In this document: one piece after another, positions 1 through 64,000 of the stretch
Numbering within the stretch: position 1 is the stretch's first letter
How the letters are laid out: each line of letters opens with the position of its first letter
DNA from: Octopus sinensis
Taxonomy: Eukaryota
NCBI RefSeq assembly: GCF_006345805.1
Contig: NC_042999.1
Location: forward strand, 171,864,001-171,928,000
Length of the DNA stretch: 64,000 nucleotides
Direction: 5' to 3'
Notes under the pieces: generated by a model
Told to the model about the DNA's origin: nothing
The model's input: only the letters and a program-made list of their open reading frames with translations
Database searches by the model: none
Position numbers and translations under genes: made by a program

Positions 1-199
1 AATATCATCGACAAATTAAGAGAGAGAACTTGCAGTAGATGGGTTAATCGGTTACATTTACTTTAGTTTTTGATCGGTTCTCTAATCTATACAATGGTTT
101 AACCCAAACAGCCGATGTTCGAGGCTTTTATTAATGATTTTACATTGAAATGCATGCATGCATGTGTATGGACAAGCGTTTCTAATTCTAAAATAAATA

Positions 200-396
200 T
201 CGGGTTCAAATTTTGACACGAGCCCGGTAAATCTATAATATCGATCACTATATTCAATTGGTACTTATTTTATTGACCCCGAAAAGATGAAAAGCAAAGT
301 CGACCACAGCGTAAATTGAAACTAGAATGCAAAATCGAAAGAAATGCCGCAAAGCATTTTGATGGCGCAGTAATTATTCTGCCAGGTTACCGCCTA
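200..396 (-). mobile_element. Decayed SINE, family B (tRNA-like head; gtcgactttgcctttcatcctttcggggtcga core)
   Basis: gtacttattttattgaccccgaaaagatgaaaagcaaagtcgacc... is the reverse complement of the core seen at 27629, 28919, 37176 and 46369. Confidence 0.7.
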
Positions 397-2489
397 ATAG
401 TAGGACAAAATATTTCTATGATTTACGCGACTGTCGAGTTTTGAAATGAAATATCTTTTGCTTTACCTCTACCATTTATCATTCCCAGCGGTGACAATAA
501 ATATGGGTATCAATCGATTTAATTGACTATTCTCTTCTACTAAAATCTGTAGTCTTTTTATCCCCAGTTAGACGTTATTATATTTATTGGAATTAGAACG
601 AACAGCAGAATTCCAGGAAAGTAGAGTGCCGGGTTAAATGTTTTCCAATATTTACAAATATGGTTGTTCCTAAATTGATTGGGTTTCTGATGATATCTGT
701 GGCTTCTATGAATTGAATAACAATTATCTACAGGGAGGAATTAAAATTATTTCCACTGCCTTAAAATTTGTAATCGTATGTCTATGTGAAATATTACTAT
801 ATTGGAAATATTCCCAAGAAAGAATATACGTAATGAAGTATCTTTAAACATTTTCCTATTATAATCTAACAAGGTTGATTTAAACCTTATAGTTATTCTT
901 TGTGTAGTAGATAATATATCGGTGAAATATCAGGGTCAACTCAAACGACTGTAATCTTCTCTTCAGGTGTTTGGGTATTTCCTCCTTGGATTGTTTTAGT
1001 AGTTTGATCAATGCGGTACAACACCAGATAGAATATAGAAATGTTGTTGTCATACTTCTGGGTAGATCTCATAAAAATTGTTACTGTAAGTGATATGAAA
1101 TATTTATTTCTCTTGCTCGAATAACACCTCCTATGCACATCTGAATAATGATAACAAGTCATAGCGAATTGAGATGTGGAACTTTGTAATTATATATTTA
1201 TAAACTGTGTTAAAGATTATTGACACTTACGTTTCAATATTTTAGCTGTAGATATAAATCTAATTTTTTTCTCACTGTTTAGGCTAGTCGTTTCATATTT
1301 TATAATAGAAAAAAAACAATGTGTACGTGTGTGTGTGTGAGTGTGTGTGCGGGTGGTCGGGCGAGTTGTAACGAAATCAATGGGATTGTTTTGATTAAAA
1401 TTAATTGCAAACAGAAGTCTACAGTTAGTATAGGAAGAATCCGCATTATTGGTCAAAGCCATAGCAATGTCATTCATTTCATTCAGAGAAAATTCAGAAA
1501 TATATTATGAAGAATAATTACTTAGTTAAAATCCATGACGTTTCTAAAGTGAAATTCTCCTTTAAACAATGTCGCGTTACTTTTAACATATTTAATGCAG
1601 AACGTATTAAACAGATAATTTGAAACAATTTACGACGAAGAAAAGATATCAAATATTAATAAAATTATTATGGGTAGTAAGAGAGACGACGCCAAAAATT
1701 TCTGGGGTTATATGACTTCATCAAAGAACTATAAACTTCATTTTAATTAGCAAAGTTGTGATGGTAAAGTCACAAAGAAATTATATGCTAACATAAACTG
1801 AAATAAAAAATAAAAAAAGAATTTTCAGATAAAAGTTATTTAGAGATAAAACAATCCGGAAAACATCATTAAATTTTAATATGATTAGTGTGGTAAGAGT
1901 GCAAGAAGTAAAATCGAGATTTTCTTTTAAATTTAACTGAACAATTGTCCTTATTGCAGATGATGGCGTCACTGAAAGATTTGGGAATTATATTAAATAA
2001 CAAATTCGTTTCAACTTCGAATCATTTATAGCTAAGATAATGTTAACACATTTAAAACAAATAAAGTTACGAAGCTAAATGAGGAAAATTATGCGGGGAA
2101 AACTACGTGGCACTCTTCAGGATATGATTTGATAATGCATTTAAGTGTGCGTGTGTGAGTGAGTTTCAATAAAAAAAATATTGTGTAGATGTCAGTGCAT
2201 GAGAGAATGTGTATAAATGCATGCATGCACACGCGGGCACACACACATACACACACACGCACACAAAAATGTACACATGCAGAGACACACTCACAAATTC
2301 GCCTATATATGTATATACGTGTGTATGGTTGTATATATACATATATGTGTATAGGGTGGGTGGAAATTAACTAGGCATTAGAAACTGCTTATAGAATCTT
2401 TAGTATCACTAGTCATGATAGAAATATTTTTTAAATAGAAAAACACTAATGGTGAATTTTTATTTTTTATTGTCTTATTACAAAACCAT

Positions 2490-3645
2490 CATAATCGGAA
2501 CTGGCCAAATACCTTGAAACAACCAATGATTGGATGCTAAAACCTGTTGAAAAATATGAAAGACCGAAAAAAAAATCACTCTATTCTGAAAGAGAACAAA
2601 ACATTCGCTAAAGATCTCTTAGATATCCACGACATTGATCAGGTTGAAGGCAATGTGCCAAATGCTGCTGCAAAGAAAATAATATTAATAGCAAAGAAAA
2701 AAGCATATGAAAAATTAGCTAGAAGATGGGAGCAGAAACCTCTGCATGGCAAGCATGTGGCCCGTAGCAAATAAGGTGATGTCGATTAGAAACACACGCA
2801 TCAATGGATACGAAGCTCACAGCAAAAGGCAGAGAGTAAGGGTTCCATATTAGCTGCTCAAGACCAAAGCTTATTAACCCGGACCTACCAAGCCAATGTG
2901 ACAAAAAGATGGAGCTGACCCAAAATGACGATTCTGTAACGATAGATTGAAACTATAGACCACCTAATCTCAGGATGTAGAGTCTTAGCACCTGTAGAAT
3001 ATAAAGCAAGGCATGACAGAGTCGGCCAGTATTTACACTGGACAATATGTCGGCATTATAAAATCAAAACGGTTGACAAATGGTATAAACACCATCCTGA
3101 AGCTGTGACTGAGGGACAAAATGTGTCGATTCATTGGGACTTCCCCGTACATACCGACAAAACTATAAAAGCTAATATACCGGATATTATTATAAAAGAT
3201 CAGACAAAAAAGGTGTGTTTATTAATTGACATTAGTATTCCTTGCGATCACAACATAGCGGCGAAAGAATTGGACAAAATCAATAAATATAAAGACTTGC
3301 TAATCGAAATTGAAAAAATGTGGCATCTCAAGGCGACTACAGTACCAGTGATTGTAGGATCTCTAGGAATGATAAAACAAAGGTACTGAAACCTTCCCTA
3401 CAGGAAGTGCACAAAATCGTGCTAACTCGAACGACTCATGTACAGCATTATCGCCGTGAAAACAACATTCATTCATGAATTTATTTATTCATTAATTTTT
3501 TAAATACATATTGTATTTGTGTGTGTAATCTGGGAATGCACACAATGTGCTTCTCTGCCCTAGGTGGACGGAAATCACTCGGCGAGAAATGGTAGAAAAT
3601 TTGAAGAAAGAAAGAAAAAAATAATAATGATAATAATAATATGGA
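2490..3645 (+). mobile_element. 5'-truncated, frameshifted R4/Dong-clade non-LTR retrotransposon (C-terminal zinc knuckle + restriction-like endonuclease)
   Basis: Peptides WEQKPLHGKH, AAQDQSLL, ETIDHLISGC...YKARHDRV..YLHW, WDFPVHTDKTIKANIPDIII...LIDISIP...KINKY...VPVIVGSLG match the CCHC + PD-(D/E)xK C-terminus of R4/Dong ORFs; ends in a (TAA)-like run at ~3620-3642. Confidence 0.85.
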
Positions 3646-3899
3646 TGTCTTTAAAATGTTCTTATTGTTTAACTTCGGCAAATAAACACATGTACAATAT
3701 ATTCGTTGTCCACTCCAACTTAATTATTGTTCTTATTTCAATGTCCTTTGAAATATTTCGTGAAACATCCTATGACCACTTCTGTCACTCTCCACCCCTT
3801 GTGTCGGCTGTTCTTTGTTTAAACGATCAAAACAACTTAAGGAAGCCACCTACGCATTCACATATTTTGTTATGTTAACTAAATACAGTACCTCTTCAA

Positions 3900-5330
3900 T
3901 AGGCTGTTTTCTCTCTTCTACATATCTGTGACAAAATCACATTTGAAACAACCTAAACTTCATAAAATAGCCTAAACAACCACATCCATCAACATACTAA
4001 ATTACAGTTCATGTTATTCAATAACATAATAATTATCATGATAGATACTACAGAACTTACACTTAACAAAATATTTATAGACACATCAAAAACCATTACC
4101 CAGAAGGCTAGTTAAGATACATAAAACCTTAACGAAACAACTGAAGTTCTCAAACTAATAAATATTAGGGCAAAATGAAAACACATCAACAACATACTCA
4201 ATAGAATTAAGATTCGACATCAAACAACTAAATACGGAAATAACAAAACAATGGATGAATGGCAATCAGAAACTGGAAAACTTCTGTATTGAAAGCGAAC
4301 TACATACTAAAAGTAAAATTTCTTTATAAAGATAGCACATCAATATGTTACAATAACTGTTTCAAGTAATATACTCACAATCCAATTGTAAGCGAACTCC
4401 TTTTCAACTATTTTTTCTTTTGAAAATCATTCAACAAAATCTACAAAGAGAAGACATAACGAGAAAAGGCTATATAACCCTTCTTTCCAGTACTCACTAG
4501 ATGACTATTAATGAATTCCAGTGACTCAAATCGGAGATCGACAATGTCACAACCATAAACCTGAACTAATTATTTCAATTTATGACGACTTCAACTACTG
4601 CTTCGCTAACATCAAAACACAGGAAGCTAAAGAATCCGGAAAATATCCTAATTATAAAACGTCTAAAGCACAACAAAACCTCTGTTTCATGATAATGGTT
4701 CAGTTGATTGTATTCAGCTATCTTACAACTTTACAAATCTCACACAAATATTAAACGATGGCTTGAGCAGTAAAATAGAATGCAATAAACTGAATATACC
4801 ATTCTAATCAGAGTCAATAATGTCGTTTGACAAAATTTCCTATTCGAAAATATCAACAAAAATACAACACGCCACTGTATAAATTGTAAAAACGTCAGTA
4901 AATGTTAGTGTAATGTCTCAATTCAACAATACGATGAAGAGTATTATAATTTCATATTTAGAAACTAAATTAAAAAACTGAAAGTATGGTAACGAGCTCT
5001 CTTCTGTCGCATTTGTTATATATCTATTGACAAGAGAATAAAGCACATCAGTAACCATAATATCCACCTACACATTGAAATAATAGCATAATAAACACTC
5101 TTGAGATATACATCCTTAGAGATTACAGAAAGCATACGACTACTGTGAATTTACAAGCAAGATCAGATCAATCAATTCCGAGATACGAGCACCACAACCT
5201 AATGATGCTTGTGACCACACTGGACATTAAATTCGATAAGTATACCCGTTGCGCACAATATTAGAGAATATGTTACATTGGATGTCACAATGTACTTCGA
5301 AACAATGCATTGACCTGATATCAGGAGCAG
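3900..5330 (+). mobile_element. Highly decayed A-rich LINE remnant (possible)
   Basis: Strong A-rich strand bias; IYDDFN (APE GDFN-like) near 4580 and LQKAYD (RT KAFD-like) near 5125; no long ORF. Confidence 0.35.
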
Positions 5331-5331
5331 C

Positions 5332-5368
<37 letters not shown>

Positions 5369-5514
5369 TCACATTTATACACTTATGAGACTAACTTCGC
5401 GTGACGTCGTTGAACAGGCGTAACTTTTTCATTTGAAGTATTAGAAATACATGATGAAATAACCACCTCCTTGATATGAACACGACTTTCTTGTAACTCA
5501 TATGTAGTCGACAG

Positions 5515-5577
<63 letters not shown>

Positions 5578-5633
5578 TGTGTGTATGTGTGTGTGTGTGT
5601 GTGTTTGTGTGTGTAAATATATATATATATATA

Positions 5634-6045
5634 TGGCTGTGTGGTAAGTAGCTTGCTAACCAACCACATGGTTCCGGGTTCAGTCCCACTGCGTGGCATC
5701 TTGGGCAAGTGTCTTCTGCTATAGCCCCGGGCCGACCAATGCCTTGTGAGTGGATTTGGTAGACGGAAACTGAAAGAAGTCTGTCGTATATATGTATATA
5801 TATATAAGTGTGTGTGTATGTGTTTGTGTGTCTGTGTTTTTCCCCCTAGCATTGCTTGACAACCGATGCTGGTGTGTTTGCGTTCCCGTCACTTAGCGGT
5901 TCGGCAAAGGAGACCGATAGAATAAGTACTGGGCTTACAAAGAATGAGTCCTGGGGTCGATTTGCTCGACTAAAGGCGGTGCTCCAGCATGGCCGCAGTC
6001 AAATGACTGAAACAAGTAAAAGAGTAAAAGAGTAAGAGTAAAGAG
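5634..6045 (+). mobile_element. SINE family A (tRNA-derived head, internal TA/TG microsatellite, LINE-like 3' tail)
   Basis: A-box-like tggctgtgtggtaag, B-box-like gggttcagtccc; near-identical copy at 48520-48937; tail ggcggtgctccagcatggccgcagtcaaatgactgaaac followed by (gtaaaaga)n. Confidence 0.9.
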
Positions 6046-6140
6046 TAATATATATGTATATATGTATATGTGTGTGTGTGCGTGTGTTTGTATGTGTATT
6101 TAATATTTTGGCCTGACGAGTATATGTCGATCAGTGTATG

Positions 6141-6474
6141 GGTGTACCTAAGACCCAGACTGCAAAATAGATGCAACACACAATGCTGGACGGAGTCCTA
6201 CCTATAAAGGACAGTAGCAGGATGGCAAAGTTTCAGCTACTTGATATCATCCACATTCGAGGTCTCTTTCTGTTGGATCTACTTGAGGAACTCCGCAGTG
6301 TTAGTTGAGATAATAATAATAATAATGCCTTAAGCAACGAGAAGATTGATTTAATATTAATCTTTATTTTGTACAACGTTCATCTCGATCCATCCTGCTA
6401 CTGTCCTTTATAGGTAGGACTCCGTCCAGCATTTTGTGTTGCATCTATTTTGCAGTCTGGGTCTTAGGTACACC
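6141..6474. repeat. Near-perfect 85-bp inverted repeat with ~164-bp spacer
   Basis: 6141-6225 is the reverse complement of 6390-6474 with about one mismatch. Confidence 0.95.
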
Positions 6475-6623
6475 ATGCATACATAAAGTTGTGTCTCGCT
6501 AAACATCCTGACTTTAGGCTGTCATATTTTTATATGCTCGTTCTACAAAATAAAGATTTCTACAAAATCTGTTTTCGTTACTTAAGAAATTCTAGCAGAA
6601 TGTATGTATGTGTGAGTGTGTGC

Positions 6624-7721
6624 GTGTGTATAAACGACAGTGAACAAACGATACGAAATAGCGCTGAACATGATATGATATAAAACTATTTTTAACAGGT
6701 TGAACTTGAAATACTACCCAATGCTTCTTGGTGCAAGAAAATACAACGAGCCATGATGTACAGTGTCAAAATACGGATAAATGAAAATGGTTTTAAATAA
6801 GATTATTGGCAGTTGTCCTTTGGGTATGAAGCATTACTTTAGTAGATTCATTAAACAGCCCACGTCAATATTTGGTGTATTAGTTGTTCAGGTGTCCGGG
6901 AATACAGTTTAATAGAAATAGTTTTGTTATGAACAAATTTGTCAGCTTAATATTTCAAAACTCAGTAACATACATTATTACTTAGGTGGGGGACTGCTTT
7001 TTGTGAAAATAGCACTGTTACAAATTTGGCCGTGTCAGATGGCATAGCACTTGATGAATCCCATATAACTATGCGTTATGTATTTGTGTATGGATAATGA
7101 AGAGTAAAAATGATGATATACATCAGTGTAATGAAGTCCTTTTGGAAATGCAGAAGACTGTTAAATTTGCAAATCTCACTGTGATAGATAATGCATAGTT
7201 ACAGAAGAACCAGCAGCTAATCTTATGTGCGTTGACAGCAATTTCTTTAATAAGTTATCTTGTTGATGAACACTGTGGATTGTTGCATATTAGGCACAAT
7301 TTCACTAACACAGAGTCGACAATTACAAACTTCATGAAAGGGTATAAGAAATGACAACAATGGTCCATGAGATGCAGAATTGCTGGGTTTTGAGATATTA
7401 AGCTGGCAAATTTGTTCATAACAAAACTATTTCTATTAAACTGTATTCCTGGACACCTGAACAACTAATACACCAAATATTGACGTGGGCTGTTTAATGA
7501 ATCTAAAGTAATGCTTCATACCCAAAGGACAACTGCCAATAATCTTATTTAAAACCATTTTCAATTATCCGTATTTTGACACTGTATATCATGGCTCGTT
7601 GTATTTTCTTGCACCAAGAAGCATTTAGTAGTGTTTCAAGTTCAACCTGTAAAAAATAGTTTTATATCATATCATGTTCAGCGCTTTTACCTCTCGTTTG
7701 TTCACTGACATTTATACACAC
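6624..7721. mobile_element. Fold-back element with ~345-bp inverted arms and ~410-bp spacer, bounded by (TG)/(CA) tracts
   Basis: 6624-6968 aligns with the reverse complement of 7380-7721 with scattered substitutions and small indels. Confidence 0.9.
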
Positions 7722-8149
7722 ATACACACATATATGTGTATGTTTGTGTTTGTGTGTGAGTGTTAAGTCACAGATATTTGTCATTTTATACACCCCCTAT
7801 CGTTTTCTCGTAGAATGATACATTAAGGAGGAAGTGTGGTGTGGGGATGCATATTTATCTTATCCCTGGAATTTATGGAGCAAAAATCCTTTTTGTGTCA
7901 GTCATCGCTTGACTTCACCGGCTGTTATATTAATGAAGGTACTTTTGATGCAAACGGTACGACGGTAGCTCTTTACGAGAGCAAATTTTATATTGATGAC
8001 ACCTGGTAGAATTCACAGAGTAAGATATAAAAAGGAATCTGTTTGGCTGTGAGTTTCCCTCTCTTATAGTAAAAAAGATCTCGCATAAGTATTTTTAGCT
8101 ATCACAAATATCTATTTCTGTTTAAACAGCGCTTATGCAGACAAGTATC

Positions 8150-8765
8150 TCTGGTGGAAAAGGGACAAAATATTACAGGAACAATACATAATTGTTCTTG
8201 ACAGATTTAGAAGTTCAGATTTATGAGCAAACCGTATAAACCCCAACAACTTCAAGAGATATTAATTGGCAACTACAAGCGATACGTTGTTGACGGTTTT
8301 ATATCTTCGATACTACGTTTTGATCAAATTATTTATTTCGTCAAAATAATGAATAGCATAAATAATAGTATTCAATAGACCATACGCAAAAACGCAGACC
8401 TTTTATGGATATTTTAGTCAATAAAATTGACACAGACATAAAAATAGACATTACTTCAAACCAGCATACGAAAAACAATATTTGATTATTAATAATTGCC
8501 ACCACGAAACAGCCAAGCAAATACACAGTTCAAATTTGAAAGAATAATCTGCTCAATTGCATCTCTTTCAGAAACACTGGATAGACGACGTCAAGTGTTG
8601 AAATATTAAGGAAATTACAATTTGAAAAGTAGTAACAATCAAAAATAATTAAGGACGGGATACAACGAGTCGGGGATAGTGAGGTAAAAGCTACCAATGA
8701 AGAAACAGACATCTTACAAAGCTTTCTTTCATGTATCAAAACACGGCCTATCAAATCTAGGAGCA
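8150..8765 (+). mobile_element. Decayed Penelope-like element reverse transcriptase fragment
   Basis: Reads YKRYVVDGFI (RYVDD motif) at ~8274, then PFMDILVNK and YFKPAYEKQYLIINNCHH, resembling the PLE RT/thumb consensus FLD...YRKPT..YL...S.HP. Confidence 0.7.
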
Positions 8766-8846
8766 CGCTATATCTTTCATATATTCGAATGTAAGTACAT
8801 ACGTACGAACATATATACATATATATACTCGCGCATATCCATACAT

Positions 8847-8885
<39 letters not shown>

Positions 8886-10148
8886 TGGGGGGGGGGTGAG
8901 GTTACTTTCAGATCTTTCCGTTAATAAAGTTCCATTCACTAACTTTTATCTACCTTCCAGAAATGCTGCTTGTTGGAGTAATTGTTTCGCAGTTAAATGA
9001 TTTATTTCTGGGTTCATATTGTCGTAGTACGATTTCAGTCTGTATACGACAGCACGATTTTGTTTTGCTGTTTTATAACAGTTAAATAAATCAGTTTTCA
9101 TTTCATGACTAGAAGAAAAATGACTTCTGAAGTTAGTATTTCTATTATAACTACACCTAAAAAGAATCTATTTACCTTTTCAGCTGTTGTTTCCGTTCTG
9201 TTCTTCGGTTGTGTTGTTGATGTTGTGTTGTTTGTAGTAACTCTCAGCATGGTAGATTCAAGTTTCGGTTGAATTTTTGGTCGAAAATCACTACGATCGT
9301 GGATAAAAGGCTCGCTCAGTTAATTCAGTTGAAGATTAACCAGTTATTTAGAAGCGCTGATAGTTGTGGCTTCGAAGTTGGAGACAGTATTCATCGTCCT
9401 TTCGATAAATAGTCTCCCACGCCAAATATGTGACTTATCACTGTGGGTACTTGTTTGCGTATGAATGTACGTATGTATATATGTATGTATGTATGCATGT
9501 ACGCATGCATACACACACACACGCACACACACACACACACATACACATATATACTTCTTGTCTTTTATTGATATTTGAGCTTCAGCAAACACTCTTTTAT
9601 GGGATTTCGTAAGTGTCATACCCAATTTGCTGCATTGTTAATCCGCATATGTAGCGCTGACATAAGAAGCTGACTATAAAACGGTCTTTGTCGAACGGAT
9701 ATGGAAGACGAAAACTAAAATATGTGTAAATAGTGCAATCGTATGGAAGTCTGCATATACAAATGAATAATGCAATCATGTTTTATCATTACACATGTTT
9801 CAGATAAACAATGCCGAATGATGTAACGGTAATTATATAATGAAGTCCAACAATACTGTAAATGTTTGTACTAATATGCTTCATTCAAAACTCGTACAAA
9901 TACATACACTTAAAATATTGCTGAACTGCACTACAAAATATATATTTGTAACGAAACAACAGTAAAGTTAAGACGTAACTAAAGCCTTTATTTGCATACG
10001 CAAATTTTTGTTATTACACTTCCTTTCTTATATACCCTCTATCTAGTTTGTTTATTGTATTTTGTTTTGTTTCTATGCACGTATATGTACGTAAGTGTGT
10101 ATGTGCGCGCGTATCTGTGTGTATGTAGGTATACTTGTATATACATAT

Positions 10149-10196
<48 letters not shown>

Positions 10197-10226
10197 TATA
10201 TATTATATATATATATATATATATAT

Positions 10227-10530
10227 GGAGGCGCAATGGCCCAGTGATTAGGGCAGCGGATTAGCGGCCGTAGTATCACGGTTTTGATACCCAAACCGGG
10301 CGTAGTGAGTGTTTATTGAGCGAAAACACCTAAAAGCTCCACGAGGCTCCGGCAGGGGTGGTGATCCCTGCTGTACTCTTTCACCACTCTGTCTCTCACT
10401 CTTTTTCCTGTCGGCCTGCTCGCTTAGCCAGCGGGGTGGCGTCATTCGAAGGCTAAAACAATGCGAGCGCATTATGACCAGCGATGTGTAGCAACATATG
10501 ATGGTCTGGTCGGTCACGTGACGTGATCAC
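10227..10530 (+). mobile_element. SINE family C (tRNA-derived), inserted in (TA)n
   Basis: ggaggcgcaatggcccagtgattagggcagcgg A-box-like start, B-box-like ggttttgataccc, GC-rich body, short tandem cacgtgacgtga tail. Confidence 0.7.
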
Positions 10531-10999
10531 ATACATATATGCATATATACTTATGAATGAATAATTCATACAGATGCACACACACACACATATGTATACA
10601 TGCATATCTGGAGGCGCATGTGTGTGTATATATATTTACGTATATGTACCTTATCACACATAATTTCTTAAACAAATATACGTAACATGTGATACATTCC
10701 AAGTGCTTGGTAGTTTCCTGAATAGACACAAGCGTAAAATGTTGCTACAATGTGACCATTTTGTATAAATTCTGTTATGAAACAAGTAGAGAATATGGCA
10801 ATTTTCACGCGAATTTTAGACTTGTAGTGAAATTTATACTTCAAGGGATGTAATTAACAACGTCAAACGAGAATTTTTATTCTTTCAAAAATATACACCA
10901 TTTGTATATTACTTATTTTTGGAATGTAATTTTATGGATGTATTCACAAAAATGTATATAAAGAACTTTGTAGAATATATCTTCTTTGCAATTTCAGCA

Positions 11000-12930
11000 A
11001 AATTTATGATGTTAAGGTAAATTATGATGAAATACTGTATATTCCTAACTATGGCTATCTGGAAGGATGATTTCTTTACAAATGATGAAAAATGTTTTTC
11101 TAAACTCATGATTGTGACTCACAACCTATAATTAGCTCACTTAAACCTTAACATCACTTCATTTTATTTTAAATATTATCTATTTTCCTTAGATTATGTA
11201 ACATGCTGGTTATATAAACTTTTTGGTTCACATAATCTTGGAAACAGTTTGCTAAGATTTACTATTTTTGCATTATTACATGGGAAAAGTTAGTTTTGCC
11301 ATTATATCGATTGATACGTGTTGAAATTCTACTGGGTAAAGAAAATGGAACTAAGATGGGCATTTTCCTAGAAGTTTATAATTAGATCCGACTGAACTTG
11401 TTATTGCAGTGATATTTATAAGTCTTCTATATATTGTGATTCCAGAAGTGTTTTTATTTTTCAATCCACGAATGAGTAAAACTTATCATGTATGCATCAC
11501 TACTTATTATCTAACACAAGACTTAAATACCCTACAGTTGCAGTTTGAGTAAAATACAGAACATCTTTGAATGTTAACCACTTGTTGAAATTAGTAAAAT
11601 GCAAGTTTGTAAACTGAAGAGTAGTTCCGTAAAATGAATGTGTTGTGTAACGGATAACAATTTCCATCTAAAACCAACCGTTATTGCTACCTTCGTTTTC
11701 TTAAGACCTCGCTTTATATGGAATACTGTATCAATGAAAAAATACGTAAATGTAAAGGAATTCTCTGTTCCAAGCTGTGTAAGGATACATGTCATTGAGA
11801 ACTTTTATATCTCGGTGACATGTACAAATCAGAAAAGGAAAATTGTGATTCTTGGCAATAAAGGAATCTAAAGTTTTGAAATTTTTTTTTTTTTTAGCTT
11901 TGATAACGTTATTGATTTCTATCTCAAGAATTAACTGCACTAAATAAAAATTTAATGTTTCGTGATAAACAGATATGTTTGGAGCACGGAATACAGGGAG
12001 ACGAATGCATAAACCCTCCTAGAAAGACGTTATATACTAAATTATGTTACATTGATGGGCTCATATGAATATGAATGTCTGTAGAGCAATATCAAGGATT
12101 TTTCCCGGTAGAAAGGTTCTATCAGCGCATGTGAAGCTTTATAAAAACACTCTCTCCAGAATGTGTTATTGGACAAGACATTTAAGCAGTAGGGAAATAT
12201 ATTCAGCTAAAAATGGATGTTTTATCCTGCATGTGAGATAGAAGCAATGTGCTCTACAAACACATGGTTGAGCAAGATTATATCTATTTCTCATTGAATT
12301 TCTCACGGGATTACATTGTTTTTCTCCAGTATTGAAAATAATTCGTTTTATATGAACCTGCAATATTTTGCAAAGTTTTGTTCCCCTGACTGTGTTAATG
12401 ACCTTTGTTAACATTGTGACGTGGTTTATTTCTAAAGTTATTTACACCGCTGGCAATTGATTGCTTCCATATTAAGATGCGAGGTCGTGCGCTATAAGTT
12501 CAAAATACTGAGCTGTTCTGATAAACGAGTAGTAGTTCATCGATCCTTTAAATTGTGCTTCAAATGTTAATACTAAAAAGAATATACATTTAAAGAAACC
12601 AAACTTAGTGCCTGTTAGTAGAAAATTTATCGAACGGCTACATAACAGAGTATGTTATATGAGGAGCTAATGAACGGCAAATGGAAGCCTACTTCATCTT
12701 TTAGTACCTCCTCCTACAGCACATATCACGCATATAAACATGGACTTAGATTATCTGATGATAGTGAAATGTTTAAGAAACCTTTTTGACTTTTTCTGTC
12801 AATAAATGTACCATGTTCCTAAAATTTTGAAGTAATTTCGATATTTTAAATTGTTACTTACACCCAAAAATAGCGTGGGAAAACGCTGTTTTGCAAAAAT
12901 AACCTAAGTATATGTGTTTGGCATTTTGTC
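11000..12930 (-). mobile_element. Decayed hAT-type transposase remnant
   Basis: Minus strand gives frameshifted DE-TT..SEQLSI (~12510-12545), CVCRAHCFYL (CxxH motif, ORF 12166-12414) and an RW motif (ORF 11574-11795) in the expected order; boundaries approximate. Confidence 0.5.
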
Positions 12931-14973
12931 AGCTAATCATTTTAAAAACATATTAAGGTATCACACACTTACTCACTCTGTTGTTCTAATCAGCGAGTAG
13001 AGTTGGATTACATCATTCTTGGACATTATTTTTTATGTGTTCCTGTAAATATCTCCAGAGACCGATCTGATGTTTGATATGTAAAAATGAAGGAAATGAA
13101 TTAACATAAATTGTAAGCAGCTAGGTGTTAGAATACGTGGAAGGAGGCTGTAATATTTTAGTAAAGCTAGATATATATATAGCTGTACGTATTAAACTTT
13201 GTGTGGCGATTGCCACATGCCTAGAAACTGACTACGTTTTAATAATAAAAATTGCCTCGATATATCAATTTCCAGGAAGATGTTTATTCACCATTGAAGC
13301 AGTATCATGATGCTGTAGATTTATAAATAAAACACTATCGATGTGAAGCCTAGTAGGAGAAAGGCTGAAAAATTACCCAACGAATACAAGATTTTATGAA
13401 ATACAAGAATACAACGAATACAAGAATACAACGAATACAAGATTTTATTAATTACCCAGGTTTGTTGTGCAGCATTTCCACTATTGTAAATCTTGTTTTT
13501 GTTTTTCTTCTTTGTGGTGTAATCATGTTTCGAGGCATAAGCATCATGCATTCACTCTGATGTTTAAGAAGTTGGGGAACACCCAGAGAAGGCTACAGGA
13601 TTTTTACGGAGTTAACGCTTCTAACAACAGATATGTGCATAGATAGATGAAGACGTTTAAAGAGCTGGAGTACACGTATAGTTGTAAGTATGTAAGTATC
13701 TCATTTAAATCGTTTTTTAATCTATACAACTACTAAACAGACATACTATGCACAATATACTATTTGAGGCGTTAAAATGCTAATAAACCGACCGAGCGCA
13801 ACATTTTTACTAATATTTCATTTTATTATTTTGAATGGGTGAAAATCGTAGAGTACCCCAAAGGTATTAAATCAAGGAAAGCATCGTTTCGAAATATAAT
13901 ATGTAACCTAGATATTTGACATTATTGTTTTTCATATTTCACTTCTTTTTGTACTTGAAAATATTTCATATACTTGAATGCTTCTCTTCAAGTACACAAT
14001 CACGAACTAAGAATTGTACGTAAATTACAAATATATTGTTTTCAAATTATTTTTTAACTCTTCATTGCTTCAGTCCTCTCTGATAATCGCATTGATATAG
14101 TCACTATATCATAAATGGGAGACCATACCGTAGCTGTATATCTTCCCACAACGCAGCGTGTGTTTTCGAAGATACGATTCCCACAAAATTGTTGTCTGTG
14201 TATTAGATATTGATCACTTAAACAATTTAACTTTCCTATAGAACTGTGGCGTTATTTGTTTTTCTACCGAAAATTCAATAATATATGAATAATACATGCT
14301 TTTCCTCGCACCAGATCAATTATCAAATACTCACTCAAAATGAAAAGCTTTGATTTTATTCAACTCTATGTAGATAGCTGTGAATATTATGGAAATTTAC
14401 CATTGAAATGGAGACGTATGCTTTAAAGATGTGTGAGAAAATGGGAGAGGGGCTAGAAATATTACATAACGAAGAAGCGTATATTTATACAATAGAAAGG
14501 CGTGAAAAAACAGAAAATTCATCTAAACTATGCTACAGCTAATATTAGCGCTTCCTCTGATGTCAAAGATTATTTCAGCGTCCACACCTGCATCAAATCA
14601 AATTTATTACATATATGGTCAGTTTTATTGTGTTGGCATCGCAATCTTACAGACGGAGCGATGAAGCAAGGCGTGTTAGCATATGCAAAGACGAAGTTAA
14701 TTCGAATCTTACTTTAAATCCATCAATAGAGTACTTCATGTAGACTGTGCGATTGGCTTTCGCACAATATCAAGTAAAATTCGGTACACTGATTTCCATG
14801 AGGCATAAAAAATGTTTCTTGCTTTATTCATGCTGCATTAGAATTTGAAGAAATTATGCCAGGATAAACTATTATCCTGAAGTCAATACATTACTTTTCA
14901 TGATAACAGGTATTCAACAAAGTAGGTTCAACAGAAATTGATATTCAATTATACGACTAATAATCAGCGAAAT

Positions 14974-15099
14974 TCTTCTTCTTCTTCTTCTTCTTCTTCT
15001 TCTTCTTCTTCTTCTTCTTCTTCTTCTTCTTCTTCTTCTTCTTCTTCTTCTTCTTCTTCTTCTTCTTCTTCTTCTTCTACTACTGCTATTACTACTAAA

Positions 15100-15139
<40 letters not shown>
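14974..15139. repeat. Compound (TCT)n/(ACT)n microsatellite
   Basis: Direct reading. Confidence 0.98.
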
Positions 15140-15331
15140 ATTCGAAAGACACTGCTCTAAAACGACCAGGTTTCATTACAAAATGAAAACAGTCTCACAC
15201 TTTAAATTTCAATCGAAATTACAAAGCGTTGCATTACGAGAGTGATGTGTGAATAATGAAAGTAATGTTTCTCCGAATTGGTCACATTTGTACTATAATT
15301 AAGAATGCTTTTTAACACCTATCTTTATATA

Positions 15332-15772
15332 TATTGGGTCATCCCATAAATAATGCGGGTTTTTTTTCAATTAACAAAGGAGCATACTCGGCATATTTTG
15401 CTTTATGAGTTCAATAAAGACATCAACACAATGGAAAGTGCGAGGAACATTAATGCAGTATATGGGGATCGGACAATAAGCGTAAGCAAGTCTCGGCTGT
15501 TGTTCCAGAAATTCAGAATCAGAAACTACAGCCTAGAAGACGAGCCTCGCCCTGGAAGATCAGAAGAGCTCGATGAGGACGTCCTGCAAACCATGATGGA
15601 ACCAGATCGTATCAAAACTGTCGTTCAAGTCAGCGGTAGAAGAAAAACGACTATCTTTGCTTTCAGGACGAATTGTGTTCTTCCATCAGGATAAAGCTCG
15701 GCCACATAAAGCGAAGAGCACATACCAAAGGCTGGAGCAGCTTGAATGGAAACGATTCATCCATCACCACAA
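15332..15772 (+). mobile_element. Internally deleted mariner-family transposon remnant
   Basis: TA-flanked TIR-like start tattgggtcatcccataaataatg; KEHTRHILLYEF...ARNINAVYG...FQKFR..SLEDEPRPGR (HTH) joined to IVFFHQDKARPH (HDNARPH-like catalytic motif). Confidence 0.85.
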
Positions 15773-16085
15773 TACTTTCAAAACGCTACAAACTTCCAAT
15801 GTTTCACTTTTAGCTGTCTGGAAAGCAGGGAAGTTTCTTCTGATATACTGTCGTTTATCTGTAATTTCTAACATGTCGGATTTTCTGGCGATGGCCTGGT
15901 ACTATTAGGTCTTCTATTTCAGTACAATTCTAGGCATGTGTGAAACATCAGACAAAAGTAAAACATTGGGAGGTCTTAGCTCTTTGAAAGCTGGTAGGTA
16001 ATGAGTCGGTGAGGTAGAGGATGGGGTATTGAGTGTTTTGTGAAAAAAAATTAAACACACTTTACATAGTTTTAATATAATGTTT

Positions 16086-16126
16086 AATATATTGACCAGT
16101 TTCGCTTTCGCTACTCATGATATTAT
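16086..16126 (-). ncRNA. Degenerate minimal hammerhead ribozyme relic
   Basis: Minus strand taatat-catgagta-gc gaaa gc-gaaac tg gtc-aatatta: stem II, GAAAC..GUC and stem I are recognisable, the CUGANGA core is mutated. Confidence 0.4.
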
Positions 16127-16619
16127 AGTTTACTTATTTGAATATGTATTTTCTTAAGAAAAAATTTGGTCCATGTTTTGCCTGATGATATTTACGAATG
16201 AATGACTTCGCAAGTACATAAATAAAGGGAGGTAATTGGTTATCGTTATTATTGTTATTGTTGTGGGAAAAGGAGATAACTGTTGAGCTTTCGGTAAGGG
16301 GAGGGGAATATATATGTACAGACAAAAAAAAAAAGATTTTGAAAACTTGTTTAGTGTGGGAATTTACGTACATACATATATATATGTATGTATATTAATG
16401 GTCGATCATTTTGAACCGTTAAAACTTCCACATTTTTTTCTCTTTCAGTTCTTTTCCTCCATTCTCTCCCCGCTTTTTCCTCTTAAATCTTTCTGTCGAA
16501 AAGTGTAGGCTTGAATAGTCAACGACATTTCCATTCTTCCTGAGCCTTAATCTAATAATGTGCTTATTGTTCGTTCACATGTCATCATTTTTTGTTATCT
16601 GTAGATTTAAACAATGTCT

Positions 16620-16721
16620 GTATATATATGTATGTATGTATGGTATGTATGTATGTATGTATGTATGTATGTATGTATGTATGTATGTATGTATGTATGT
16701 ATGTATGTATGTATGTATGTA

Positions 16722-16762
<41 letters not shown>
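16620..16762. repeat. (TATG)n + (TA)n microsatellite
   Basis: Direct reading. Confidence 0.97.
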
Positions 16763-16764
<2 letters not shown>

Positions 16765-18694
16765 GACGTCGGGCATTTTGATATCAGGAATTAAAAGGGT
16801 GTGACCACATACTGCAATAACTGCATTTTGCATGATGGTTATAACAATACCAAAACAACTGACCTGATTATTGACAAAAATCATTACTCATCACTCGGAA
16901 AATATCCATTAACACCAATGAAATTATAATGAAGAAAATTCACGAAAATGGTGATAAATATAGGAATAAGAAACACAATAGCCTATTTTCTGAATGATAT
17001 TGCTCCTCATATTTTATGTATTAGTAATTTCAGCACTAATTCCTAACTGTTCGTTATATGTAAACATAGAACCGAAGCGGAAATCAAATTTTCATCATGC
17101 AGATTTAGCCAAATTGAACAAGTTTATCGTAGAAATGAATACCACTTCATTGGACTCAAGTGTGAATGGGAGGAATATCTAAAAGTACATTAATCTATTT
17201 AATGTATTTCGCATCAGAAAATAAAATTAGGATATCAGTTTGGTGAGGGAAAATCGACATTATCTCAGTGGCAATTCGCTAGGTTTGTGATACAACACCG
17301 TCCTCATTTCCAGCTTTATAAGATCTCTTCAGAAAGGCATACGTCTCAACATACATATCATTAATAGCGATGAATCAATCGCTAAGTACGTAAGTATAAC
17401 TATAAGTGAGTATAACTATAAGTTATACGAGTCGATGTCAAATTTAATCATGTTAAAAAAAGTTACGCTGGATATTTACCTAAAGTTTGAATCTTTACTT
17501 TGAAGTGTGACAAATAGGAAATATAGATCATACAAGTTGCTGCTACAACAGGGATTAATCAAAGATACTCAATGAGATTAATAAAAATTTATACATATGC
17601 CGAACATAAATTCCAAATTGTTGCAAATGTAGCAGGAATTGCACAAGTCGAATCGAGATAAAAACTTCGCCACAAATGCATATTTTGCAGCGGCAATCAG
17701 AATAAAAAATATTTAAAAAGAACGACAAAGAGGACAACTACAATATGAGCATAAAATATCTGAGGAAAACTAACCAAGAGCTTAGCTAATTTAAGACGAT
17801 TGATACGCAAACCCAAATGATATTACACATTAAATCAAAACATTAAATCAAACTGCAGGGAAAATACTAAAGAAACGCTAAAACTATAAATAACAAAACT
17901 AAAAACATTGAACATAAAAAAATTGTGATCATAAATCACGAAGATACACACATAGTGTAAGCAGCAGCTAAAGTAAATAGCAAATCACCATGAAGCCAAA
18001 TACCAACATGACTACAATGTATCATCAATGAAAATATGAACACAATTGAATCAGAAAAAAGATCTGAGAGAAGTAATAACTAAAGTTGCAACTGTTCAAT
18101 ATACCAATTATCGAAAGGTGGAAATTGTAAAAATATTAAAATCGTCAGAAGTTTTATTCCTATGAGATACATAACATAAACATTTAGAAAACACATACGA
18201 ACATCACTACGATAAAATGACTAATCTCTGCACAAATCGGAGTAGATTCGATAACGCCTGTATGAGTAAGTGGTTACAAAAGTTTTTTCGCAATGCTATA
18301 TATCCACGTTCGATATCACTCTAATACATATTTACATGCTGGTTAAAAGTTTGGGCATTAGGTCAGCATTTTAGGAGAGATAAATCGACTAAATCGACCC
18401 CAGTAACCAACTCGTACTTATTTTGTTACACCCGAAGGATAAATGTCAACGTTGACCTCAGTTGAATTATGACATTAATATATTAATAATTAAACAAATC
18501 GTATTCAACTGTCACTTCCAATTAACGAACAACATGTTATTAGAAGCGATACATGTAAACAGTACTGAATTTTATCGCATATATATATATATATATATAT
18601 TAAAGGGAGGGATGTAATATCCAGTCAGATAACGAATTTCTTTATTTAAAATGCAAGGCAGTTCCATTCTGATGGTTCATTTCCAGGTAAATTT

Positions 18695-18735
<41 letters not shown>

Positions 18736-20519
18736 TTATGCGTGCATATAAACACATACATGCTTTCAGTCGCACTCACACTTACACTCATATATATGTG
18801 TGGGTTTTTGCGTGTGTATATGTGCGTGCGTTGACAGTTGATAGCTTCATCAACTGAAAGCACCTAATTGATTTGTAAGTAATGGAACATTATATATTTG
18901 AAATTGCTTCGGATATTACTTAAAACTTTCACTTTCAAATTACTTTGAAATCTGCATCGAGTTCTCTCCATGACTGGAATGAACAAATATCTTCCAACTT
19001 TTACACAATGCAGGCTAAATAGCTTCGTTTGTAACTTGGTACTCTGATGTCAAATCTACCAAATCACTGTATCTAAAGTCATACATATGTGCATAGTAGT
19101 GTGGATGTGCCCTGTATATGTATGTTTGTGTGTATCTTCATTGATACATGTAAGCAAAATCGTACAGTACGATAAATCGGGGCTTTCTGACCTATGTATC
19201 GTTTTTTGACATCCTTTCAATGCCGTATTACAGACATCATCACCCTTCGTCGACTTCATTCGCAGAAATGGTAAGCAATTGATTGGATTGGCGGAAAACT
19301 TAACCAATGACTGTATTGTGCTTCACTTACACTACCAAATAAATAAAAGGGAGTTTGTCAGCATACTGTGTTATACTCTGGAGACAAGTTAGAAAGAAGT
19401 GAGCAGCTGAAACCTTTAATGTTTCAGGAATGAACATTTTGTGACAGTGTTTTCTTATGTTTCTAATTTCCTAGTACCTGGGCGATATGATAGTAATAAT
19501 TTGTATTTTTCCCAACTTGGTGGCTGCATCCTACTTCTGCATAATCTAACCTGCCAACTTCCCAGTTCCAAAATCTCGTTTTACTAGAACTGTGAGAAGA
19601 AGCATTAGTTCGTTACGTAACATTCGTCCTCTCTTCCTGAACGAACTTATCCAACCTTCACAATTTCTCAGTTTAATTTATACCAACCGCGACCACCACC
19701 AATTTATTCGCCTTCTGAAATTTCATAAAGCCAATGTGAACATGGAAAAACCGGCATATGTATATAGATATAATTTTGGAGGATGTATGTGTGCGAATAT
19801 GTGTGTGTACAATGAAAGCATATATGCATGTGCGTTTATGAATAAAATGCAGCATAGAAGAAATGGTATCTCTTAATGACCAGAAAAGAAAACATAAATT
19901 AAGCGGAAAGGAATTAGAATAAATACAAAATAATAACACAATGAAATATCTGAAATGAAAGATTACCCAAGGCAACATATTCTCACAAAATTGCATCGAA
20001 ACCCTAGTTGTGCAAGAAAATGTTTAGACGAAAAACGTTAACCTTCAGTTCTAAAACGATTTCACAAAGAACTCGGTAAAAATAATACCGAATCCAAAGC
20101 AGTGCTAAAAATAAATGAAGTAAAGTATATTTTGCACAGTAGATGGCGAACCGTCCATGGAACACAACGATTGAGTATGTCAAAGGATAATATCTACCAC
20201 TAAATAACAAACATTTATAGATAGCAAGACGCTTAGATATTAGGAAATGTTGCCAAATTTGTATGACAAAAGTTTGAGAATTTCTCCTAACTGATATAAC
20301 GAAGTGAATTGAAAGATATTAAAGATTTTGAAAAGCTACTCGATACATTTGAATAGATTATTTTCGTAAATAAATCCCAGCTGCACAAAAATATTATCCC
20401 ATGAAATGCAACATAGAAAGTGTTAACGGCAATAATTATATTAATGGATATATAGACTTTCTGAAAGAAGTAGCATGATAAATGGTGTAGAATCTCATAT
20501 GAACGTGCTTATTGATAGA

Positions 20520-21343
<824 letters not shown>

Positions 21344-21397
21344 GCATCATCATGCGTACATTCGGTCTTCAGAACCAAATAAATCACGATGTGTTGT

Positions 21398-21577
<180 letters not shown>

Positions 21578-22679
21578 CTGATATTCTGTTGCTATGCTTT
21601 ACAGACAAAATTTCGGTGTATACATTATAACTATTCCCGATCGTGTTTCTGTTTATTAGATTTTACGTGTTATTTGCAGAAAACTTAGAATCATATAGCG
21701 AAATTGTGCTGAATGGATTTTGGGGCTTAAGTATAATATCGAACATTATTTTTAATGAGATTAAATTAAGTGATGTTAATTTTTCTGTATTTATTATTGC
21801 TGTGAATGAGAACCTTTGCTAATTTAAATTTCCTGGCTGAAATTTACATAATTTTGGCGCAAGGGATCGACGAATGACAATCTATATCTTTTAATTGTGA
21901 CTAAATAAAATGTTAAATATCAATCCTTCATCAGCAGTATAGTCTCGAAGTTAATGTGAATCATGCATTTTCTGTGTATGTAATTGTGTGTGACTCTGTG
22001 TGTGTGTATTTGGCTGGATGTGCGTGTATATGTGTTTATGTTTGTGTATGGGTGTGTATATGTGTGTGCGTGTGTGTGTCCTTGTAAAAGTGTTGTGTCA
22101 GAAAAATGGTTGGGACAGATAGCAAGAGCTATATTGAGGTTTCTGACGACAGCGTTACACTACGACTCATGGCTCAAAAATGTTAATCAAATGCTGCTAT
22201 TTTTTTTGCCGTCAGTATGACTACCATTGTTTAAAATCGTGCACGAGTGGGGTTTCTGCGAACTAGTCACCAGGTACAAAATATTCAAATAGCTAATTTC
22301 GCGGTTTGACAAAAATATAACCACCTTTAAAAATTAAAAACGTCTTCATATAATAGACATTTTTCGATCTGTCATCATTCTCGTAGTGAAATGTTTTGAC
22401 GATTTCAGTAGAGATCGTGAAGTTATACGCTGAAATAAATTCGAAATCAATACTATAATGAACCCTGATATCATTCTGAAGCACACTGGATTAATACCAC
22501 CCATGGGAGAAGTTATTAGTGCATAACAAAACTTGTGCAAAATATTAACGTCTTCGCTGTGTTTTGAAAATTTTGTAAGTATTTAGAGGTATGGAGCAAC
22601 AATTAATAGACAATGTTCTAAATATATCTTGGAAACACATTTATTTTCTACAATGAAGAGAATCTCAACAGCAAAACTT

Positions 22680-25338
22680 TCAATGGGAAATCAGAAACAG
22701 AACTGATGAACTTGATAATCTATTATCAACAATTACATGGGAGACTTCAATCTGCCCAATGTCAGATGGCCGAGGGCCTTTCTCTCCAGGAATGACAAGA
22801 TGTGAACGAGGACAGGCGAGGTCCCTCCTGAACCTCATCAACACCCTGTACATGGAGCAGTAATACTCCAACCAACCAGGGCAGGTAACACACTGGATCT
22901 CTGCTTCACAAATGACATGGATCTCATCCATAATGTGAAAGTGACACCGACACTACTCTCGGATCACAACATGATAGAGCTGACCAGGTACGGGCCCAAA
23001 AGAGAGCAGGACATGCAGCCTACAAGAAACCCTCAAAATCTTTCCAGCTTGAACTACCATAAGGCAAACTGGAAACAAATTGAGAAAGAGATCCTCAAAC
23101 AAAACTGCCTAAAGTCTCTCCTCGCCAGACATCGACGTGAAACTTCAACAAATCATGTCTGTAATGCAAGCCATATGCTACAAATGTGTCCCAGAGAGAA
23201 AGGCCACTGTACACAAGAACAAAATCCCCAGAGAGAGGAAAATTTTAATGAGACGGCGTACGAATTTTCAAATCGCCTAAACAAACAGATTGAAAGCAGG
23301 AAAAGTCCCGCCTAAAATAAAACTGTTGGAAATCGAAAAATGTCTGCAACTCTCCCATGAAAAAGAAAAGAGCAGACAAAGAAGCCTGGGCTATAGAAAA
23401 CATAAAATTAACCCAGAGCTTTCTACAGGTATGCCAAAGAAACAGCTACAGTGCACTGTAGAATAGGGCCACTCCTCGAAAAGGATGGCACACTTACAGG
23501 AAAACCAATGAGGGTAAGTGAAATACTGAATGAGCAATTCAAGAGTGTTTTCACTCCACCCCTTGGGCTCTCCACAAATCACCAATCCAACTGACTTTTT
23601 TACCACTGCAGATATAAAATCAGAGGCGGCGACGATAGATTACATCGATATAAAGGAAGACGATGTAACCAAGGCTATAGATGAAATGAAAACAGACTCA
23701 GCTACTGGCCCCGATGGATTCCCGGCAATCCTCCTAAAAGCATGTAGAGAGTCCTAGCAAGACCACTGCAGTTCCTCTTTCAGAGCTTCCTTGCAGCTGG
23801 CAACTTCAGGAAAACTGAAGGAAGGTTAAAATATGCCCCATCATAAAGGAGGTAGCAGAGCGGAAGCCAAGAACTATAGACCTATCTCTCTAACCTTACA
23901 CATCAGCAAGGTCATGGAACGAATAGTCAGAAGGAAGCTGATCACCTTCCTTGAGAGAATGACTTGCTGCCGAACCAACATGGTTTCCGACCAGGGAGAA
24001 GCTGTTTAACTCAGTCCTACAACACTATGACTGGGTGCTGAAACGGCTGCTCAACCACTCAAATGTGGAAGTGATATATCTCGACTTTGCAAAGGCCTTT
24101 GATAAAGTCGATCATGGAATGATATGTCACAAACTGCGTGATCTCAACATAGTTGGAAAACTGGGAGAATGGCTTCATGACTTTCTGAAGGATAGAAGTC
24201 AGGTGGTAGTAGCCAATGGGGCCACCTCCATTAACACACAAATAGTGAGCGGTGTTTCCGAGGGCACTGTTCTGGGACCACTACTGTTCATAATGGCCCT
24301 CTCAGATGCCCTCAGCCACGCAGAGAGCACGATCACAAGTTATGCAGAGATGATACAAAAGTTTCACAGGCAATACAGAACCCTGAGGACACTAAACACC
24401 TGCAATGTGAGCTGGACGAAATATACAAGTGGGCTGAAAAGAATAGCATGCAGTTCAATGCTGGAAAGTTTCAAGCTTTATACTATCAGCATGCAAAACT
24501 GAATGCAATACCCAATGAATACATTGGACCCGAGGGATTGCAATCCAGAGGCACAATCAGTGCGTGACCTGGGTATTCACATGAGTGATGACGCGACATT
24601 TCATGTACATGTTGCTAAACTGACAATGAAATGTAGACGGCTGGCTGGATGGATTCTTAGAACCTTTAGAACAAGAGAACAAGAAACCATGATGGTCGTC
24701 TGGAAGACACTTGTCCTAAGCCACTTGACTATTGCTCTCAGCTATGGTCACCATCCAGTGTCAAGTTGATCACAGACCTTGAGGCGATCCAACGAAGCTA
24801 CACAAAGAAGATAGCCTCTATGCAGAATGTAAGCTACTGGGAAAAGACTCAAGAGATTAAAATTATATTCCCTGGAGCGTAGGCGGGAAAGATATGCCAT
24901 AATATACATCTGGAAGATCCTGGAGGGAAGGTTCCTGAACTTTGGCATCGAGAGTTTACGCAAAATGCCAGAACTGGGCGCCACTGCGTGGTGCCTAGGA
25001 CTCCAACCTGCCATCAAGATGTAGGACAAGATTCTGTGATAGCCTGGGCTTCCGAGGCCCACAGCTCTTCAATATCCTCCCGAAGAACCTGAGAGACCTG
25101 CATGGGGTGGATACAGATGTCTTTAAAATGAAGCTGGATCTCTTCCTGTCAGGTGTCCCAGATGAACCAACTTCACGGCAGGAGGGGCAGATGAGGGCAG
25201 CTGCATCGAACTCTCTCATGCACCAAATAACAGTTGCTAGAAAGCCTCCATGAAGTGAAACCAAGTAGCAACACCAAATGGCGGTGCCCCAGCATGGCCA
25301 CAGCTCATAAGCTGAAACTAGAATCAATCAATCAATCA
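22680..25338 (+). mobile_element. 5'-truncated LINE ORF2 (APE endonuclease + reverse transcriptase), frameshifted; CR1/L2-group-like
   Basis: MGDFNLP, LSDHNMI (APE); ATGPDGFP, NYRPISL, QHGFRPGRS, YLDFAKAFDKVDH, SGVSEGTVLGPLLF, RDLG (RT); C-terminal FKMKLDLFLSGVPDEP; 3' tail with (aatc)n. Confidence 0.95.
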
Positions 25339-27628
25339 AAAATTACTATTTTAATTAGGCAACCTTAACTATAGCTCTGATTCTATTCCATGTGTTGTAT
25401 AATGGGATGAAAATATTCTATATCTCCATAAAATAATCCTGTTAGCCGGAAATTTTAAATCATTTAGTAAATGGTGCTGGATAAAAACATTTAAAACAAT
25501 GCAGAATTGGTATATGTAATCATGAAACCTTTTGTAACGTCAAAAGTAGAATGTAGACAATCATCTTAGACGTTTCACTAAATACTTCAAATAGCTGTTT
25601 TATAAAAACCATCTTAGAAGGAGTTAACAGTTGGTTGCACACCAGTACAAGAGATAAGTATATAAGACACAACTGAAAAAAAAATTCATTCGTAGCATTG
25701 CAAAAACAAACTTTGTGTTTAAGAATAAAAGCACTCAACAGTAAACGATAAGCTTACTTTGACTTTAAAATTGTGCATTAGCTTCGAAAAATCTTTTTAA
25801 AGGCATTATCTCTAAGAACATTGTGAATTCAATAAGACTGAAAAACGCACATGCAAGAAGACGTGTACTAATATACAGCACAATGCTAAACAAATCTGCA
25901 CTCTCTCCGAAAGCAAATATAATTGGAAATATTTTGATAAACTGGCTTGGTTACAAATAGATTTTGGGTTTTGCTACCAACATGCAGTTGTAACGATTGC
26001 ACGGCAGGAAACTCCACACTACAATAGCTAATTCCATGATCTTTCAATGATGTTGCCGAATTGTTCACGGTTGGAGAAAGAAAATGATTGTAACTAAAGG
26101 TATAAGGAACATACTAAAGAGACGTTACTGTAAATCTACTTTTACGGGGGTTTTTTTACACAAAAAAACTACTTGAAATTATAACTATTAACTATCTGAA
26201 AATATGCATAGTTTACAAACTGGTTTTGTTAACTAATATACTGAATGTAATCTGGCCATGACAAATATACATACAAGAATATCAGAGTTGTGGGAACTGA
26301 TTCCTACATTAAAACTCATAATATTAATGTTTTATCTACGCTTTCTATTCTACAAAATAATTCCAAAGTTACCTAGATATCTATAACTAAAAATTCATAA
26401 TTATATTTGAACAACAGTTGAGCAAATAATGACTGATTTACACAAACCTTATATGCTGCAAACAGGAGCTTTCTTTAAAAGGCAATATTCCAAAATAAAT
26501 GTACACTGCCAGTACTGTGGTAGACGTTTGAGTGATTTACTGATCAAACTCTAAAATGTTTTATAATATCTGGAAGCTTTCACAACAAATTGTGATACAC
26601 AACATTTCTTTCGCAACATAACAGATGTTGGCGATACTTTAGGGTAGGTATAATTAGTCCTAGAGTACATTGCAATGTCATGCTGACACAATCAGTGGAA
26701 TATTAAGTGAATAGAAGTGTGCAAAGGGAAATTCGAAATTGTACGTACCATTATTGAAACATTTCAGAACCAGTCGATTTATGAAGAAAATCCATGGATA
26801 TCAACCACGGTGAAAATATGTTGCAGAAAAACTATCCCCACCTAAAATTGTTATTTTGGAATTAATAAATGCCACATAAATTTGTGTATTACTATCCACT
26901 TAAGGCGATGGTTTTAAGAAACATACCTTCATCTAATTAAATGTCAAGCATTCCCATTTCAAAGCGAAGACCGAAGGACAGAATAAGATTAAAGCAGTTT
27001 TATAGACGTATCAGGTTTTCAAATATTCCTCTCACCTTTCTTCAAACAAAAATTAGAGCAATCTTTGAAAATAAAACTAACCAAGCCTACATACGTTAAG
27101 TTCCCTAAGATGTACATCAGTGGCCAGCCCTTAAATAAAGTTGCATAATCTGAATGCCCGTGGAAAATAGCTAGATGCATATGCAATTGCTAGCTTTCTA
27201 TGCAATGGAAATGTACGCAGGACAAATATAAACCAAGTATACTATATAATTGACTATATATGTAGCTGTACGCCTTGTAATCTCTGTATTCATTGTAATT
27301 TTTTTTCAATATACACTCAGTAAAATACTTGTAATCGAGCGAAGCAGACATAGGATTTACCCATCGGATTATATTCAGTGTGATTGTGAAACTTAGTAAT
27401 CCCAGTCGCCTCGTACAACTCGATGCAGTTGACGACACCCCGGATTATAACAGAGTAAATTTTAAGTAACCGCCTGGATTATATATAATCCAATGAAAAA
27501 TAACAGACGACGGATGGCAGCTCATTACAACTGTTTCTTACACATTTTTAAAATAAAGGAATGAGAACAATTTCTTCCTTGCAATACACCATTATTATCA
27601 GATGAAACATAATTTCAAAATACAAAAA

Positions 27629-27842
27629 GGGCGGTGAGCTGGCGGACACGGTAGCACGCCGGGCGAAATGCTTAACGTTATTGCGTCTGTCTTTACGTTC
27701 TGAGATCAAATTCCGCCGCGGTCGACATTGACTTTCATCCTTTCGGGGTCTAAAAGTTAAGTGTCAGTTGCATACTGGGGTCGATGTAATCGGCCGGCCC
27801 CCTCCCCTCAAAATTTCAGGTCTTGTGCCTAGAGTAGGAATG
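27629..27842 (+). mobile_element. SINE family B, full length with ~18-bp target-site duplication
   Basis: ggcggtgagctggcgga head; flanks ataatttcaaaatacaaa (27609-27626) and ataatttcgaaatacaaa (27843-27860). Confidence 0.88.
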
Positions 27843-27899
27843 ATAATTTCGAAATACAAAGGAATATCCCAAGAATACGGCAAAGGCGTGGCTGAGATC

Positions 27900-28200
27900 T
27901 GTTGTGGCTTACCATGAGGCTAATACCTATATTTATGTTGGCTGCTCTGTAAATCTAAAGCAACACTTATGCAATCGCTATTCATCATTTGAATTAAGAC
28001 ATAGGACAGGCAGTATATCTCTAGCTACAAAGATTTGGGAACTTACAGACGACAATGTTAAAATTTTATACCGTTTGCAAACAGTAGATACTGGTGCAGA
28101 TTTTGCTGCATGGAGCTGTTTGAAACATGAAAGAGATCAAATAGTGAAAATCTAATTAATAATAATCTAGGCCTTCGTCTTTCTAGTAGACATTATGCTA
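27900..28200 (+). mobile_element. Decayed Penelope-like GIY-YIG endonuclease fragment
   Basis: YIYVGCSVNLKQHLCNRYSSF...SLATKIWELTD resembles the PLE motif YIG...FKxRxxNHxxSF...LSxxIWxLK. Confidence 0.55.
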
Positions 28201-28918
28201 CCCACACCTTTAAATATTTTAATTACATTAAACAACCACTATAATAGCTCCTAACTTACAGCCAATCAAATTTACTCCCTCTTAAAAGTCTTAAAAAGTC
28301 AATTGATCTGTTTAATCGTCTGAGTCTGTCTATTCTCGTTCTTCTTTACCGTTATTTCCTAACCACTCGTACTATATAACTCCAATAACATTACTTGCAT
28401 AGTAGGCGATATTGAAGGAACTAATCTTTCCATTTCTGGTTTGCCCATTATTATGCATAAGCGATCGCGATAGCATCTAACCTAAAAGTCGCAGCCTGCA
28501 CAGCCTAGCCAGTTTTTTTCCAATTCTATTGAATAATACATACATAGATTTATTCGTACTGCGCAAGTTAAATAATGGAAGGAACGCACTATCCGTCCCT
28601 CATATCCGCAACTATTGTTCAGAGTTGCAATACCTGGTTCACACAATGGTGATTATACTATTCAATTAAATAATATCAACGCCATCTATATAACATTCTA
28701 GCTTGATAACCAATAGACTGCATCCAACTTCTGCCTTACTTTGATATCCGATCTGGTATTTCCTCTAACTCGGAACTAGTTATAATTTATTTTATAACCC
28801 CCTCATTCTTTGAAATCTTTAATGACAAGTACTACCCTACTATTGCTACCAGGTATTTCCCGACACTTTATTTGTTAACGTTATAATTCCTTTTCAGGCA
28901 CACATGTCCTCATATAAA

Positions 28919-29100
28919 GGCGGCGAGCTGGCAGAAACATTAGCACGCCGGGCGAAATGCTTAGCGGTATCTCGTCTGCCGTTACGTTCTGAGTTCAAAT
29001 TTCCCCGGGGTCGACTTTGCCTTTCATCCTTTCGGAGTCGACTAAATAAATACCAGTTACGCACTGGGGTCGTTATATTCGACTTAATCTGTTTGTCTGC
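28919..29100 (+). mobile_element. SINE family B
   Basis: ggcggcgagctggcagaaacattagcacgccgggcg...gagttcaaatt...gtcgactttgcctttcatcctttcgg. Confidence 0.88.
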
Positions 29101-29487
29101 TTATATGCTTTCTTAGGTGTCGTTGGGATTGGAAAGTCACAAAGAAATGCGCATTTAGTAATCCTAATATCGCTTCGGCATTAACAAATGAATACACTTT
29201 AATTCAGTATGTCATAACGAAATTTCATTCAGCCTGCCGGCTAACTGTGATGTTGTATGTTTTCCGACGACTGACGGTGCAGTGTGACTTAGCCTGCTCT
29301 CGCCATTGGACACTTGTGACCGACGAAGACAAAGTGACAGAAATGGGCATTTAGTAATGCTATTACATGAGAAACTGACCGATTTATGCACGTGCGTATG
29401 TTCATGTATATGTATCTGTGCTCGTACACATATATGCCTGTGTGTGTGTCTGTGTGTTTCTATATATGTATATATGCGTGTGTATAT

Positions 29488-30133
29488 ATATCTCAAGTCA
29501 TATACGTTATTATTATAGAAAAAATATTCAGTCTTACAGCTGTTTCTGGGATATCCCAGAGTATGAGATCTTCCGTTATCGGTGACAAATAGGGAAAATG
29601 AGAAGGGTATAGATTAATGAAATGACGACAGAGAGGTCAGGAGTACAGGAATGAGAAGATGAAGAAAAAGAAGGAAAAAGAAGCATAAACGTTCACAGTT
29701 CAGCCTTCCGATCGTGTATAAATGAATCCAGAACTTCTTAGGTGCAACCGTGCGTAAATTCATGTGGGTTAAAGTCCTGATAGCGTAAATATTCAGAAAA
29801 AAAAACCCAAACATAGCAATGTTCAATAACAGAATGGTAGTGTATGTGGCCTAAACCACATGGATTTACGCAGGATTGCACCTAAGGACTTATGGAATTA
29901 TTTCTACAAGATCGGAAATTTGAACTGTGTAACTTTATGATTCTTTTTTCTCGTTCTTCATCTCCTTATTCCATTACTCCTGTCCTCTGTGTCATCATTT
30001 CACTAATTTGTAGCCTTCTTATTTTCTCCTTTTTTCTCCGATGACTGAATATCCCATACTCTGGGATATCCTCAAAACACCTGTAAGACTGAATTTCTTT
30101 TCTAATAATAATAATGTATATGACTTGAGATAT
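29488..30133. mobile_element. Diverged fold-back element (~285-bp arms), one hammerhead motif per arm
   Basis: 29488-29774 aligns with reverse complement of 29850-30133; HHR motifs at 29531-29586 (-) and 30034-30089 (+). Confidence 0.88.
29531..29586 (-). ncRNA. Type I hammerhead ribozyme motif (partly decayed)
   Basis: gtca-ccgataa-cggaagatctca tactc tgggatatccca-gaaac agct gta-agac; sister arm supplies ccgatga and gaatatccca/tgggatatcc stem II. Confidence 0.7.
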
Positions 30134-30209
30134 TTGCCTTGCCTTAACGGTTGTTGTCCTCTTTAACAATTATATATCTGCTATAACGGAAATGTTCAAT
30201 GGCTCCGTA

Positions 30210-30303
30210 AATACCTTCTTGGCTATAACCTTGGAGCCATAGTAATCCGTTACAGTACCCAGTCGTTTAGGTAAGAAGTGAAGTAGACTCCCGTATTATA
30301 TAT

Positions 30304-30335
<32 letters not shown>

Positions 30336-30422
30336 ATACGGGAGTCTACTTCACTTCTTATCTAAACGACTGGGTACTGTAACGGATTACTATGACTCCA
30401 AGGTTATAGCCAAGAAGGTATT
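30210..30422. repeat. Near-perfect palindrome (~90-bp arms) centred on (TA)n
   Basis: aataccttcttggctataacc...ctcccgtatta (TA)n taatacgggag...gccaagaaggtatt, about two mismatches. Confidence 0.95.
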
Positions 30423-30452
30423 GGCTATAACCTTAGATTCAAGATCAAAGTT

Positions 30453-30803
30453 AGATTCAAGATCAAATCTAACTTTACTTGTGCCTCTGAAAACATAATT
30501 TATGTCATAAAATGCTCGGGCTGCCACCAAGACTACGTGGGATCCACGGGACTATCACTCAGACGTAGATGCACACTGCATCGACAACAGATTGCATTCC
30601 CAGAATACAGAATGATACCTTTTAGTGAGCACATTGAGAAATGCACAAAGCAACTACTACCACAATTTTTAATCTTTCCATTTTACCAATGTGCTATCGG
30701 ATCATCAACACAAATTAGACTAAACAAGGAAACATTCTTCATTGAAAAGTACAAGCCCAGACTTAAACATGCCAACATACTGATACAGAGAAATTCACAC
30801 TAA
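30453..30803 (+). mobile_element. Penelope-like element GIY-YIG endonuclease domain (5'-truncated, frame open)
   Basis: RFKIKSNFTCASENIIYVIKCSGCHQDYVGSTGLSLRRRCTLHRQQI...SEHI...RLNKETFFIEKYKPRL: IY...YVG motif, catalytic R, H, E and P-L-x terminus typical of PLE endonucleases. Confidence 0.9.
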
Positions 30804-30933
30804 GGGAAAGGAAAAAAATTTTAAGCGATTATCTCTCTTACACCGGAAGAAATCACTCATTACCTCCCTTTATTTAGAACTATTTTAAACATAAACATAA
30901 CGATGACTCTATTCAACATAAACATAACGTCGT

Positions 30934-30972
30934 AAGAAATTTGAAAAGCTAAACGCGAAACCGGTCTTTCTT
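30934..30972 (+). ncRNA. Degenerate minimal hammerhead in the PLE 3' pseudo-LTR
   Basis: aagaaa-tttgaaaa-gc taaac gc-gaaac cg gtc-tttctt: 6-bp stem I, GAAAC..GUC intact, core mutated; 130 bp downstream of the GIY-YIG ORF on the same strand. Confidence 0.6.
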
Positions 30973-31145
30973 CTAAACTATGTCATTGTAAGAGAAAAAA
31001 AAATGTTATATTCTTCAAACATATTGACGCAAATATATATATATTTTAACCTTTAAGCCTTCTGTAGTTTTTTTCACTTTTTACTATTTTCTATATATTC
31101 AACCACGTGCTTTCACAAACCAACTTTCTTGTATATATATAATAT

Positions 31146-31246
<101 letters not shown>

Positions 31247-32003
31247 GGATGGATAGATAGATTGAAATGTGGAACAATAGATATAATCATAGATAGAAGG
31301 ATAGGTAGATATAGATATGTATTTATGTGTGTATGTATGAGTGTATAGTTCCCTAATCGTGATATGCTACTTAGAATTCATTCCATCTTAATATGATAGA
31401 AGATCCAATATATACGTATACACGTTCATGCACAGATACATATCTACACGTATATATGTATACATACTTGTATAGATTTATTACACAAATTTGAGCGACC
31501 AATGATCAATAAAAAAGTCGACCGTCTCATGTCAGCAATCTCATCTAATACATCCTTTATTGCTTCTCAGTTACACAAAGACAAGTGGTTATACACACAC
31601 ACACATATAATATATATGTAAAGTTAATAAAAACTCTATTATCCTAATTAAACATACTACAATCGTATTCTGCAGTCACGACGTTTCTACATTTATTATG
31701 CTTCACGTGTCACACCATAAATTCGTATCAGCTAAATACTTCTGAATAGAGAGAAACACACCTGTTTGGGTAAAGAATTAACAATGCTCGGCTTTATTTT
31801 CACTTTGACTAAGTAAATAGCTACATATTCCCTTAGGTTTTTGGTACACACGTGTATCATTTGTTTTACAGAACGAAATTGGAAGGAAATAATGAATACA
31901 TTACAAATAAGATTTGTCAAATAACAGTTGTTGGTCTATGATTTAAATACAATTATGCGCAAATGTTTCGTTCTCATCACTTCCCTCCTTCTGTCTTTCT
32001 CTG

Positions 32004-32036
<33 letters not shown>

Positions 32037-32041
<5 letters not shown>

Positions 32042-32257
32042 ATCAAAACATGAAAACACAAAGAGAAAAAACAACAACGCGAGGATAGGATGTGGAAGAA
32101 GTATAGTGTTATTGGACGCTCAGGAAAGGAAAGGAAAGAAGGAAGATCTAGCGTTTCGAGCGGAGCTCTTCGTCAGAAATATAGGAAAAGGAAAGATCCA
32201 AAGAAGGGAAGACGGAGGGTAAAATCGCCAACGATACACACGCGGTAACATATTGAA
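32037..32257 (-). mobile_element. Solo pseudo-LTR-like element with hammerhead core, flanked on both sides by (TA)n
   Basis: Minus strand 32146-32180: ttt-ctgacga-a-gagc tcc gctc-gaaac gctag; ~220-bp unique block embedded in TA tract. Confidence 0.65.
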
Positions 32258-32385
32258 TATATATATGTATGTATGTATGTATGTACATATATACACATAC
32301 TTCCATATACATATATCTATATATATGTGTGTATGTATGTAAATGTATGTATGTGAGGATGTATATATTATATATATACATACAA

Positions 32386-32444
<59 letters not shown>

Positions 32445-34438
32445 GTATGTAGATGTTATAAGTCGGTTCAGCAGCCAATATATGAACAGTGAATTACTTG
32501 TCAATGAGTCGTAAACGAAAGATGTTATTCACATGTCGCGATATTTAGCTGTTTCCAGGAACAATAAAATAAAATGGAGTGAATGTTTGGAAGAAGTTTC
32601 ATAAATCCAATTCTAATGTTGTCATGTTATATGAAAATATACAAAAACCTTTGAAAATGATTTTCGTTGGGTTACATTCAGTGACATTTTCCAAATTCAC
32701 AGCGTGAGCAGATTTGGTTTTAAAAGTAAACAATTCTATGAAGGCACACGAGAAAGACCGGCAAATTGGAAAGGGAAAGTAGAGTTTGTGTCAAATTACT
32801 CTGGACAGAAAGCGATTATATTATATTTATGGAAAGTTGAAATATAGAAACTTTAATAGACATTAAAATAACAAGATAACTATGTTTGCTGGTTTGTATA
32901 ATTATTGAAATCACAAGAAAAATATTTGCTTATTTGTTTCGCTAAATTATGATCTGAGATTGAATCCCACTGAGATGACCATCCCTTTAGGCTTGGTAAA
33001 TTTTCGTTAATCTGCTATGAATTTACATGACTAACTCCCTCCACGAAGTTTCTGGTCTGTTATTCATATTAGATAGATATGGAAATAAACAGCTGATAGT
33101 TTACTTCTACTATTTATTTCTATATCTAGTTTGCTAACTCACCTGAAATATTTACATAAAATGAGTTAACTTTTGCTTGAGGATACTTAACTAATTAAAC
33201 TGCTCGGAGCACCTTATAACTTAGTGAAGTTAGATATTTCGAAATTAAATCTTGACAAATTCAATTATTTAGGTAAGCACAAGCGAATGAATGAGAACTA
33301 TTTGCAAGAAAAGCTATAAATTTTAATAAATAAAATGGTTATATGTATGTTAGAAAGATTCATTGCCTCAATAAGAAGAGATATCAAATAGGTTAAGAGT
33401 TCGTACACAAATTAACATAGTTATAAATATGTTTGTGTGAATGATGGCGAACAATTTGAATGAGAGAGTCCCAGTTAAAGCAGTGAGGCAAACTTTAAAG
33501 TTTTATCTACTGTTTTAATTGTATATCGAAGACATAAGTTAGAATGTAACAATTTTGAATAATTCGGCGAGTTTATTAAAGAAGAATATATTTGGTTTAA
33601 TTAAATAACTATCGGTTTGCGAATAGAGATAATATAAAATCCAAAGTGGAAACGAATGAGGTGGGGGAGTAATGGAAATGTGAAATTTAAATTCATTATC
33701 ATAGTTTAGGTAATTAAAGTTATAAACAAATAAGATATAATGCACTATTTCTTTTCAGAAATAATTGGAAGCATTCGATTACAACCAGGAAATAATTCCA
33801 TAAATTTGAGAGTGGTACATTCTTAATCTTAGCGTTAGTTTTCTTTAACGAACGTTTATTAAGCAATGCCATATCCTTTATTTGTATTCCTGAATTGAAT
33901 GTAAATTTTCTTGACAAATTTAACTTTATATTCTTTTTCAGAGCAAAATAAACTTGCTTAAAAATGAATTATTCAGTCTTGTGTTTAATATCTCGTTAAG
34001 ACTAATATCCTTGGAGGTTAATACTCATTAACGCTATTCGTATTTCATTTCTAATAACAAGTTGTGATGCGTTGATAGATAAATCTCTTACTCGTTTCCG
34101 ATACAACGCCGTTGCTATTGTAAATTTCATAAATGTCCACCATTTTATGAGATAGAAATATATTTATCTTTTTATATTCCTGGTATTTTAAGTATTATTT
34201 GATTAGGGAAGAATTGTTAAATTTTAATAAAATACACTTTATTGAAAACTAAAGATTTTTTCTCTCCGATATAGGTATTATTTTTATTGGTCTATAATTG
34301 CGTGGCTGTAATCAATTTTGGTGGATCATGACATTCGTTACTAGAGAATTGGCTTTGACAGTGTAGCAGCTGAAATGCATACAGTTCTGCATAAAATAAA
34401 GTAGTCAAATCTTTTTGGACAGGCCACTACATTTGGAG

Positions 34439-34511
<73 letters not shown>

Positions 34512-34530
34512 TGTATGTATGTATATATAT

Positions 34531-34798
34531 AAAGGGTAAGGGTAAAGACCCCCTCGGTCATGAATGACCATGGGATTGCACCTAGAAAGTTACCCTCCTA
34601 GACACAAGTCCGGGCAAGGTTGTTTATGGAAGACCAGCAGTCGCCCATGCATACCGGCCTCCTCTCTCCACGCCACCAGTATTATCCAAGGGAAAGACAA
34701 AGGTCGATACAGTTTGGCACCTGTGACGTCGCAACTCCTTTCTACAGCTGAGTGAACTGGAGCAACGTGAAATAAAGTGCCTTGCTCAAGAATACACA
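34531..34798 (-). mobile_element. 5'-truncated SINE family D
   Basis: Minus strand begins ttcttgagcaaggcactttatttcacgttgctccagttcactcagctgtag (SINE central-domain-like) and ends in (taccct)n abutting TA repeats. Confidence 0.6.
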
Positions 34799-35478
34799 TA
34801 TCACTTTTTCTGAATAATTGCTGCTGTGAAGGTAAAAATTTATAGAACAGATTAATTGGGTTTATTACTGAGTTGAAATTGTAAAGCGCATTCTAAATAT
34901 AATGCCAAAGAATTCCCAAATAAATATCTATGTAATTGCTTGCTTGCTTAATTACTGCAAATTGTTTCGTTCCAAACTAAAAGATTATATATGAAAGGAA
35001 AACAAAATATTATTTACAATTAGTGAACTGTATGAAGACGGGCATGGTTGGGTAAATGCTCATGTGGCTGAGAGGTTAAGCTGGCAGAGTGAAAGATGCA
35101 TGTGGTTATATATAATTTCTAGAAAATATAGAATGTCTGTATAAGCATTAGTGGAAGTGGAAGAAACGCATGTAAATGCGAGCGATTTTTAGTCGAAGCA
35201 AGATAGTCGTTTGAAGGAGAGAATCTAAAAGTATAAGGTGAAGTGTGTTAGATTTTACTGATGTTAGCCAATATAAAATCAAATTCAATCAAGTTTTGAA
35301 ATGTAGTTAGGCATAAAGAAAAGACAAGATAGTGGGGAGTACTGATTAGTATGAGATTGAACATACATAGGAATATATTACATATGTCAGTTTTAAAATG
35401 TATTCAATGGTTCATACCTCAACAAATATAGATATTTGAATAGATAACCATAGAAACATAGATACATTAAACAATATA

Positions 35479-35509
<31 letters not shown>

Positions 35510-35623
35510 TAATGGTGCTAGTGCTTTGTGTGACTTTTCGAGTCGCTGTTGACTGTTACTTCTAGGTAACGGACCACCTATATTATATTCAATATATTAG
35601 TTTTCATTGTATGTATAATATAT

Positions 35624-35673
<50 letters not shown>

Positions 35674-35682
35674 TATATATAT

Positions 35683-35774
<92 letters not shown>

Positions 35775-36396
35775 TATATATATGGTGTGTGTGTGTGTGT
35801 GAGTGAGTGTGCGTATAGAAACACCCACACAAACCTAAACGCACTTATATATAAGTAAATGTGAGTTCAGTATAATATGCAATAATTTAAATGAAATAGA
35901 GGATAAGGAAAAAATAAAACAAATTAATTACAACAATTAACTCGGCTTCTAATCGTATATTGATAACATCATTTAGAATTGAACGTGTTATCCTTGAGTG
36001 GTAAATGATTTACGTACAAAGGTAAGGGGAAATAATTGGAAGAATTAAATAACGGAAATTGCTGAAAATGTAATGGCAAAGTGTTGTGTATGGGAAATTC
36101 AAACTGAATAAATGTAAGACAGAAAGAGAAAATACAACGTGAGCGAAAGATAATGACAACTAACATGAAAGCATTTCATTGAGTAGTGTCATATCAGATT
36201 AGTAAATGAATAAATGTATATGTGTATATGTATGCGCGTGAGCGATTGTGCCCGCACGTGCGTGTATGTATATGTATATACATATATATACACATGTGTA
36301 TGTGTGTGTATACATATTATACATATATACATATACACACACAAACATATATATATGTGTGTGTGTGTATACATAATATATATGCATAAATACATA

Positions 36397-36785
36397 AGCG
36401 CAGGCGTAGCTGTGTGGTAAGAAGCTTGCCTCCTAGACGCATGGTTCCGGTTTCAGTTCCATTGCGTAGCACATAGCCTCAGGCTGACCAAATCCTTGTG
36501 AATGGATTTGGAAACTGAAAGAAGCCCGTCTTATATGTACATATATGTGTGTTTGTATATGTGCTCTTCGTGTCCGTATTTGTCCCCGACCACTGCTTGA
36601 CAACCGGCGTTGGTATGTTTACATCGTCGGAACTGGCGGTTCGGCAAACGTGAGTGATAAAATACATATCAGGCTTAAAAATATAAATACCGAGGTTGAT
36701 TCATTCGACTAAAAACATTCAAGGCAGTGCCCCAGTATGGCTGCAGTCTAATGACTGAAACAAGTAAAAGACCAAGGATAAAAGA
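36397..36785 (+). mobile_element. SINE family A, diverged copy
   Basis: gcgcaggcgtagctgtgtggtaag head through ggcagtgccccagtatggctgcagtctaatgactgaaacaagt tail. Confidence 0.85.
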
Positions 36786-36825
36786 CACACACGCACACAC
36801 ACATACACATACGTATATTTATATA

Positions 36826-36908
36826 TATAGTCAATTCAAATAAAACAGAGAAAAAGAATTATGGTGCTTCAGCATGACCACAGCCGCATGGCTGAGATGA
36901 GTAAAAGA

Positions 36909-36944
<36 letters not shown>

Positions 36945-36964
36945 CTATTCTACTCTTTGACCCG

Positions 36965-36997
<33 letters not shown>

Positions 36998-37080
36998 TCT
37001 TTTACTCGTGTCAGCCATGCGGCTGTGGTCATGCTGGAGCACCATATTTCTTCTTCTCTGTTTTATTTGATTTGACTATA
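36826..37080. repeat. Palindrome of two convergent LINE/SINE 3' tails across a (TA)n centre
   Basis: tatagtcaattcaaataaaacagag...gagtaaaagagt (36826-36910) is the reverse complement of ~36996-37080. Confidence 0.9.
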
Positions 37081-37175
37081 TATAAGTACTCACATAAATG
37101 AATAGATGTATGTGTACATGGATCAATTTGTATGCTTAGGTTTAAATTAAGTAACGATTGTATATATATATATAT

Positions 37176-37410
37176 ATATTTCTTTACTACCCACAAGGGG
37201 CTAAACAGATGGGGAACAAACAAGGACAGACAAACGGATCAAGTCGATTGCATCGACACCAGTGCGTAACTAGTACTTAATTTATCGACCCCGAAAGGAT
37301 GAAAGTCAAAGTCGACCTCGGCGGAATTTGAACTCAGAACGTAACGGCAGACGAAATACGGCTTCGCATTTCGCCCGTCGTGCTAACGTTTCTACCAGCT
37401 CGCTGCCTTG
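37176..37410 (-). mobile_element. SINE family B
   Basis: Reverse complement of the 28919 copy with longer 3' end. Confidence 0.9.
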
Positions 37411-38158
37411 TAGCGAGTATATATAATAAATAACGACATAAAAGGATGTTCAAATAAAAATCTACATCCCAGATTATCGATTATACTGTGAGATATTTGT
37501 TTGATTGACAGGAATAAGATTTGGATCAACTTTAATAAATTAAGTTATGGAAAGATATTAACACTTAGTGAATTAAGTTTAGTAATTTTATATAAATTTC
37601 CCAAAATATGTTAATGTTACTACTAATCTATAGGTATAATAATACTGCGAGATATGAGAATAAAGGAGCGAAAAAAAAAAACTTAAGCAATTTGCAAAAA
37701 TTAGACTGTTTACAAGGATTCTGTTATTAGATAATCTTTAAGAAAGTTGGAAGTTTACGAGTACAAGGTTACACTAAAGAAATCATAGCTGTAAATTGCG
37801 CCAATATAAACTTACGATGTATATATGCAACAGGTATAACATGAATGATACGAGCACTCTTTTTCATGAAATGGTGAGATGGAGACGGTTAGTTTAGAAC
37901 TGTCGGCAATGAGTAAAGTTTGTTGTAAGTTGTGTTAAATTTAACTCTTTTAAATGCATACAATAAAGAAATGAACGTATCTTTAGCATTGTAAAATATA
38001 ATTCAGTGTATATCAATTTGATCTACGTGAGTGTATGCAATAGGCGTTACTTTTTATGTGTTGAAGTTTAATATATGAATATCCAATATATGATATAATA
38101 TGTATATAGCATAATATATGTACATAGACACACAAACACAATGACATAGAAATATGTG

Positions 38159-38207
<49 letters not shown>

Positions 38208-38274
38208 ATAAGGAGAGTGAAATGGAAAGGCAGTGAAGTGAGAGAAGAATATATTGGTAGATAAACTACGTTAT

Positions 38275-38357
<83 letters not shown>

Positions 38358-38950
38358 TCGTGCTCAGAGACTGGTCGGAGTTGCATAATTATGAATTTAT
38401 TTCATCTCCCTACTATCGCCAACTTTAGTTTTATGTGCCGCTTAGCAAATCTAGTTCCACTATCGGTTAATCACTTAGACAGAAGGAGATGCGTGGACAT
38501 TTCATACAAATACCAGTCTCCTCGGTTATGTATATCGCTTACCATTGCAAATGTAAATAAACGTCGGCACTTATAGGTGAATGAACGAAAGTAGATTTAC
38601 AGACATTATGGAAGCATTATAGCATTAAAACAACCAGGCGGCACGAACATAAAGGTATGTTTCTAATTAATAATTTGCTATTATTTACAAAAGGTGTTCA
38701 CAGAAGGATATACGGTTTATCACACGTATTTAATTTCAGAAGTCCCCCGTCTAGTATTGTTTGTTTCGCTATGAAATCTACTTTCGTTTTATTTATTTAA
38801 ATATTTTTATGTATATCTTTCCTTATCCATCTACGCTTCCTCTTTCTCTCTATTTGTCTATCTATCAATTAATCAATCAATCAATCAAACAATCAATCAA
38901 TTAATCAATCAATCGATCTATCTGTCTTTCTGTCTGTCTCTATGTATATT

Positions 38951-38985
<35 letters not shown>

Positions 38986-39344
38986 TTGTGTGTCTGTCCG
39001 CCTGCTTACGTACCTGACTATCTGTCTATCTATTTATCCTTAAGCTGTCACACACTCTACTCCGTTTCCTCGTTTTATATAAGACTATTTACCAATATAT
39101 ATACGCTTACGATCGAGTGTATATAAATATATGTGCACACACATACACGCATATGCACATCATTGTGTGTATGTGTTTATATGAATGAATTTCAGTGTGT
39201 ATTTACGTAAATATCTTGTGATTGTCTTTCTGTTTTCACTCCTACGTTGTCTCCTGCTTGCACACACGAAAGTATAAATATTTCAAATGACTGTATCCGA
39301 GAATATATGTCTACATCACCCACCCCCACACATTCGCAGGCACA

Positions 39345-39382
39345 CACACACACACATATATGTATTATGTATATGTATAGGC

Positions 39383-39433
<51 letters not shown>

Positions 39434-39555
39434 TATATATGCATAATGTGTATGCACATATATGTATATATACATATGTATGTGTATATATATATATACA
39501 TGCTTATATATATATATATACATATAAGTATATGCAAACATGTATATGTATATAT

Positions 39556-39595
<40 letters not shown>

Positions 39596-40063
39596 CATAT
39601 AAATATACAAAATGTATATGTATATATATATATCTATATATAAACGTATATGTATATATGTATATATATATATATGTATGTTTGTATATATATTATGCAT
39701 GTATGCGTAAATAAATAAATAAATAAATATATATATATATATATAATTAAAAGCCGACTGCACATAAATACAAACAAGCAAACATGCGTGAGCGCATTTG
39801 CGTGTTCGCTGCGTGCATGGGTTTGTGCATGTGCGTTTGTTTGTGTGAGCTGGCACGTGTTTCTCCGTTGTTATCATTAAAACATGTCGCAGCCAATTCA
39901 ACTGGAAAAAAAGTGTATACAGCAAAAAAAATGATAGCGATTTCGTGTCGATACTTACTACTCTACTGCAAATAGAGCTACAATATTAGCAGCAACAAAA
40001 ACAACAGTTACTACTAGTATATGCAATAATAATAACAACAACCACAACAACAACAACAACAAC

Positions 40064-40120
<57 letters not shown>

Positions 40121-40415
40121 CAGCAACAACAACAATAATAATAATAACAATAACATCATCAATTGTAACAACAGTGCTAATACAACTACGTTTATTTTTC
40201 TTAAGATTGCCACTAGAACTAGTTACAATGCAGTGAGTGTCTCTACTAATAATTTCTGTACAACAAATCCGACTACTACCAGTCTGCTAAAAGAGGTGCC
40301 GCGAACAATTTCGTTATAGTGTGTGTACGTGTGTCTGTGTCTATATATATAAATATTTATATATATTGGTGTGTGTGAGTATGTTGTGTATGTCTGTATA
40401 TATATAATATATATA

Positions 40416-40482
<67 letters not shown>

Positions 40483-40790
40483 AATACATATAGTGTATAT
40501 ATATAATATATGTATAAATTATATCTAAATATATACATATATATACATATACATACACCACACACATATATATATATACAACTATATACACATACATATA
40601 TACATGCACACATACATACTATATCTGTATCTCTATATATAGATACATATATTTATATGGGTGTGAGTGTGTATGTGAACATTTATGTATGTATATGTAT
40701 ACATATGCACACACAGACACACGCATACTGTTATGATGTGTGTGTGCTGTAGATATATATATTTATATATACATGCATATAATTATGATT
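39345..40790. repeat. Large low-complexity field of (TA)n/(TG)n/(AAT)n/(AAC)n
   Basis: Direct reading. Confidence 0.9.
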
Positions 40791-41309
40791 CTTTCTTCAT
40801 CATTACATTTCGTTTTATACCATATAACATGATGTAAGATATATTAAAATATCAAAGATTGAAATGTTACAAATTTCTTCTTTATGCACAATCACGAGCA
40901 CGGTGTTGCATATAAATACGTTTACATAGACGCACGCGTATATAGCACATGCACACATGCGCACTCACACAGACGTACATGCACTCTCGTATAATAACAC
41001 AAACGGTAAAATATTTTTATTATTTGTGTGCCTGTGTTTACATACATTTAGGCTTACAGACATACACTGACACACACAAATGCACAAACACACTCACACA
41101 ACTCACACACAGATATATACAAATACACAGTTCACATGCCAACATACACGAAGATTTCTAAGTCTACGTATATGAGATGTATCATGTGAAACTGTAGGGT
41201 ACGTACGTATGAGACAATGAATTTATGATCAATATTATTTCATTCAGAAGATTCCCATGCAGAATAAGAATTACCATTGCAAGATAAATATTATTATTTG
41301 AAGTCAAAA

Positions 41310-41635
41310 TATCCTGCCGAGGTCAGCTTTGATATGCTTCCTTTCGGAGTCGACAAAACAAGTACCAGTAGAAAACTGGGGTCGATCTAATCGACTTACT
41401 CTGGCAACCGAATTTGTTGTCTTGTGCAAAAATTTCAAATACATATTTCCAAGACAAATTCTTTTATACTTTTATTCTTCAGTCATTTAACTGCGGCCAT
41501 GCTGGAGCACCGCCTTTTCGTCGAACAAATCCACACCAGGATTTATTCTTTGTAAACCTAGTACTTGTTCTATCGGCCTCTTTTGGCAAACCGCTTAGTT
41601 ACGTTGACGTTAACACACCTACATCGTTTGTCAAC
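41310..41635. mobile_element. SINE B fragment (+) tail-to-tail with SINE A 3' half (-)
   Basis: gccgaggtcagctttg..ctttcggagtcgac (B core) then cagtcatttaactgcggccatgctggagcaccgcc (A tail, reverse). Confidence 0.7.
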
Positions 41636-42595
41636 ATACATAAATGTATACATTTGTGTATGCGCGCGCGTACATGTGATTATGTGTATATGTTATGGTC
41701 GAATGTGCATCATGTATCCTTCACGTACACACATACTCACAAAAACACACATGCACGCAACACAAGCACACACACACAAAACACAAACATGCTCACACAC
41801 AAACACCTACATACAGAAAGCCGGTTGCATTCGTAATAATGAAATCGTAAACGTAGGTATACATTTAACTTAAACTTCCTAAGTCTGCGCAAAAACTAAA
41901 AGAAACATACGCTTATCCAAAATTATTGCAATATTAGAAAATATAGGGTAAACAAGACACACAAACGTGAAGAAGAAATATTCATACACAGATTTTAGCA
42001 TTATATGATAATATATAAACATATATCCTTTGGTAAAAAATACATGTGTGTGTGTGTGTCTCTGTGTCTATGTGTTTGTGTCTATGTATCTGTGTGTGTG
42101 TGTGTATTTCTATGTGTGTATATGTATGTGTCTATGTTTGCGTATGTGATAAGAATACACAATGAGATGTCGGGAAAAGAAACAAAGCACGTCGCCTGAC
42201 AGAATTCTTTAACAAACTGTGAAAAAGTTCCTCACGTAAATTACTCCCTTCCTTTTGCCCATATCCAAAGTATATAGGAAACATGCGGACATTCTTTTCT
42301 CGCTCATAGCTTCGTTTTGCAGCACCTAAGTGTATTTCAGTTATACTAGTTCCTATTGTGTCACATATAAAGGTATATACATTAATTAATTGCATGCTAT
42401 CAGCAGCATAACTGTGCAAATTGAGTTATCCACTATAGTACTAGCCCGCCTTCTAACTGCTCCCTGAGGAGTTGTCAAGAAATCATGAAGTTATGCGTCA
42501 ACAGAATACTCTGTCGATTACAACATATGAAACATCATAGAAAGAATCTGTTTACATTCATACTTGTTCTAAGTTATGCGTTGTGACATTTACAT

Positions 42596-42640
<45 letters not shown>

Positions 42641-42745
42641 TTGAATAAAATGGTAAGGCAACTTAGGAATGAAAGATACCTCGATATTATGATAACAGAG
42701 GAGTTTATCTGTAAATGTAATATGTGGTAATTATTCGGTAGCCAT

Positions 42746-42806
42746 GATTAAACTCCGAGTTTCGGATGCCGAGGTGGAAATCCGCGCCTCCATCTCTCCA
42801 GTTATC
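42746..42806 (-). ncRNA. Degenerate type I hammerhead within a unique block next to (TA)n
   Basis: gataa-ctggaga-gatg gagg...cctc ggcatc c-gaaac tcgga gtt-taatc. Confidence 0.55.
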
Positions 42807-43224
42807 CGGGAATCGGAAAAATACTATGAAAAATGACCATTATACAAAGGGAAATTACTGTGTGATTGACCGCTATTAAGACAAGAGAGCTATTTCAATG
42901 ACCGCTAAGCGAGGGGAGGGAGTAAAAGTAAGGGGATAAAAAAGTTCATAGTACTCACGTAAGCGCGCATGTTTATACCTACACATGTGCGCCCGGATAC
43001 CGCGTGCGTGCTCCTAAAAGTATATATTCATTCACCCTCACTTGAAACGTACAGATCCTCACCCGCACCATTCGCCAAATATACATGTATATAAATATAT
43101 TTATATACTTGCACCATGACCCGGTGTTGCCAGGTCATAGTGCTAGTGCATGCATATACAGCTGCGTGCGTGCGCATATACACGCGAGTACTGTCCAAAT
43201 CTCCCACCAATCACATACAAATAG

Positions 43225-43455
43225 CTGGCATTCAATTGGCGTATCAAGTTTCGGGTAGTTTTATTGGGTTTTGGATAGAAAATTCACAAAAAGTCACTTC
43301 TATTGATTTTTTAATGGCTTTGCTGGGTGACTAGGGAAATGTAAAGATGTACACAATCACCCTTGGACAGTTTTGAATGACCATAGAAAGTGCGACCCCT
43401 CTAACTGAAAAATTGTGGATTTGTATAAAGGACACACATAGTCAGACATTTTGCC

Positions 43456-43487
<32 letters not shown>
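43225..43487 (-). mobile_element. Possible Helitron-like 5' end
   Basis: Terminal gacacacatagtcagacattttgccgtttatatata parallels the end of the 51943/52462 Helitrons; no clear 3' CTRR found. Confidence 0.3.
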
Positions 43488-43489
<2 letters not shown>

Positions 43490-43806
43490 AAACCCCACAC
43501 ACACGCGTGCATCATAAAGATTCATACACACGTCTATATACGCACATACCCGTATGTACGCTCATACCCGTATGCACGTACACACAGACGCCTATATATG
43601 CACATACGCATATAGACGTGTTCGGGTATGTGCGTATATATGCGTGTGTGCGTGCGTGCATATGGGTTTGTGCGCATATAGACGTGGTATACTCCCTTAC
43701 ACATTTTTTCTGTATTGTTACCTTTAGACCTGTTTTTTTGTGCTTGTGCGTATATAGACGTGTGTATGAATCTTTATGTTGCGCGTGTGTGTCTGTGGGT
43801 TTGTAT
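43487..43806. repeat. Palindrome built of microsatellite-like sequence
   Basis: cataaagattcatacacacgtctatatacgcac (~43513-43545) is the exact reverse complement of ~43747-43779; both strands translate HKDSYTRLYTH. Confidence 0.85.
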
Positions 43807-44113
43807 GCGTAAATCACGCTCTTATATATGTTTCTTACGTTCGACTTCTCTGTCTCCTATTCTATGTCAAAGACGGAAGTCCGTAGCTGGAGAGGATGCA
43901 AACAAACACGTTACTTGTGTGCTTTCTTGCCTGGAATGCGTAGTACCGTTTCATTTGCAGTTTCAGCTATTAGTATGTCTGTAGAAAATCTCAATTGAAA
44001 AAAAATTTTCATCAGTGTCTGAAAGTTATATTCTGTTGAATTTATTCAAGTGTAATGCTGTGAGAGCTTGGAGTTGGTAAATAAATTGGTAGGGCATTTA
44101 TCAATATCAACGT

Positions 44114-44161
<48 letters not shown>

Positions 44162-44167
<6 letters not shown>

Positions 44168-44496
44168 GGAGTTTAACGTAGGTATAATTCAAATACGTTT
44201 AGTTCCGACACATGTTTCGAAGATTTCACTGATATTATTCCAAAGGAATAAATGGTGTAAAGCATCTTCTCTTCAAGGAAGTGAAGAAATGAAACTCGTC
44301 AATAATACATTTTCACAGAAAATGATGAATATGTATATGTTAACATGTCTTATTGACGACTTTCATTTCTTCACTTCCCTGAAGAGATTACATTGCTTTA
44401 CACCATTTATTCATTTGGAATAATATCAGTGAAATCTTCGAAACATGTGTCGGAAGTAAAAGTATTTGAATTATACCTGCGTCAAACTCCATTTAT
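44162..44496. mobile_element. Fold-back element (~150-bp arms) abutting (TA)n, one hammerhead per arm
   Basis: 44162-44310 vs reverse complement of 44345-44496; HHRs at 44203-44280 (-) and 44373-44457 (+). Confidence 0.92.
44373..44457 (+). ncRNA. Type I hammerhead ribozyme motif
   Basis: acttcc-ctgaaga-ga(aga)tt...aatcttc-gaaac atgt gtc-ggaagt; the sister arm has gaagat/atcttc stem II but ttgaaga core. Confidence 0.8.
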
Positions 44497-44652
44497 TTAT
44501 TTATATATTATACAAAAATTCCACTTAAACCCGAAGTTTCTACCTTTAAAAACAAGGCGTTACAAACTTTTTACTTGTGTGATTTTTTGCTACCCTGGTA
44601 ACTATTTATCTATTTTTTCCGTGTTAATTGTTAACAAGGGAAAAATACACTC

Positions 44653-44653
<1 letters not shown>

Positions 44654-44709
<56 letters not shown>

Positions 44710-44736
44710 CTTCTATCTATCTATCTATCTATCTAA

Positions 44737-44788
<52 letters not shown>

Positions 44789-44797
44789 TTATCTATC

Positions 44798-44855
<58 letters not shown>

Positions 44856-44900
44856 ATATATATATATTATATATATATATATATATAATATATATATATG
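44654..44900. repeat. (TCTA)n + (TA)n microsatellite
   Basis: Direct reading. Confidence 0.97.
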
Positions 44901-45309
44901 TATATACATGTATACATACTAATAAATAGATGTGTATGCGTGTGGTGGGGGTATGTGTGTTGGTGCGTGTATGTTTGTGTGTGTGCTCGTGTTTGTATTT
45001 GGAATCTGCTAGAAAACTACGGTTGGTTTATTGGCGTTGTCGTCATCCAGCTGTTCGGCAAAAAAGGCCAAGAGAGTAAGTATTACGCTTAGAATGAAAA
45101 ACAGAACTATAGGCGATTTGCTCGACTGACCCATTTAAGGTAGAGCTCTAACATACCTTCAGACTAATGATGAAACAAGTAAAATATGAAAGACAAAATA
45201 AAAATGTAATCCTTGTTAAGTTTGCATTCATAGTTAGAAACCAGACACATCAGTAGAAATATCATAAAAACGAAACATCAGTAGAAACAGTAATAGATTT
45301 TCTATGATA

Positions 45310-47400
45310 AAATGCTAACATATTAGCTGAAGTTTCAAAGTACAACATTCGTAAATATGGTGATGAGTACGTAGTTCTTTCGTTATAGACACACCAACAT
45401 GGAATCGTAGATAAGCTACAGTGTGTTTTGTATTATGAAACGTTCTTCTATGAATGCATGAATCCAGCCAAACTTCGTTAATATTCAGAAAGAGAGTCGT
45501 ACAAAAAGCATTAACAAACCTATTGAATATTTTCAAAGAAGAGGCAAGCAGTACTTTTACGACAAATTTCAAGAGAAAACAAAAATGGAACTGGCTGTGA
45601 ATATAAAAATACATTGTTTGCTTCGTGTGATGTGTCTCTTTCACTAATAGAAAAGTGAAAACTACACACAGCACTGGAGGAACTAATTCTGCCTGCTGCC
45701 AAACCAATTGCCTCTCGAATGCATGGAAACAAAGTAGCATGGAATTATGAAACGATTATATTATCAAACCACATTGTGAAGCAGCAAAGAGAAGACGTCT
45801 GAGGACTTTCAAAATCAGTTACTGAAAATATGCTTCAATGAGAAAAACTATACTTTGCAATCAGATGAAAGCCTGGATATTTCTAACTGCACCGTTTTTG
45901 TAAGCTATGAATTACAAATGGTATGAATTCATATTTCATATGACAAGAATTTTATTGAATGTAGAGAAGAGTTTTGTTTTTATCTTACACTTCATTTCCA
46001 GTATATAAGCCTCAGTTGTTATTTTAACTATTTTGGAAATGAAAATTAAAATAAGTATTCTTAGTGTTCAAGAATTATTTCTCTTTTAATGCCAGGAATA
46101 CATACAGGAATCAAGACAATTATTCTGGATAAAATTCCAAAGATGCATTGACAGCAGGAAGCTTGCCAGGAAAATTGAAGACGACATATAAGGGAGGCAG
46201 TGAAAGCGGTTAATCTTATAAAAGAGCTTATTTTAAAATCTCGTACTTTTAATGCATTTGTGAAGAGATAGACATAGCCCATGTACACCTAGTTTTACAG
46301 TTTCAACTGCGGTCAGTGTTGTGCAGTAACGTATTTTCATGTATGTGTTGAATGATAAGGCATTGTTTATTCTTTTCTACTCTAGGTACAAGGCCAGAAA
46401 TTTTGGTGGACGGGGGCCAGCCGATTATATCGACCCCAGTACGCAACTGATACGTATTTATCGACCCCGAAAGGATGAAAGGCAAAGTGAACCTCGGCGG
46501 AATTTGAACTCAGTAGGTAGTGACAGACGAAATACCTATTTCTTTACTATCCACAAGGGACTAAACACAGAGGGGACAAATAAGGACAGACAAACGGATT
46601 AAGTCGATTACATCGAGCCCCAGCGCGTAACTGACACTTAGTTTATAGACCCCGAAAGGAGGAAAAGCAAAGTCGACCTCGACGGAATTTGATCTCAGAA
46701 CGTTGCGGCAGACGAAATACAGCTAAGCATTTCGCCCGGCTTGCTAACCATTCTACCAGTGCGCCGCTTTTGAAACATTTTATCGTTAATGAAACAGTAT
46801 TCTATTCTAGCGAGTGATTCAATGGGCTTTCGTGGCTAACTGAGGTGGCATAAATGCTTCATATCTTATGCATTCGAATTATTTAAATTTAATCCTAAAG
46901 AGATTTATATCGATTTATTTTAGTAAAGAAAAATTAGAAGCCATGAATATAAAATTAGATTTGTTGTTTGAGCGTGTGCAAAATGTGTGGTTTAATCATT
47001 TCTGAACACTGGCAGTTTACAGCATCATCTGAAGAAATGAGGACCCTTTTAGTTCATCTGCAAGGTTTAAAGATTTATATATTATTTTCCTGTACCACAG
47101 GCGATTATTCCAAGAAAGTGTAAAAACTGTAAAACATTTTACTCCAAATGAAGAAAATATTCTCATGGAACTTTTATGTGACATTTCATTCAGTTAAAGT
47201 TTCAGTTGAAACACTTTAATAGAATTTTAATTACATGCGAATAATGAAAACCAAGAATTGGTATATAATGTTCTGAAATATTTACTACTGTTCGAAATTA
47301 TATATTTAACTGATTTCTTCTTCAAATTGACTTAGTATGGATTTAGAATCCTGACGTAGTGTCAACAAGATATCATCAATCGTATCATTAAACAAATAAT
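45310..47400 (+). mobile_element. Decayed hAT transposase (Charlie/Buster-like), interrupted by SINEs
   Basis: HTALEELILPAAKPIASRMHG, LSNHIV, LQSDESLDISN, AVKAVNLIK, EENILMELLCD in the order expected for Buster/Charlie transposases. Confidence 0.8.
46369..46768 (-). mobile_element. Two tandem SINE family B copies
   Basis: Core gaccccgaaagga.gaaa.gcaaagt.g.cctcg repeated at ~46463 and ~46648. Confidence 0.88.
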
Positions 47401-47694
47401 TAATTTTCATAATTGCCATTTATAAAATTGCGTATATCATTGTATATATTTTAAAATTAGACTGTGAACATGGAAAATAAATTGACTATTAGTTAATAGA
47501 ATCAATTTACTCAGCATACATATATTTAACAAATATTTCATCGGTAAGGCAATCCATGTCAATAATTAGAAACGAAAATACTATAAAACACTACAGTTAC
47601 ATCCCCACGTCATAAGATAATAGTTACACGGAAACTATATACATATACGCACACACACACATGTACGTACATGTGTTCGTGAGTATGTGTGTAT

Positions 47695-47725
<31 letters not shown>

Positions 47726-48519
47726 AGACGAAGCTGAATAAAATGCGTAATGCCATAAAATTGGACATTATTTAAATTATAACTATTAATTAACATATCA
47801 AATTATATTAAGGGGTCAAGCAAAGATCAGGCGTGTTAGAAGCTTTAGACACCAAATAGTTCTAGAAAAGAGTATCAAGGAAAAGTAATATACGTGAGGT
47901 ACAATAAGAATAGCGTTATTGGCAATTTTAAATTATGTGTTACTATATTACTTAATATTATATTACTTTATTAATATATCTAATTCCTACTAAATAAACT
48001 GAAAATGTTGATTTTATGATTGCGACTAATTATGATTCTGTTTCTATTGTTTAATAACTTTTCCTTGGATAATAATGTTGGGAGAGATTCCTGTGTGGAT
48101 AGTCGATATTCCTATCTTTCAAATCTGTATGATCATGCAGTATCTATTCAAACACCAAATATGCTTTGAAAACGATGTCAAATGCATCGTCATGATAAAT
48201 GAATTGAGGCTTGTGCATTCAGTAACTATTTTTGAAGAGATTAGAAGTGCGATCCTATAGTATTTAATGTCATTAAAGTACGTGCACCATATTTTCTTTG
48301 TCCAATGTCCTAAAAGAGTAATACTTTAGCTCTTCTTTCACAATAATTCAAGTCTAGAACTATGATGATATTGTACTCCCCAGCTCCCAATATACTTATT
48401 GGCGCTCCTATCTTGTTTGATTGCATAGGAGTGCTGTTATTCACATGTTTACATTTGTCTGTTCTCGTGAAGGTAATACACATTTCTGTACCTGTAACAC
48501 TGTAACTATGTTCAATATA

Positions 48520-48690
48520 GGCGCAGGTGTGGCTGTGTGGTAAGTAGCTTGCTTACCAACCACATGGTTCCGGGTTCAGTCCCACTGCGTGGCATCTTGG
48601 GCAAGTGTCTTCTGCTATAGCCCCGGGCCGACCAATGCCTTGTGAGTGGATTTGGCAGACGGAAATTGAAAGAAGCCTGTCGTATATATG

Positions 48691-48721
<31 letters not shown>

Positions 48722-48937
48722 ATATGTGTGTGTCTGTGTTTGTCCCCCTAGCATTGCTTGACAACCGATGCTGGTGTGTTTACGTCCCCGTCACTTAGCG
48801 GTTCAGCAAAAGAGACCGATAGAATAAGTACTGGGCTTACAAAGAATAAGTCCCGGGGTCGATTTGCTCGACTAAAGGCGGTGCTCCAGCATGGCCGCAG
48901 TCAAAATACTGAAACAAGTAAAAGAGTAAAAAAGTAA
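48520..48937 (+). mobile_element. SINE family A, full length, young
   Basis: Nearly identical to 5634-6045. Confidence 0.92.
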
Positions 48938-49469
48938 ATATATGGGAAATAATTGTCATTTTCCATTTCAAGAAAGTCGCTGTTGTTTTCGTCATCATCA
49001 CTGTCATCATCATCATCTTCGTCATCGTCGTCGTTGTCGTCGCCGTCATCATCATCCTCATCATCGTCGTCAGTAGTTGTAGTAGGCACATGCATCACAA
49101 TCATATGTGCGCGACATGGTGATTCCATATCGAGATAAACAGCACATGACCTTGCAGGTGGGGCCCACTTAGAATTTTCTTCTGGTCGAGTAGCCCGTCC
49201 CGCTCAAAAGGTCCCTGAATAAGGGTTGTTTAAGGATGTTGAACGAAACACCCATGTTCCCAGAGGTAACTTATTCAAACATCAAAGAATTCCTCTCAAC
49301 ACATGTCTAAGATGCTCCTCCACTACTTCTGCTCGTGATCAGAGATGCACATATCGTCAGCCACTAAATGAGATGCCCAATAGGTTAAGGTCAGACAACT
49401 GACAAGCAAATCTGTGGCATCGAGCAGAATATTTGCTGTAGCCCACCATTTATACCAGGACAAAACGAT

Positions 49470-50150
49470 TATCATGGAAGTTATTTCAATTTCTTCACCA
49501 CAACAATGTCAGGTTTCGGTGTCCCACAAGATTTTGCCGTCTTCATTCTCAGTATCTGATTCTGATATTTAGTAAAACCATATCTTTGCTCTTAGTAGGC
49601 CGTATTTTTCACAAAGCTCCCAGGGGATCACTCTTTTCTCATTATCTTGTCGTTTTTGCATTCGCGTTGTGCCAATTTCGAGCATTGTTATATGCTTTAT
49701 CATTTTACATATCTCACCACACATTCTGCGTTTGTCGCTCTCAGTTGTCAATTCTCCCTTTTCACATATTTCGTCCCTAACGCTTGCTCTTGTGTCGCGC
49801 GTATAAGTGCTTCTCTCTCTAATTTCAGGTCACACCTCTGCTTTCGTAACCAGCGGTCTTCTTTATCTGTCTTGGTTGGTGTCCGTATCTCTTGGCACCT
49901 GACTGAACATTTTTTTCTTTCTTTTACCATTTATTTTCCTCTTAGTTTTTTCTAATTATTATTTATCTTTTCCTCTTAGGATTTGTTGTAAATCTGAACG
50001 ACTTGCATGCACAGCGCATTTGCTACAAAGCAGCCTACAAAACCATGCTCTCTGTTATTTTTCATCATCAATATGTAATTGATGATACTAGACGTGCCAA
50101 GTAGACAAACATTGTGCAATAGCATTACTAGGCACTCTATTCCTGTTTCC
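49470..50150 (-). mobile_element. Second decayed R4/Dong-type LINE fragment
   Basis: WLRKQRCDLKLEREALIRATQEQALGTKYVK...SDKRRMCGE...WELCEKYGL...W, homologous in position to the 2490-3645 element; bounded by trinucleotide repeats. Confidence 0.7.
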
Positions 50151-50170
50151 TTTATATTTCTCTTGATGCT

Positions 50171-50227
<57 letters not shown>

Positions 50228-50692
50228 TGCTACTGCTGCTGTTGCTGCTGCTGCTACTGCTGTTGTTATTGTTGTTGTTGTTATTGATGTTTTTATTGCT
50301 GTTCTTATTGTTACTATAATTATTAACTGTCTGAATAATTTTATCGGTTACTTCAAAAGGGGAGTGGTTTATCGGGTCAAAGATAATTAGTTTCAGAGAC
50401 TTCGATAGATGTGACGGATGGTAATGTCGATTATGCAAATATAAATCGTTTAAATAATACTAGCAGACGATAAACTTTTAAACAAAAGAAACGCAGTCCT
50501 AATTAGTTGCAATCTAAAATTCTTCAAAACTTCCCCGTTTACAAAGTTCAAAGTGAGCTTATAAATAAGGTATTGAAACGTTACTCACTCAGTTGATATT
50601 TAGTTTACATTTGGCATTTGATCATCATGTTTCGAATTAATGTGACCTATTTAACTAGTTTCTTTATACATCTTATTCTTCATACTATTCAC

Positions 50693-51214
50693 GCTAGGCC
50701 AGTGGTAATGGAAATTTCAAATAATTCTGATCACCCTTTGATATTATTAATTATCGATAAATTTTTGGAAAGTTTTCGAATTGAAAAGCCAGTATTTAAT
50801 TTACTGCCAAGGAGCTGCGCTTGCGCGGTAGATTTGGAAAATTAGAATGTATAAGCACGAGGTATATAGTGGATTGTCTCGTGTATATATATATAATCTA
50901 AAGTGTACCTGCTGAAGAACACTTCGCCTAGCAAATTATTTTATTTGCTAAAAAACGTCTGAAACCATTGGTCCAGGAGTTAGATGGTAAATGTTTTTAT
51001 TTTTCATTCCCTTCGAAATTTTATTCCTAATAGTGGTTTGTAATTTTACTGTCCTCTCTTGCGTGCAAGGAATCCTATGATGGATACCTCTTGTGTGTTT
51101 AAATATACACCGTATTTGAATAAATAACATATAGTCTATTGACTAAATGTTTACAAGCTAGGCCACTGATAATGGAAATTTCAAATATTTCTGATTACCC
51201 TTTGATATTATTAA

Positions 51215-51215
<1 letters not shown>
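50693..51215 (+). mobile_element. Partial tandem pseudo-LTR-like element (~464-bp period) containing a hammerhead, ending at (TA)n
   Basis: ~59-bp direct repeats at 50693-50751 and 51157-51215 bracket the HHR at 50908-50977. Confidence 0.75.
50908..50977 (+). ncRNA. Type I hammerhead ribozyme, core intact
   Basis: cctg-ctgaaga-acac...tagcaaat/atttgcta...gtct-gaaac cattg gtc-cagg; GUC cleavage triplet, one mismatch in proximal stem II. Confidence 0.8.
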
Positions 51216-51251
<36 letters not shown>

Positions 51252-51942
51252 CTGCATTTTTAGAGATGTGCTATACTCTGAGGACAAATGTAGATATAAA
51301 CGTTTATCGTTCCGTATATGTGTGCGTGCGTGCGTGTATATTTTTATACATTTATACATACATATATATATCCGTGTATCTCAATGTTTGTATGTAGATA
51401 ATTGATCAAAATATTCAATTTTATTCTACTCTTTGTCGGATTTACTTTGTCATTTTTTCTATGTTCTATTCATATATTTTACTTCTCTTTATATTGCTTA
51501 TACGATCGATGTATGTTCAATATGCATCCTATTCTCATGACTATTATAAGTTATTCGTCAATCTATTTAAGCTAAGTAAATTTTCAAATTGAGCTCCCTT
51601 TAAAGTGATTCACTTTGGCACTATAATTACGTTTACTTCACTCAACCTTCTCAATCTATTTACTTCATTTAACCTAGTATAAATTCTGCCAATATACAAT
51701 CATTTTTCGCTACTAACGTCACATGAATGTAATGAGTTTAATTAATCCTTATGTAATAATCATAGTAAAATGTGTTTATAACATAAATTTGACATAAATA
51801 TTCCATTACATTGTTATATTGTCTTCTCATGTGTGCATACAGATATATGTCTTAATCGTCGAAGGAATTTATATAAAACGATATGAAGCAAAATACAGTT
51901 CACACTACGAACGGGACTTTTCACTCCAATATTTATATGTTA

Positions 51943-52458
51943 CTAGCAGTATCGCCCGGCGTTGCTCGGGTTTGTAAAGGAAATAACTATATAAGCATTT
52001 TTAGAGAGTTACTTCCTTTATAGATGCCAATTCGGGCTTTTTTAGCCATTTCTGTTTTGGTGTCTTCAAGCCATGAAGTCGTTGTTCTAAAAGAACGCTG
52101 GTCTCCTTGACAACGCATTACGACGTTGATTTCCTTAAACTCCCTTCCCCACAGCTTCACGAGGGAGGGAAGAAGGGGGAGAAGCAAACACAGGTGCAGG
52201 TGTTGAGCGTGGACGCCAACTCCGCCGCCATCGACACACGAAACATTATGCATTAAAATGGAATAAAAAATGATGTTAAATTATTTTTAAAATCGTAGAC
52301 TCATCGTAGACGCGCGCTAATGCTCAGACGGGCTCGATATTAATCACGACTATAAGATACCCGAATTTGGTTAAACTGCACCGCAAAATGTGGGAGGAGT
52401 TAGGAATCTAAATCGTAGGAGACAGACACTCACACAACTACAGTTTTATATATATAGA
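51943..52458 (-). mobile_element. Non-autonomous Helitron, copy 1
   Basis: Minus strand starts a|TC, ends CTAG|t with hairpin cccgagcaacgccggg ~10 nt before the end. Confidence 0.9.
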
Positions 52459-52461
52459 TTA

Positions 52462-52966
52462 CTAGCAGTATCGCCGGCGTTGCTCGGGTTTGTAAGGGAA
52501 ATAACTATATAAGCATTTTTAGAGAGTTACTTCCCTTATAAATTCGGGCTTTCTTAGCCATTTTTGTTTTGGTGTCTTCAAGCCATGAAGTCGTTGTTCT
52601 AAAAGAACGCTGGTTTCCTTCACAACGCATTACGACGTTGATTTCTTTACACTCCCTTCCCCACAGCTTCACGAGGGAGGGAAGGGGGAGAAGCAAACAG
52701 GTGCAGCTGTGAGCGTGGACGCCAACTCCGCCGCCATCGACATACGATGCATTTTATGCATTAAAATGGAATAAAAAATGATGTTAAATTATTTTTAAAA
52801 TCGTAGACTCATCGTTGACGCGCGCTAATAGTCAGACGGGCTCGATATGAATCACGACTATAAGATACCCGAATTTGGTTAAACTGCACCGCAAAATGTG
52901 GGAGGAGTTAGGAATCTAAATCGAAGGGGACAGACATTCACACAACTAGAGTTTTATATATATAGA
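52462..52966 (-). mobile_element. Non-autonomous Helitron, copy 2 (head-to-tail tandem)
   Basis: Same termini and highly similar body to copy 1. Confidence 0.9.
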
Positions 52967-53019
52967 TTTATATAGCCTTATGCAATGTGCTTTGAGGTGG
53001 TCTATTTCTAAGAAGAGTT

Positions 53020-53196
53020 ATTTATTATTTTTATTTTATCTAGTTTCAGCTCACGAGCTGTGGCCATGCTGGGGCACCGCCATTTGGTGTTGCTACATGA
53101 TTTTACTTCACGAGAGCTTTTTAGCAATTGCCATTTGGTGCATGAGAGAGTTCGATGCAGCTGCCCTCATCTGCACCTCCTGCCGTGAAGTTGGTT
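53020..53196 (-). mobile_element. Short 3' fragment of the same LINE family as 22680-25338
   Basis: Reverse complement of ~25165-25325 with a different (aaat)-type tail. Confidence 0.9.
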
Positions 53197-53416
53197 ATTT
53201 TACGAGCATTCGCAATTTATGAAATTCTAATAATGTTTGTAATTTTTTTCTTTATAGTTTTTCGCATCCACCAACTTAGCCTACGATGGAATTTGTAAAT
53301 ATATGTGTAAATTACATCTCTTTAGTTGGTATTTTCCTGAGATGCCACAAGCGGATCTCACTCAGTGTAGCAAAATACTAACTCCATCAAAATCAAAATA
53401 GTGTGAACACGCGCGC

Positions 53417-53455
<39 letters not shown>

Positions 53456-55516
53456 TGTGTGTGTCTGTGTGTCTGTGTACACAAACATACATACACACAC
53501 ATTCACACACACACACACATATACAGTAATTATCTGCATATTAATCTGTCGCAAACTATGTCCTAAACATTAGAGGCGTTTTCACATGCAAGAGAACTCC
53601 AATGGGGTTCATATGTTCTCATGTCACTCTTCATGAGAATTATTACTAGCCAAAATAAATACAATAAAATGAATTCACCGTTGACTTATGCCTTTGAATA
53701 TTAATAGCGTCACGAAGAATCTATCCATTGATCTCGAACATGAGCGGAATTTTAGATTTTACTATCATATAAAACGTAGCCGTTTACCATATTTTCTTTT
53801 ATATTAGTATATGTTTATAATAAATTAGGAATTATTTATATTTATATTCAAGAATTAATAATGTACTAACATTTTTATTTATTATAGGGAAACCTCCATG
53901 AAACACATGCATATACCGTGTATATGTATTTAAATATATGAGTTTGTGTGATCTTTTTGTGAATGATGAACTAAAGGCCTGAATTCTGGCAATGTGCCTA
54001 ATTAGAAAAGCACATTATTTTCACCATTGTCGCGAGCATAGTTCGTTATTGCTCATTTGTTAAGCAGGGGAACTCACCTTTTATAATGAACACGGCCTGT
54101 TACTGATTAAACTTATGAAAACCCACTTACATATACAATATGCAGAGACAGATATTCGCTACTCTGAACTAAACAATCTGCTGTTAATATATTATATTTA
54201 AATGCATTGATGACTCGTGAAGATCCACACTACCTTATATTAACAATGAAAACATCCATTCGTATACAACATACGTTTTTTTTACCCAGTGAACCATTTT
54301 ATGATCCAAAATACAAATAGTAATACCATTGCACCTTAAGTCATAATAGTTCAACATTAAAATGAGTACCACACGTTAATTTATGAAATAGTAATATGTT
54401 TTATCTTTATTCATCTCATATTTACATTAGCTTTCTTACAACATACGAATTAATATTGTACACTACACATATCTCTTACATATATCTTAAGAGATATTTC
54501 AATATCTCTTATGGTTTTCTATATTTCTATCATTCTTTCATACCGCTGTATGTATTTAAATAAATATTTGATACATTATGTTCTAACATGTTTTCTGATG
54601 TCTTAAATTCCATAATTTCAGTTTATACATTGAAGTGCTTATTTTACAATTTTACTGCTCCGCTAATTAAGCAAACTTTCTGATTACTGATTGTGGTTTG
54701 TCCTCAGAATTATTACGTACTGATTATCTTTTCTTGTAATATACGAGAAGATATATTATTATATGCCCATGGAAAATAATAAGATTTTTAAAATTTTAAG
54801 TCACGTACCAATCACCAGATGTATTATTATTGGTCTTATATAAATTCACTCCCAATATTTTAACTTATTTACTTATAACCATTTCTATCAAACAATCTGT
54901 TTAATTTACTTGCAAAATCAGTTTACTACCTGTTCTGATGATGATTTTAGAGGGTGACAATGTATCTTTTTAAATTCTGGTTCAACGGGGCTTTTGTACA
55001 ATTTCAGTCGCTTATGTTGTTATTCAATTACGTTTATCTACTTATGACTTAAATATAATTATACCTTTACTGTTATATGTACACAAAATGAAATGTCTAT
55101 ATATTCCATATGGCTCTACGTAGTTTGTTTACAATTCTACTCGCTGTTTTTATTATTTAATTACGCATCATCTACTTTGTCTCACCCCAAATTATCTTTA
55201 ATTCTATTTAATGATTAATGTTCACCTGCCAGGATTAACCCCTACACATCCAATGACATTAGACACAGCCTCTTTAAAATAAACAACTACTGATGTTAAA
55301 AAAGGAATTCCAAATTTTTTCTGTGTTACGTACACAATTATTGAGTTTTCAATTGAAATGTGCACATGTGACTTTTGTTACTCTAATGAATAATCTATTT
55401 CTGTATTCATACATACATTCAAATATATATTCATACATTTATACATACGTACATATATTCATATGTATATATATATATATAAATAGACATATATACGCAT
55501 ATGCGTATATGTAAAT

Positions 55517-55517
55517 A

Positions 55518-55579
<62 letters not shown>
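55517..55579. repeat. (TAG)n microsatellite
   Basis: Direct reading. Confidence 0.98.
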
Positions 55580-55831
55580 TCATAATTGAGACGTAAATCA
55601 GTTTGATATGGCCGAATACACAGCTAGAGCCGTTTCAATATGGCTCCTGGAAACTGGGCAACGTAGTTAAAATGTTATGAAAATGATATCAAAATATCAA
55701 CGACAACATATACATCAAAATAAGGATTCCAGCATTGATCTTTGGAGTGCCTGGCTGGCCAGGAATTTTGTTGTCTCTTCCGGTCTTTATAGTATATCAA
55801 GAGACTAAATCAATATCGATAGCCGGAAACG

Positions 55832-55913
<82 letters not shown>

Positions 55914-56016
55914 TGTGTGTGTTTGTGTGTGCGTGTGCGTATGATCGTACGCCCGTACACATTTGTCAACCGCGCATGAGTGTATGTGCGTGTATATACA
56001 CACACATTTTTGCTTC

Positions 56017-56895
56017 TATACGTGGTTTAATCCATAAGTATCTGGACTGTTGCCATCGTAACAAAGATAAAGCGAGTAGCGTGAAACCGCTTAGCAAATA
56101 ATGATCGTGAAATCTGCTGTGCATGCGCTCTAAATTGTAATGTTCTAGCATACATCTGCTGTTTACAGCAGTGCTTCGAAGGAAGGTGTGTAGCATGTGA
56201 TCGCCGCGTTAAACATGACAGAGAGAGATGAACAGGGAATCTTAATCAAATTTTACCAAAAGCTTGGCGATACCTACTCAGCAGCCTACGCAAAGTTTTC
56301 AAACACTTTTCATCATTCTCGACGCAATTAAAGAGATCAACTGAAACGTGAGTGTCTTTTTGGTCAGCTTAAAAGCAGTTTAGGGCACAAATTTGACAGA
56401 CATGCATCTCATACCCAAATCTTCATTGATAATGGACTGAACCGTAACTAATCATCACGTCCTCTGATAATTCACGGATGGTAATTCAACGATTTTCCCC
56501 TCATAACAGCACGCACATTTGCGTGCAGCTGTCTTTCGCTCAGTTCTGCTGGTTGCAGGTCTCCCTGAATGGTCGTGAATATCGACATTTTTTCAGATAA
56601 CTTGGAAACATCTTAACTACTCGTACATCAGTGTGCGGCTCAAACATTCCTCTCCATACATTTTCTGCAAATTTGTGAAGACCTCTGAGCAGGTGTCGGC
56701 ATAACAACTTCCTCTGTCTTGGTCAATGCGCGCTATACACCTTCTTTCCAAGCACTGCTGGAAACAGCGGAAGTGAGCTAGAACGTTAACTGTGAGTGCA
56801 CATGCACAACAGAGTTAAATGTCAATCATTTCCAAGTGGCTTGCTTCATTCTGCGTGCTTTATATTCGTTACTAAGGCAACAGACCTCATGTATA
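56017..56895. mobile_element. Two convergent mariner 5' ends (+ 56017-56305; - 56330-56895)
   Basis: Plus: MTERDEQGILIKFYQKLGDTYSAAYAK; minus: LQKMYGEECLSRT...HSGRPATSRT...ITIRELSED...EDLGMRCMSVKFVP; the two 5' UTRs align in inverted orientation. Confidence 0.8.
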
Positions 56896-57439
56896 TTAAT
56901 ATATATAACATAAAAAATAAATGCGCCCTTTTTAAAATCTAGCCAGGCTCATGGGCCCGTTTTCCCGGATTCAATGTATATTTTCACATGTATTTTAGTT
57001 AGAATTTTGCTTGTTTTTTTTATATTAATGCTATTGTTAGGTGTTCCAGTATTATGAGTATTACATATACACCTATTAGTCCGTGTGGGAAGATGAATGG
57101 AGGCGTATCGTCGCCAACACTACTGATTACTCAAAACACTATGATGTTGACTGAATGTTTGATTTTTATCACTCTCGATACATGTCCTCAGATTGCATTG
57201 ACCTCAGATTGACAGTCAGACACTCTGAAATGTTCATATTGGAACTTCCGGCGCGTATGCCAAGCAGTACAGCATGTTGTTTCCAAATTTCTGGCAGAGT
57301 GAACTGCGTAATAGTGCTGTTTTTTTCATAGATGGTGCCAAACTGACCCTTCTATACTGGACAGTCGACAAATCAAAAACAATCAATGCGCGTGCATAAA
57401 ATTAAAAATATAAATTTACCACAATTTACCCATCTAACC

Positions 57440-57475
<36 letters not shown>

Positions 57476-57520
57476 GTGTGTGTGTGTGTGTATGTTTATT
57501 TATGTATATGTATATATATA

Positions 57521-57929
57521 TATATTATATAGAGGGTACTATTATTCATAGGTACCGCACGCTAGGAGGGACTCTTGCAGTCAGAACTACTAAAATAAAA
57601 AAATTGTACCAAATGCAAAACTTCAAAGCAAGTCATTTAAAAACAGAAGTTACATATCACCTGTGATTTCGCAATCAATGCAGAATATGCATTATATGCT
57701 CTTCAGTGCAACGAACTCAAGACATGTAAGGAAACAACACAATATAGCATACCCGACAGCCAACCGTAGAATTCGTCGTAGCATGTACGAATGTTTATCT
57801 TTACATATCTATGAAAATGGCGGGCTTATTCGCAATGCATTTCGGTAACATTTTAGTAGTTCTGACTGCAAGAGTCCCTCCTAGCGTGCGGTACCTATGA
57901 ATAATAGTACCCTCTATATAATATATATA
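57521..57929. mobile_element. Element with perfect ~76-bp terminal inverted repeats in (TA)n, enclosing a hammerhead
   Basis: 57521-57596 equals reverse complement of 57850-57925; internal HHR. Confidence 0.92.
57649..57712 (-). ncRNA. Apparently intact type I hammerhead ribozyme
   Basis: gttgca-CTGAAGA-gca tat aatgca tattc tgcatt gat tgc-GAA-atcac ag gtgat-A-tgtaac: all three stems pair, core complete, AUA cleavage triplet. Confidence 0.88.
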
Positions 57930-58031
57930 AAAAAAATATTTTCAAAGTGGAAAAATTTACAGATTTTTTCTCTTACGAGGTTTTTCACGCTAACTACTGA
58001 TAATTTCTTATAAAGATTTTATCCTTAATTT

Positions 58032-58070
<39 letters not shown>

Positions 58071-61000
58071 GCCTGTAATCATTTTCAAAACGATTTTTAT
58101 TTTAGGACACTGACCTGATGTCAATAAGTTGAAAGCGATAGAATTGGTTTCCCATCTATTACATCTGTACGTTAATGAACACCAGCAGTGTGTTGGGGCA
58201 GAGTTTTTGTCCCTAATTGGATCCCTAGTGGCGAGTGGAATGTTCATTACAGTCCGTCGCATTATTTGGTCAAGTAGTCGTGGGCATGGATATGTTTATC
58301 TGAAATTGAAATGTTTTATGAAAGTAAAATCCCACATCATGTTACCAAGTTACCAGGCTAGGGCTGATAGCTAGTCTTACTAGAACGGTTCGTCTATTTC
58401 ATTTCCTATCATAAGGATTAGTCGTATCTTATTAGTTAGAGGCACTGTCGTTGCACTTTTAACTATGTGTTTTTTATGTGATAGCCTTCTCAAATGATCG
58501 TAATCAAATGCGACTTATGAATGCGTATATTGTAGGATAGATTCATGAATGAATAACACTGTACAGTCTATTTCGTCCAGTAGATTGTAGAGTGTAGACA
58601 CTGAGGGCCATAGTTTAAAATTTGGTACAACCAATACCATCTGTTCGTGACATCAAATTATCTTACTATAGAGTCCGACTTGTGAGTAATCTGTTGCGAA
58701 TAATGACTGCAGTGTTCCTGTCAAAAGTAAAATGTCCACTTTAAACTAATCTTCAGCTCCCAATCTGTTGTTTGATGCCTAACAATATGGATTTTATTAC
58801 TGTATAATTCTTTTTCCGACTTTAGTCACAAATATTTTAAATTTTATTTGAATATTAAAATTGTACGCTCAATTTGGTGCGTGTATGAAGTATCAGGGAA
58901 TCTTCCGACTTAGTTTCAGTTACTGGGCAAAACACACCTGTGTAATAGCTGAATTCATCAATATATTCTGTGGAGTATGAAGGATACAGACACGATAAGC
59001 AGTGTTATTATCGGGAAACTGACGTGTAAATGATATCTAATAATAATGAATAGAATTTTGTTTCGCTATGGAAATTACACACATTCGGTTACATTTTTAA
59101 CCTGGAGAATATTTGCCCTCTAGCCAGGAATATATTTTGAAGCATGAAATCAACTTGAAAGAATTAATAAGAAAGTGAACTTTTATATTTATTTAGGCTT
59201 ACTGACTGAATGGTTTTGTCAGCAGATTAATGAGTATTAACCTGCACTAGTCCATTTGCCATTGAATTATAAACGCTAAACTACATCAGAACCAGTTCAG
59301 CAGCAAGTAATATTTTCTATCAATCATTAACAACGGGAAGTTGTAACCAAGCAGTAGGTTGGGCTTGATGGAGATTATCTCTACTCATCAACGCTTGCAC
59401 ACAAAGCAGCAAACTAACAACATGAATAATTCACACAATGCAGCTTTCGTTTCTATATAGCAATTGTCATTAAGTTAACCATTGCTCTATGATTTCAGTA
59501 TGTAATTTTTTCTTTTTTCATTCTTATCCTGTTGCAAACACGGTTGTATTTTCTTTTCATTTATTTAGCATTATATCGATTTCTTATGAGTAAAGTAAAC
59601 AATATATTTTATAGGAAAGGTATCGTATTATATATCAAAATGTCATCGGGAGATTATTAGGAATTATTCTATCGATTTATGTTGGCAACATATAAAATTA
59701 TGAGAGATCTCACCTAAAACGAAAACGGAGGGAAAATGATAACAGTCAACGTAGGTTAGCGGTCAAACTCTCAGCGATTTCTGTTGATACTGCTCCTTTT
59801 ACAACTATTACTATTCATTTTGATATTGAACCAAAGATAACCCTTTGCTTGTATCAGACGTGATCTGCAGGACATAAATATATAAAAAACAAGCATGGAC
59901 ATTTTGAAAAAAGTTATGAAAATGGTTTAGACAGTCAAAGGGTTAAATTCCCTTCCGATAATATATGTTTAGTTGAAATTACCACACAACCGACTACTTC
60001 AAATAACTACATAAGTTGTACTTATGTTCTAAGAGGCATTCTAGTGAGAAATTTCTTCCCAAGCAACTCCATGCACGGTTTTCTGCTAACGTTAGCTATC
60101 CTTAAGTTCAATAGTGAATTATATGTGGTGCCCCGGATTAGTTAAATCAACGTTTTAATTGTATCCTTAATCTTTACAAGAGAGTCACAGAGCAAATATA
60201 CCTTATGTGTGCATTCAGTGCACTATTTACAAATAGGGTAAGTCCCATATCTAATATAATGGGTAGGAAAGGTCTGGTATATGAGATTATCGATACAATC
60301 AATGAAAAAGAGACCACCATTAATGCAAAAAAAAACAAAGAATCTGAACACAAGCAAGGGAGATTACTCAATTACTAAAAACGAGGTAAAATATAAAATC
60401 TGCATTATATTGATACATATAGATATTAAGCCTAGTGCTGAAAGGAAAATTAATGCTTCGTATTAATTAGATGACTCAACAAAACATGCCCAACTCATGA
60501 CAGCTGGAATTTGTCCTCTGAAGTTCTATCTCTCTCTCTCTCTCTCTCTTTATATATATATTGGGGTTGAATGACTTTAAAAAATGCAAACGCAGAACAG
60601 CTGTGTAAACAGGTATTGTAATCTAGAATGCCCATGCAGCTGAAATTTGGAAGACCCGATTGGTGAAATTATATCATGAGAAGTACATGATGAACAAAAC
60701 GTCAGAAGGTATGAGAGGAGAGTATGTTTAATTAAGCATTTGCTATCCTTTTGTTTGCGATCATTTCGCAGCCTTCTCCATGTAGTAATAATTTCAGTGT
60801 GGTAGAAATTATGTTTATATGTTTGTATTAAGATACATGCATGGCCTTAAACAATACAATCATAAACTAACATCTCAGTGCAAATAAAAAAACTCTAGAG
60901 TAGAGTCGTTGGTGAAAACATATTGTTTTGGTCGAGTATTGAGCTAGAAGGATGTGGAATGGCGGTTAATTCTAAGGATGTCAATCGGTTAAGTAATCGT

Positions 61001-61704
61001 ATTCTCTTTTTAATTAAATTATATTTTTTCTTATTTTTATAATGAATATATAGACAACTTGTCCCGCATTAAGATATATGTATATCAGAAGTTGAAATTT
61101 TTTTTATAAGCAAACAACAAACACTGTCTTCGCAAAACCCTATAAACTAATCAAATTGCTTATAGAACAATGAACAGCTAAATAGAAAGATATAAACATA
61201 CAACCTATACTGAAATAGTTTCGTGAACATCGAAGCACCAGAGAAATACTTTTGTATAGTAACAAATCATGATATGCTTGCCTAATAGCCCCAAATGTAT
61301 TGTGTAGCTTTGACCTTTACATCGTCAAAGCAAAAAAATTAAATACAATAATAGCAATAATAATAAAAATACTATAACACCGTGTGTCACATTAACAAAT
61401 GAGAAACACTACATACTTGTTTACAAATTTCTACATTGCATCAATAAATTCTAAGCAACAACAACCCCAAATTTAATCAATCAAAATGTTTTCAAAATGA
61501 TCCTTGTATAAGAAGCGGCCATAAAATCCGATTACCAAGTAACTGAAACCCACATAACCACAGGTGAAGACCATATGAAGGTAGGACAAACTCTAATTGA
61601 ATCGCAGTCTAGCGATGGCTCACCTGGACGAATATACATATGTGTGTTTGTGTGTGCGTGTGTGTTTCTGCCTGTCTGTCTGTGTATGTTCATATGTATA
61701 TATA

Positions 61705-61736
<32 letters not shown>

Positions 61737-61739
<3 letters not shown>

Positions 61740-62011
61740 CAAAACTAAGAGGAATGACCATTAAAGTGGACATCCTATATGCTAAACATAGACGTCAAAT
61801 CGCCATTACCACGAAGAATGTGTTCTCAAGAACACATTCTTCGTGGTAATGGCGATTTGACGTCTATGCTTAGCATATAAGATGTCCACAAATCGCCATT
61901 GCTACGAAGAATGTGTTCTCAAGAACACATTCTTCGTGGTAATGGCGATTTGATGTCTACGTTTAGCGTATAGGATGTCCACTTTAGTGGTCATTCCTCT
62001 TACTTTTGTAT
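61737..62011. repeat. Nested double palindrome abutting (TA)n
   Basis: Two hairpins centred on gttct-ca-agaac (~61827 and ~61920) inside outer inverted arms tacaaaactaagaggaatgacca / tggtcattcctcttacttttgta. Confidence 0.93.
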
Positions 62012-62094
62012 GTAACACAATTTTTAATCTTCGGATTTTTAAATATGCTAAGCCACTGTTTTTAATTGATTAACATAAATTTCTATCCTTATTA

Positions 62095-62109
<15 letters not shown>

Positions 62110-62136
<27 letters not shown>

Positions 62137-62851
62137 GTAACATATGGTTTCGTAGAGTCGTGTGTCTACCACGGGAATCTCTTCTAGGGGAATCGGCTAT
62201 CAGATCACATAATGATTCAAGACATATGATTTTAATACACAGTTCCATGCAGCTGAAATCCACGAGATCTGATCGATGAGGTTATTTATTGAGGTGTATA
62301 TAAACAATAAATGTCAGGAAGTTAGACAGCTGAATGTTTATATTCAACCACTTGTCTTCCTTCCGGTTACAGCTGTTTCGCCCCTTCTTTATTGTATATG
62401 TCCGTTCTAATACGCACGCTCGCATTATAGAACACAACACAATAGGTGAAGCATTGTGATGGACATAATATCCTGGTGATCTGATAAGCCAGCTTTCTTT
62501 ATCTACATTGTTTTGCGAATTTGTAACGTACCGAGTAATGTGTAGCATGTATATTTATGCAGACATATAAACGTAATTTATTGTACACTAAAATAATTAT
62601 TACTTAAAGTAAGCTGTGAACCGACCGGAATCTTAAGGATGAGAGGTGGTTAAATACATGCTAGAAGGTGCTGAAAAGATCCTGGCTTTAAGTGTGTAGC
62701 GAAAGAACAGGATGAGCTCTTTTATAGAGCTTAGTAAAAGTGAAGGGCCATTGCAATAAGTGTATGAAGCTGAGAGAGGAATATGTCGAATAAAATCCAA
62801 AGTAACTGACCCTCCTGCATTTTCTTTTACCCAAAGCCAGGAACTTTTCAA
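62110..62851 (-). mobile_element. Possible decayed PLE 3' end with hammerhead half-site
   Basis: ORF 62633-62851 weakly resembles the PLE endonuclease C-terminus; gc-gaaac agct gta-accggaa at ~62362-62381 (-); terminates at (TA)n. Confidence 0.35.
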
Positions 62852-62904
62852 ACATATGTTTGTATGTGTTTAGTGTTTGCCTGTATATAATTATACACAC
62901 GTAT

Positions 62905-63065
62905 AGGCGCTGGAGTGGCTATGTGGTAAGAAGTTTGATTCCCACCCACATGGTTCAGGGTTCAGTTCCACAACGTGACACCTTGGGCAAGTGTATTCTC
63001 ATGTAGCCTCTTGCAGACCAAAGCCTTGTGAGAGGATTTGGAAGACAGAAACTGAAAGAAGCTTG
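62905..63065 (+). mobile_element. SINE family A 5' half
   Basis: ggcgctggagtggctatgtggtaag...gggttcagttcc...ccttgggcaagt...aaactgaaagaagc. Confidence 0.85.
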
Positions 63066-63129
63066 TTATACATACATACATACAAACATATATATATATA
63101 TATATATATACATATATATATACATATAT

Positions 63130-64000
63130 ATTATATATAAGGGCTTAGTAAAATAAATTACTTTGCCACATACTGAACTCATTAGAAATAGCAGCTAAAG
63201 AAATTTCTTTAGCTATTTCTAATACTTAAAGAAAATCTCTCTCAGATAGTGTTTGCTCAAACCAACTCACACAGGTATGGGGGAAAAAACATTAAAAAAT
63301 CAAGTGCAAAGGTTATTTGAGAACATACGTTTCTAGATTAGTCAAATCTACATTTCTTTCGTCAGCTCAGAACTCCTTGATTCGGATTTGGGAACACTGA
63401 AAGTGGGAGCATATCCTTTAGGCTTCTTATCACCTCTAGATTTCCGCTCGAACTAAAAGTGCTATCAAATTCGAAATATGCAAGCGAAGAATTTCTGCTC
63501 TCCCCTCTCCACCAGCGTGGGTTAAAATTGACAAACACTATGTTTTATCTGTGAAAACCGACGCATTAAACAGAGAGAAATGAATTATAATTTCAACAAT
63601 TGAGGGTAAAATTAATTAATTATTAATCAATTTCACCAAGTATTCAGTATGTAAAGGGACCATTTTAGGCGAATTCAAAATATTACATTATATATAAGGG
63701 CTTAGTAAAATAAATTACATTGCCACATACTGAACTCATTAGAAATAGCAGCTAAAGAAATTTCTTTAGCTATTTCTAATACTTAAAGAAAATCTCTCTC
63801 AGATAGTGTTTGCTCAAACCAACTCACACAGGTATGGGGGAAAAAACATTAAAAAATCAAGTGCAAAGGTTATTTGAGAACGTACGTTTCTAGATTAGTC
63901 AAATCGACGTGGCAAAGTAATTTATTTTACTAAGCCCTTATATATAATGTAATATTTTGAATTCGCCTAAAATGATCCCTTTACATACTGAATACTTGGT
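63130..64000. mobile_element. Young partial-tandem (557-bp unit) plus inverted repeat element with hammerhead motif; runs off window end
   Basis: 63130-63348 repeated at 63687-63905; 63909-64000 is reverse complement of 63635-63726; minus-strand tgag-ctgacga...gaaac gtat/gtac gtt-ctca at 63318-63369. Confidence 0.88.

Follow-up and report, generated by a model that had tools for sequence, protein, structure and literature searches.

Two decayed head-to-head copies of a likely Penelope-like 3′ end carry a hammerhead motif with C at core position 4

Hammerhead motifs are found in several groups of Penelope-like elements. Cervera & de la Pena 2014 (PMC4209133) described metazoan hammerheads of a min-HHR type and of a type with a palindromic helix III, which combine a type I topology with a short stem I, a long stem II, an extra base after A9, a palindromic helix III and U-rich and AU-rich flanks, and pairs of them on opposite strands, 100-700 bp apart, have been reported. 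Elements of the Hydra clade and PLE-X (Craig et al. 2021, PMC8557442) are likewise similar to our family in their (TA)n sites, inverted 5′-truncated copies and one-sided tails, and Poseidon_Ac of Anolis (Frangieh et al. 2024, PMC11167929) in its pLTR hammerhead, AT-rich targets and a tail that arises through internal initiation. Even in dimeric form, Penelope min-hammerheads have weak activity (PMC4209133), and some Penelope-like clades have no hammerhead (PMC8557442). In vitro insertion by Poseidon_Ac was unaffected in catalytic hammerhead mutants (PMC11167929); the mutants assayed were of C3 and G8, not U4C. The U4C change is itself known from nature in a viroid hammerhead, where it considerably lowers activity in vitro and the viroid stays infectious (Ambros & Flores 1998, as cited in PMC3088659), and one type III hammerhead had low activity when single letters of its CUGA were changed (PMC9901934).

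Here we describe a repeat with a hammerhead motif within a 64,000-nt window of Octopus sinensis DNA (the whole stretch that was analysed), which is AT-rich, animal-type DNA with many microsatellites. From comparison of sequences we read the locus as two decayed, head-to-head copies of what is likely the 3′ end of a Penelope-like element, whose C at core position 4 (C4) likely came from a master copy and is likely carried by most copies of the family. We put the probability of this reading at roughly 0.6.

Self-comparison of the window revealed a long inverted repeat at 29488-30133 (646 bases), with arms at 29488-29771 and 29852-30133 that agree at 233 of 281 aligned columns, with 48 mismatches and a further 4 gap columns. 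A-to-I editing was considered as the origin of the arm differences and rejected, as 22 of the 48 are transitions and an A/G excess is absent. No third copy of the repeat lies within the 64-kb window; outside it, the repeat is an abundant, high-copy family in animals. Contigs matching positions 29488-30290 at 80% likeness numbered 4062, 2012, 3870 and 446 in four of 24 runs (X1, X6, X15 and X22, respectively), which carry four organism labels and come from four studies; X22 is guessed to be RNA, and its 446 contigs do not show transcription. Summed depth over the core was about 600 times that of a single-copy contig in X1, a figure that is not a copy number and that comes from assembled contigs, which drop rare variants.

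The family contigs also define the extent of the two copies. The left copy (29488-29851, minus strand) is inverted and 5′-truncated, and its 3′ end adjoins a TA/TG microsatellite at 29488. Family contigs run through 29812-29851 (rows 29816 and 29820 of the comparison with the family) so that the left copy takes in the centre of the palindrome; they then break at 29852 and continue past 30133. The right copy (29852-30293, plus strand) belongs to the same family and is the more strongly 5′-truncated of the two: family contigs have loose ends before 29852 and are colinear with it to 30255, matching pieces 29950-30177, 29957-30255 and 30036-30247, with loose ends behind 30177 and 30255. Judging by a loose-end consensus, we infer that 30256-30293 is part of this copy after a short deletion. 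Both copies are truncated within about 270 nt of the hammerhead motif, and single contigs span their head-to-head junction (29851/29852) in X1 (29601-29885, 0 other letters) and X6 (29607-29885, 4 other letters), although X1 may be the source of the window itself. In all four runs, some family contigs step back 34-36 bases at 29859-29894 with a few letters between, which is a short tandem duplication in a subset of family copies.

Beyond the right arm lies a 44-nt stretch (30134-30177, plus strand) that is absent from the end of the left copy. Many family copies end at 30177 into (TA)n, with loose ends behind this position in 61, 27 and 56 contigs of X1, X6 and X15, and the stretch is likely the one-sided 'tail' described for Penelope-like insertions (PMC8557442). 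TA tracts flank 29488-30293 on both sides, and loose ends of the family also enter TA repeats. The sequence-only reading had described 29488-30133 as an older palindrome. The inverted repeat is real, but 30133 is not an element end, since the right copy runs to at least 30255; the unit is thus an inverted, 5′-truncated pair between TA tracts, in which a 364-nt inverted copy (29851 to 29488) is joined head to head with a longer copy (29852 to about 30293). Instead of a self-contained palindrome, it shows an arrangement already published for Penelope-like elements (PMC4209133, PMC8557442).

A decayed hammerhead motif can be traced in each arm, its parts following one another in hammerhead-like order as the arm is read outward. 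In the left copy it is of type I and occupies 29531-29586 on the minus strand: stem I pairs 29583-29586 with 29531-29534, the core (ccgataa, 29576-29582) has C4 at 29581 and G8A at 29577, stem II spans 29547-29575, GAAA lies at 29543-29546 and the helix III palindrome at 29536-29543, and the predicted cut falls between 29535 and 29534. In the right copy the motif occupies 30034-30089 on the plus strand, with the core ccgatga (CCGAUGA in RNA, 30038-30044) and C4 at 30039, followed by an extra C at 30045, stem II at 30046-30073 and the site residue A17 at 30085. Core positions 3-7 thus read CCGAT in both arms, where the usual hammerhead core has U at position 4; the C that the sequence-only reading had noticed at the second core letter is present at 29581 and 30039 alike. 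Its stem III, a palindrome with a GUA site, fared less evenly: GUA is present in both arms, but the perfect palindrome ACAGCUGU is found in the left arm only, as C at 30080 breaks it in the right arm, where AAAA also replaces GAAA and G12 is lost. The stem II 5′ strand proposed there, ggatatccca, occurs in neither arm, the string being the self-complementary 3′ strand read on the other strand. Stem II pairs at 9 of 12 positions in each arm. Neither arm retains an intact hammerhead, the left because of G8A and the right because it lacks G12 and the helix III palindrome, so that a variant hammerhead 'in both arms' was an overstatement: both are decayed, and the variant motif exists at the level of the family alone.

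At that level the motif is coherent. With the family-majority letters at 29566, 29570, 29577 and 29583, the left arm regains G8, stem I and two pairs of stem II and becomes a type I hammerhead motif with a self-complementary helix III. In the resulting family motif, stem I is 4 bp long, A9 is followed by an extra C, and the long stem II has C facing A at its base; GAAA, an 8-nt palindrome and GUA are present, as are C3-G8, G5, A6, A9, A15.1-U16.1 and the self-complementary helix III. Set against the type I core C3 U4 G5 A6 N7 G8 A9, both arms depart at position 4 and the left arm also at G8; the G12 A13 A14 A15.1 block with an NUH site is present in the left arm (GAAA, GUA), the right arm being without G12; and with the four majority letters three helices surround the core, comprising 4 contiguous pairs in stem I, 10 of 12 in stem II and a self-complementary helix III. 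The distance from the predicted cut site is 47-48 nt to the left end and 92 nt to the shared family end at 30177. The six best-scoring hammerhead-like sites elsewhere in the window all have U4.

Compared with the published sets, the extra C after A9 and the U-rich and AU-rich flanks fit the Penelope min-HHR consensus (PMC4209133). An ACAG/CTGT helix III with A17, as in this family, is found in 3 of the 34 rows of PMC8557442 (Hydra-1_aMil, Penelope-1_NV and Penelope-1_SK), and in PLE-X1_cBra of the same paper stem II has C facing A at its base. The family described here differs from the set in PMC4209133 in having A between C11.1 and G12; one of the GAAA entries listed there reads AGAAA. Poseidon_Ac has an ORF that starts inside its hammerhead (PMC11167929), whereas the frame from the core ATG closes early in our family owing to an extra TT after 30089, which both arms lack (the insertion is seen in 6, 4, 11 and 1 contigs and in loose-end consensuses). 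C4 occurs in 0 of 44 alignment rows compared from PMC4209133, which read CUGA or UUGA only, and in 0 of 34 from PMC8557442, both being lists compiled with descriptors that require U4. Probe words from the family retrieved no matching consensus from the PMC8557442 supplement.

The sequence-only reading held that the U-to-C change predates the duplication and may be a family trait. The first point is supported, as at 8.5% divergence per arm the same change would arise twice with a chance of about 0.3% per site. The second is supported indirectly, by the rows in which family contigs depart from the locus: among the 40 of 164 rows listed, none gives canonical U at 29581 or 30039. Changes private to the left arm 4 and 2 bases from 29581 are contradicted by 94-99% of family depth in those rows (94-98% at 29577, with 112 contigs in X1, and 97-99% at 29583, with 117 contigs in X1, each in four runs). 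A private change at 29581 would outrank the lowest listed row, whose maximum share of 0.894 is the lowest among those listed, whether rows are ranked by maximum, mean or minimum share, by depth or by contigs, under a ranking rule that we infer. Since the private neighbours are listed and a U4 row is absent from the 40 of 164, C4 is probably not a local mutation, and in each run it probably accounts for more than a tenth of the family depth. As for how many copies share it, 28 listed rows fall at arm positions: 22 give the other arm's letter, 4 a third letter or facing gap, and 2 are shared departures, at 30103 and 30132, both outside the core zone. The arms thus lie near the family majority, and together with the low chance of parallel change this favours C4 in the majority of copies, which we consider quite likely. 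An X15 joint from 29573 to 30040 would keep C4 if it were opposite-strand, and was given no weight. Pattern scans meant to count C against U at position 4 returned 0 hits in metagenomes and 0 in viral contigs; of the 28 and 21 hits from two further scans, 0 of 49 loci resembled the element at E<0.05. Protein libraries searched for spurious frames in which C or U alters a residue gave no candidate in one search and 5 in another, none at E<=10.

Other accounts of C4 bear on this estimate. In one, most copies of a Penelope-like family would keep CUGAUGA and C4 would mark a smaller but sizeable subfamily (above about 10% of copies), of which the locus is an insertion. Canonical U at 15-89% of depth would fit the 40 of 164 rows listed, and the arms share the 2-nt gap after 30089 and the letters at 30103 (84-91% of depth against) and 30132 (92-94% against). 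All of these shared departures, however, fall within the outermost 45 nt, a zone of closer resemblance between the arms (3/51 against 45/230 mismatches, p 0.022 with a cut chosen post hoc), a likeness that fits later arm-to-arm conversion not reaching the core, as 30030-30060 holds 7 mismatches; the other listed rows in the arms contain 0 shared departures in 26. On balance we regard a subfamily as unlikely. It is more improbable still that C4 is private to the locus or of some other origin, and a U4C change private to one decayed copy, then duplicated in place or copied between arms, is very improbable. Local inverted copying of decayed sequence does occur next to the locus, in the fold-back at 30210-30422 described below, and the outer arm ends share changes; but a private U4C should be listed as 29577 and 29583 are, and it is absent from the 40 of 164 rows, and the 7 arm differences in 30030-30060 remain, with the family siding with one arm wherever a row is listed. 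Most improbable of all is that the motif never descended from a hammerhead and only resembles one by chance around a strong hairpin. This would account for the absence of a hammerhead among the 150 of 168 Rfam matches listed for the window, for neither arm being among the best 40 of 144 hits of our first descriptor scan, for fold z-scores of -1.13 and -1.02 for the 71-nt motifs, and for a count of 10 CCGANGA in the window against 8.9 expected. Under a looser motif score, devised after the motif had been seen, dinucleotide shuffles reached the raw arms in 1/150 (left) and 3/150 (right) cases; the left arm with the four family-majority letters scores 22, a value that 0 of 150 shuffles match, their maximum being 12. 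Against chance, too, each of those letters, read independently of the model, improves the hammerhead fold, and the spacing is that of published Penelope motifs (PMC4209133, PMC8557442).

The family is likely a Penelope-like jumping gene, as indicated by its unequal 5′ truncations, inverted copy, one-sided tail, TA targets and 3′ hammerhead. It shows a hammerhead motif, with a variant core, near its 3′ end (pLTR); copies of unequal 5′ truncation, one of them inverted and joined to the other at 29851/29852, with a one-sided tail at 30134-30177; and insertion in (TA)n or AT-rich DNA. We also considered whether the sequence is something else, with C4 still family-wide: a non-autonomous hammerhead repeat of retrozyme- or SINE-like kind, or a fold-back DNA element. 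Non-LTR retrozymes form head-to-tail tandem units of a few hundred bases; a direct repeat of the unit is absent within the window, though other loci may still hold one, as the family joints listed were 15 of 310. MITEs and fold-back DNA transposons have symmetric terminal inverted repeats bounding the family unit; here it is on one side only that the family extends beyond 30133, and contigs from non-orthologous copies break at 29852. We found no homology to RT or endonuclease in the family: none of 150 proteins related to the neighbouring endonuclease had a tblastn hit within 29488-30293, a C-terminal profile of the same 150 reached a best E of 0.37 against the repeat unit, and a word search for the family's endonuclease end found nothing, which is weak evidence. 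For the Hydra clade the expected features (PMC8557442) are an endonuclease without CCHH, a CxCX5C linker, and RWK and DKT motifs. A non-Penelope origin is nevertheless distinctly unlikely, because the unit is asymmetric, with different 5′ truncation points, one copy extending at least 120 nt past the other's end, and ends into (TA)n, as in PMC8557442; in the inner end, from a hand-read loose-end consensus, W, P and G are also spaced as in the endonuclease end of Naiad_Obim, which is suggestive only.

The sequence adjoining the right copy has a history of its own. A younger fold-back at 30210-30422, with arms identical at 103 of 105 positions, is centred on a TA tract (30294-30338) and copies the end of the right copy. 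Both of its arms share a deletion after 30255 that is absent from the family loose-end consensus, and by this comparison it is a later, local event. It stops exactly where homology to a second Penelope-like endonuclease starts (30423). At the joint, 30219-30235 recurs as a 17-nt direct copy at 30421-30437, next to a tandem duplication of 18 nt, which suggests that the flank was copied by snap-back at the nicked TA target during the later insertion. A candidate 5′ splice site at 30270 was rejected, as the other arm and the family loose-end consensus read AGAT. The endonuclease homology (30423-30803, plus strand) is a GIY-YIG fragment of a second Penelope-like element (Pfam GIY-YIG E 0.003, below cut-off) that is 68% identical to relative P0001 from 30423; one relative, of about 745 aa, has both RVT_1 and GIY-YIG, and two others have one domain each. 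We rejected it as part of the C4 family on the basis of its 3′ motif, which has a different helix III. This second element (30423-31130) is 5′-truncated, with the GIY-YIG fragment, a stop at 30803 and (TA)n at its 3′ end. It contains a decayed hammerhead-like motif with GAAACCGGUC near 30935-30978, and its 3′ flank resembles that of Hydra-1_oBim (PMC8557442).

Hammerhead-like motifs and inverted repeats recur across the window. A second fold-back at 44145-44512 carries hammerhead motifs on both arms (44379, plus, CUGAAGA; 44276, minus, UUGAAGA), has a long stem II, adjoins a TA tract and keeps U4, and its sequence is unrelated to 29488-30133. The motif at 27526-27601 (minus strand) has a helix III close to that of the C4 family (ACAGUUGU, GUA). 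It faces away from an endonuclease-like remnant at 27847-28155 (plus strand), which by eye is like the Hydra-type sequence in PMC8557442 and has no Pfam hit, and a SINE-like repeat lies between the two. Further motifs at 50912-50973 (plus), 57655-57706 (minus) and 63322-63365 (minus) have canonical cores, the latter two in or near inverted or repeated units (57517-57929, 63127-63908). More long inverted repeats at 61734-62014, 36822-37084, 20794-21001, 6135-6483 and 6616-7729 make the window unusually rich in such structures. At 8244-8520, tblastn gave weak matches (E 1e-4) to Penelope-like protein P0122 in its RT region; by eye, 22806-24567 and 15350-15908 look like decayed frames of a LINE-type endonuclease/RT and a remnant of a mariner-like transposase.

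With regard to activity, the family motif would fold as a dimer-type Penelope hammerhead, two copies pairing via helix III. The predicted helix III duplex of two copies has an energy of -11.1 kcal/mol, and in a linked dimer the predicted cross-pair probability through helix III is 0.92. With the majority letters, the hammerhead secondary fold is not the minimum fold, at -11.7 against a predicted minimum of -16.1 kcal/mol. C4 is predicted to perfect a competing 4-bp hairpin over the core, UCCG/CGGA round AUGA, which is 2.2 kcal/mol more stable than with U4 and lies 1.8 kcal/mol below the hammerhead fold; this may reflect function, chance or the template from which the C arose. The family hammerhead with U4C is most likely a weak or protein-dependent cutter, and in an active element the dimer would cut after GUA slowly or only with protein help. 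We regard as doubtful a further model in which a Penelope-like lineage would have fixed a working U4C hammerhead, present in hundreds to thousands of copies in several species, with the C4 hairpin hiding the core in the monomer and dimerisation or an element protein switching it on.

In the simplest reading, a master copy with a weakened ribozyme would have spread anyway, which it could do because hammerhead cleavage is probably not required for insertion. At this locus, an endonuclease would have cut a (TA)n tract, and reverse transcription of the element RNA would have stopped early twice, giving the 364-nt inverted copy and the longer copy, each of which would then have decayed by about 8.5%.

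The palindromic arrangement and U4C as a natural variant are already known; a transposon family with U4C appears to be new. We found no such family in the literature searched, and since Lunse et al. 2017 (Penelope hammerhead variants), the likeliest source of U4C variants, was outside that search, as were the supplements of PMC3088659 and PMC9901934, its novelty is provisional. The substitution is the same as in the viroid, but there it is a variant of a viroid ribozyme (PMC3088659), whereas here it likely runs through a transposon family of animals that is high in copy number and has a dimer-type fold.

The locus at 29488-30293 is itself dead, and its palindromic shape is ordinary for the Penelope-like class. 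The significance lies with the family, which would have become widespread while likely carrying a substitution at a core base that hardly ever varies, and so would offer a natural experiment on the need for cleavage. If the U4C family does not cut, cleavage would be something that these elements can do without in vivo; should it cut, as a dimer or with a protein, U4C would be a tolerated natural core in animals. In either case, searches that require CUGA undercount hammerhead-bearing families, and were a working U4C lineage to prove true, whole CCGA hammerhead families would be invisible to CUGA descriptors.

Follow-up and report, generated by a model that had tools for sequence, protein, structure and literature searches.

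The window analyzed here is a 64,000-nt stretch of the Octopus sinensis genome, which is 2.7 Gb in size, AT-rich, and microsatellite-rich. It contains an inverted repeat whose two 80-nt arms (57517-57596 and 57850-57929) are 100% complementary and lie 253 nt apart, as expected from a preliminary description that had reported perfect inverted termini. The same description ended the element at 57929 and treated it as a TIR-bounded unit around a core of ~250 bp. Both of these points need revision. A blastn comparison of a genomic monomer with the window places the right edge at ~58036, with another ~105 nt of family sequence running on past 57929, and the supposed core is just the longer of two arms.

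The long arm (57521-57850, minus strand) is a 5'-truncated copy that covers positions ~7-340 of this monomer and is 96% identical to it (L005, positions 1491-1985; blastn on the window). Its ribozyme strand, which is the RNA-sense strand, is minus, and its outer (3') end, site A, lies against a TA tract in which the left limit is ambiguous by a few bases. Within this arm is a type I hammerhead motif (57649-57712, minus strand) that was recognized from its sequence and from the compensatory changes that stems I and II show between families, and that is predicted to be active. The short arm (57850-57929, plus strand, RNA sense plus) is an inverted, 5'-truncated copy that extends from monomer position 82 to site A and corresponds to the apparent right TIR. 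It meets the long arm at ~57850 with almost no gap, and a private variant at 57584 is common to both arms. The short arm alone carries a tail (57930-58036, plus strand), which consists of ~105 nt of monomer sequence past site A, ends at site B, and is 97% identical to monomer positions 390-495; its end point is the same in other copies. The ends of the window element are thus asymmetric, with site A on the left and site B on the right. Both flanks are TA repeat, namely a TA/TG microsatellite on the left (57443-57520) and a (TA)n tract on the right (58035-58067), which represent the target tract and inside which a target-site duplication is unreadable. The window copy amounts to less than one unit, with one hammerhead and without monomer positions ~341-389, and is therefore likely a dead end that is unable to release a monomer.

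Other repeats were noted in the vicinity. A very high-copy repeat, with a summed contig depth far above that of the unique flank, lies just left of the element (57150-57320). Further left, an inverted repeat (56084-56194 and 56732-56842; 111 nt, 74% complementary, 537 nt apart) is probably an old, decayed transposon. To the right, a 93-nt unit occurs twice at 61796-61982, each time with a ~64-nt palindrome.

Reading of individual loci revealed that the element belongs to a family whose unit is a 495-nt monomer, repeated head to tail and present hundreds of times in the genome. With the element as query we obtained at least 130 matches, mostly 93-96% identical over its first 330 bases only, with 40 of 1710 candidates scored. 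Exact 29-mers taken from the left end and from the hammerhead motif have 228 and 158 genomic matches, respectively, and none when reversed as a control. For a census we fetched 130 loci, corresponding to 107 distinct ones, and chose L005 1491-1985 as the monomer reference; a less biased subset of 74 of these 107 loci holds the first 100 of the 228 left-end 29-mer places in genome order. The 107 loci divide into 46 simple two-armed, 46 single-arm, and 15 complex loci. Insertion length varies from 156 to 1152 nt among the 46 two-armed loci, inner ends are scattered over monomer positions 25-495, and arms that exceed one unit wrap into the next monomer. Two same-strand hammerheads are present in only 8 of 107 loci (six head-to-tail, two local duplications).

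The family is low in GC and lacks protein-coding capacity. The longest stop-free frame in L005 is 52 codons on the RNA strand and 111 codons on the other, and a tblastn search with 41 proteins of Penelope-like elements (PLEs) identified no PLE frame continuous with an arm of the main family (F1), with PLE fragments lying near a few loci. No run listed as RNA turned out to contain the family. Contigs from four runs that were guessed to be RNA, and may be DNA, cover the monomer partly or wholly; such contigs cannot show ends, strand, or circles. Over L005 1491-2149, the contig differences in runs X5, X9, and X11 (guessed to be RNA) are mostly A>G and T>C. This excess could be due to editing of fold-back RNA or simply to other copies, and we did not take it as editing because several of the affected positions carry changes private to the reference copy and because other copies or strains look alike.

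Stem III patterns designed not to match the main family have 285 and 145 exact matches, which correspond to sister families. One of these families includes a tandem array of seven units (L198 2145-5513; G000:C3:82264000+), in which unit pairs 1/3 and 2/4 are mismatch-free, a sequence pattern which suggests that a dimer was duplicated locally in addition to retrotransposition. Additional hammerhead families at L249 (4695-5407) and L250 (4780-5200) have only the stem III palindrome in common with the main family. The L249 sequence has a 419-nt period and, as judged by eye, an inverted and tailed layout like that of the main family.

We found the two ends of these insertions to follow a simple rule. 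Sites A and B are both 3' ends of the hammerhead strand, with B ~105 nt downstream of A, and 42 of the 46 simple two-armed loci combine one A with one B end. None combines A with A or B with B, and four have one or two non-standard ends; in the genome-ordered subset, the A+B combination accounts for 26 of 28 two-armed loci. The same pairing was observed in 8 of 9 two-armed loci of one sister family (27 loci) and in 13 of 13 of another (23 loci), and the tail is ~120-130 nt in sister family F2. It also extends to N1, an autonomous Neptune-like PLE in the same genome, where 11 of 13 two-armed cases among 38 loci are A+B and the tail is 43 nt. An exception among the complex loci is L111, where 368 nt of unrelated repeat separate two A ends.

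A TA-rich repeat abuts 119 of 132 A or B ends of the family. Among the 42 A+B copies the overlap between arms, which is what appears as a TIR, measures anywhere between 0 and 447 nt; overlap is lacking altogether in six two-armed copies, and the gap at the junction ranges from -15 to +25 with a median of 0. What looks like a TIR is nothing more than the stretch over which two outward-facing, 5'-truncated arms overlap. A variable TIR length had been proposed in the preliminary description as the mark of a Penelope-type inverted end, and this is the behavior that the 42 copies display. The polarity of sites A and B, with both at the 3' end of the hammerhead strand, is as expected of target-primed reverse transcription in non-LTR and PLE insertion.

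The hammerhead motif, read from 57712 to 57649 on the minus strand, comprises stem I (GUUGCA/UGUAAC, with one G-U pair), CUGAAGA, an extended stem II, and GAA. Its stem III (AUCAC-AG-GUGAU, 57667-57656) is palindromic and the cleavage triplet is AUA, with the cut predicted after AUA, between 57655 and 57654. Rfam reported nothing at gathering score in the window and no hammerhead model around the element at E up to 10. Shuffled sequences fold as well as the isolated 64-nt motif (z -0.37), a result that is evidence neither way, so the reality of the motif rests on the family. When 14 distinct motifs are aligned, both partners have changed in 8 of 15 pairs and pairing is seen in 98.6% of cells, as opposed to 21-41% in slid controls, a comparison that draws on a few related families and in which the invariance of stem III is partly by construction because stem III was in the search pattern for most rows. 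RNAalifold recovered stems I-III unprompted from 11 whole monomers, with 25 of 87 predicted pairs compensatory, and the predicted monomer RNA fold has a z of -5.4 when circular and -4.2 when linear (-5.9 for F2). As judged from these sequence comparisons, the hammerhead appears to be selected as a structure.

The minus-strand hammerhead at 57649-57712 had already been recognized in the preliminary description, and the 158 29-mer matches and the compensatory changes in sister families bear out this type I motif. The 5-bp stem III with a 2-nt loop that the description gave it cannot close within one molecule; the monomer form is predicted to have 4 bp and a 4-nt loop instead, 1.2 kcal/mol above the MFE. 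The 5+2+5 form corresponds to a 12-nt dimer duplex, predicted at -11.2 kcal/mol, which agrees with the earlier proposal that the self-complementary stem III might support dimer action. We also judge the predicted ribozyme to have been rightly taken as a pointer to an RNA intermediate. Inner ends are not piled up at the predicted cut (5 of 92 fall in that 12-nt bin, similar to its neighbors) and 51 of 92 arms run through the site, so a circular or uncleaved template fits, and the truncation pattern gives no sign of ribozyme cutting. A recent preprint (10.64898/2026.07.22.740005; Li, Clavereau and Pollet 2026) reports cleavage in one of nine predicted Xenopus dimers, so the activity of a predicted hammerhead is not to be assumed.

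A comparison of the two arms within individual insertions provided information about their template. Opposite arms within an insertion differ by 3.8% on average, as compared to 5.1% between insertions (58 pairs from 38 insertions, the pairs not being independent). Rare variants common to both arms number 14, against a mean of 0.9 and a maximum of 4 in 500 controls. At sites that are polymorphic between subfamilies, the arms agree in 100 of 106 comparisons where 62.4 would be expected; the best single site agrees in 22 of 22 (p 3e-7), and the other sites are linked. The two arms of a copy thus trace back to a single RNA or a single source locus. The common variants could also have arisen by conversion of one arm by the other once inserted, a process that would have to leave the 3.8% difference in place.

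Six changes are private to the window copy, one of them a 4-bp deletion immediately 3' of stem I. In number of rare variants the copy is 98th of 115, above most others (one flagged column is a junction artefact). Some of these private changes may have been inherited from the template. The arms of this copy show 0 differences in 69 columns, an outcome with a chance of ~7% given the 3.8% mean. Identical arms had earlier been taken as a sign of recent insertion; they are weak evidence of youth, and given the six private changes and the rank of the copy we rejected that reading.

The window also contains a copy of N1. This 5'-truncated copy (30230-31130) includes a GIY-YIG frame (30396-30803), has its 3' end at a TA tract, and has an inverted junction centered on (TA)n at 30297-30338. 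N1 is abundant (16273 first-look candidates), and its 3' region contains, as judged by eye, a minimal hammerhead-like motif whose core is of the U3-A8 type and which includes a palindromic ACCGGU. Several other PLE families are present at L285-L314. The commonest of these has a minimal hammerhead-like end with a palindromic ACAUGU and long, internally repeated 3' regions, and L294 and L295 resemble host GIY-YIG nuclease exons and not PLEs.

We searched for a helper among these elements. The retrozyme, as we call the 495-nt unit from here on, has no significant DNA similarity to N1 ends or to 30 GIY-YIG loci (of 150 scored). At loci of N2, a second Neptune-like element, inspection of neighboring copies by eye found retrozyme sequence only as separate insertions or at one junction. 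No autonomous parent emerged among N1, N2, the 30 GIY-YIG loci, or matches to patterns that exclude known families, the latter giving sister retrozymes and unrelated PLE ends; this search sampled a small part of the PLE copies in the genome. The retrozyme carries a canonical hammerhead with a long stem III, whereas N1, N2, and other PLE ends have minimal motifs. Three loci that we considered as a retrozyme-PLE link (L190, L234, and L229) were rejected, since the TA repeat between the neighbors is a common target. At a further locus (L247 4338-7435; G000:C2:106038500+), a sister-family arm joins N2 exactly at site A, without TA. N2 is C-rich and 5'-truncated there, and the 3' ends of N2 throughout the genome share 99-100% identity. 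This single case possibly reflects a template jump and might point to the helper.

We consider it very likely that the window element represents a non-LTR retrozyme that was inserted as two 5'-truncated arms and probably entered the TA tract by means of a PLE RT-EN acting in trans. A head-to-tail source locus of two or more monomers, examples of which exist in the genome, would be transcribed, and cleavage by its hammerheads would set free a monomer able to circularize, by analogy with coral, mussel, and axolotl retrozymes. A PLE RT-EN would then bind the retrozyme RNA and cut both strands of a TA tract, as in vitro work on PAc suggests by analogy; TA targeting as such is evident from the ends of the family insertions. 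Each DNA end would prime reverse transcription, one at A and the other at B, ~105 nt downstream, with both ends copying the same RNA or RNA from one source, consistent with the variants common to both arms. The strict A+B pairing is observed, and we infer from it that the two sites are RT start sites. Finally, the two cDNAs would stop at scattered points and their truncated ends would be joined with little or no gap. The inverted repeat left behind would be the overlap of the arms, 80 nt in the window copy. Several observations count against this explanation: the lack of a pile-up at the cut, the small number of dimers, the lack of a homologous PLE end among the elements searched, the arrangement at L111, a tail of ~105 nt (~120-130 nt in F2) where the literature gives 30-40 bp for PLEs, and the in vitro findings of PMC11167929 that the RT start site is alike on both strands and that insertion is insensitive to ribozyme mutations.

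The inverted arm could instead have formed when a single cDNA, or an antisense template, primed itself (snap-back) and asymmetric loss followed, without two separate RNA primings. A snap-back model was reportedly put forward by Arkhipova et al. in 2013. It accounts for the variants common to both arms and for the near-zero junction gaps. Self-priming has also been proposed for PLE palindromes (PMC3846280). We regard it as unlikely here, because fold-back alone is unable to build either strand of the window copy, in which positions 83-340 are found on one arm only and the tail is confined to its partner, the six copies without overlap need extra loss, and the fixed A versus B ends require a separate cause. 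This alternative touches only the priming and joining of the arms and leaves the identity of the element as a retrozyme unchanged.

Less probable still is that the 495-nt unit consists of stub insertions of the pLTR of an autonomous PLE outside those found, and is not an independently propagating retrozyme. The end geometry is identical to that of autonomous PLEs, both N1 and those in PMC3846280 and PMC8557442, and the genome harbors many PLE families, its PLE complement having only been sampled. This interpretation nevertheless seems improbable, since long arms continue into a further monomer, never into coding sequence, arrays reach seven units in a sister family, the canonical hammerhead with its long stem III is unlike the minimal motifs of N1, N2, and other PLEs, and the whole monomer has a structure with compensatory pairs. 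An insertion of a retrozyme thus remains the preferred explanation over a PLE fragment. A DNA MITE with a captured hammerhead, moved by a transposase on 76-80 bp TIRs, would fit a perfect inverted repeat in TA-rich sequence that has no ORF and many copies, and is extremely improbable given the variable overlap (0-447 nt) and one-sided tail, which rule it out, together with the variable insertion length (156-1152 nt), asymmetric ends, tandem monomers, and the single arm of half of the simple loci (46 vs 46).

MITEs are non-autonomous class II elements. The window copy resembles them in being short and non-coding, with inverted ends and a TA context, whereas the family has no fixed TIR or length, asymmetric ends, tandem monomers, and a retroelement polarity. 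By its parts, the family is a non-LTR retrozyme, a known kind of element, that works like a PLE insertion. The parts are known, and the architecture has already been published for PLEs; the strict pairing, the single template, and the long tail in a true retrozyme render an open question of mechanism readily testable.

Non-LTR retrozymes were defined by Cervera and de la Pena (2020; PMC7229834), who name PLEs as likely helpers. Like metazoan members of this group, the octopus family is a non-coding, low-GC tandem repeat with one type I hammerhead per unit, is found as monomers to multimers, has a strongly self-paired predicted RNA, and co-exists with PLEs. Its 495-nt monomer exceeds the 150-450 bp given in PMC7229834 and falls within the 51-972 bp given for units in the preprint (10.64898/2026.07.22.740005), where the PLE helper is backed by co-occurrence and pLTR similarity. 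Across these two sources, the retrozyme-PLE link consists of ribozyme type, co-occurrence, and pLTR similarity. For the octopus family, the elements searched yielded no pLTR homologue, but the insertion geometry is PLE-like. The word 'inverted' is absent from the main text of PMC7229834, and the accessible portion of the preprint describes neither inverted arms nor a tail. Palindromic stem III, dimer action, and opposite-strand ribozyme pairs 100-700 bp apart are described in PMC4209133. Our search of titles and abstract starts retrieved nothing on the family or on tailed, inverted retrozyme insertions; subscription papers, Repbase, and supplements were largely outside its scope, and the family may be catalogued there.

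The closest structural parallels are provided by EN-positive PLEs, of which the Neptune type occurs here. PLEs with an inverted truncated copy and, at one end only, a tail of 30-40 bp are described in PMC8557442 and PMC3846280, a structure restated for curators in PMC8969392. Work in PMC11167929 found that both strands are cut and extended and that two RT start sites bound the tail. It also found the RT start site to be the same on both strands and ribozyme mutants to have no effect on insertion in vitro. The family has in common with EN-positive PLE insertions partial tandems, an inverted 5'-truncated copy at the 5' end, a tail on one end, an AT-rich or microsatellite target, and a hammerhead upstream of both 3' ends. 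In contrast to these elements, it has no RT or GIY-YIG ORF, its tail is ~105 nt as opposed to 43 nt in N1, and its hammerhead is canonical, with a 12-nt palindromic stem III region, and not minimal.

A further parallel is Chlamydomonas MRC1 (PMC8557442), which is likewise non-coding, head-to-tail, and multicopy, and was initially placed in another transposon class for its terminal structure. The 3' end of MRC1-type elements resembles that of an autonomous partner and their clade lacks canonical hammerheads, according to the same text, whereas the hammerhead of the family described here is conserved.

A broader reading, which we offer tentatively and hold at somewhat below an even chance, is that retrozymes of animals owe their integration to a dimeric Penelope enzyme bound to a single small RNA, probably a circle. 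Reverse transcription would proceed from both cut strands at two different fixed sites, one per subunit, with the retrozyme having stretched the A-B spacing to 105-130 nt, or threefold the spacing in autonomous elements. Recognizable sequence similarity to the helper would not have been kept, so RNA structure would be the signal. If true, this would be the first insertion-level evidence of PLE mobilization of retrozymes and would provide a 0.5-kb substrate for testing the origin of the PLE tail and inverted ends.

How retrozymes enter animal genomes and how PLE tails and inverted ends originate are both stated to be open questions in the cited literature. The octopus family ties these two questions together, as a tandem retrozyme with a PLE end signature, a near-strict rule of one A and one B end, and arms traceable to one template. 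Copies of this kind will be mislabeled as DNA MITEs by TIR-based tools. The family offers a short, ORF-free test substrate and structural evidence for the use of Penelope machinery by retrozymes.

Follow-up and report, generated by a model that had tools for sequence, protein, structure and literature searches.

A young non-coding insertion with Penelope-like tandem and inverted architecture in the TA tract of a SINE-like repeat of Octopus sinensis

The window analysed, a 64-kb stretch of AT-rich Octopus sinensis DNA that is loaded with microsatellites and contains no N, ends in a tandem and inverted structure at 63130-64000, and this structure is real. A full unit of 557 bp (copy 1, 63130-63686, minus strand, GC content 33.6%) is followed by a 5'-truncated partial copy of 222 bp (copy 2, 63687-63908, minus strand), the equivalent of a pseudo-LTR (pLTR), and then by an inverted copy on the plus strand (63909-64000). 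The element sense is the minus strand, with an AT-rich 3' end at 63130 that merges into its TA target. The direct repeat of period 557 was detected between 63127-63351 and 63684-63908 with 98% identity. With the boundary set at 63130, leftward of which the first mismatch to the unit junction occurs at 63129, the repeat comprises 222 nt with three mismatches (63162/63719, 63325/63882 and 63349/63906) and the direct arm comprises 779 bp or 1.40 units, in agreement with the approximately 1.4-fold repetition given in the initial annotation. The inverted copy, which that annotation had placed across the unit junction, mirrors 63726-63635 over 92 nt with two mismatches. It begins 40 nt before the 3' end of the unit and does cross the junction, reading at least 52 nt beyond it; the window ends inside this arm and the right boundary of the insertion lies beyond 64000. 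The copies differ by few bases as originally described, with four substitutions in 588 site-copies, or 0.68% per copy (95% CI 0.19-1.74%), and every difference is private to one copy.

To its left the insertion is flanked by a SINE-like repeat of which the 5' half (62905-63066, plus strand) is present, followed by the internal TA/TACA microsatellite of the SINE (63067-63129, within a TRF call of 63067-63139), which is the insertion target. The host half is 82.7% identical over 162 nt to 48519-48680 and 82.9% identical over 146 nt to 5634-5779. Both of these copies are intact and pass through the TA/TG tract into a 3' body, confirming the earlier placement of the insertion in the internal TA tract of a SINE. 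The 3' half of the host SINE would lie beyond the window. We take the 5' half to be a tRNA-like head by the A/B-box consensus; ARAGORN found no tRNA in 62905-63066. The intact copies are 93% alike and the host copy is only 83% like them, indicating that the SINE is older than the insertion. With the rate that follows from PMC13282606, in which a JC value of 0.09 corresponds to 25 My, the insertion would be approximately 2 My old (0.5-4.8), provided that this rate applies. The description of the insertion as very young is fair at 0.68% divergence per copy but marks nothing exceptional, the inverted arms of another insertion in the window (57517-57929) differing at 0 of 80 sites.

The unit was described initially as lacking coding sequence, and the searches for an ORF or a remnant of a Penelope-like element (PLE) by Pfam, tblastn and protein comparison are in agreement. 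The longest stop-to-stop frame in the unit is 60 aa, and a single ORF with reverse transcriptase (RT) and GIY-YIG endonuclease is absent by Pfam and tblastn. None of six of the longer frames matched an RT or GIY-YIG family in Pfam, the one weak hit (E=0.18) being irrelevant, and tblastn with three PLE-type proteins gave no match in the unit. Word-index protein searches returned nothing for the 60-aa minus-strand frame, compared with longer proteins only, or for a 57-aa plus-strand frame, compared with proteins of similar length only. HMMER with the 60-aa frame produced two hits, each a match of 24-26 residues in proteins with 10 or 3 matched stretches, and such a pattern of short, repeated matching seems unlike a PLE remnant. 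A search for other copies of the unit within the 64-kb window returned only self-hits, and no DNA similarity to the other hammerhead (HHR) or PLE elements of the window, including its PLE fragment, was found at E<0.05. The 20 loci in prokaryotic genome contigs that matched the unit, over at most 26 nt of a hairpin, were taken as chance. Four short motifs of the unit had no occurrence in the literature searched, and no paper dealing with the 557-nt family or with octopus hammerheads turned up in the open-licence literature searched.

The architecture was compared with the insertion signature of PLEs. A partial tandem is present as the full unit at 63130-63686 and the 5'-truncated pLTR copy at 63687-63908; an inverted 5'-truncated copy is present directly at the 5' end (63909-64000), its outer end lying beyond the window; and a (TA)n or AT-rich target is present as the tract at 63067-63129 that the 3' end of the element joins. 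The earlier claim of a full Penelope signature is therefore upheld for the partial tandem, the adjacent inversion and the target, but the word full goes further than a window that ends in the inverted arm, as the signature also comprises a 30-40-bp tail at one end and a target-site duplication. A donor-like GTGAGT at 63827 and an acceptor-like TTTTCACAG at 63557-63549 straddle the junction; a putative intron across the pLTR/body boundary was rejected as evidence, since 16 of the 68 GTRAGT sites in the window likewise have such a downstream acceptor.

A type I hammerhead-like motif is located on the minus strand of copy 1 (63369-63318) and is the only complete one in 63100-64000. Stem I of 4 bp (63369-63366/63321-63318) encloses CUGACGA (63365-63359), an 8-nt insert, stem II of 6 bp (63350-63345/63339-63334), GAAAC, the loop GUAU and a GUU triplet, with the cut predicted after 63322. 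The minus-strand motif of the initial annotation was thus correct in the 8-nt segment preceding the 6-bp stem II, but the motif is not complete in copy 2, to which it had been assigned: CUGACGA occurs once in 63100-64000, in copy 1, and copy 2 stops at 63908, one base beyond stem II, retaining the GAAAC-GUAC-GUU half (63875-63908). The GUAC loop of copy 2 is part of a perfect palindrome in stem III and loop 3 that a CpG-type change at 63325 broke in copy 1, and the self-duplex is calculated at -13.0 kcal/mol for copy 2 versus -9.4 kcal/mol for copy 1. No copy within the window combines a complete core with an unbroken palindrome.

Dinucleotide shuffling of the unit yielded the motif with the same minimal stem III in 0 of 5000 sequences and a match to a looser descriptor in 22 of 5000. 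A strict descriptor, set after the motifs had been seen, found two motifs in the window versus 0.095 on average in 200 shuffled windows; it misses the motifs at 44379 and 50912 described below. A descriptor match at 54707 was judged to be chance and was dropped. Rfam at gathering threshold returned no hit over the whole window, and in E-value mode the 19 weak hits in 62800-64000, all far below the gathering score, included no hammerhead. The hammerhead-shaped fold of the copy 1 motif is calculated at -2.6 kcal/mol versus an MFE of -8.8 kcal/mol for a fold that does not form a hammerhead, and an alternative register scores +2.5 kcal/mol. GUU is a weak hammerhead triplet. The extended palindrome pairs A14 and U17 in the dimer, which may be inhibitory. 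Self-cleavage by the copy 1 motif is doubtful because the motif is atypical (the 8-nt insert, a U-A pair at 10.1-11.1 and the GUU triplet); judged from its sequence, the motif may be inactive and the ribozyme may be a passenger.

The predicted cleavage site is 192 nt from the 3' end of the element at 63130, and the direct arm crosses the ribozyme site twice, at 63322 and 63879. It follows that the units would be set by the start of reverse transcription, and the proposal that they are delimited by the ribozyme is rejected. A cleaved linear monomer was also rejected as the template because of the double crossing; cDNA from such a molecule would end after 192 nt. Reverse transcription of a circular or multimeric RNA, as suggested initially, retains its appeal since copying of more than one unit fits an arm in which the site is crossed twice, but the ribozyme-set units that were part of that suggestion do not.

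The internal near-perfect hairpin noted previously is found at 63181-63223 and is repeated at 63738-63780. A second long hairpin, AT-rich and missed in the initial annotation, was identified at 63605-63637. A further stem on the minus strand (63643-63734) spans the unit junction and consists of 10 perfect bp plus up to 4 bp beyond a 3-nt bulge (z -2.8). Its arms flank the junction, its loop holds the position to which the 3' end of the insertion maps, and the inversion breakpoint, the mirror of 63726, lies inside its 5' arm. An equally long stem was obtained in 19 of 3000 shuffles and in 10 of 2094 genomic 60-mers, frequencies that apply to a stem picked after it was seen. Since the inverted arm carries the junction and the stem spans it, the results suggest that the junction is a natural continuation of the RNA and not random. 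The unit folds more stably than its shuffles, with z of -6.0 as a linear and -5.3 as a circular molecule, the latter falling to -3.3 when the two hairpins are removed. Self-pairing was nevertheless rejected as evidence for a circle, since the opposite strand is no less stably folded (z -6.5) and, after correction for GC, 34 of 224 genomic tile-strands reach the level of the unit. The junction stem was also considered as the 10-bp terminal inverted repeats of a MITE, a classification that was rejected because its arms do not correspond to the ends of the insertion.

The same 64 kb contains four further tandem or inverted insertions with hammerhead-like motifs, indicating that PLE-style HHR insertions are common here. 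A complete small insertion between TA tracts (57517-57929) contains a type I HHR-like motif with well-formed stems on the minus strand at 57706 and has inverted arms of 80 bp that are free of differences and end at a common 3' terminus. This terminus resembles that of the 557-bp unit, and the insertion is a cleaner, fully visible case of the same signature. The palindromic insertion at 44146-44513 (87% arm identity) lies beside a TA tract with a decayed mirror copy, and has an HHR-like motif at 44379 with a long stem II and a palindromic loop 3. The element at 50690-51226 is older and likewise organised as a partial tandem, with a 464-bp non-coding unit after a 73-bp partial copy (88%); it ends in a TA tract and has an HHR-like motif with an extended stem II at 50912. 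The fourth, at 30210-31131, is a PLE remnant whose inverted arms of 87 bp (two differences) flank the TA tract 30297-30335. It also has a further TA tract at 31132 and, near 30940-30975, a decayed HHR-like motif recognised by eye. A PLE endonuclease fragment at 30396-30803 matches the Pfam GIY-YIG family with E=0.003, below the curated cut-off, and its frame shares 71% identity with a 659-aa protein for which an RT domain is precomputed.

Repeats of other kinds were also observed. The region 8250-8603 was matched weakly in tblastn by two PLE-type proteins, P0001 (E 0.002) and P0003 (E 5e-4), over their RT-side region and, by its sequence, is probably another decayed PLE. Two tandem copies of a unit of approximately 519 bp (51929-52968; 93%) have short sub-terminal inverted repeats and no HHR hit, and we take them to resemble non-autonomous Helitron/DINE-type elements. 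A palindromic element beside a TA tract (61734-62014) has arms of 126 bp (92%) and contains a hairpin that is duplicated in tandem (93 bp). Further long inverted repeats are located at 6135-6483 (94 bp, 96%), 6616-7729 (353 bp, 94%) and 43487-43807 (62 bp, 90%), and among them is listed a strongly folding tile at 29522-30078. The open frames at 2946-3389 and 22806-24502 are presumably fragments of non-LTR retrotransposons, endonuclease- and RT-like by eye on the basis of their motifs.

The insertion at 63130-64000 is probably derived from a non-autonomous PLE or a retrozyme-like, protein-free unit of 557 nt, copied in trans by a PLE RT/GIY-YIG protein that began reverse transcription inside a circular RNA or a multimer that had escaped cleavage. 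From what is observed, namely the arrangement and low divergence of the copies, the TA target, the hammerhead-like motif and the failure to detect an ORF, we infer the following steps. An RNA with more than one unit, either an uncleaved multimer transcribed from a genomic array or a circle, would be bound by the PLE protein, and the endonuclease would nick both strands of the (TA)n tract of the SINE. Reverse transcription would begin within the RNA, at the AT-rich loop site of the stem at 63643-63734, and one cDNA would extend 779 nt through both occurrences of the ribozyme site. The inverted arm would come either from another cDNA, primed on the opposite strand, or from folding back of the first cDNA, and the two inner cDNA ends would be joined at 63908/63909. 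The odds of a circular and of a linear multimeric template are about even.

Counterparts of these steps are found in earlier reports. In vitro, a PLE protein nicks AT-rich DNA on both strands and primes on both strands, and its reverse transcription begins within the RNA, at a stem-loop located downstream of the HHR, cleavage by which is dispensable (PMC11167929). Partial tandems of PLEs with an adjacent inverted 5'-truncated copy are reported in PMC8557442 and PMC2377424 (legend of Fig. 1C), and (TA)n targets are reported for Naiad and Neptune PLEs in PMC8557442. With its steps inferred as above, the locus fits the PLE model of the three papers step for step. The proposed origin from a non-autonomous unit is also favoured by the PLE endonuclease fragment in the window and by the similar 3' terminus of 57517-57929. 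Against it stand the single locus, which the window edge cuts and for which the searches above gave no other copy, with only one unit carrying a complete HHR, the atypical HHR that is unrecognised by Rfam and has an active fold above the MFE, a strong fold of the unit that is not special in this genome, the lack of DNA similarity between the unit and the PLE fragment of the window, and the ability of fold-back to reproduce the junction even if it were absent from the RNA.

It is unlikely that the 557-nt unit represents a distinct, recently active retrozyme family copied from circular RNA, with the hammerhead containing the 8-nt insert as an active new variant. Were the family circle-derived, both arms would be longer than one unit and would have their starting point at a common internal stem-loop, with the inversion typical of PLEs, and such loci would be a direct genomic footprint of PLE machinery mobilising animal retrozymes, which the literature consulted supports only by co-occurrence and pLTR phylogeny. 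The reverse transcription and insertion of animal retrozymes and the origin of the tandem and inverted ends of PLEs are stated to be open in the cited papers. A small, young, non-coding unit with PLE-style inversion predicts sharply where the arms start and stop, and a family of such units could serve as a convenient test set; one truncated locus does not settle the mechanism.

The structure could instead comprise two 5'-truncated 3' ends of an autonomous PLE (557 and 222 bp, consisting of a long 3' UTR/pLTR) joined by template jumping in one insertion, the inverted arm arising by fold-back of the cDNA, with no non-autonomous family involved. Most PLE copies are reported to be 5'-truncated and to occur in partial tandems with inversions, close pairs of HHRs on opposite strands were attributed to truncated PLEs in PMC4209133, and fold-back copies the junction without an RNA multimer. 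The HHR of the unit is moreover of the minimal PLE type and not of the canonical retrozyme type. We assign only a small chance to this origin, however, for at a random truncation the stem that spans the junction would be a coincidence of the rarity given above, and no microhomology that would favour fold-back was found at 63908/63909. In addition, no trace of coding sequence is seen in the approximately 320 nt that precede the HHR, whereas the PLE fragment of the window has its stop approximately 140 nt before the decayed HHR-like motif recognised by eye.

A monomer insertion followed by rearrangement at the DNA level, in which tandem duplication and a template-switch inversion during replication or repair at the TA tract and hairpins would make the PLE appearance incidental, is decidedly improbable. 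The two long hairpins of the unit beside a TA tract and the abundance in the window of inverted repeats of unclear origin are compatible with such events, but flanking host DNA is not duplicated, the repeat begins exactly at the 3' end of the element, and a like architecture is found with unrelated HHR-bearing sequences at 57517-57929, 44146-44513 and 50690-51226. An assembly artefact, either a local misjoin or a hairpin chimera, might be suspected from copies that are 98-99% alike, from the statement in PMC8557442 that such structures trouble assemblies and from a sequence that continues outside the window beyond 64000, but it is very improbable given differences that are each private to one copy and include a CpG-type transition (63325), a geometry that is a biological pattern recurring in the window, and the lack of any N.

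The preferred reading, a non-autonomous unit mobilised by a PLE protein, places the insertion among systems already described. It resembles the non-LTR retrozymes of metazoans (PMC7229834; PMC7761336; 10.64898/2026.07.22.740005) in being a non-coding, low-GC (<50%) tandem unit with a type I hammerhead motif, for which PLE-driven reverse transcription of more than one unit has been proposed, and in the co-occurrence of PLEs in the genome; in O. vulgaris, the supplement of PMC13282606 gives a Penelope-like coverage of 6.83% in 190 families. The length of 557 bp is within the 51-972 bp range of 10.64898/2026.07.22.740005 although above the 150-450 bp of PMC7229834. The retrozymes have canonical HHRs, in contrast to the minimal and atypical HHR of the unit. 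Two consecutive complete HHRs are required of a non-LTR retrozyme in 10.64898/2026.07.22.740005 and the insertion has one within the window, while any further one in the inverted arm beyond 64000 would lie on the other strand; for this reason it is not filed as an active retrozyme. Neither PMC7229834 nor 10.64898/2026.07.22.740005 mentions in its main text an inverted arm next to the unit, and in the latter inversion is named only in the title of a cited reference.

The hammerhead itself shares with the minimal hammerheads of PLEs (PMC4209133) the type I core, the short helix I, here of 4 bp, and the palindrome of 15.2-16.2 and loop 3 suited to dimer folding, perfect in copy 2 and with one change in copy 1. 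According to that paper, the minimal hammerheads conserve one nucleotide between 9 and 10.1 and the pair G10.1-C11.1, whereas the unit has eight nucleotides and U-A, respectively, in addition to the GUU triplet.

The non-autonomous Chlamys PLEs such as MRC1 (PMC8557442) are likewise non-coding and dependent on an autonomous PLE, and they too give rise to pLTRs and to copies arranged head to tail. The Chlamys elements are algal, mostly without HHRs, and share 3' sequence with a known autonomous family, whereas no such partner was found for the unit in the window. The EN+ PLEs (Penelope/Poseidon, Neptune, Nematis and Hydra; PMC8557442, PMC2377424, PMC11167929) share with the insertion the partial tandem or pLTR, the adjacent inverted 5'-truncated copy, an HHR in the repeated part, an internal start of reverse transcription downstream of the HHR, and an AT-rich or (TA)n target. 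They differ in encoding RT and GIY-YIG endonuclease and in extending over several kb, versus 557 bp for the unit. Since it has no ORF the unit is not an autonomous PLE, yet it works like a PLE insertion. Overall, the locus is a real, young, non-coding PLE-type insertion of a class already described as non-LTR retrozymes and non-autonomous PLEs, and its building blocks are all known.
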